Origin: Lachnospiraceae bacterium KGMB03038
GTDB taxonomy: Bacteria; Bacillota; Clostridia; Lachnospirales; Lachnospiraceae
Assembly (NCBI GenBank): GCA_007361935.1
Contig: CP041667.1
Location: forward strand, 1,350,893-1,374,892
Length of the DNA: 24,000 bases
Reading direction: 5' to 3'
Shown here: positions 1 through 24,000 of the stretch, in pieces
Layout: the number at the start of each line of letters is the position of its first letter
How positions within the stretch are numbered: the stretch's first letter is position 1
Position numbers and translations under genes: made by a program
The notes under the pieces: model-generated
Seen by the model: only the letters and a program-made list of their open reading frames with translations
What the model was told of the DNA's origin: nothing
Databases searched by the model: none

Positions 1-767
1 AGCTTTCTGTAATAGAAGGAGATATAAAAAGGAATTGCGCACATTTAAGAAAATTAACGGAAGCATATGCAAAAGATGACATTGATCTTTTGTGCTTTCC
101 GGAATTATGTATCAGTGGATATGAATTTGACAGTGCTAGTAGGTCAAAAGAAGAAGAAAAGTTTTTTGAGGCGTTAGCAAAGGAATACGGTATTGCGATA
201 ATGGCGGGAATTAATATTTATCGAGAGGGAAAATTCTATGATGCTGCATGCCTTTGGGATGAGACGGGAAAACTTTTAGGTGAATTTAAAAAAATCCATT
301 TGTGGGATAAAGAGTGTGATTTTTTTAATAAAGGGACCGAGCTTGCAGTAATTCCGTTTAAAGGATGGAATATTGGATTGCTGATTTGTCAAGATATGCG
401 ATTTTTTGAAGTATCGACGCCTTTGGTTAATATGGGCGCAGATGTAATTCTGTATCCAAGTGCGTGGATCAAAGGATGGAAAGAACTTTTTCTATTATGT
501 GCCAGAATGCGTGCTGCCGAAAATCAGGTTTATGTAGTGGCCTTAAACCGCGCTTCTGGAGATGTTGATTATTGTGGTGCGACTTCTGTTGTAGACCCAT
601 ATGGGAATATTGTCCAGGGAGCTATGGGAGATGGAGAAACATACATAAGAGCTGTGATACGGAAAGATAAGATTCGGGAGACAAGAGAAAAATTAGAATG
701 GGAAAGTTTAAAGCTTCCTGATATTTATGAAAAGTACGAGCAATACAGATTTAGAAATGCAAAATAA
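1..767 (+). CDS. Carbon-nitrogen hydrolase (nitrilase-superfamily amidohydrolase), 5' end cut by window edge
   Basis: The track starts this ORF at a TTG (nt 90), but the same frame is open back to nt 3 (LSVIEGDIKRNCAHLRKLTEAYAKDDIDLL then CFPELCISGY), so the gene enters from upstream. Family-typical Glu/Lys/Cys triad contexts are present: CFPELcisGY, FKKIHLW, GLLICQDmrF. AENQVYVVALNR block near the C-terminus. Confidence 0.85.
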   Translation, partial: LSVIEGDIKRNCAHLRKLTEAYAKDDIDLLCFPELCISGYEFDSASRSKEEEKFFEALAKEYGIAIMAGINIYREGKFYDAACLWDETGKLLGEFKKIHLWDKECDFFNKGTELAVIPFKGWNIGLLICQDMRFFEVSTPLVNMGADVILYPSAWIKGWKELFLLCARMRAAENQVYVVALNRASGDVDYCGATSVVDPYGNIVQGAMGDGETYIRAVIRKDKIRETREKLEWESLKLPDIYEKYEQYRFRNAK

Positions 768-813
768 ATAAAAAGTTACAGAAAAAATTTGAATTGAATA
801 AGGAGATATTTTT

Positions 814-1881
814 ATGGAATGGAATATTGGCGTAGAAATGAGAGATGAGTATCGCCGGCTGGAATTAGCGAAAGGAGCGATGAAACTGGTACATGATATT
901 ATGTTATGCAGACCAGGGGAGAACTTGGTAATTACTTACGATACTTGTGTGGATGAGAGGGTTGTTCATGCATTGACAGAAGCGGCATATGCAACAGATG
1001 TTATACCTACGGTTCTCTACTACCCGACGGCTGACGGATTCTATGCAGATCCGCCGCAGCCAGTGGCAGAGGCCATTGCCTGTGCTGATGTGTGGATTGA
1101 ACTGGCGTATGCTTCTATCATGCATGGGCCAGCCTATCGAAAAGCGGTAGACCAAAACGGAGCCAGGTACATTTGTGCGACAGGACTTGATACTCAGATG
1201 TTGGTAAATTGTATCGCCAAAGTAGATGTAGATAAAGTAATCGAGCTTGGAGAATATTTTAAAAAACGTTTGGAAGCAGCTGATGAAATTCATGTGATGA
1301 CCAAAAAGGGAATGGATCTCAAAGGACGATTGGGAGGACGAAAGATTCGGCATTCTGGAATTAAGGCCACGCAGAAGGGATATCCGGTTATGCTTAGTGG
1401 ACAAACGAGTTTTTGTCCGTTGGAAGAAACTATTGAAGGAATACTTGTATTTGACGGAGCAGTATTTCCGCCAGATACTTTGGGCATTCTGAAAGAACAG
1501 ATTAATATTGAATTTAAAGAAGGGCGAATTGTAGATGTGACTGGAGGAGAAGAGGCTCGAATTTATAAAGATTGGCTGTATTCTTTTGATGATCCAAACA
1601 TGCTGCGGCTGGCACATTATTCTCAGGGGTTTAATCCGGGGGTACGTGCGGTAACGGGCCGGATTGTAGAGGATGAAAGAGTGTTTGGATGTATGGAATT
1701 TGGAATTGGAAGCCAGGGGATCACTATTGGCGGCAAACATTGGAGTGCTGCTTCTCATACGGATGGCATTGTCCTGAATCCGACTATCATTTTAGACGGA
1801 GAAGTATTGGAGGAAGATGGAGTTTACAAAGATCCAGAAGTGAGGAAAATCTGTTCAGAACTGGGAATTGCGGGATATTAA
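814..1881 (+). CDS. M29 (aminopeptidase T/S)-like or NicX-like metalloenzyme family protein
   Basis: RBS AAGGAGA 7 nt upstream of the ATG. The 355-aa product has the family's C-terminal metal-site-like motifs (AHYSQGFNPG, EFGIGSQ, SHTDGIV with an H-x-D). Coding status is certain; the exact activity is not resolvable by eye. Confidence 0.7.
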   Translation: MEWNIGVEMRDEYRRLELAKGAMKLVHDIMLCRPGENLVITYDTCVDERVVHALTEAAYATDVIPTVLYYPTADGFYADPPQPVAEAIACADVWIELAYASIMHGPAYRKAVDQNGARYICATGLDTQMLVNCIAKVDVDKVIELGEYFKKRLEAADEIHVMTKKGMDLKGRLGGRKIRHSGIKATQKGYPVMLSGQTSFCPLEETIEGILVFDGAVFPPDTLGILKEQINIEFKEGRIVDVTGGEEARIYKDWLYSFDDPNMLRLAHYSQGFNPGVRAVTGRIVEDERVFGCMEFGIGSQGITIGGKHWSAASHTDGIVLNPTIILDGEVLEEDGVYKDPEVRKICSELGIAGY

Positions 1882-1903
1882 TAAATTAGTGGAGGAATGA
1901 CTG

Positions 1904-2698
1904 ATGAAAAGACGAAGACTGCTGTATTTGAAATCAGTGGCTTATGACTCTATGAATCAGGAGATTTTAGATTATCTACGGCCATTTCTTGATGAGAAGA
2001 CCGACCTTGAGGTAAAGAGTATTATCAAAGGAACTAGCCATATGGAATACCATTTTTATCAGGCCGTTAATCAAAGAGAGATATTGAAGGAAATTCTTCA
2101 GGCAGAAAAGGATGGGTTTGATGCCTGTATCATTAGCTGCTTTGATGACCCTAGTCTTTATGAAGCCAGGGAAATCTCAAAAGATATCATTGTGACAGCA
2201 CCGGGAGAAGCAAGCGCGTATCTGGCGGCTGTTTTAGGGGATAAATTTTCTGTGATTGTAGGAAGGAAGAAATGGATTCCTCAGATGGAAGAAAATATAC
2301 ATAAATATGGCCTGGGGCGGAAGCTTGCTTCTTTTCGAAGTCTTGATCTTGGAGTGCTGGAGTTTCATGAAAATGAAGCTGAAACTCGAAGTCGGATGGA
2401 GGAGGAGATCTGTAGAGCGGTAGAGGAAGACCGAGCAGAGGTGATTATTCTTGGTTGTACTATGCAGTTTGGATTTTACCAAGAGATGCAAGAAAAGTTT
2501 CATATTCCAGTTATAGATTCGATGGTAGCGGCGGTGAAGCAAGCGGAGTATCTTGTCGAGATGAAAGAAAAGACAGGATGGACATTCAGCCGAATCGGAC
2601 TGTATGAACGACCTCCGGAAGAAGAAATGAAAGCCTGGAATTTGGAACAGGTGTGTGATCTGGAAGGGCTGCTTTATAGAGAAGGAGAAAGAAGTTAA
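1904..2698 (+). CDS. Asp/Glu/hydantoin racemase family protein (hydantoin-racemase-like)
   Basis: GGAGGA RBS 6 nt upstream. Two catalytic-cysteine contexts at the expected spacing: ACIISCFDDP (Cys79) and VIILGCTMQFG (Cys185), similar to Cys76/Cys181 of characterised hydantoin racemases. Confidence 0.8.
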   Translation: MKRRRLLYLKSVAYDSMNQEILDYLRPFLDEKTDLEVKSIIKGTSHMEYHFYQAVNQREILKEILQAEKDGFDACIISCFDDPSLYEAREISKDIIVTAPGEASAYLAAVLGDKFSVIVGRKKWIPQMEENIHKYGLGRKLASFRSLDLGVLEFHENEAETRSRMEEEICRAVEEDRAEVIILGCTMQFGFYQEMQEKFHIPVIDSMVAAVKQAEYLVEMKEKTGWTFSRIGLYERPPEEEMKAWNLEQVCDLEGLLYREGERS

Positions 2699-2700
2699 AA

Positions 2701-4104
2701 ATGGAGGAAAGAATTGATGCGCTTATAAAGTCTTATCAGAACGATATGATTGAGTCATTGGAATCACTAGTTAAAATTCCAAGTGTGCTCAGTCCAGAGA
2801 ATGCGGAAGAGGGGGCTCCATTTGGACAGGAGATCAGGAACGCGCTAAACGAACTTATAAAATTAGCTGAGAAACTAGGTTTTGAAGTCAGGGACTATGA
2901 TGGTTACGCTACTGTTGTAGATTTTGGAATAAAGGGAAAGGAGATAGGAATTTTATCTCACATCGATGTGGTCCCGCCGGGGAACGGCTGGTCAAAGCAG
3001 CCTTTTGTTCCAGAAATTGAGAACGGGAAAATGTACGGAAGGGGCACGATTGATGACAAGGGCCCGTTGGTTGCCGCACTCTATGCAATGAAAGCTGTGA
3101 AGGAAAGCGGCCTGCCTATTAAGAATCATGTACGACACATCATTGGCTGTGATGAGGAGACAGGCCACCGTTGTATCAAGTATTATCTGACAAAGGAAAA
3201 AGGCCCGGATCTTGGGTTCTCCCCAGATGGGATGTTTTCTGTCATCCATGCGGAGAAAGGGATCTTGCGATTCCAGATCGAGACGGAACGTGAGTTGCCA
3301 AATCCGAAGGAACTTTGCGTGACTCGAATCACAGGCGGAACAGTTGTAAACGCAGTACCCAATATTGCGGAGGTATGGATTGGCGGTCCCAGGGAGCAGC
3401 TGGAAGAGATTCATAAGAAGTTCCAGGAAAAGATTCCCGGAGGGACTGCGAAGATAGGCGAGGGAAATCTTTATCTTGCGTTTCCTGGTGTCAGTGCCCA
3501 CGCTATGCAGCCATGGCTAGGAGAAAACGCAATTCTGTCCATGCTCCGGTTTCTAAAGGATCTGCCGTTTGCGGATTATAAGACTAGGGGGTATTTCAAA
3601 AATCTAGATGCCCTGTTTGGAGACGGCTGGGAGGGAAGAAATCTGGGAATTGCCTGTGAGGATCAGCTTTCAGGAAAACTTAGTATGAATCTGGGAATCC
3701 TGAATGTGGAAGAAAAGCACAGTGAACTGAAGGTAGATATCCGTTGTCCTGTCCATGTTGATTTGGATACAGTCTGGAAGACTATCTGTTTGACCTGCGA
3801 GAAGTATGGATTTCGCCCGGAATACTGGCAGAAACGGCCGCCGCTTTATGTGCCAAAAGATGCTCAGCTTGTACAGATTCTTCTGGATGTTTACGAAGAT
3901 GTGACCGGGACGAGAGAAGAGGCGATCACTATCGGCGGCGGAACCTACTGCCGTGATGTGGAGAATTTTGTTTCTTTTGGGCCGGTATTTCCGGGCGAAC
4001 CGGAATTGGCTCACCAGGCAGATGAATTTATTGATTTGAATGAACTGATGCAGTGCGCAAGACTATATGCGCAGGCACTGTATCAGTTGCTGCAGGTCGA
4101 CTAG
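2701..4104 (+). CDS. pepV: M20-family dipeptidase, PepV/Sapep type
   Basis: SHIDVVPPGNGWSKQPFVPEIENGKMYGRGTIDDKGP and IIGCDEETG are the canonical M20 metal-binding blocks in a PepV-like arrangement. 467 aa. Starts 2 nt after the racemase stop. Confidence 0.8.
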   Translation: MEERIDALIKSYQNDMIESLESLVKIPSVLSPENAEEGAPFGQEIRNALNELIKLAEKLGFEVRDYDGYATVVDFGIKGKEIGILSHIDVVPPGNGWSKQPFVPEIENGKMYGRGTIDDKGPLVAALYAMKAVKESGLPIKNHVRHIIGCDEETGHRCIKYYLTKEKGPDLGFSPDGMFSVIHAEKGILRFQIETERELPNPKELCVTRITGGTVVNAVPNIAEVWIGGPREQLEEIHKKFQEKIPGGTAKIGEGNLYLAFPGVSAHAMQPWLGENAILSMLRFLKDLPFADYKTRGYFKNLDALFGDGWEGRNLGIACEDQLSGKLSMNLGILNVEEKHSELKVDIRCPVHVDLDTVWKTICLTCEKYGFRPEYWQKRPPLYVPKDAQLVQILLDVYEDVTGTREEAITIGGGTYCRDVENFVSFGPVFPGEPELAHQADEFIDLNELMQCARLYAQALYQLLQVD

Positions 4105-4121
4105 AATTGTAAAATTTCAAG

Positions 4122-4159
4122 AAAGTGGTGTTTTGATGTGTCAAAATGCCACTTTTTTT
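4122..4159 (+). terminator. Rho-independent terminator ending the 1-4104 operon
   Basis: aaagtggtgttttga (4122-4136) pairs with tcaaaatgccacttt (4141-4155), including two G-U wobbles, around loop tgtg. A T-run follows to 4159. Confidence 0.8.
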
Positions 4160-4204
4160 CTTGTTAGTCAAAAGATATAATGAAAGTATAAGGCAGGTGA
4201 TGAA

Positions 4205-5191
4205 ATGGAGATTGCGGCAGAAAGAGGAGAAAATTGGGCGGAAAGAACCAGTGGTCGGCAGAACAGAAAGAAAGACTGGAATCTGGCGTTTCTGGGTTTT
4301 GGAGCTGTCTTGTTCTTGCTGACAGTCAGTTATGGCATGATAAGACAGACGGAGCAGCTGATACCTTTGGATATGGGAAGGACAGGAGGAAAACAGACAC
4401 AGTTGGAAACCGATTGCCTGACAGTTATTGGAACGGCCGTACCTGACGGGAAAAGCATTGTGGAAAAGGCGGCAGTAGATAGGAGCGTATTCTTTGCGGC
4501 GCTTGGGAGTGCAGAAGAGGAAGGAAAGGGTGTTCCAGGGACTGGAAGGGCAAATATGGAGCCGGAAGGGCGCACAGAAGGCCAGACCATAAACAGGGGC
4601 TCTTCGCTGGTGGAATCCACAGCAGAAGAGAAAGAGGAGTCCCCTCCGGTTCCGGCGGAAATAGCATTGATTCTATACGGAAACGGCGGATTGCCAGAAC
4701 GTGCGGATTATATGTTTGAACCGGGAACTTTCAATTTGGAAGAGGTAGAGGGGCCAAAGCGCCTGGGTAAAATCTTTGACGGATGGTATCTGGATCCAGA
4801 GTGTACAATGCCTTTTTCCGGAAGGATGGAGGAGGGGACGGCGATAGAATTGTACGCTGGATGGAAGGAATTTCCGGGGTATATCTGTGATGAGATGGGA
4901 TATGTGATCGGCTGTTCCGATATAGGATTCGTATTAACGGATGGCTTGGTGGCGCTTCCTACCCATGAAAGCTGTGTGGGGCTCAGGGCAGGAGCGTACG
5001 CCGGGGTTGAGGAAGAAATTTTCGAGGTGTATGTGCCGGCCAATATCACAGAGATTGAAAAGGGCGCCTTTTCTTCCATGCCAAATCTACTGTTTATCCA
5101 GGTGGCGGAAGGGAATCCTGCTTATTACAGCGAGGATGGGATTTTGTATCGGAAAGATGGAAGTTTGGAAGCCATACCGCCGGGGAGATAA
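4205..5191 (+). CDS. Membrane-anchored surface protein with Listeria-Bacteroides repeat (Flg_new-like) and BspA-type LRR_5 module, paralog A
   Basis: N-terminal TM segment LAFLGFGAVLFLLTVSYGMI, then a Gly/Glu-rich linker. FDGWYLDPECTMPFSG is a Flg_new-type motif. VYVPANITEIEKGAFSSMPNLLFIQVAEGNPAYYSEDGILYRKDGS is a BspA-type LRR_5 unit. RBS AGGTGA upstream, and a TATAAT at 4176-4181. Confidence 0.7.
   Translation: MEIAAERGENWAERTSGRQNRKKDWNLAFLGFGAVLFLLTVSYGMIRQTEQLIPLDMGRTGGKQTQLETDCLTVIGTAVPDGKSIVEKAAVDRSVFFAALGSAEEEGKGVPGTGRANMEPEGRTEGQTINRGSSLVESTAEEKEESPPVPAEIALILYGNGGLPERADYMFEPGTFNLEEVEGPKRLGKIFDGWYLDPECTMPFSGRMEEGTAIELYAGWKEFPGYICDEMGYVIGCSDIGFVLTDGLVALPTHESCVGLRAGAYAGVEEEIFEVYVPANITEIEKGAFSSMPNLLFIQVAEGNPAYYSEDGILYRKDGSLEAIPPGR
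4661..5191 (+). repeat. Copy 1 of a diverged tandem duplication (C-terminal domain of paralog A)
   Basis: My hand alignment of aa 153-328 of paralog A with aa 140-316 of paralog B gives 132 identical of 176 aligned positions with no internal gaps. The DNA is visibly similar, and many of the differences are silent. Confidence 0.8.
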
Positions 5192-5255
5192 GACGAGCGG
5201 GAGAAGGAAGTTTCGGAAAAAACGGAATATGTGTTATATTGAGTGAGAGGTAGGG

Positions 5256-6206
5256 ATGGATATGGAAATAGTACTGGAACGTTGGAAAGTGCTGCAGGAA
5301 TCGAAAAGAGCAGAAACGTATTGGAACCGGCTGGTCTTGTGGCTGGAAATAGGGCTGTTCTGTCTTTTGGCTCATTGTATGACAGGATTTCAGACGTTTG
5401 CCCTGGAGCTTCAGCTTCCTGTATATGACCAGTGGGAGACAAAGACCGATCAAATAAATGTGCTGTCAAAGCTCCCTGAAAAGGAGAGTTTTGGAAGAAA
5501 TAAGGAGTGGATTGAGAAGGCGGTCAATTTGCCTTTGGCGGAAACGGCTGCTCCAACAGCGCGGGAAGAGGCCAGGGAACGAGCCGGCGGCCGGAAGGTT
5601 CCAGCTTCTGTGTCCGCGCTTTCAGACAGAACAATGGAAAAAGTGTCAGAGGAGCCGGCGGCTGTCACGGATATCCAGGTGATTATCCACGGAAACGGAG
5701 GACAGCCGGAGCGAACGGAACAGATTTTTGAAATTGGCACATTCAGCCTGGAAGCGTTAGAGGAGCCCAAGCGTTTGGGAAAAGCGTTTGACGGATGGTA
5801 TTTGGATCCGGAGTGCGAGATGCCGTTTTCGGGGGCTGTGCAAGAGGAAAAGGCTGTGGAATTGTATGCGGGGTGGAAGGAATTCCCCGGATATTTTTGT
5901 GACGGTACGGGGTACGTGAGCGGTTATTCGGATAGGGCGCTGGTATTGACAGATGGCTTAGTAGCGCTCCCTGCCCATGAAAGTTGTGTAGGACTGAGAG
6001 AAGGAGCATATGCGGGAATCGAGGAAGAAATATTTGAAGTGTATATTCCAGCCAATATTACAGAAATTGAGGCGGACGCGTTTTCAGCGATGCCAAATCT
6101 GCTGTTTATCCAGGCGGCGGAAGGAAATCCTTCATACTATAGTGAAAATGGGATATTGTACCATAAAGACGGAAGCTTGGCGGCGATGCCGATGGGGAGA
6201 GGTTGA
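5256..6206 (+). CDS. Membrane-anchored surface protein with Flg_new-like and LRR_5 modules, paralog B
   Basis: TM segment LVLWLEIGLFCLLAHCMTGF. C-terminal 177 aa are colinear with paralog A (FDGWYLDPECEMPFSG; VYIPANITEIEADAFSAMPNLLFIQAAEGNPSYYSENGILYHKDGS). Confidence 0.7.
   Translation: MDMEIVLERWKVLQESKRAETYWNRLVLWLEIGLFCLLAHCMTGFQTFALELQLPVYDQWETKTDQINVLSKLPEKESFGRNKEWIEKAVNLPLAETAAPTAREEARERAGGRKVPASVSALSDRTMEKVSEEPAAVTDIQVIIHGNGGQPERTEQIFEIGTFSLEALEEPKRLGKAFDGWYLDPECEMPFSGAVQEEKAVELYAGWKEFPGYFCDGTGYVSGYSDRALVLTDGLVALPAHESCVGLREGAYAGIEEEIFEVYIPANITEIEADAFSAMPNLLFIQAAEGNPSYYSENGILYHKDGSLAAMPMGRG
5673..6206 (+). repeat. Copy 2 of the diverged tandem duplication (C-terminal domain of paralog B)
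   Basis: See copy 1. The N-terminal anchor and linker regions of the two genes are not alignable by eye. Confidence 0.8.
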
Positions 6207-6222
6207 TCTGAGAAAGTGTTTC

Positions 6223-6257
6223 AAAGGGGCTGGAGCGGCTGGCGCTCCAGCCCCTTT
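6223..6257. terminator. Bidirectional hairpin terminator between convergent genes
   Basis: aaaggggctggagc (6223-6236) is the perfect reverse complement of gctccagccccttt (6244-6257). A/T-rich on both flanks. It lies between the stop at 6206 (+) and the stop at 6273 (-). Confidence 0.85.
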
Positions 6258-6272
6258 CTGTTAGAAAATGTT

Positions 6273-8273
6273 TTACAGGTATCCGTGCTTTTCCAAGGTG
6301 TTCAGGATATTGCGGCCTTCGTCAGTACCTTCAATGATCCTTCTGGCGCGGACGCTGTCGCCTATATTAACGATCTCTACCTTATTATCATCCTCGAATG
6401 TCTTTTTAAGATCAGCCAGCACCGGGGCGTTGGCTTTCATGCCCAGACAGACGAAGCCATAGTCGAAGTCCAGTACTTCCTGCCCTTCTTTGGTCTCTAC
6501 CAGGAAAGAGTCCGGGCGTACTTCCTTGAGCGCGGTATTTGGCATCTGGCGTACACCATATTTCTCCATTAAGGTGAAAGTACCTACCTTTGAGATTGGA
6601 TCGATGCCGTTCCCAATGGCGGGGAGCATCTCTACAATAGAGACCTGGGCTCCTTTAGGGGCAAAGAATTCCACTACATCAAGGCCAACGGCTCCGCCGC
6701 CGATCACAACAACTTTCTTTCCCTTCATGTCTTTCGGGTAATCCTTGATCTGAGAGATCATATCAAAGATGGAGTATACATGGCTTCCTTCTTTGCCCAG
6801 GTTTTCATGGAGACCGGGAATCGGGGGCAGCAGGGGTAGGGAACCAGTGGAGTTGACGATAATGTCAGGCTTCAGGTTTTTTACAAAGTCGGCTGTGGCA
6901 TCTGTTTCGGTAAATACAAATAGATTTTTGAGTTTTTGCGCTCGATGGATCAAATAGTTGGGGAAGTCTGCCAGCCGTTTTTTGTCCGGGATTTTGGAAA
7001 TTTCTGCCGCAAGTCCGCCAAGATAAGGTTTCTTTTCAATAAGGAAGGTGGTGCAGCCTACTTCCGCGGCAGTACAGGCGGCTTCCAGTCCGGCGGTCCC
7101 TCCGCCGATGACGGCTACATTGCACGGCTTGGAGATCTTTTGCTTTTTATATCCTTCTCCAGTGGGCACGGCTGGGTTTACCGTACAGCGGATGGGACGG
7201 TTGATGCCGATGCGGTTTCCGGCGCAGCCGATGTTGCAGGAAATGCATTTCCGGATATCGCAGATATCTCCAAATTCCACTTTATTTACCCAGTCTGGAT
7301 CCGCGATAAGACCGCGGCCCATTCCAATGATGTCCGCATCCCCTTGGGCCAGGATGCGTTCCGCGACGTGGGGATCCCGGATATTTCCGGTAGTGACGCA
7401 GAGCTTTCCATATTTTTCTTTTACGGCTTTCGCCATGTAGGAACGCCAGCCATCCGGCAGATAGTTGGCATCGATCTGGTACTGGAGGGAACCATTCAGA
7501 CCCGCGGATACGTCGATCACATCCGCCTCTTCCTGGAAATACTGGAGATAGTCCAGGGTGTCCTCCAGAGAGTTGCCGCCTTCTAGAAATTCATCCGCGC
7601 TGATCCGCACAAAAACAGGAAAGAAAGGCCCTACCTGCGCCCGGACTTCCTCCAGGACCATACGGGCGAAACGCGCCCGGTTTTCTGGAGTTCCTCCGAA
7701 TTCATCAGTCCTGTGGTTTGTGAGAGGAGAGAGAAACTGACTAAGAAGGTAGGAGTGGCCGGCATGGACCTCTACCGTGTCAAAACCCGCGATCTGCGCC
7801 CTTTTGGCCGCTTCACCGTATTTTTTGACGATGCGCAGGATCTCTTCCTTCTTCAGAGGACGGGGAACATCGCCGCCTTCTTTGGAAGGAATATCGGAAG
7901 CGGATACTGGCTGCATGTTGGTTCGTACGGATTGGGCAGAGGCGCCCGCGTGGTTGATCTGGATCCCAATGCAGGCGCCGTGTTTGTGCACCGTCTCCGT
8001 CAATTTAAACAAACGGGGGATGTAGTTGTCGTGGTCGATTCGAAGATGTGTCGTTCCGTTGGAACCCTCCGGGGAATCTACACTGGCGTTTTCTACCATA
8101 ATGAGACCGGTTCCGCCTTTGGCTCTTTGTTCGTAGTAATTAATATGGAGAAAACTCATTTCTCCGCTCTGCTCCCCATAATTGGTTCCCATGGGGGTCA
8201 TCATGATCCGGTTTTTCATTGTCATCCGCCGGATAGTCAATGGTTCAAAGATATGTTTATACTCGTTTTTCAT
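6273..8273 (-). CDS. 2-enoate reductase / 2,4-dienoyl-CoA reductase (FadH)-type flavoenzyme: OYE-like FMN domain, 4Fe-4S motif and FAD/NAD(P) domain
   Basis: N-terminal old-yellow-enzyme blocks (EVHAGHSYLLSQFLSP, RTDEFGGTPENRARF). Cys cluster CISCNIGCAGNRIGINRPIRC. Two dinucleotide folds, VAVIGGGTAGLEAA and VVVIGGGAVGLDV. 666 aa, typical for clostridial enoate reductases. AGGAGGA RBS (complement of 8279-8285). Confidence 0.85.
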   Translation of the reverse strand: MKNEYKHIFEPLTIRRMTMKNRIMMTPMGTNYGEQSGEMSFLHINYYEQRAKGGTGLIMVENASVDSPEGSNGTTHLRIDHDNYIPRLFKLTETVHKHGACIGIQINHAGASAQSVRTNMQPVSASDIPSKEGGDVPRPLKKEEILRIVKKYGEAAKRAQIAGFDTVEVHAGHSYLLSQFLSPLTNHRTDEFGGTPENRARFARMVLEEVRAQVGPFFPVFVRISADEFLEGGNSLEDTLDYLQYFQEEADVIDVSAGLNGSLQYQIDANYLPDGWRSYMAKAVKEKYGKLCVTTGNIRDPHVAERILAQGDADIIGMGRGLIADPDWVNKVEFGDICDIRKCISCNIGCAGNRIGINRPIRCTVNPAVPTGEGYKKQKISKPCNVAVIGGGTAGLEAACTAAEVGCTTFLIEKKPYLGGLAAEISKIPDKKRLADFPNYLIHRAQKLKNLFVFTETDATADFVKNLKPDIIVNSTGSLPLLPPIPGLHENLGKEGSHVYSIFDMISQIKDYPKDMKGKKVVVIGGGAVGLDVVEFFAPKGAQVSIVEMLPAIGNGIDPISKVGTFTLMEKYGVRQMPNTALKEVRPDSFLVETKEGQEVLDFDYGFVCLGMKANAPVLADLKKTFEDDNKVEIVNIGDSVRARRIIEGTDEGRNILNTLEKHGYL

Positions 8274-8303
8274 AAGAATCCTCCTAAATATGTGAATAAA
8301 AAG

Positions 8304-8319
8304 GGAAAGAGGTTGTTTA
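8304..8319. promoter_or_regulatory. Candidate operator element, copy 1 (GGAAAGAGGTTGTTTA)
   Basis: 15 of 16 nt identical to 10332-10347, with an exact 13-mer AAGAGGTTGTTTA at 8307-8319. A partner half-site TTAACAA lies at 8340-8346. Located in the reductase/LysR divergent region. Confidence 0.3.
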
Positions 8320-8362
8320 CTGACAGATTTGATATTTGATTAACAATCTGTTTTCTGCTCAC

Positions 8363-8391
8363 ATTATAGGAGAAAAGAAACCAGAGGACAA
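8363..8391 (-). promoter_or_regulatory. Candidate sigma-A promoter for the enoate-reductase gene
   Basis: On the minus strand: TTGTCC (complement of 8386-8391), a 17-nt spacer, then a perfect TATAAT (complement of 8363-8368). This predicts a 5' leader of roughly 70-80 nt. Confidence 0.45.
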
Positions 8392-8462
8392 ATATATATA
8401 TCATGGGAAATCTATAGAAATGGACTATGAATTGTGCTATTTTATATAAAAGGAGGGATTCG

Positions 8463-9347
8463 ATGAATTTAAGTCAGTTGAAATATTTTGTTACGCTGGC
8501 CCGATTGGAGCATTATACAAAGGCGGCGGAAGAATTGGAGATCTCCCAGCCGTCTCTGAGTTATGCTATGACGATGCTGGAGCAGGAACTGGGCACAAAA
8601 CTCTTTCAGAAAAAAGGGAGGAATATTGTGCTGACAAAATATGGAAAGTTTTTCCTGGACTATGTGGAGCAGTCTCTTCAGACGCTGGAACTGGGAGTCC
8701 GCAAGACAAAAAGTATGACCGGGCAGACGAAGGGACGTATCGATCTGGCATACATCTATACTCTGGGGAGCGAGTTTGTCCCAAGGATCGTGGGGGATTT
8801 TCTTCGGAGCCATGAAGAACTGGATATCCAGTTTCATTTCACAGTGGGAAATACTTCTGAATTGCTGAAAGGATTGAAAGAAGAAACCTTTGATCTTGCT
8901 TTTTGTTCGATGCCGGAGAAAGAAGCGGGGATCGAGTTCTTTCCGGTTGCAAGGGAAACCCTGGCGGTGGTGGTGCCAAAGGGGCATCCTCTTTCCGGCC
9001 GGGGGGAAGTGGATCTGGAAGAGACGGCCCCCTATCCTCAGATCTTTTTTACCCAGAGCAGCGGACTTAGGCCGGTGGTGGAAAGTTTATTTGAGACAGC
9101 AAAGATCAAACCCAAGATTGCTTATGAGATTGAAGAGGACGGTTCCATGGCCGGACTTGTGGCGCAGAATTTTGGGATCGCCGTCATGCCGGACATTCCG
9201 ATCTTAAAGACGCTGAATGTGGACGTGCTGGCACTGCGGTCGCCGCGGTACCGGAGATATGTCTATATGGCCAGGTCCAAAGATAACTATGAGACGCCGG
9301 TAGTAAAGAAATTCGCGGAGTACGTAAAGAGAGTGTGCCATTGTTAG
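8463..9347 (+). CDS. LysR-family transcriptional regulator (divergent from the enoate reductase)
   Basis: N-terminal HTH: MNLSQLKYFVTLARLEHYTKAAEELEISQPSLSYAMTMLEQELGTKLFQKKGRNIVLT. I prefer the ATG at 8463 (AAAGGAGGG RBS at 8449-8457) over the track start at 8427. Confidence 0.9.
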   Translation: MNLSQLKYFVTLARLEHYTKAAEELEISQPSLSYAMTMLEQELGTKLFQKKGRNIVLTKYGKFFLDYVEQSLQTLELGVRKTKSMTGQTKGRIDLAYIYTLGSEFVPRIVGDFLRSHEELDIQFHFTVGNTSELLKGLKEETFDLAFCSMPEKEAGIEFFPVARETLAVVVPKGHPLSGRGEVDLEETAPYPQIFFTQSSGLRPVVESLFETAKIKPKIAYEIEEDGSMAGLVAQNFGIAVMPDIPILKTLNVDVLALRSPRYRRYVYMARSKDNYETPVVKKFAEYVKRVCHC

Positions 9348-10225
9348 GGCATAGATTCTTTTCGGATAAACTGGATGAAATTTTTAACAGCAGGGATCAG
9401 ATACCGGTCCTTCATATGCGCCAGGTACACGGTATGGACTAACGTGACATCAGACAGAGACAGGATCTGGACATTCCTTTCGCGGATGGCATCTACATCG
9501 GCCACCAGAGCAATGCCAAAATTCTCCTCGACCAGAGCGGATATGGCATTCTCGTCAGGAGACTCACAGATGATATCCGGCGTCAGATGATGGGAGGCAT
9601 AAAGACGGTTTGTAAATTTTCCAAGACCGGAGGTCTTGTCGTATCCGATCAACGGGTAATCGTTAAGATCGCGGAGGATCAGGTTCTCTTTTTGCGTGAT
9701 CGGATGGCCTTGGGGGGCGATGACGACCATTTTTTGGCGGATAATAGGAATAAATTGGATATCCGGCTCGTTCTCTACATAAGAACAGAAGATCAGGTCA
9801 AACCGTTCCTTTTTCAGACCCTCGATCAGCGCGTCGGTGTGCAGCTGGTGAAAGCCAAAAGAGATGTCCTGATAAGACCGCTGGCTGAGAAAACGGCGGA
9901 CCATGTGGGGAATATAGCGTCCGGCCAGCGGGAACACATAGGCAATATCAATCCGGCCTTCGCCGCCGGCGAGCTGGCGCATCTGGGATTTGGCGGTTTC
10001 TACATCCTGGAGGATCTTGTCAACATGCTCCAGAAATATGCGGCCATATTTGGTAAGGCGGACGTTCCTGCCCTGCCGTTCAAATAGGATAATGCCCAGT
10101 TCTTCCTCTAAAGCGGAGATAGAACGGCTGAGGGAAGGCTGGGAGAGATTCAGCTTGGCCGCCGCCTGGCGGAAGTGGGAGAGCTTGGCGATGGTCTGAA
10201 AATATATGAGTTGGTTTAAAGTCAT
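9344..10225 (-). CDS. LysR-family transcriptional regulator (divergent from ydiB; probable quinate/shikimate operon regulator)
   Basis: HTH: MTLNQLIYFQTIAKLSHFRQAAAKLNLSQPSLSRSISALEEELGIILFERQGRNVRLT. Colinear with, and similar to, the neighbouring LysR protein. AAGGAGG RBS on the minus strand. Confidence 0.9.
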   Translation of the reverse strand: MTLNQLIYFQTIAKLSHFRQAAAKLNLSQPSLSRSISALEEELGIILFERQGRNVRLTKYGRIFLEHVDKILQDVETAKSQMRQLAGGEGRIDIAYVFPLAGRYIPHMVRRFLSQRSYQDISFGFHQLHTDALIEGLKKERFDLIFCSYVENEPDIQFIPIIRQKMVVIAPQGHPITQKENLILRDLNDYPLIGYDKTSGLGKFTNRLYASHHLTPDIICESPDENAISALVEENFGIALVADVDAIRERNVQILSLSDVTLVHTVYLAHMKDRYLIPAVKNFIQFIRKESMP

Positions 10226-10298
10226 GGTATGCGCCTCCTTTGTGCAAAGTATAACATAAATGATAATAAAAAACTATCAAAAATAATTAAAAGATATA

Positions 10299-10328
10299 TT
10301 AGAACTATCATAGCGGATAGGATATAAT
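10299..10328 (+). promoter_or_regulatory. Candidate sigma-A promoter for the ydiB operon
   Basis: TTAGAA (10299-10304), an 18-nt spacer, then a perfect TATAAT (10323-10328), in a very AT-rich divergent region. The 8-mer AACTATCA occurs twice (10272-10279 and 10303-10310). Confidence 0.4.
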
Positions 10329-10331
10329 GAC

Positions 10332-10347
10332 GGTAAGAGGTTGTTTA
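10332..10347. promoter_or_regulatory. Candidate operator element, copy 2 (GGTAAGAGGTTGTTTA)
   Basis: Matches 8304-8319. TTGTTTA (10341-10347) and TTAACAA (10352-10358) form a 6-of-7 inverted repeat separated by 4 nt, immediately downstream of the -10 box. Confidence 0.3.
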
Positions 10348-10379
10348 TTAATTAACAAACAAAAATGGAGGACAAAACG

Positions 10380-11255
10380 ATGTCAGAGAGAATTACAGGT
10401 CACACAGAGTTGATCGGGCTGATGGCGTATCCTATCCGTCATTCCAGCTCGCCGGCGATGCAGAATGAAGCGTTTGCGAAATTAGGGCTTGATTACGCCT
10501 ATCTTGCGTTTGAGGTAGATAATGAAACCCTGGAGGATGCGATCACAGGGCTTCGCGCGTTAAAAATGAGAGGTTCTAATGTATCTATGCCGAATAAAAC
10601 AGTAGTCCATAAATATCTGGACAAGCTTTCCCCGGCAGCCCAGATGTGCGGAGCGGTCAACACGATCGTCAATGACGATGGCGTACTGACCGGCCATATT
10701 ACAGATGGAGTTGGATATATGAAGGCTCTTCAGGATAATCAGATTGATGTGATCGGAAAAAAGATGACGATCGTGGGCGCGGGGGGAGCCGCCACAGCGA
10801 TCGAGATCCAGGCGGCCTTGGATGGAGTGAAAGAGATATCTATCTTTAATCAGAAGGATAAGTTCTGGGAAAACGCGAAGGAGACGGTCCGCAAGATCAA
10901 CGAAAAGACAGAATGTAAAGCGGCTTTGTACGATCTGGAGGACCTTGGAAAGTTGAAGGAAGAGATCGAGGATAGTTATCTGTTTGCCAACGCTACAGGG
11001 GTAGGGATGAAGCCTCTGGAAGGTCAGACCTATATCCCGGACAAATCTTTCCTAAGACCAGACCTGATCGTGACGGACGTGGTTTATTTCCCAAGAGAGA
11101 CGGCGCTTCTTAAGATGGCGAAAGAAGTGGGATGTAAAACGATGAACGGCCTTGGCATGATGCTGTTCCAGGGCTCAGCGGCCTTCGAGCTGTGGACAGG
11201 CCAGCCTATGCCCATTGACTATATGAAGGAAATCCTAGACATCAGATACGAATAG
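10380..11255 (+). CDS. ydiB: Quinate/shikimate 5-dehydrogenase, YdiB type
   Basis: ELIGLMAYPIRHSSSPAMQNEAF, LKMRGSNVSMPNK, AVNTIVNDDG and IVGAGGAATAI match my recollection of E. coli YdiB almost block for block, including the YdiB-type SSP.MQN rather than the AroE-type SP.MHN. The ATG at 10380 has GGAGGA 7 nt upstream and is preferred to the track start at 10365. Confidence 0.9.
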   Translation: MSERITGHTELIGLMAYPIRHSSSPAMQNEAFAKLGLDYAYLAFEVDNETLEDAITGLRALKMRGSNVSMPNKTVVHKYLDKLSPAAQMCGAVNTIVNDDGVLTGHITDGVGYMKALQDNQIDVIGKKMTIVGAGGAATAIEIQAALDGVKEISIFNQKDKFWENAKETVRKINEKTECKAALYDLEDLGKLKEEIEDSYLFANATGVGMKPLEGQTYIPDKSFLRPDLIVTDVVYFPRETALLKMAKEVGCKTMNGLGMMLFQGSAAFELWTGQPMPIDYMKEILDIRYE

Positions 11256-11270
11256 AAAAGGAGAGTAAGT

Positions 11271-12464
11271 GTGGAAAAGAAATACATACCAAGCGCGTTG
11301 ATCTTATATCTGAATTATTTTATCCACGGGATCGGGTGCTCCATCTTAAGCCAGCAGGTGGTGAAGGAAGAGCTGGTAAGTCAGTGGGGGCTCTCGGATG
11401 TTATGACGGTCACTTCTGTGGCGGCGGCCCTGGGTCTTGGCCGATTGATCTCTCTTCCCTTTGCCGGCCCGGTCTCAGACAAATTGGGGAGGAAGCTCTC
11501 CGTGCTGATCGGTGTGGCCTCCTATGTGATCTTCTTTGCAGGGATCACATTTTCCCCCAATATGCAGTTTGCCTATGTGGCGGCAGTCCTGGGAGGGATC
11601 GCTAATTCGTTCCTGGATACGGCGACCTATCCGGCAGTCACAGAGATCATTTACCGCTATACCGGAATCGCGACTATGGGGATCAAATTCTTTATCTCGA
11701 TCGCCCAGCTTCTGATGCCATTTTTCTTGGGAGTGGCGGCAGGGACACAGATGTCTTATCTGGCGCTTCCGCTGGTGTCGGGGATCGCCATCGCGGTACT
11801 GGGGATCCTGGCTCTTTTTGCCCCATTGCCCGCCAAGCCAGAAAATGAGAAGTCGGAGTCCTTTATCGATAATCTCAAGAACGCGCATTTCTCCCTGGAA
11901 AGCGCGGCGCTGATCCTGATCGGGTTTACCAGTACGGCTACCTTCCAGCTCTGGCTGAACTGCGCCCAGACCTTCGGGACGGAAGTGGCTGGTATTCCTT
12001 CCGCCTCGGTTTCTATCATGCAGACGTATTATTCAGCCGGGACTATGGCGGCTCTGGTGATCACCAGCATTCTGATCGTCAAATTCCGGCAGGTAAGATT
12101 CCTGGTAATCTATCCGGCGATCTCCCTGGTCATGCTGATCTTAGTGTATCTGATACGGACACCGATGATCTGCAATATAGGGGCGTTTGTGATCGGCTAC
12201 TCTGCGGCGGGAGGCGTACTTCAGATGGCAACAGCCACAGTCAATGATCTGTTCCCCAAGATCAAAGGGACGATCACCAGCCTTGTCATGATCGCGTCCA
12301 GTTTGTGCAACTACACCATTCTGAGCGCGGCTTCCAAGATGTCCGCGGAGAATGTGATCGTGATGAATCTGGCGATCACTGTGATCGGTGTGCTTCTTGC
12401 TTTATTTGTAAACCTGAGATATGAAAAATTGCTGGCTGCCGTGGAAAGTCCCGGACGGCAGTAA
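11271..12464 (+). CDS. MFS transporter (YdiN/YdiM-like position; probable quinate/shikimate/dehydroshikimate carrier)
   Basis: About 12 hydrophobic segments. MFS motif A: PFAGPVSDKLGRKLSVLIG. GTG start with an AAAAGGAGAG RBS. It sits between ydiB and aroD, as the MFS gene ydiN neighbours ydiB-aroD in E. coli. Confidence 0.85.
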   Translation: MEKKYIPSALILYLNYFIHGIGCSILSQQVVKEELVSQWGLSDVMTVTSVAAALGLGRLISLPFAGPVSDKLGRKLSVLIGVASYVIFFAGITFSPNMQFAYVAAVLGGIANSFLDTATYPAVTEIIYRYTGIATMGIKFFISIAQLLMPFFLGVAAGTQMSYLALPLVSGIAIAVLGILALFAPLPAKPENEKSESFIDNLKNAHFSLESAALILIGFTSTATFQLWLNCAQTFGTEVAGIPSASVSIMQTYYSAGTMAALVITSILIVKFRQVRFLVIYPAISLVMLILVYLIRTPMICNIGAFVIGYSAAGGVLQMATATVNDLFPKIKGTITSLVMIASSLCNYTILSAASKMSAENVIVMNLAITVIGVLLALFVNLRYEKLLAAVESPGRQ

Positions 12465-12484
12465 GAAAAAGGAGGAAATAAAAA

Positions 12485-13246
12485 ATGAGACCAGTAGTGG
12501 TGAGAAATGTAAAAATCGGGGAGGGTATCCCGAAAGTCTGCGTACCTATCGTAGGGACAACAAGGGAGGAAATCTTGGAAGCGGGGGAAAAAATCCTGGA
12601 TCTTGGCGCGGATGTGGCAGAATGGCGCGTAGATTGGTATGCGGATATTTTTGACGCGGATCAGACAGAAGAGACGGCAAAGGGGCTTCGGAAGGCTTTG
12701 GGAGACATCCCCCTTCTCTTTACCTTTCGGACCGCTAAGGAAGGCGGGGAGAAGGAAATCGAGACGGCTGCCTATGCGGAACTGAATAAGAACGCCATCA
12801 AAACAGGATTGATCGACCTGGTAGATGTGGAACTGTTTACTGGGGAAAAGGAAGTTCAGGAGATTATTGAAACAGCCCATGCCTGTGGAGTGAAGGTGGT
12901 GGCTTCCAATCATGATTTCCAGAAAACCCCGGATAAAGAGGAGATCCTATCCCGCCTTTGCAAGATGCAGCAGCTGGGAGCGGATATTCCTAAGATCGCT
13001 GTCATGCCCCGGAATAAGAAAGATGTCCTGACACTGCTTGCCGCTACCCGGGAAATGGCTGAAGAATACGCGGACCGGCCGATCATCACCATGTCTATGG
13101 GAGGAACCGGCGTTATCAGCCGACTGTGCGGCGAGGTGTTTGGCTCAGCGCTGACGTTTGGGGCGGCAGGAAAAGCTTCCGCCCCAGGACAGATGGGAGT
13201 GGAGGAATTAAAGACAGTGCTTGGACTTCTGCATGAAAGCTTATAG
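12485..13246 (+). CDS. aroD: Type I 3-dehydroquinate dehydratase
   Basis: Colinear with E. coli AroD as I recall it: EWRVDWYAD, PLLFTFRTAKEGGE, SNHDFQKTP (catalytic His), ADIPKIAVMP (Schiff-base Lys), ADRPIITMSMG, FGSALTFGA..KASAPGQ. Strong AAGGAGGAAA RBS. Confidence 0.95.
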   Translation: MRPVVVRNVKIGEGIPKVCVPIVGTTREEILEAGEKILDLGADVAEWRVDWYADIFDADQTEETAKGLRKALGDIPLLFTFRTAKEGGEKEIETAAYAELNKNAIKTGLIDLVDVELFTGEKEVQEIIETAHACGVKVVASNHDFQKTPDKEEILSRLCKMQQLGADIPKIAVMPRNKKDVLTLLAATREMAEEYADRPIITMSMGGTGVISRLCGEVFGSALTFGAAGKASAPGQMGVEELKTVLGLLHESL

Positions 13247-13274
13247 TTGAGGCAGCGGAAAAGTGAGGTGCTCT

Positions 13275-13760
13275 ATGAAAAAAGGATTGCGGTGGCTGGA
13301 CCAGAACCTGGAGGAATGTCTGATGGTGTTCCTCCTGGCGGCTATGACGGTGATCATGGGGATCCAGGTGTTTTCCAGATATGCGCTTGGCATGTCTCTT
13401 ACCTGGTCTGAGGAACTGACCAGATATCTCTTTATCTGGGCCGGCTTCTTAAGCGTCAGCTATTGTACGAAGAAGTGTATCTCGATCAAGATCGAACAAT
13501 TTGTGGCATTGTTTCCAAAGAGGGGGAAAGCCCTCTTTAAAGTGGTGAATCACACGCTGGAACTGATCCTGTTTTTCTATCTGATCCCCTGCGCGTGGAA
13601 GTATTTCCATACGGCCATCGCAAGCGGGCAGACGAGCCCGGCCCTGGGACTTCCTATGTACGCGGTGCAGGCGGCGCCGCTTTTGGGGTTCCTTCTTGCC
13701 GCTGTCCGGGTGCTGCAGAGATGGATCGTGGAGTTCCGGGCTGTGCGGGGAAAGGAGTAG
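13275..13760 (+). CDS. TRAP transporter small permease (DctQ family)
   Basis: Four hydrophobic segments with the family block FSRYALGMSLTWSEELTRYLFIWAGFLS. I prefer the ATG at 13275 (GAGGTG upstream) to the GTG at 13263. Confidence 0.85.
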   Translation: MKKGLRWLDQNLEECLMVFLLAAMTVIMGIQVFSRYALGMSLTWSEELTRYLFIWAGFLSVSYCTKKCISIKIEQFVALFPKRGKALFKVVNHTLELILFFYLIPCAWKYFHTAIASGQTSPALGLPMYAVQAAPLLGFLLAAVRVLQRWIVEFRAVRGKE

Positions 13761-13763
13761 ATC

Positions 13764-15041
13764 ATGCCGACTGTTATTGTATTTCTTGTATTTATAGTCT
13801 GTCTGGTCATTGCGATTCCGGTTTCCATTTCCCTTTCGGCGGCATCCGTCCTGCCGGGGATACTGGATTCTTCCTTTGCGGCAAGCGGGACGTTTGTCGT
13901 CCGCTCCATGCTGGGAGGACTGGACAGCTTTCCGCTGCTGGCGGTACCGATGTTCGCGCTGTCGGGGATCCTTATGGCAAAAGGAGGGATTTCGGAGAAA
14001 TTATTTCATGTATTTGCGTATTTCATGGGGAAGCGGACGGCTGGGCTGCCCTGCGCGGTGATCGTTACCTGTCTGTTTTACAGGGCTATTTCCGGTTCCG
14101 GTCCAGCCACGGTGGCGGCGGTGGGAAGTATGACGATCCCGATCCTGATCCGTATGGGTTATGATAAGACCTTTTCCACGGCGATCGTGGCGGTGGCGGG
14201 AGGGCTGGGTGTGATCATCCCGCCCAGTATTCCCTTTATCATGTACGGAATTGCCTCCGGCGCATCTGTAAGCGACCTGTTTGTGGCGGGGATCGTCCCG
14301 GGTATTTTTATCAGCCTCTTATTGATGATGTATGCGGTGTTTTACTGTAAAAAGCATGGGGAGGATGAGAAGAAAAAGCAGGAGTTGGTAGGCGCTCTCA
14401 GAGAGAAAGGGTTCCTCTGTGTCCTGAGGGAAAGCGCGTTGGCGCTGCTAAGTCCGGTGATCATCCTGGGATGCATCTACGCAGGCATCGCCTCCCCTAC
14501 GGAAGCGGCGGTGATCTCTGTATTCTATGCGCTGTTCATCAGTCTGTTTGTGTATAAAAGCATTTCCGTGGGAGATATCTGGGGGATCCTGGTGGAAGGG
14601 ATCCGTACTTATACGCCGATTCTGTTTATCCTGGCGGCATCGGTGGCCTTTTCCAGGGTGCTTACGCTCCTGCAGGTGCCCCAGGGAGTCAGCGACTGGA
14701 TTTTAAGCCATGTTGCAGACCCGGTGATTCTTCTGCTGGTCATCAACGGGTTCCTTCTGGCGGTAGGGATGATCATGGATACGACCCCGGCGATCCTGAT
14801 CCTGCTTCCGATCGTGACGGAAGTGGGAGTAGATCCTATCCATTTTGGGATCATCATGGTGGTGAATCTGGCCATTGGTTTTGTGACACCGCCTATTGGG
14901 GTCAATCTGTTCGTGGCGTCTTCGCTGTCAGATATTCCGGTGATGGAGATTGCCGGAAAGGCAGTGCCGATGATCGGATATTTTCTGCTGGCGCTTCTGG
15001 TGATCACGTTTGTGCCGGCTGTCAGCCTGATACTATTGTAG
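13764..15041 (+). CDS. TRAP transporter large permease (DctM family)
   Basis: 425-aa polytopic protein with DctM blocks FPLLAVPMFALSGILMAKGGISEKLF and SGSGPATVAAVGSMTIP. Starts 3 nt after the small-permease stop. Confidence 0.9.
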   Translation: MPTVIVFLVFIVCLVIAIPVSISLSAASVLPGILDSSFAASGTFVVRSMLGGLDSFPLLAVPMFALSGILMAKGGISEKLFHVFAYFMGKRTAGLPCAVIVTCLFYRAISGSGPATVAAVGSMTIPILIRMGYDKTFSTAIVAVAGGLGVIIPPSIPFIMYGIASGASVSDLFVAGIVPGIFISLLLMMYAVFYCKKHGEDEKKKQELVGALREKGFLCVLRESALALLSPVIILGCIYAGIASPTEAAVISVFYALFISLFVYKSISVGDIWGILVEGIRTYTPILFILAASVAFSRVLTLLQVPQGVSDWILSHVADPVILLLVINGFLLAVGMIMDTTPAILILLPIVTEVGVDPIHFGIIMVVNLAIGFVTPPIGVNLFVASSLSDIPVMEIAGKAVPMIGYFLLALLVITFVPAVSLILL

Positions 15042-15060
15042 TTTCAACTTTGGAGGAAAT

Positions 15061-16050
15061 ATGAAGAGATGGAAATACGCGCTTCTGGTCTCTTTGTCCG
15101 CCGGAATCCTGGCGGGATGCGCGGCAGACCAGGAAGAACAGACATACGCGTACCCTTTGGCCACCGCAAGTCCGGAGGATACGGTGACGCAGATCTACGC
15201 GGAGAAATTTGCGGAAGAAGTAGACCGTTTAAGCGGCGGGCGGATTGAGATCCAGATCTATCCCAACAGTGTGCTGGGCGGAGACCGGGAACTCTTAGAG
15301 AGCTGTTACGACGGGGATATCCCCTTTGTCGTGCAGAATACGGCCCCTCAGGTCAACTTCATTCCGGATACGGCAGTTTTCGACAGCCCCTGTGTGTTTG
15401 ACAGCCTGGAGGAAGTAAGAGAGACGATCGATGAGCCGGAATTCCTGGATCTCATCCGCCGGTCCTACCGGGAAGCCGGATATGAGCTCCTTGGCTTCGC
15501 GGACCAGGGCTTTCGCGTGATGTCGACGAATCAGAAGGCGGAATCCTTCGAGGACTTTGCGGGGCAGAAGATACGGACGATGGAGAACCAGTATCATCTG
15601 GAATTCTGGAAGGCGCTGGGGGCCAATCCTACTCCGATGAATTTCAGCGAGGTTTACATCGGCCTGCAGCAGAATACGATCGATGCCCAGGAGAACCCGT
15701 ATGAAGTTATTGTGTCCAATCGGCTTTATGAACAGCAGGACTATGTGGTAGAGACGAACCATCTTCCACATCTGATCTCGCTGATCGTCAATGAGGGATT
15801 CTACGCCAGTCTTTCCGACGAGGACCAGGAGATCCTGCGAAAAGCGCAGGAGTCTGCGCAGTCATACGCGCGAGAGGCTTCCGATGAAAGGATCGCGGAA
15901 CGTATCCGGGAGATCGAGGAAAGCGGGACTCAGATCTTAAGCCTGGACGAGGAAACAAAAGCGGCGATGATCGAGGCATGCGAACCTGTCTATGAGGAGA
16001 TACGCGAGGTGGTTTCAGAAGAAATCGCGGCCGCTTATATGGGAGAGTAG
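15061..16050 (+). CDS. TRAP transporter substrate-binding lipoprotein (DctP family)
   Basis: Lipobox LAGC in MKRWKYALLVSLSAGILAGCAAD. DctP blocks KIRTMEN (carboxylate-binding Arg), ALGANPTPMNFSEVYIGLQQNTIDAQENPY. Confidence 0.9.
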   Translation: MKRWKYALLVSLSAGILAGCAADQEEQTYAYPLATASPEDTVTQIYAEKFAEEVDRLSGGRIEIQIYPNSVLGGDRELLESCYDGDIPFVVQNTAPQVNFIPDTAVFDSPCVFDSLEEVRETIDEPEFLDLIRRSYREAGYELLGFADQGFRVMSTNQKAESFEDFAGQKIRTMENQYHLEFWKALGANPTPMNFSEVYIGLQQNTIDAQENPYEVIVSNRLYEQQDYVVETNHLPHLISLIVNEGFYASLSDEDQEILRKAQESAQSYAREASDERIAERIREIEESGTQILSLDEETKAAMIEACEPVYEEIREVVSEEIAAAYMGE

Positions 16051-16070
16051 AATAGAGTGGGGACAGCCGC

Positions 16071-16107
16071 GGGGCACAGGAAAATCCTGTGCCCCTATTT
16101 CTTTTTT
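16071..16107 (+). terminator. Rho-independent terminator ending the ydiB-to-dctP operon
   Basis: ggggcacagg (16071-16080) is the perfect complement of cctgtgcccc (16086-16095), with loop aaaat, followed by tatttctttttt. Confidence 0.9.
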
Positions 16108-16116
16108 AAAGAAAAA

Positions 16117-16125
16117 TGGTATAAT
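16117..16125 (+). promoter_or_regulatory. Extended -10 promoter (TGgTATAAT) for the six-gene unit
   Basis: TG at 16117-16118, one nt, then a perfect TATAAT at 16120-16125. It lies just after the terminator and about 85 nt before the ATG at 16211. The -35 region is T-rich and poor. Confidence 0.5.
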
Positions 16126-16210
16126 CAAAAAGAGTTGGCAAAGAGCGGGCCAAGTTCTTTTTTTACCACAGGAGGAATATAGATTTAGAAAAGCGGACAA
16201 GGATTTTACT

Positions 16211-17578
16211 ATGAAAAGAAAACGTACTTCATATAGATACTCTAGAAAACCCCAGAGGCGCAGAGGGTACATAAGCGGCGCCAGAAGACAGACCAAGCGG
16301 CGGAAGCTCTGGTTGTGCGGCTCTATTCTGGCCAGTGTGTTTCTGATCGTTCTGGCGGCGCGCTGGCTGCCTCAGACGGCGGAAGAACTGGGGAAAGAAA
16401 GGGAAAAAAATAAGACTCCCCAGACAAGAGAAGAGACAGGGAATGAAAATCCAAATATCCGGGTGCTGCTTATGACGGACGGATATCAAAATGAAACTCA
16501 TCCAAAGGCAGTACTGTCTTCAGACAGCGGGCTGGTGGTCTTCTGGGGAGACCAGGAGGAGGAAGCGGAGGGGAAACTTACGATCGAACCGGATGATGAG
16601 CGGTTTCAAAAAGGAGCGGTCCGGGTTTGGGCAAAGGAGGGAAAGGTTACGGTAGAGACCTTGAACCGGGGATATGGGACTCCTTCTTACGCGGGAGTGA
16701 TCGAACTTCGGACGACGGCGGAAGGCCTGGTGCTGATCAACGAGCTTCCTGTAGAAACCTATCTGTGCGGCGTGGTGCCAAGTGAGATGCCATCCTCCTA
16801 TGAACTGGAAGCTTTGAAAGCCCAGGCGGTGTGCGCCAGAAGCTATGCCTACCGCCAGATAGAAAGTTACGGATACCCGGAATATGAGGCTCATGTCAAT
16901 GACAGTACGGCTTATCAGGTGTATGGAAATTCAGCGCCGGCAGAAAGCGCCCAGGAGGCGGTGGAGGCCACGGCAGGAGAGACAGTGCGTTATGAGGGAA
17001 AAGTGGTGACCACCTATTATTATTCTACCTCCTGCGGTCATACAACCAGCGCAGAAGCGTGGGGGACCGCGCCAAGCAAAGAAAATGCTTATCTGCAGTC
17101 TGTGGAGGTCTGCGGGGAAAATGGCGACTATGAAAAGGATCTTCCCTGGTACCGGTGGGAAGCCAGGATTCCTGTACAGACCTTATCGAATCTGATCGGG
17201 CTGAATACAGGCACGGATATTGGAACGGTAAGTGAGATCCAGGTGACAAGACGAGGACCGGGAAATGTGGCGCTGGAGATCCAGGTGTCAGGCGAGAAAG
17301 GACGCGTCACTGTAGAGACGGAAAATAAGATCCGCAGGGCTCTTGGGGGAGAAGGCTATGAGATCACAAAGCAAGACGGATCTGTGGCCGCGAGTTCGGA
17401 ACTTCTGCCCAGCGCTTTTTTTACGATTGAGAAATCCGGGGATCTGTTTGTGATTCAAGGCGGAGGTTTTGGACATGGTATTGGGATGAGCCAGAACGGG
17501 GCGAATGAGATGGCGAAACAGGGGATGGACTATCGAAAGATCCTGACCTTGTTTTACCAGGGCGTGACCATTGAATAA
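16211..17578 (+). CDS. SpoIID/LytB-domain protein, membrane-anchored
   Basis: The track ORF starts at 15992, inside dctP and across the terminator. I call the ATG at 16211 (AAGGA 7 nt upstream). It has a basic tail plus TM (KRRKLWLCGSILASVFLIVLAA). SpoIID blocks: ETYLCGVVPSEMPSSYELEALKAQAVCARSYAY, YYYSTSCGHT, GGGFGHGIGMSQNGANEMAKQG. Confidence 0.85.
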   Translation: MKRKRTSYRYSRKPQRRRGYISGARRQTKRRKLWLCGSILASVFLIVLAARWLPQTAEELGKEREKNKTPQTREETGNENPNIRVLLMTDGYQNETHPKAVLSSDSGLVVFWGDQEEEAEGKLTIEPDDERFQKGAVRVWAKEGKVTVETLNRGYGTPSYAGVIELRTTAEGLVLINELPVETYLCGVVPSEMPSSYELEALKAQAVCARSYAYRQIESYGYPEYEAHVNDSTAYQVYGNSAPAESAQEAVEATAGETVRYEGKVVTTYYYSTSCGHTTSAEAWGTAPSKENAYLQSVEVCGENGDYEKDLPWYRWEARIPVQTLSNLIGLNTGTDIGTVSEIQVTRRGPGNVALEIQVSGEKGRVTVETENKIRRALGGEGYEITKQDGSVAASSELLPSAFFTIEKSGDLFVIQGGGFGHGIGMSQNGANEMAKQGMDYRKILTLFYQGVTIE

Positions 17579-18580
17579 ATGTACAAAAAGGATGAAGGAA
17601 CTGTGATCGAAAGAAAGACAGACATGATCATTTCTTACCCAGAGATCCATTATCAGAAAGAGAACGGCGGGATACGGATCACCGCTTGTTATGGGGAAGA
17701 TGGCCGCGTATTCCTTCCAGAGCGGATCGAAGGACAGCCGGTGACCGCTATTGGGGCGTACGCGTTTTCAGAGGGCGGGGAATCCCCGGAAGATCTGGTG
17801 TGGGGACAAGAAGGAAAGCAAGAGAAGCTGAAGGCTGAAAGGATACAGGAGCTCCATCTGCCGGACGGCGTATGCAGGATTGGCCGGTACGCCTTCTACC
17901 GCTGCCGGAATCTTGCGAAACTGACGCTGTCAGATGGGATTTTAGAAATCGGCGGCGGAGCTTTGACAGGCTGCAGGCCGGGGCAGATTGAAATCCACCT
18001 GAGGCGGGGAGAACAGTCGGCTTTAAAATCGATTTTGGACGAAGTGCGGTTCGCGATTCGGGCGACTCTTTATTATCACCGGGCAGAGGGGAAGATAGAA
18101 GTGGCGAAGGTGTTGTTCCCGGAGCACTATGAAGAGGCGGTGGAGAATACGCCGGCCCGGCTTTTATACACCAGCCACCACGGAGCGGGGGGATACTACC
18201 GTCAGTGCTTCTATGACCGGAAACTGGATTTCCCCAAATATGATGCCCTGCTTCCAAGGGCGGTAGCGGAAGAGACGCCGGAAACGGTGACGGAGCTTGC
18301 CATTCAAAGACTTTTGTTCCCGGTAGGGCTTTCTAAGAAGGCAAAGGAAGAGTACGAGACCTTTTTAAGAGAGCATGGAGGGCAGGCGGCCGCGTTTTTG
18401 GTGGACAAGGAAGAACTGGACGGGCTGCGTCTTTTAATGGATGGAGGCCTGCTGGAGGAAGCGGCTTTTGAGATCGGGATAGAGACCGCTTTAAAACAGG
18501 GGAAGACGGCGCTTGTCAGTCTTTTGATGGAGGAGAGGAGCCGCAGGTTTCCGCGGAAGAAGAAAACCTTTGAGTTTTGA
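17579..18580 (+). CDS. Cytoplasmic BspA-type leucine-rich-repeat (LRR_5-like) protein with helical C-terminal half
   Basis: The ATG directly abuts the SpoIID TAA (17576-17578). LRR_5-like units: VFLPERIEGQPVTAIGAYAFSEG and ELHLPDGVCRIGRYAFYRCRNLAKLTLSDGILEIGGGALTGC. No signal peptide or TM segment is visible. The start codon is uncertain (no clear RBS; Met16 at 17624 is an alternative). Confidence 0.6.
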   Translation: MYKKDEGTVIERKTDMIISYPEIHYQKENGGIRITACYGEDGRVFLPERIEGQPVTAIGAYAFSEGGESPEDLVWGQEGKQEKLKAERIQELHLPDGVCRIGRYAFYRCRNLAKLTLSDGILEIGGGALTGCRPGQIEIHLRRGEQSALKSILDEVRFAIRATLYYHRAEGKIEVAKVLFPEHYEEAVENTPARLLYTSHHGAGGYYRQCFYDRKLDFPKYDALLPRAVAEETPETVTELAIQRLLFPVGLSKKAKEEYETFLREHGGQAAAFLVDKEELDGLRLLMDGGLLEEAAFEIGIETALKQGKTALVSLLMEERSRRFPRKKKTFEF

Positions 18581-18611
18581 GCAAAAAGAATAGAAATTGG
18601 AGAAGATCAGC

Positions 18612-19961
18612 ATGAGAGACAGAGAGAACGATATAGTGGAACAATTGGAGCAGATCGGACGTCAGATCCTTATCGTTTCCAGAAATGAACTGTATCTTTC
18701 GATGCGATTTTTGGACGTGGCTTTAAGCAGCTTTACTTTTGTGCTGGATGAAGGGATAGGCACCATTGGAACAGACGGCTTTTCCATCTTTTACGGGCCT
18801 GCCTGGCTGGGCGGGATGTTCCGGGAGAATCCCGTCTTCGTAAACCGGGCGTATCTGCACATGGCGCTGCATGGAATCTTCCGGCATATGACCGGGAGAG
18901 GGGGAAGGCAGAAGAGATACTATGATCTGGCCTGTGATATCGCGGTGGAATCTGTGATCGATGGAATGACCTGCCGCTGTGTGCGCCAGCCCCGGTCGTT
19001 CCTTCGCAGGGAGACGTACCGGAAGCTGGAAGAGGCTATGAAGGTACTGACAGCCGGAAAGATCTGTCAATGCCTGTTGTCCTGGGATCTGTCGGAAACA
19101 AAGCTGGAACGGCTGGAAGCGGAGTTCCAGGTGGACAGCCACCTATACTGGCCGGAAGATGATCCAAAGAAGCGTCAGCAGATTGAGAATCAATGGCAGG
19201 ATATCAGCGAGAAGACCGAGATGGAAATGGAAGGGTTTTCCAGTGAAGCGTCCTCCCAGTCAGGCAATCTGGCCAAACAGATCAAGGTGGAGAACCGGCA
19301 GCGGTTTGACTATCGGAAGTTCCTGCGTAAATTCGCGGTCCTCAGGGAAGAGATGGCGGTGGATCCGGACTCCTTTGATTATGTATTCTACAGCTATGGA
19401 CTGCGGCTGTATGGAAATCTTCCATTGATCGAGCCCCAGGAGTGGAAAGAAGAAAAGAAGATCGAAGAGTTTGCGGTAGTCATCGATACTTCCATGTCCT
19501 GTTCCGGAGAACTGGTGCGCAAATTTCTGGAAGAGACTTATACCGTTCTAAGTGAAGAGAATAGTTTCTTTCGAAAGGTTAACATCCATATCATTCAGTG
19601 CGACGAAGAGATCCAGACTGATGTGACGATCACGAAGGCGAAAGATCTGGCCGCGTATATGGAGCAGTTGGAATTAAAGGGAGAAGGCGGAACAGATTTC
19701 CGGCCGGCTTTTGCCTATGTGGACAGGCTTCGTGAGGAGCAGGCATTTTCGAACCTGAAAGGCCTTATATATTTTACAGACGGGAAAGGAATCTATCCGG
19801 AGAAAATGCCGCCCTATGAAACGGCCTTTGTATTCCTGGAGGAAGATTATGAGGACAGAGAAGTTCCTCCCTGGGCGATGAAGCTGATCTTGGAGGAGGA
19901 GGATCTAGACAGAAAAGATCTGGAAGAACGAAGAAGAAAAGGAGAAGATTATGCATATTAA
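18612..19961 (+). CDS. Peptidase-like N-domain plus VWA-like domain protein (DUF2201_N/DUF2201-type architecture)
   Basis: N-terminal block GTIGTDGFSIFYGPAWL..NRAYLHMALHGIFRH resembles the putative-metallopeptidase domain, but with HMALH in place of HExxH. The C-terminal VWA has an intact MIDAS: VVIDTSMSCSG (19485-19499), GGTDF, YFTDGKG. I prefer the ATG at 18612 (GGAGA 8 nt upstream) to the TTG at 18597. Confidence 0.75.
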   Translation: MRDRENDIVEQLEQIGRQILIVSRNELYLSMRFLDVALSSFTFVLDEGIGTIGTDGFSIFYGPAWLGGMFRENPVFVNRAYLHMALHGIFRHMTGRGGRQKRYYDLACDIAVESVIDGMTCRCVRQPRSFLRRETYRKLEEAMKVLTAGKICQCLLSWDLSETKLERLEAEFQVDSHLYWPEDDPKKRQQIENQWQDISEKTEMEMEGFSSEASSQSGNLAKQIKVENRQRFDYRKFLRKFAVLREEMAVDPDSFDYVFYSYGLRLYGNLPLIEPQEWKEEKKIEEFAVVIDTSMSCSGELVRKFLEETYTVLSEENSFFRKVNIHIIQCDEEIQTDVTITKAKDLAAYMEQLELKGEGGTDFRPAFAYVDRLREEQAFSNLKGLIYFTDGKGIYPEKMPPYETAFVFLEEDYEDREVPPWAMKLILEEEDLDRKDLEERRRKGEDYAY

Positions 19962-21468
19962 ACGAGCCAAGCAGGAAATCAAAGATTCGATAGAGGCATA
20001 TCTGAAAAAGGATGCTTACGGGGAGTATGTGATCCCATCCATCCGCCAGAGACCGCTGCTCTTGATGGGGCCTCCGGGGATCGGGAAGACCCAGATCATG
20101 GAGCAGGTTGCAAGAGAATGCGGCATTGCCCTGGTTTCTTACACCATCACCCATCATACCCGGCAGAGCGCCATTGGCCTGCCGTTTATCAAGGAGCGGA
20201 TGTTTGGGGGGACCGCTTATCAGATCACTGAGTATACCATGAGCGAGATCATCGCTTCTGTATATGAGAAAATGGAGAAGACAGGATTGAAAGAGGGGAT
20301 CCTGTTCATCGACGAGATCAACTGTGTGTCGGAAACACTGGCCCCGGCTATGCTGCAGTTCCTGCAGTGCAAGACCTTTGGAAACCAGAAAGTGCCGGAA
20401 GGATGGATCATCGCGGCGGCGGGAAATCCACCGGAGTATAACCGGTCGGTCCGGGAGTTCGATGTGGTGACTCTGGACCGGATCAAGCGCATCGATGTGG
20501 AAGAAAATTATGACGTGTGGAAGGAGTACGCCTATAAGGTCGGTATCCATCCAGCCATCCTTTCTTATCTGGATCTGAAGAGAGAGCATTTCTACCGGAT
20601 GGAGACGACACCGGATGGAAAAGCGTTTGCTACGGCAAGAGGCTGGGAGGATCTTTCTGAGCTTTTGAAGGTCTATGAGTCTCTGGGAAAGAAGGTGGAC
20701 CGGGAGGTGGTCCATCAGTATATCCAGCACTGGAAGATCGCCAAGGATTTCGCGGTATACCTGGAACTTTATGAGAAATACCAGAAGGATTACGGTCTGG
20801 AAGATATTTTCAAAGGCCAGTGGGAGAAAGGAACTTTGGAGAAGCTTTCTTACGCCGCTTTTGATGAACGGCTCAGCGTGGTGGGAATGCTGTCCGGGAG
20901 ACTCCAGGAATTCTTCCGCCGGTATGGGTTCCTGGACGCCTATGTGACCCGGCTTTACGAGACGGTAAAACGGGCGCAGAAAGAGATGAAACATATGGAG
21001 CAGATATGCAGGGAGGAAGAGGAAACTTACGAGAAGCTGCGCGCGGCAGAGCAGCTTACCAGAGAAGAAGACCATCTCTGGCGGAAGGTACTGGATACCC
21101 TGGAAGACTGGAAACGGCTGGTAAAAGAGGAACATTTGTCAGGGGAAGACGCTTTGGGGCTGGTCAGGGAACGGTTTCAAAGGGAAGCATCCCGCCGCCA
21201 GGAGGCTGTGGATGAGACGGAGGAAGCGCTGGACCATGTGTTTGATTTCCTGGAAGCGGCCTTTGGAGACAGCCAGGAGATGGTGGTGTTCGTGACAGAT
21301 CTGAATACGAATGCTTACAGTATCCAGTATTTGAAAGAAAATGACTGCCCAAAGTATTACCGCTATAATAAACGGCTTCTGTTTGATGAGCAAAGAGAAG
21401 AAATACTTTCCCAGATGGATGGGGTGGAAGACAGGCTGATTGACTTAGATAGGAAGAGGGGAGTATAA
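19951..21468 (+). CDS. MoxR-like AAA+ ATPase (AAA_5 type) with long helical C-terminal extension
   Basis: Walker A LLLMGPPGIGKT (20068-20091). Walker B GILFIDEIN. Sensor and Arg-finger region IIAAAGNPPEYNRSVREFDVVTLDRIKRIDVE. Overlaps the VWA gene by 11 nt, with AAAGGAGAAG upstream. 505 aa. Confidence 0.85.
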   Translation: MHIKRAKQEIKDSIEAYLKKDAYGEYVIPSIRQRPLLLMGPPGIGKTQIMEQVARECGIALVSYTITHHTRQSAIGLPFIKERMFGGTAYQITEYTMSEIIASVYEKMEKTGLKEGILFIDEINCVSETLAPAMLQFLQCKTFGNQKVPEGWIIAAAGNPPEYNRSVREFDVVTLDRIKRIDVEENYDVWKEYAYKVGIHPAILSYLDLKREHFYRMETTPDGKAFATARGWEDLSELLKVYESLGKKVDREVVHQYIQHWKIAKDFAVYLELYEKYQKDYGLEDIFKGQWEKGTLEKLSYAAFDERLSVVGMLSGRLQEFFRRYGFLDAYVTRLYETVKRAQKEMKHMEQICREEEETYEKLRAAEQLTREEDHLWRKVLDTLEDWKRLVKEEHLSGEDALGLVRERFQREASRRQEAVDETEEALDHVFDFLEAAFGDSQEMVVFVTDLNTNAYSIQYLKENDCPKYYRYNKRLLFDEQREEILSQMDGVEDRLIDLDRKRGV

Positions 21469-21489
21469 TGGGGGAGTGAGGAATGAAAC

Positions 21490-22710
21490 ATGAAGACAAG
21501 AACCAAAATACTGCTCCTGGCGGGAGCCGGTATCCTGCTCCTTGGGATCGGGATTTTCGCGGGCTGGCATTTGAGCCGTCAGCAAAATAGCGGAGAATGG
21601 AAAGAAGAGGCAAAGAAGCAGGTAAAAGAAGAAACGGATATGACAGAGAAGCAGAAAGTCCGGGTGGAAGAGATCGGATTTTCCAGGATCTCCGGCCAGG
21701 AGATCCAGATCCAGTGGCCGGACCGGTGGGAGCCTTACGTAGAGGAATATCAGATCCAGCGGCGGAAGAGCGGAGAGGATACCTGGCAGCAGGTAGGGAC
21801 TCTGGCCTCTGATCAGAGGGTAGAGGATACGGCGCTTGCCTGGGTGGACACTCTTGAGGAAAGCGCCGTCCAGCAATATGAATACCGCGTGGATGTAAAA
21901 GTGACGGATCCAGAGAAGTATCAGGCGGAAGAAGGGAAAACGGTAATGGCCAGCAATCTTCTGGTGTGTATCGATCCGGGACATTACAGCGGGAAGAATA
22001 CGGTGGAAAGTGGAACTGCCTATGCGGAAGGGGATTTCACCCTGCAGCTTGCAAAAGAACTTTCGGGAGTTTTGAAGGAAGACTATGGGGTGACTTCTAT
22101 ATTGACGAGAGACTCCGGAAGCATTTCTATAGACGGGTATACAGATAATGCTTTGGATTCTGGCCACATCAGTCTGAGAGGGGAATACGCGGAAGGGACA
22201 GACTTGTTTCTTTCGATCCATACCAACGCAAATTTGGAAGGGGCCAATGGCTGTGAGACGGAAGAGCAGCCCATTTCTATCAATAAGCCGATTCTGATCC
22301 TGAATGAAATTGCCTGTGAGCAGGAGCAGGCGGTGAAAGTCGCAAATGGGATCGGAAGTCATCTGGCGGAAACCAGTTATCAACTGGGGATCGCGGCGGT
22401 GGGTACGTTCTGTGCCGTCGAGGAAAGCGGGCAGATCCGGGAGTGGACGGATGCTTACAATGACCAGACGGATGTGGAAGGAACGGTATGCCGCAGGAGC
22501 GGAGAACACGGAGATTATTACGGAGTGCTCAGAGGAGCCGCGAATGTGGGGGTGCCGGGGATGATCATCGAGCATGGATTCCATACAGTACCGGAAATGC
22601 GCCAGATGGCGGCGGCAGGAGAACTGGCGGGAGCCTGGGCGAGAGCAGACGCGGAAGGAATCGCGGAAGGATTTGGATTCGAGAAATATCTGGAAACAAA
22701 ACAGGAATAA
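21490..22710 (+). CDS. N-acetylmuramoyl-L-alanine amidase (Amidase_3/MurNAc-LAA), membrane-anchored, with Fn3-like spacer
   Basis: TM/signal anchor ILLLAGAGILLLGIGIFAGW. Zinc and catalytic blocks: VCIDPGHYSG, AEGDFTLQLAKEL, LFLSIHTNA, MIIEHGFHT. A large insert lies between the HTNA and EHGF blocks. Confidence 0.85.
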   Translation: MKTRTKILLLAGAGILLLGIGIFAGWHLSRQQNSGEWKEEAKKQVKEETDMTEKQKVRVEEIGFSRISGQEIQIQWPDRWEPYVEEYQIQRRKSGEDTWQQVGTLASDQRVEDTALAWVDTLEESAVQQYEYRVDVKVTDPEKYQAEEGKTVMASNLLVCIDPGHYSGKNTVESGTAYAEGDFTLQLAKELSGVLKEDYGVTSILTRDSGSISIDGYTDNALDSGHISLRGEYAEGTDLFLSIHTNANLEGANGCETEEQPISINKPILILNEIACEQEQAVKVANGIGSHLAETSYQLGIAAVGTFCAVEESGQIREWTDAYNDQTDVEGTVCRRSGEHGDYYGVLRGAANVGVPGMIIEHGFHTVPEMRQMAAAGELAGAWARADAEGIAEGFGFEKYLETKQE

Positions 22711-22729
22711 AGGAATGGAGGAATGAGAG

Positions 22730-24000
22730 ATGTTTTGTGGGAATTGTGGACATAAGCTGCAGGATGACTCGATCTTTTGTCCCAATTGCGGGGCAAGGGT
22801 AGACGGGGAGGAAACGCCCGTCGGCGCGGGCCAGCCGGAAAAGGCTGTTTTGCCGAAGGCGGAGAGGAAACCGGCGGCAAAGAACAAGAATAAGAAACAT
22901 TCGAAAAAGCCGGTGATCGCAGCAGTGATCGCAGCGGCGCTTCTGGTGCTTGCGCTGGGAGGAGGAACGGTTTACGCAACGGCAGGACTGAGTATGCAAA
23001 AAGACCGGGCGCTGGACAAGATTAAGGACTGTGGATTCCCGGAATATGAAGAAGAGGCCAAAAGCGCGGCCGAGCAGTGGGATGGTTTGGGAATCTTGGA
23101 TATAGGAGAGAAACAGGATGTGATCCAGGAGTTAAAGTCTGTGCAAAAAGATCTGGACAGCTTTATTGAAGACCAGATCAAATTCTACGAAAGTGTGGAC
23201 ATGTCTGAGGCGGAAGAAGCGGAAGTTTCGTCTTATGAATCAGAGATGAAGACCATCGGGCAGCTGACCAAGAGCGATGACCGGGACTATGGGGCGATCA
23301 AAGAGGCGTTTGATAAAGTGGATGACGCCGTCTACATGTACATAGAATCGGAAAATGAATTGAACGTGGAGGTACAGCAGGTGGACGCTTCCGAATTTCC
23401 GAAGGTCCGACTGTATGTGAACGTGGAAGATCCTTCTACGGGAGAAGTGCCGGAGAATCTGGACGAAGCAATGTTCTATATCCGAAAGGAAGACGCCAAC
23501 GCGAAATTTGTCAGACAGACGGTGACAGAAGTGAACCAGCTGAACGAGGCGGAAGCCTTGAAGGTGGATATGGTGGCAGATGTGAGCGGAAGCATGAGCG
23601 GAAGCCCGCTGGACGAAGCGAAATCCATTATGAATAATTTTATTAATAGTGTGCAGTTTGATGCGGGAGACTTGGTAGAACTGACTTCCTTTGCCACGGG
23701 AGTCCGCCTGGAACAGGAATTCTGCGATGACCCCGCCCTTTTGACCCAGAAGGTGAACCAACTGGATACAGGAGATATGACCAGTCTGTACGATGCTCTT
23801 TACACAGCGGTAGAACGGGTGGCGGCCCAGACAGGAGCCAGATGTGTGATCGCCTTTACCGATGGAAACGACAACTACAGCAACTGTACTCAGGAAGACG
23901 TGATCCAGGTAGCCAACCGCTATCATGTGCCGGTGTTTATCATTGGTATCGGGTCCATTGATGCCTCTGAGATCAATTATATCGCGGAGCAGACGGGAGG
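22730..24000 (+). CDS. Zinc-ribbon / single-TM / extracytoplasmic VWA-domain protein, 3' end beyond window (absent from the ORF track)
   Basis: My own translation from the ATG at 22730 (GGAGGA 7 nt upstream) has no stop to the window end: MFCGNCGHKLQDDSIFCPNCGARVDGEE..., a Lys-rich tail, TM PVIAAVIAAALLVLALGGGTVYA, and VWA MIDAS VDMVADVSGSMSGSPL (DVSGS at 23579-23593), TSLYDAL, AFTDGNDN. 423 codons are visible. Confidence 0.8.
   Translation, partial: MFCGNCGHKLQDDSIFCPNCGARVDGEETPVGAGQPEKAVLPKAERKPAAKNKNKKHSKKPVIAAVIAAALLVLALGGGTVYATAGLSMQKDRALDKIKDCGFPEYEEEAKSAAEQWDGLGILDIGEKQDVIQELKSVQKDLDSFIEDQIKFYESVDMSEAEEAEVSSYESEMKTIGQLTKSDDRDYGAIKEAFDKVDDAVYMYIESENELNVEVQQVDASEFPKVRLYVNVEDPSTGEVPENLDEAMFYIRKEDANAKFVRQTVTEVNQLNEAEALKVDMVADVSGSMSGSPLDEAKSIMNNFINSVQFDAGDLVELTSFATGVRLEQEFCDDPALLTQKVNQLDTGDMTSLYDALYTAVERVAAQTGARCVIAFTDGNDNYSNCTQEDVIQVANRYHVPVFIIGIGSIDASEINYIAEQTG

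Follow-up and report, generated by a model that had tools for sequence, protein, structure and literature searches.

An LRR-VWA-AAA+ gene trio of gut Clostridia as a probable cytosolic ternary remodelling system

Within the window, a stretch of 24,000 nucleotides from Lachnospiraceae bacterium KGMB03038 (contig CP041667.1), three adjacent genes probably encode one cytosolic ternary AAA+ remodelling machine with an LRR protein as its adaptor. They comprise the gene of an LRR/TPR-like third component (17579-18580, longest ORF, 333 aa), that of a putative bridging protein with a zincin-like and a VWA domain (DUF2201_N + DUF2201; 18612-19961, 449 aa), and an AAA+ ATPase gene (AAA_5/MoxR-like; 19951-21468, 505 aa); these and all further features lie on the forward (+) strand. 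The best reading of this MoxR-like/VWA ternary system is a housekeeping one, and the trio is most likely an uncharacterised protein-remodelling machine of gut Clostridia.

Conservation of the gene linkage carries this proposal. With the VWA protein alone as profile, 80 species-level genome loci were retrieved (45-71% identity), these being the top 80 among at least 591 genome matches. The LRR gene, expected in the preliminary description to accompany most orthologous VWA/ATPase pairs, is indeed found there: 74 of the 80 loci encode an LRR ortholog, whose gene precedes the VWA gene by no more than 300 nt in 70 of them, and 76 have the ATPase gene. All-against-all clustering of the loci yields the shared families VWA (78), AAA (74) and LRR (70), followed by a generic ABC ATPase (19 loci), and no conserved fourth gene family in the 80 loci. 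The 146 immediate neighbours are spread over 149 Pfam families, the commonest of which occurs 6 times. Look-ups starting from LRR orthologs return LRR-VWA-AAA in 3/3 cases, including orthologs that are 28% identical in the C-terminal half. An adjacent LRR gene is absent in five well-flanked loci (L017, L026, L033, L048, L070) and an adjacent ATPase in one (L061), and more distant VWA relatives, outside these 80 loci, have other partners or none. Since the three-gene arrangement recurs in 74/80 independently fetched loci, it is more than chance; recurrent adjacency and the reciprocal look-ups together show that the LRR protein truly belongs, as third component, to a MoxR-like/VWA family that is uncharacterised. 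The trio is an autonomous operon that is kept across the class Clostridia, mainly in Lachnospiraceae.

The three ORFs and an 11-nt overlap of the VWA and ATPase genes, as described earlier, are present in the sequence. The overlap (ATGCATATTAA, 19951-19961; ATG 19951, TAA 19959-19961) is a translational-coupling arrangement, and overlaps at this junction occur in 31/77 loci (-11 in 18, -10 in 2, -4 in 11), while LRR-to-VWA gaps mostly amount to 5-60 nt across the loci. At the 5' end, the TAA of a SpoIID-like ORF (17576-17578) is directly followed by ATG 17579. The true start of the LRR gene is ambiguous among ATG 17579, GTG 17603 and ATG 17624, and ATG 17579 is probably not the real one: close relatives of the same synteny have the gene called 13-18 nt past the SpoIID stop (300-324 aa), the nearest LRR ortholog (P0002) starts at the equivalent of ATG 17624, and residues 1-15 are unstructured in the AlphaFold2 (AF2) model. 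Of the two junctions from which coupled, stoichiometric production had been proposed, the VWA/ATPase overlap recurs across loci, whereas the SpoIID abutment is lineage-specific and probably involves a false start, and is therefore uninformative in general on stoichiometric co-production. For the VWA gene, ATG 18612, with GGAGAAG located 7 nt upstream, is most likely the start, rather than TTG 18597, which would give 454 aa.

Upstream of the trio, the local transcription unit is delimited by an intrinsic terminator-like hairpin past the TRAP dctP gene (16071-16105), which has an 11-bp stem with 8 G-C pairs and a T-run. This hairpin is followed by an extended -10 promoter-like element, TGGTATAAT (16117-16125), which was read directly off the sequence and was not listed by a two-hexamer promoter scan. 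This element is likely the promoter of the SpoIID-like gene and the trio in the source organism, and extended -10 elements are enriched upstream of the trio (17/45 regions vs 7.0 +/- 2.4 in shuffles). The SpoIID/LytB-domain protein (16211-17578) has one N-terminal TM segment and matches Pfam SpoIID (1.4e-27) and TIGR02669 (2e-60). Its start is more likely ATG 16211 than the listed ORF start at 15992, because the latter overlaps dctP and the terminator. Downstream, a strong sigma-70-like site (TTGACT-18-TATAAT, 21440-21469, 11/12 matches) lies where the ATPase gene ends, upstream of the gene for a TM-anchored Amidase_3 protein (N-acetylmuramoyl-L-alanine amidase; 21490-22710; Pfam, TM segment).

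Given these neighbours, the trio might cooperate with the SpoIID-like lytic transglycosylase and Amidase_3 in sporulation or in remodelling of the cell wall, and could, for example, assemble or regulate the flanking hydrolases from the cytoplasmic side. Close relatives share the order SpoIID-like, LRR, VWA, AAA, Amidase_3, Zn-ribbon/VWA with tiny gaps; a scan of the window found no terminators between the SpoIID-like and Zn-ribbon/VWA genes, and in C. hylemonae a GH25 muramidase is encoded two genes downstream of the trio. However, SpoIID or amidase homologs occur in 0/80 species-level loci, the 146 neighbours show no enrichment of cell-wall families, and the hydrolase domains are extracytoplasmic whereas the trio is cytosolic. 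Moreover, the SpoIID-like protein scores below the cut-off of the spore_II_D equivalog (145 < 234.75) and is encoded behind a vegetative-type extended -10 element. We consider such a cell-wall role very improbable; the SpoIID-like and Amidase_3 genes are lineage-specific neighbours outside the conserved module.

The domains expected for the trio were all recovered over curated Pfam cut-offs: LRR_5 in the LRR protein (33.0 bits vs 27.7), DUF2201_N (31.4 vs 23.2) and DUF2201 (52.3 vs 26.4) in the VWA protein, and AAA_5 (28.0 vs 22) as well as AAA (38.2 vs 21.2) in the ATPase. No TM segments were found in the three proteins by 19-residue Kyte-Doolittle windows. The best windows reach 0.89 (LRR, in line with the earlier description of this protein as free of TM segments), 1.43 (VWA) and 1.20 (ATPase), compared to 2.1-2.5 for the anchored SpoIID-like, amidase and Zn-ribbon/VWA neighbours, and the trio is therefore cytosolic.

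The ATPase consists of a highly conserved N-terminal part of ~300 aa and a variable, helical C-terminal part of ~200 aa. Each of Walker A (G40-T47, nt 20068-20091), Walker B (D121-E122, within nt 20299-20316), the sensor-1 Asn and R177 is the same in 78/78 sequences. Its designation as MoxR has to be qualified: AAA_5 is matched with 28 bits, but Pfam displays no AAA_3 match at E <= 0.01, and bpMoxR remains below threshold (21 bits vs a cut-off of 27). By sequence, it is classed as a divergent AAA_5/MoxR-like and weakly MoxR-like protein. The best PDB profile match is midasin, a eukaryotic single-chain giant of ribosome biogenesis, with similarity in the P-loop region only; NorQ, CbbQ and RavA are absent from the best 60 of 106 PDB profile matches.

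The VWA protein combines a degenerate zincin motif with an intact MIDAS. In the motif H83-M-A-L-H87 (18858-18872) both His are invariant, and HExxH has become HMxxH in the clostridial clade, with loss of the catalytic Glu, which homologs from phage, Cupriavidus and Fulvitalea keep; D109 and the clade-specific E113 (nt 18948-18950) are invariant in VWA orthologs. The label 'peptidase-like' given to this protein hence holds for the zincin domain and its two His, but not for the catalytic residue. Because the canonical catalytic glutamate is absent while metal ligands are kept, the motif makes it more likely that the zincin-like domain binds rather than cleaves. In the VWA domain (19467-19901), the five MIDAS residues (DxSxS...T...D; D292-x-S294-x-S296, nt 19485-19499, T361, D390) are identical in 82/82 orthologs. 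Foldseek matches of the VWA model include integrin I-domains and the NorD VWA domain (9qh6_G and 9qhd_G) from a structure in complex with NorQ.

Pairs of homologous ATPases and VWA proteins that also bear DUF2201_N + DUF2201 are encoded by phages (EcP1 gp33/gp34, Bacillus phage G gp576, jumbo phages), with full-length PHROG and BFVD matches, and phage CobS/CobT-like proteins are found among the weaker matches to the trio (PHROG, BFVD). In jumbo phages, MoxR and metallopeptidase-vWA pairs were proposed as chaperone/co-chaperone (Iyer et al. 2021, PMC7824862). One might regard the trio as what is left of a prophage module for morphogenesis or replication, akin to gp24/gp25 of phage N4 and devoid of a host function. 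The VWA protein maps to phrog_1314 (2e-35) and the ATPase to phrog_1297 (4e-41), phage metallopeptidase-VWA proteins are matched structurally over their full length (E ~1e-17), and the N4-like phage EcP1 carries an ATPase/VWA pair. Identity to the phage proteins is ~22-23%, however, the order in EcP1 differs (ATPase first, then VWA), and phage genes flank the trio in 0/80 loci. Phage versions retain HExxH with Asn at position 113, where the trio displays HMxxH and E113, and come without an LRR partner, while the functional motifs of the trio are all kept across divergent Clostridia. A prophage remnant appears extremely improbable to us.

The LRR protein is composed of four parts: a BspA-type LRR region, an acidic loop, a TPR-like helical domain, and a basic-aromatic C-terminal tail. 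The LRR region (17636-18118, residues ~20-180) contains about five to six strand-bearing repeats; phmmer against PDB yields 4gt6 (1.6e-15) as well as 4fs7 and TpLRR (6mlx), and AF2 predicts strands at 22-180 with Foldseek matches to 6mlx, 4gt6 and 4oju. The BspA-type proteins TpLRR, 4gt6 and 4fs7 thus share the LRR_5 repeat by Pfam and PDB sequence/structure matches, but are secreted or surface proteins, in contrast to the cytosolic LRR protein of the trio, which is fused to a loop, a helical domain and a tail that are exclusive to the trio context. Two further proteins of the window (4205-6206), which had been taken for anchored BspA-type LRR proteins, do have N-terminal TM anchors, but Pfam gives weak Flg_new matches only, and not LRR_5. 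Next in the LRR protein is the near-invariant core FPEHYEEAVENTPAR...HHGxGGYYRQCF (18116-18211, residues 180-211), of which E189, A193, R194, G202, G204, Y207 and R208 are retained even by distant members of the family. The acidic loop is exposed, with pLDDT <50 at residues 186-191 in an AF2 model that is otherwise confident (pLDDT 88). The all-helical TPR-like repeat domain (18230-18547, residues 218-323, AF2 helices) is variable in sequence (block identity 0.21-0.42), with weak Foldseek matches to the TPR domains of FKBP51 and CHIP (E 0.2-1). The tail RKKKTFEF (18557-18577) is conserved in 74 orthologs with the family pattern [KR]x3-x-[FY]-x-[LF]-COOH (KKKxFEL) and an invariant F331. The 180-211 loop and the tail are hence the constant and most conserved parts, the LRR and helical parts evolve faster, and the LRR component as a whole evolves faster than the VWA protein and the ATPase. 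All proteins found with a profile of its C-terminal half bear LRR_5, i.e., there is one architecture.

In Rea1/Midasin, the ligand presents a conserved Glu on an exposed loop to the MIDAS domain, which binds it. By analogy, and given their conservation, we propose that residues 180-211 may serve for docking, that E189 might be the ligand of the MIDAS, and that the tail might dock as well. In three-subunit AAA+ chelatases (BchI/BchD/BchH, CobS/CobT/CobN) and in CbbQ/CbbO-Rubisco, a motor and a VWA/MIDAS bridge act with a third, substrate-carrying protein. The trio would have this logic in common with them, although their third subunit is large and is itself the catalytic or the substrate protein and a zincin is absent, whereas the trio has an LRR/TPR scaffold. 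We infer the physical contacts, the adaptor role and the nature of the client as follows. The 505-aa protein would be the ATP-hydrolysing motor and the 449-aa VWA protein, with its intact MIDAS, the bridging co-factor. The 333-aa LRR/TPR-like adaptor would use the variable surfaces of its LRR and helical parts to hold a cytosolic client and dock through the near-invariant acidic loop, such that E189 touches the VWA MIDAS metal; the basic-aromatic tail may also dock, with the ATPase or the Glu-less groove of the zincin as the docking surface. By hydrolysing ATP, the motor would then remodel the bound partner via the VWA protein, as NorQ does via NorD. Among the 80 loci, no conserved fourth gene offers itself as that client.

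Most likely the LRR protein is an adaptor; possibly it is itself the client, on which motor and VWA protein act directly, and pulling on its tail or acidic loop could unfold, activate or recycle it. The tail is reminiscent of terminal recognition tags of AAA+ unfoldases such as the ClpX C-motif-2 tag RRKKAI, tail and loop are the best-conserved parts of the protein, and the 80 loci hold no fourth conserved gene that could be the client. On the other hand, LRR/TPR-like repeats are typical ligand-binding scaffolds, fast evolution fits an adaptor that tracks its partner, and characterised MoxR-class systems use the VWA protein to remodel an external target (PMC13036017, PMC9976466). We regard the client role as rather unlikely. 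For the adaptor reading, the published NorQD mechanism serves as template, in which the pore of the AAA+ ATPase takes up a VWA finger and the C-terminus of NorD touches the ATPase (PMC13036017). As in the trio, a MoxR-class AAA+ motor is encoded beside a VWA/MIDAS partner, which the VWA model matches. NorQ/NorD insert FeB into nitric oxide reductase, and their known client is cNOR; NorD lacks a zincin-like domain and NorQ/NorD an LRR third subunit, whereas the trio has both.

Ternary systems centred on MoxR-vWA have also been described as conflict systems of VMAP, iSTAND, FtsH and beta-propeller types (Kaur et al. 2020, PMC7159879). Accordingly, the trio could act in anti-phage defence or programmed death, the LRR protein sensing the invader and the zincin being an effector or a decoy. 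Likeness exists in the combination of a MoxR-like ATPase, a vWA protein with an often inactive peptidase domain, and a distinctive third protein in which a constant element is joined to variable non-enzymatic modules. The faster evolution of the LRR component and the presence of homologous ATPase/VWA pairs in phages are consistent with this idea as well. Nevertheless, we consider it quite improbable: PADLOC models match neither the LRR nor the VWA protein, and the ATPase weakly and at P-loop level only (IetA/mad8); bpMoxR is sub-threshold, and VMAP, iSTAND, FtsH and beta-propeller components are absent by Pfam, the third component being LRR/TPR-like rather than VMAP-C/iSTAND. The hosts are unicellular gut Clostridia, and the single fixed architecture lacks variable effector domains. 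Furthermore, the 146 neighbours are of assorted housekeeping type instead of defence islands or mobile elements, the upstream promoters are of the housekeeping-type extended -10 class, and the taxonomic coherence of the matches fits vertical descent.

The three genes at 17579–21468, which encode an LRR protein (LRR/TPR-like), a VWA protein (zincin-like and VWA domains) and an AAA_5/MoxR-like ATPase, are co-directional ORFs on the forward strand. A VWA profile built from diverse relatives, without the other two proteins, was scanned against one genome per species and matched at least 591 stretches encoding relatives. Of these, the best 80 loci (45–71% identity) were kept and all of their ORFs searched by phmmer and HMM. 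Among these 80 loci, 74 have an LRR ortholog, which in 70 precedes the VWA gene by at most 300 nt, and 76 have the ATPase. Among the numbered loci, the adjacent LRR gene is absent in L017, L026, L033, L048 and L070, where the flank is long enough; the adjacent ATPase is absent in L061, and L051 is too short for the completeness of the trio to be judged. Absence of the LRR gene beside most orthologous VWA/ATPase pairs is thus not what is found, and this linkage supports the interpretation of the preliminary description to the extent that an uncharacterised MoxR-like/VWA family has the LRR protein as its conserved third partner. Look-ups that started from LRR orthologs (that of C. hylemonae and two with 28% identity in the C-terminal half) led to the same trio every time.

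All-versus-all clustering of the genes in the 80 loci returned only three shared families, namely VWA (78 loci), AAA (74) and LRR (70), the next commonest being an ABC ATPase (19 loci), and the 146 immediate neighbours of the trio match 149 Pfam families, the commonest of which was seen 6 times. A conserved fourth gene was dropped on the strength of these two surveys. Of 77 loci, 31 have overlapping VWA and ATPase genes (18 overlaps of 11 nt, 2 of 10 nt and 11 of 4 nt), and the gaps from LRR to VWA gene are mostly 5–60 nt across the surveyed loci. Where the trio has an upstream intergenic region of its own (45 regions), an extended −10 element is enriched, occurring in 17 regions versus 7.0 ± 2.4 in shuffles. 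Linkage, junctions and this enriched element thus identify the trio as an autonomous operon, which is conserved in Lachnospiraceae, with a range extending to Anaerotignum and Caproiciproducens. Its carriers include gut Dorea, Blautia, Anaerostipes, Coprococcus, Mediterraneibacter and C. scindens, where the VWA gene of strain ATCC 35704 bears the locus tag CLOSCI_00142.

A few loci carry unrelated inserts within the trio (L019, 9304–13160; L029, L031 and L055, between the LRR and VWA genes; L075, 9377–9904), so that the trio genes need not be strictly contiguous. The inserted genes encode VanZ plus a sulfatase-family protein, MerR/MATE, M20 or M18 peptidases, and GNAT; being unrelated, they were dropped as partners. 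A DUF3783 protein of ~150 aa is encoded directly 5′ of the VWA gene in L033 (7540–7989), L048 (7456–7923) and L041 (5614–6060). Its replacing the LRR protein, which is missing in L033 and L048, was considered and rejected because both are present in L041.

In the window, the LRR ORF (333 aa) starts at 17579, with its ATG directly after the TAA of a SpoIID-like ORF. The VWA ORF (449 aa) extends from ATG 18612, preceded by GGAGAAG 7 nt upstream, to TAA 19959–19961, with an alternative start at TTG 18597, and the ATPase ORF (505 aa) begins at ATG 19951, placing the VWA TAA 11 nt inside it. The trio of ORFs and the 11-nt overlap reported in the preliminary description are borne out by the sequence, the one caveat being the LRR start codon. 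The abutment of the LRR ATG to the SpoIID stop, which together with the overlap had been taken to suggest stoichiometric co-production, is indeed present, but it has no general meaning and is probably not the true start, since in close relatives (VWA identity 84% and 76%) the LRR gene is called 13–18 nt past the SpoIID stop (300–324 aa), the nearest LRR ortholog starts at the residue equivalent to window M16 (ATG 17624), and residues 1–15 are disordered in the predicted model.

Further upstream, a strong terminator-like hairpin (16071–16105) lies 3′ of the TRAP transporter gene dctP, and just past it a perfect extended −10 element, TGGTATAAT (16117–16125), which a two-hexamer promoter scan missed. 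The listed 528-aa SpoIID ORF from 15992 begins within dctP and crosses both of these. Because terminator and extended −10 element lie past 15992, the SpoIID-like gene probably starts at ATG 16211 instead. No terminator was found between the SpoIID-like gene and the trio, and therefore a single four-gene transcript is likely in the window organism. A strong sigma-70-like site (21440–21469) is located 5′ of the amidase gene.

The gene order SpoIID-like, LRR, VWA, AAA, Amidase_3 and Zn-ribbon/VWA is kept in the relatives whose VWA proteins are 84% and 76% identical. The flanking SpoIID-like, Amidase_3 and downstream Zn-ribbon/VWA proteins have one TM segment each (peak 19-residue hydropathy 2.1–2.5), and the cytosolic trio accordingly sits between envelope proteins on both sides in the window. 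A cell-wall or sporulation role, which would tie the trio to these neighbours, is disfavoured: homologs of SpoIID or of the amidase occur in 0 of the 80 species-level loci, for which reason both were dropped as general partners of the trio, and the SpoIID-like protein scores 145 against the spore_II_D equivalog, under its cut-off of 234.75. Just 3′ of the amidase, at 22730–24000 and running past the window end, a second, unrelated VWA protein is encoded, in which a zinc ribbon at the N-terminus and one TM segment accompany an extracytoplasmic VWA domain; the full 615-aa protein of close relatives adds a TcaA_5th domain, at an unchanged position.

The expected Pfam LRR_5 match is found in the LRR protein (33 bits versus a cut-off of 27.7) and is its sole Pfam match; phmmer against the PDB gives 4gt6 (1.6e-15). 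As first described, the protein has no signal peptide or anchor (peak 19-residue hydropathy 0.89; predicted model without TM helix). The peak values of the trio proteins are 0.89–1.43, with no hydrophobic segment in any, and from their sequences all are classed as cytosolic. BspA-type LRR surface proteins have LRR_5 repeats in common with the LRR protein of the trio, whereas the anchor is absent in the latter. Two window proteins at 4205–5191 and 5256–6206, originally described as anchored BspA-type LRR proteins, do possess N-terminal TM anchors, but Pfam reports no LRR_5 in them. They are tandem paralogs with weak Flg_new (Listeria-Bacteroides repeat) matches under the cut-off, and their C-terminal ~60 residues resemble a single BspA-type unit.

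The model of the LRR protein (pLDDT 88, pTM 0.85) has four parts. A BspA-type LRR region (~20–180) matches TpLRR, 4gt6, 4fs7 and 4oju; it is followed by the near-invariant stretch FPEHYEEAVENTPAR...HHGxGGYYRQCF (180–211), by a variable all-helical repeat (218–323) with weak TPR-like structure matches, and by a C-terminal tail that reads [KR]x3-x-[FY]-x-[LF]-COOH in 74 orthologs. Residues 186–191 are the sole low-confidence internal segment. E189, A193, R194, G202, G204, Y207 and R208 are kept in the most distant family members; H183, E185/E186, H201 and C210 are lost in distant members, on which ground a metal-binding or enzymatic role of the invariant loop was dropped. A profile of the C-terminal half matches only proteins that also bear LRR_5, and alternative N-terminal domains on this module were dropped for the same reason. 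Judged by these profile matches, the architecture of the LRR protein is fixed and system-specific. The LRR protein is also the fastest-evolving member of the trio, and neither it nor the VWA protein has an NCBIfam model.

In the VWA protein, both predicted Pfam domains are recovered, DUF2201_N with 31.4 bits (gathering score 23.2) and DUF2201 with 52.3 bits (26.4); a PDB sequence search returned no match. The predicted model (pLDDT 86) combines a helical N-terminal domain with a C-terminal VWA fold that matches integrin I-domains and the VWA domain of NorD in the NorQ complex. The residues of the metal-ion-dependent adhesion site (MIDAS), D292, S294, S296, T361 and D390, are identical in 82 of 82 orthologs. 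Since all 82 align full-length with the same motif residues, they represent one architecture.

The earlier label of this protein as peptidase-like holds in part: DUF2201_N is present, but the catalytic zincin motif HExxH is absent, the window sequence being H83-M-A-L-H87. H83 and H87 are invariant among the orthologs, and position 84 is occupied by Met, Ser, Leu, Gln or another residue instead of Glu in 80 of 82 orthologs; all 44 representatives likewise lack Glu there. Among the clostridial orthologs of loci L004–L083, the two remaining ones have Glu at the equivalent position and retain E113. HExxH is present in the homologs of phage EcP1, Bacillus phage G, Cupriavidus and Fulvitalea. Position 113, one helical turn past the invariant D109, is Glu in the clostridial clade versus Asn in these four homologs, a split that runs exactly as that of HExxH. 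The clostridial clade further has an insertion with invariant D175-x-H177-x-x-W180. The protein belongs to the DUF2201_N/DUF2201 family by homology, with a non-canonical and probably non-proteolytic site; the zincin domain would retain its metal site, either as a pseudo-peptidase or with a relocated base.

The ATPase carries the anticipated AAA_5 domain (28.0 bits versus 22), scores higher with AAA (38 bits), has no AAA_3 match at E ≤ 0.01, and reaches 21 versus 27 for bpMoxR. Its family profile matches midasin best in the PDB and then Cdc48-type proteins through the P-loop only, so the profile scores would make it MoxR-like only loosely. Walker A (G40, G43, G45, K46, T47), Walker B (D121-E122), sensor-1 N159 and R177 show no change in any of 78 sequences. 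Conservation within the system is highest in the first ~300 residues of the ATPase (block identities 0.56–0.94), whose last ~200 residues are variable.

N4-like and jumbo phages encode a pair comprising a protein of the same DUF2201_N/DUF2201 zincin-VWA family and an AAA_5 partner, for which a chaperone/co-chaperone role has been proposed (Iyer et al., 2021; PMC7824862). The full two-domain VWA protein matches phage "metallopeptidase/VWA-like" proteins structurally (E ~1e-17) and phrog_1314 by family, and the ATPase matches phrog_1297. Such phage matches are what a reading of the trio as a prophage remnant would draw on, a reading that we disfavour.

The logic of the trio resembles that of the MoxR-vWA ternary conflict systems (Kaur et al., 2020). 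However, where those systems have VMAP, iSTAND, FtsH or a beta-propeller, the trio has an LRR plus helical-repeat protein as its third component, and it is without effector variability on the vWA protein and without a mobile, diversifying neighbourhood. A conflict function, in which the trio would act as such a system, is likewise disfavoured, given that PADLOC matches are at P-loop level only, that the neighbours are unrelated housekeeping genes, and that a single VWA architecture is maintained across the 82 orthologs.

On conjugative proteobacterial (Cupriavidus) plasmids the superfamily takes another three-gene form; in the distant plasmid locus of Cupriavidus taiwanensis (L090, 2930–6152) it consists of an ATPase, a 305-aa DUF3150-like protein (weak match) and a zincin-VWA protein. 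Plasmid pFA5 of Fulvitalea axinellae (Bacteroidota; L091, 4779–10208) encodes a DUF2201_N/DUF2201 protein with intact HExxH, an AAA_5 ATPase and a 927-aa LRR protein with classical LRRs (LRR_14, 1.8e-24). This single case, Fulvitalea, raises the possibility of repeated, independent recruitment of LRR partners; a metagenome scan with the Fulvitalea VWA protein returned no relatives.

In known MoxR-class systems, a VWA protein bridges the ATPase ring and the target; ligands are bound at MIDAS sites through an acidic side chain. On this basis we infer a working model in which the LRR protein would act as an adaptor. The VWA protein would be gripped by the ATPase ring, and its MIDAS would bind the LRR protein at the exposed acidic loop, where E189 is the candidate residue. 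A second contact may come from the basic-aromatic LRR tail, which would reach either the ATPase or the groove of the Glu-less zincin domain, and the variable LRR and TPR-like surfaces would hold a cytosolic client, to be remodelled upon ATP hydrolysis. In NorQD, a VWA finger reaches into the pore, and NorD touches the ATPase with its C-terminus (PMC13036017). The main rival to an adaptor role is that the LRR protein may itself be the client; the preliminary description had named both roles.

A more far-reaching idea, to which we give little credence, is that the trio might constitute a cytosolic LRR recognition system of gut Clostridia, analogous to the logic of LRR receptors: sensing of a foreign or stress-related macromolecule would fall to the fast-evolving LRR/TPR protein, the MIDAS protein would form an energy-dependent switch with the MoxR-like ATPase, and the Glu-less zincin would either capture peptides or be a latent protease with a relocated base (E113).

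To our knowledge, MoxR-like ATPases with VWA partners are widespread, and clients are known for only a handful of them (NOR, Rubisco, CO dehydrogenase, chelatases). Within the literature library searched, no publication on the clostridial trio turned up. The trio represents a well-defined three-part version of these systems in many abundant human-gut Lachnospiraceae; it is widespread in gut Clostridia and mechanistically approachable. Its cytosolic LRR/TPR subunit offers an experimental handle as bait for the client in pull-downs, and the invariant loop, the C-terminal tail and the MIDAS site are precise targets for mutation. It furthermore provides a natural case of a zincin domain with metal ligands kept and the catalytic glutamate lost or moved, and a rare example of a BspA-type LRR working within the cell.

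Two minor observations concern individual loci. In one lineage (L086, 4171–6906), a 561-aa protein with LRR_5 and Big_2 is encoded directly upstream of the LRR gene of the trio, its domains suggesting a surface protein. A contig labelled as a Bacteroides thetaiotaomicron MAG (L030) bears a typical Lachnospiraceae-like trio with 55% VWA identity, a combination that probably reflects misbinning in the public record.
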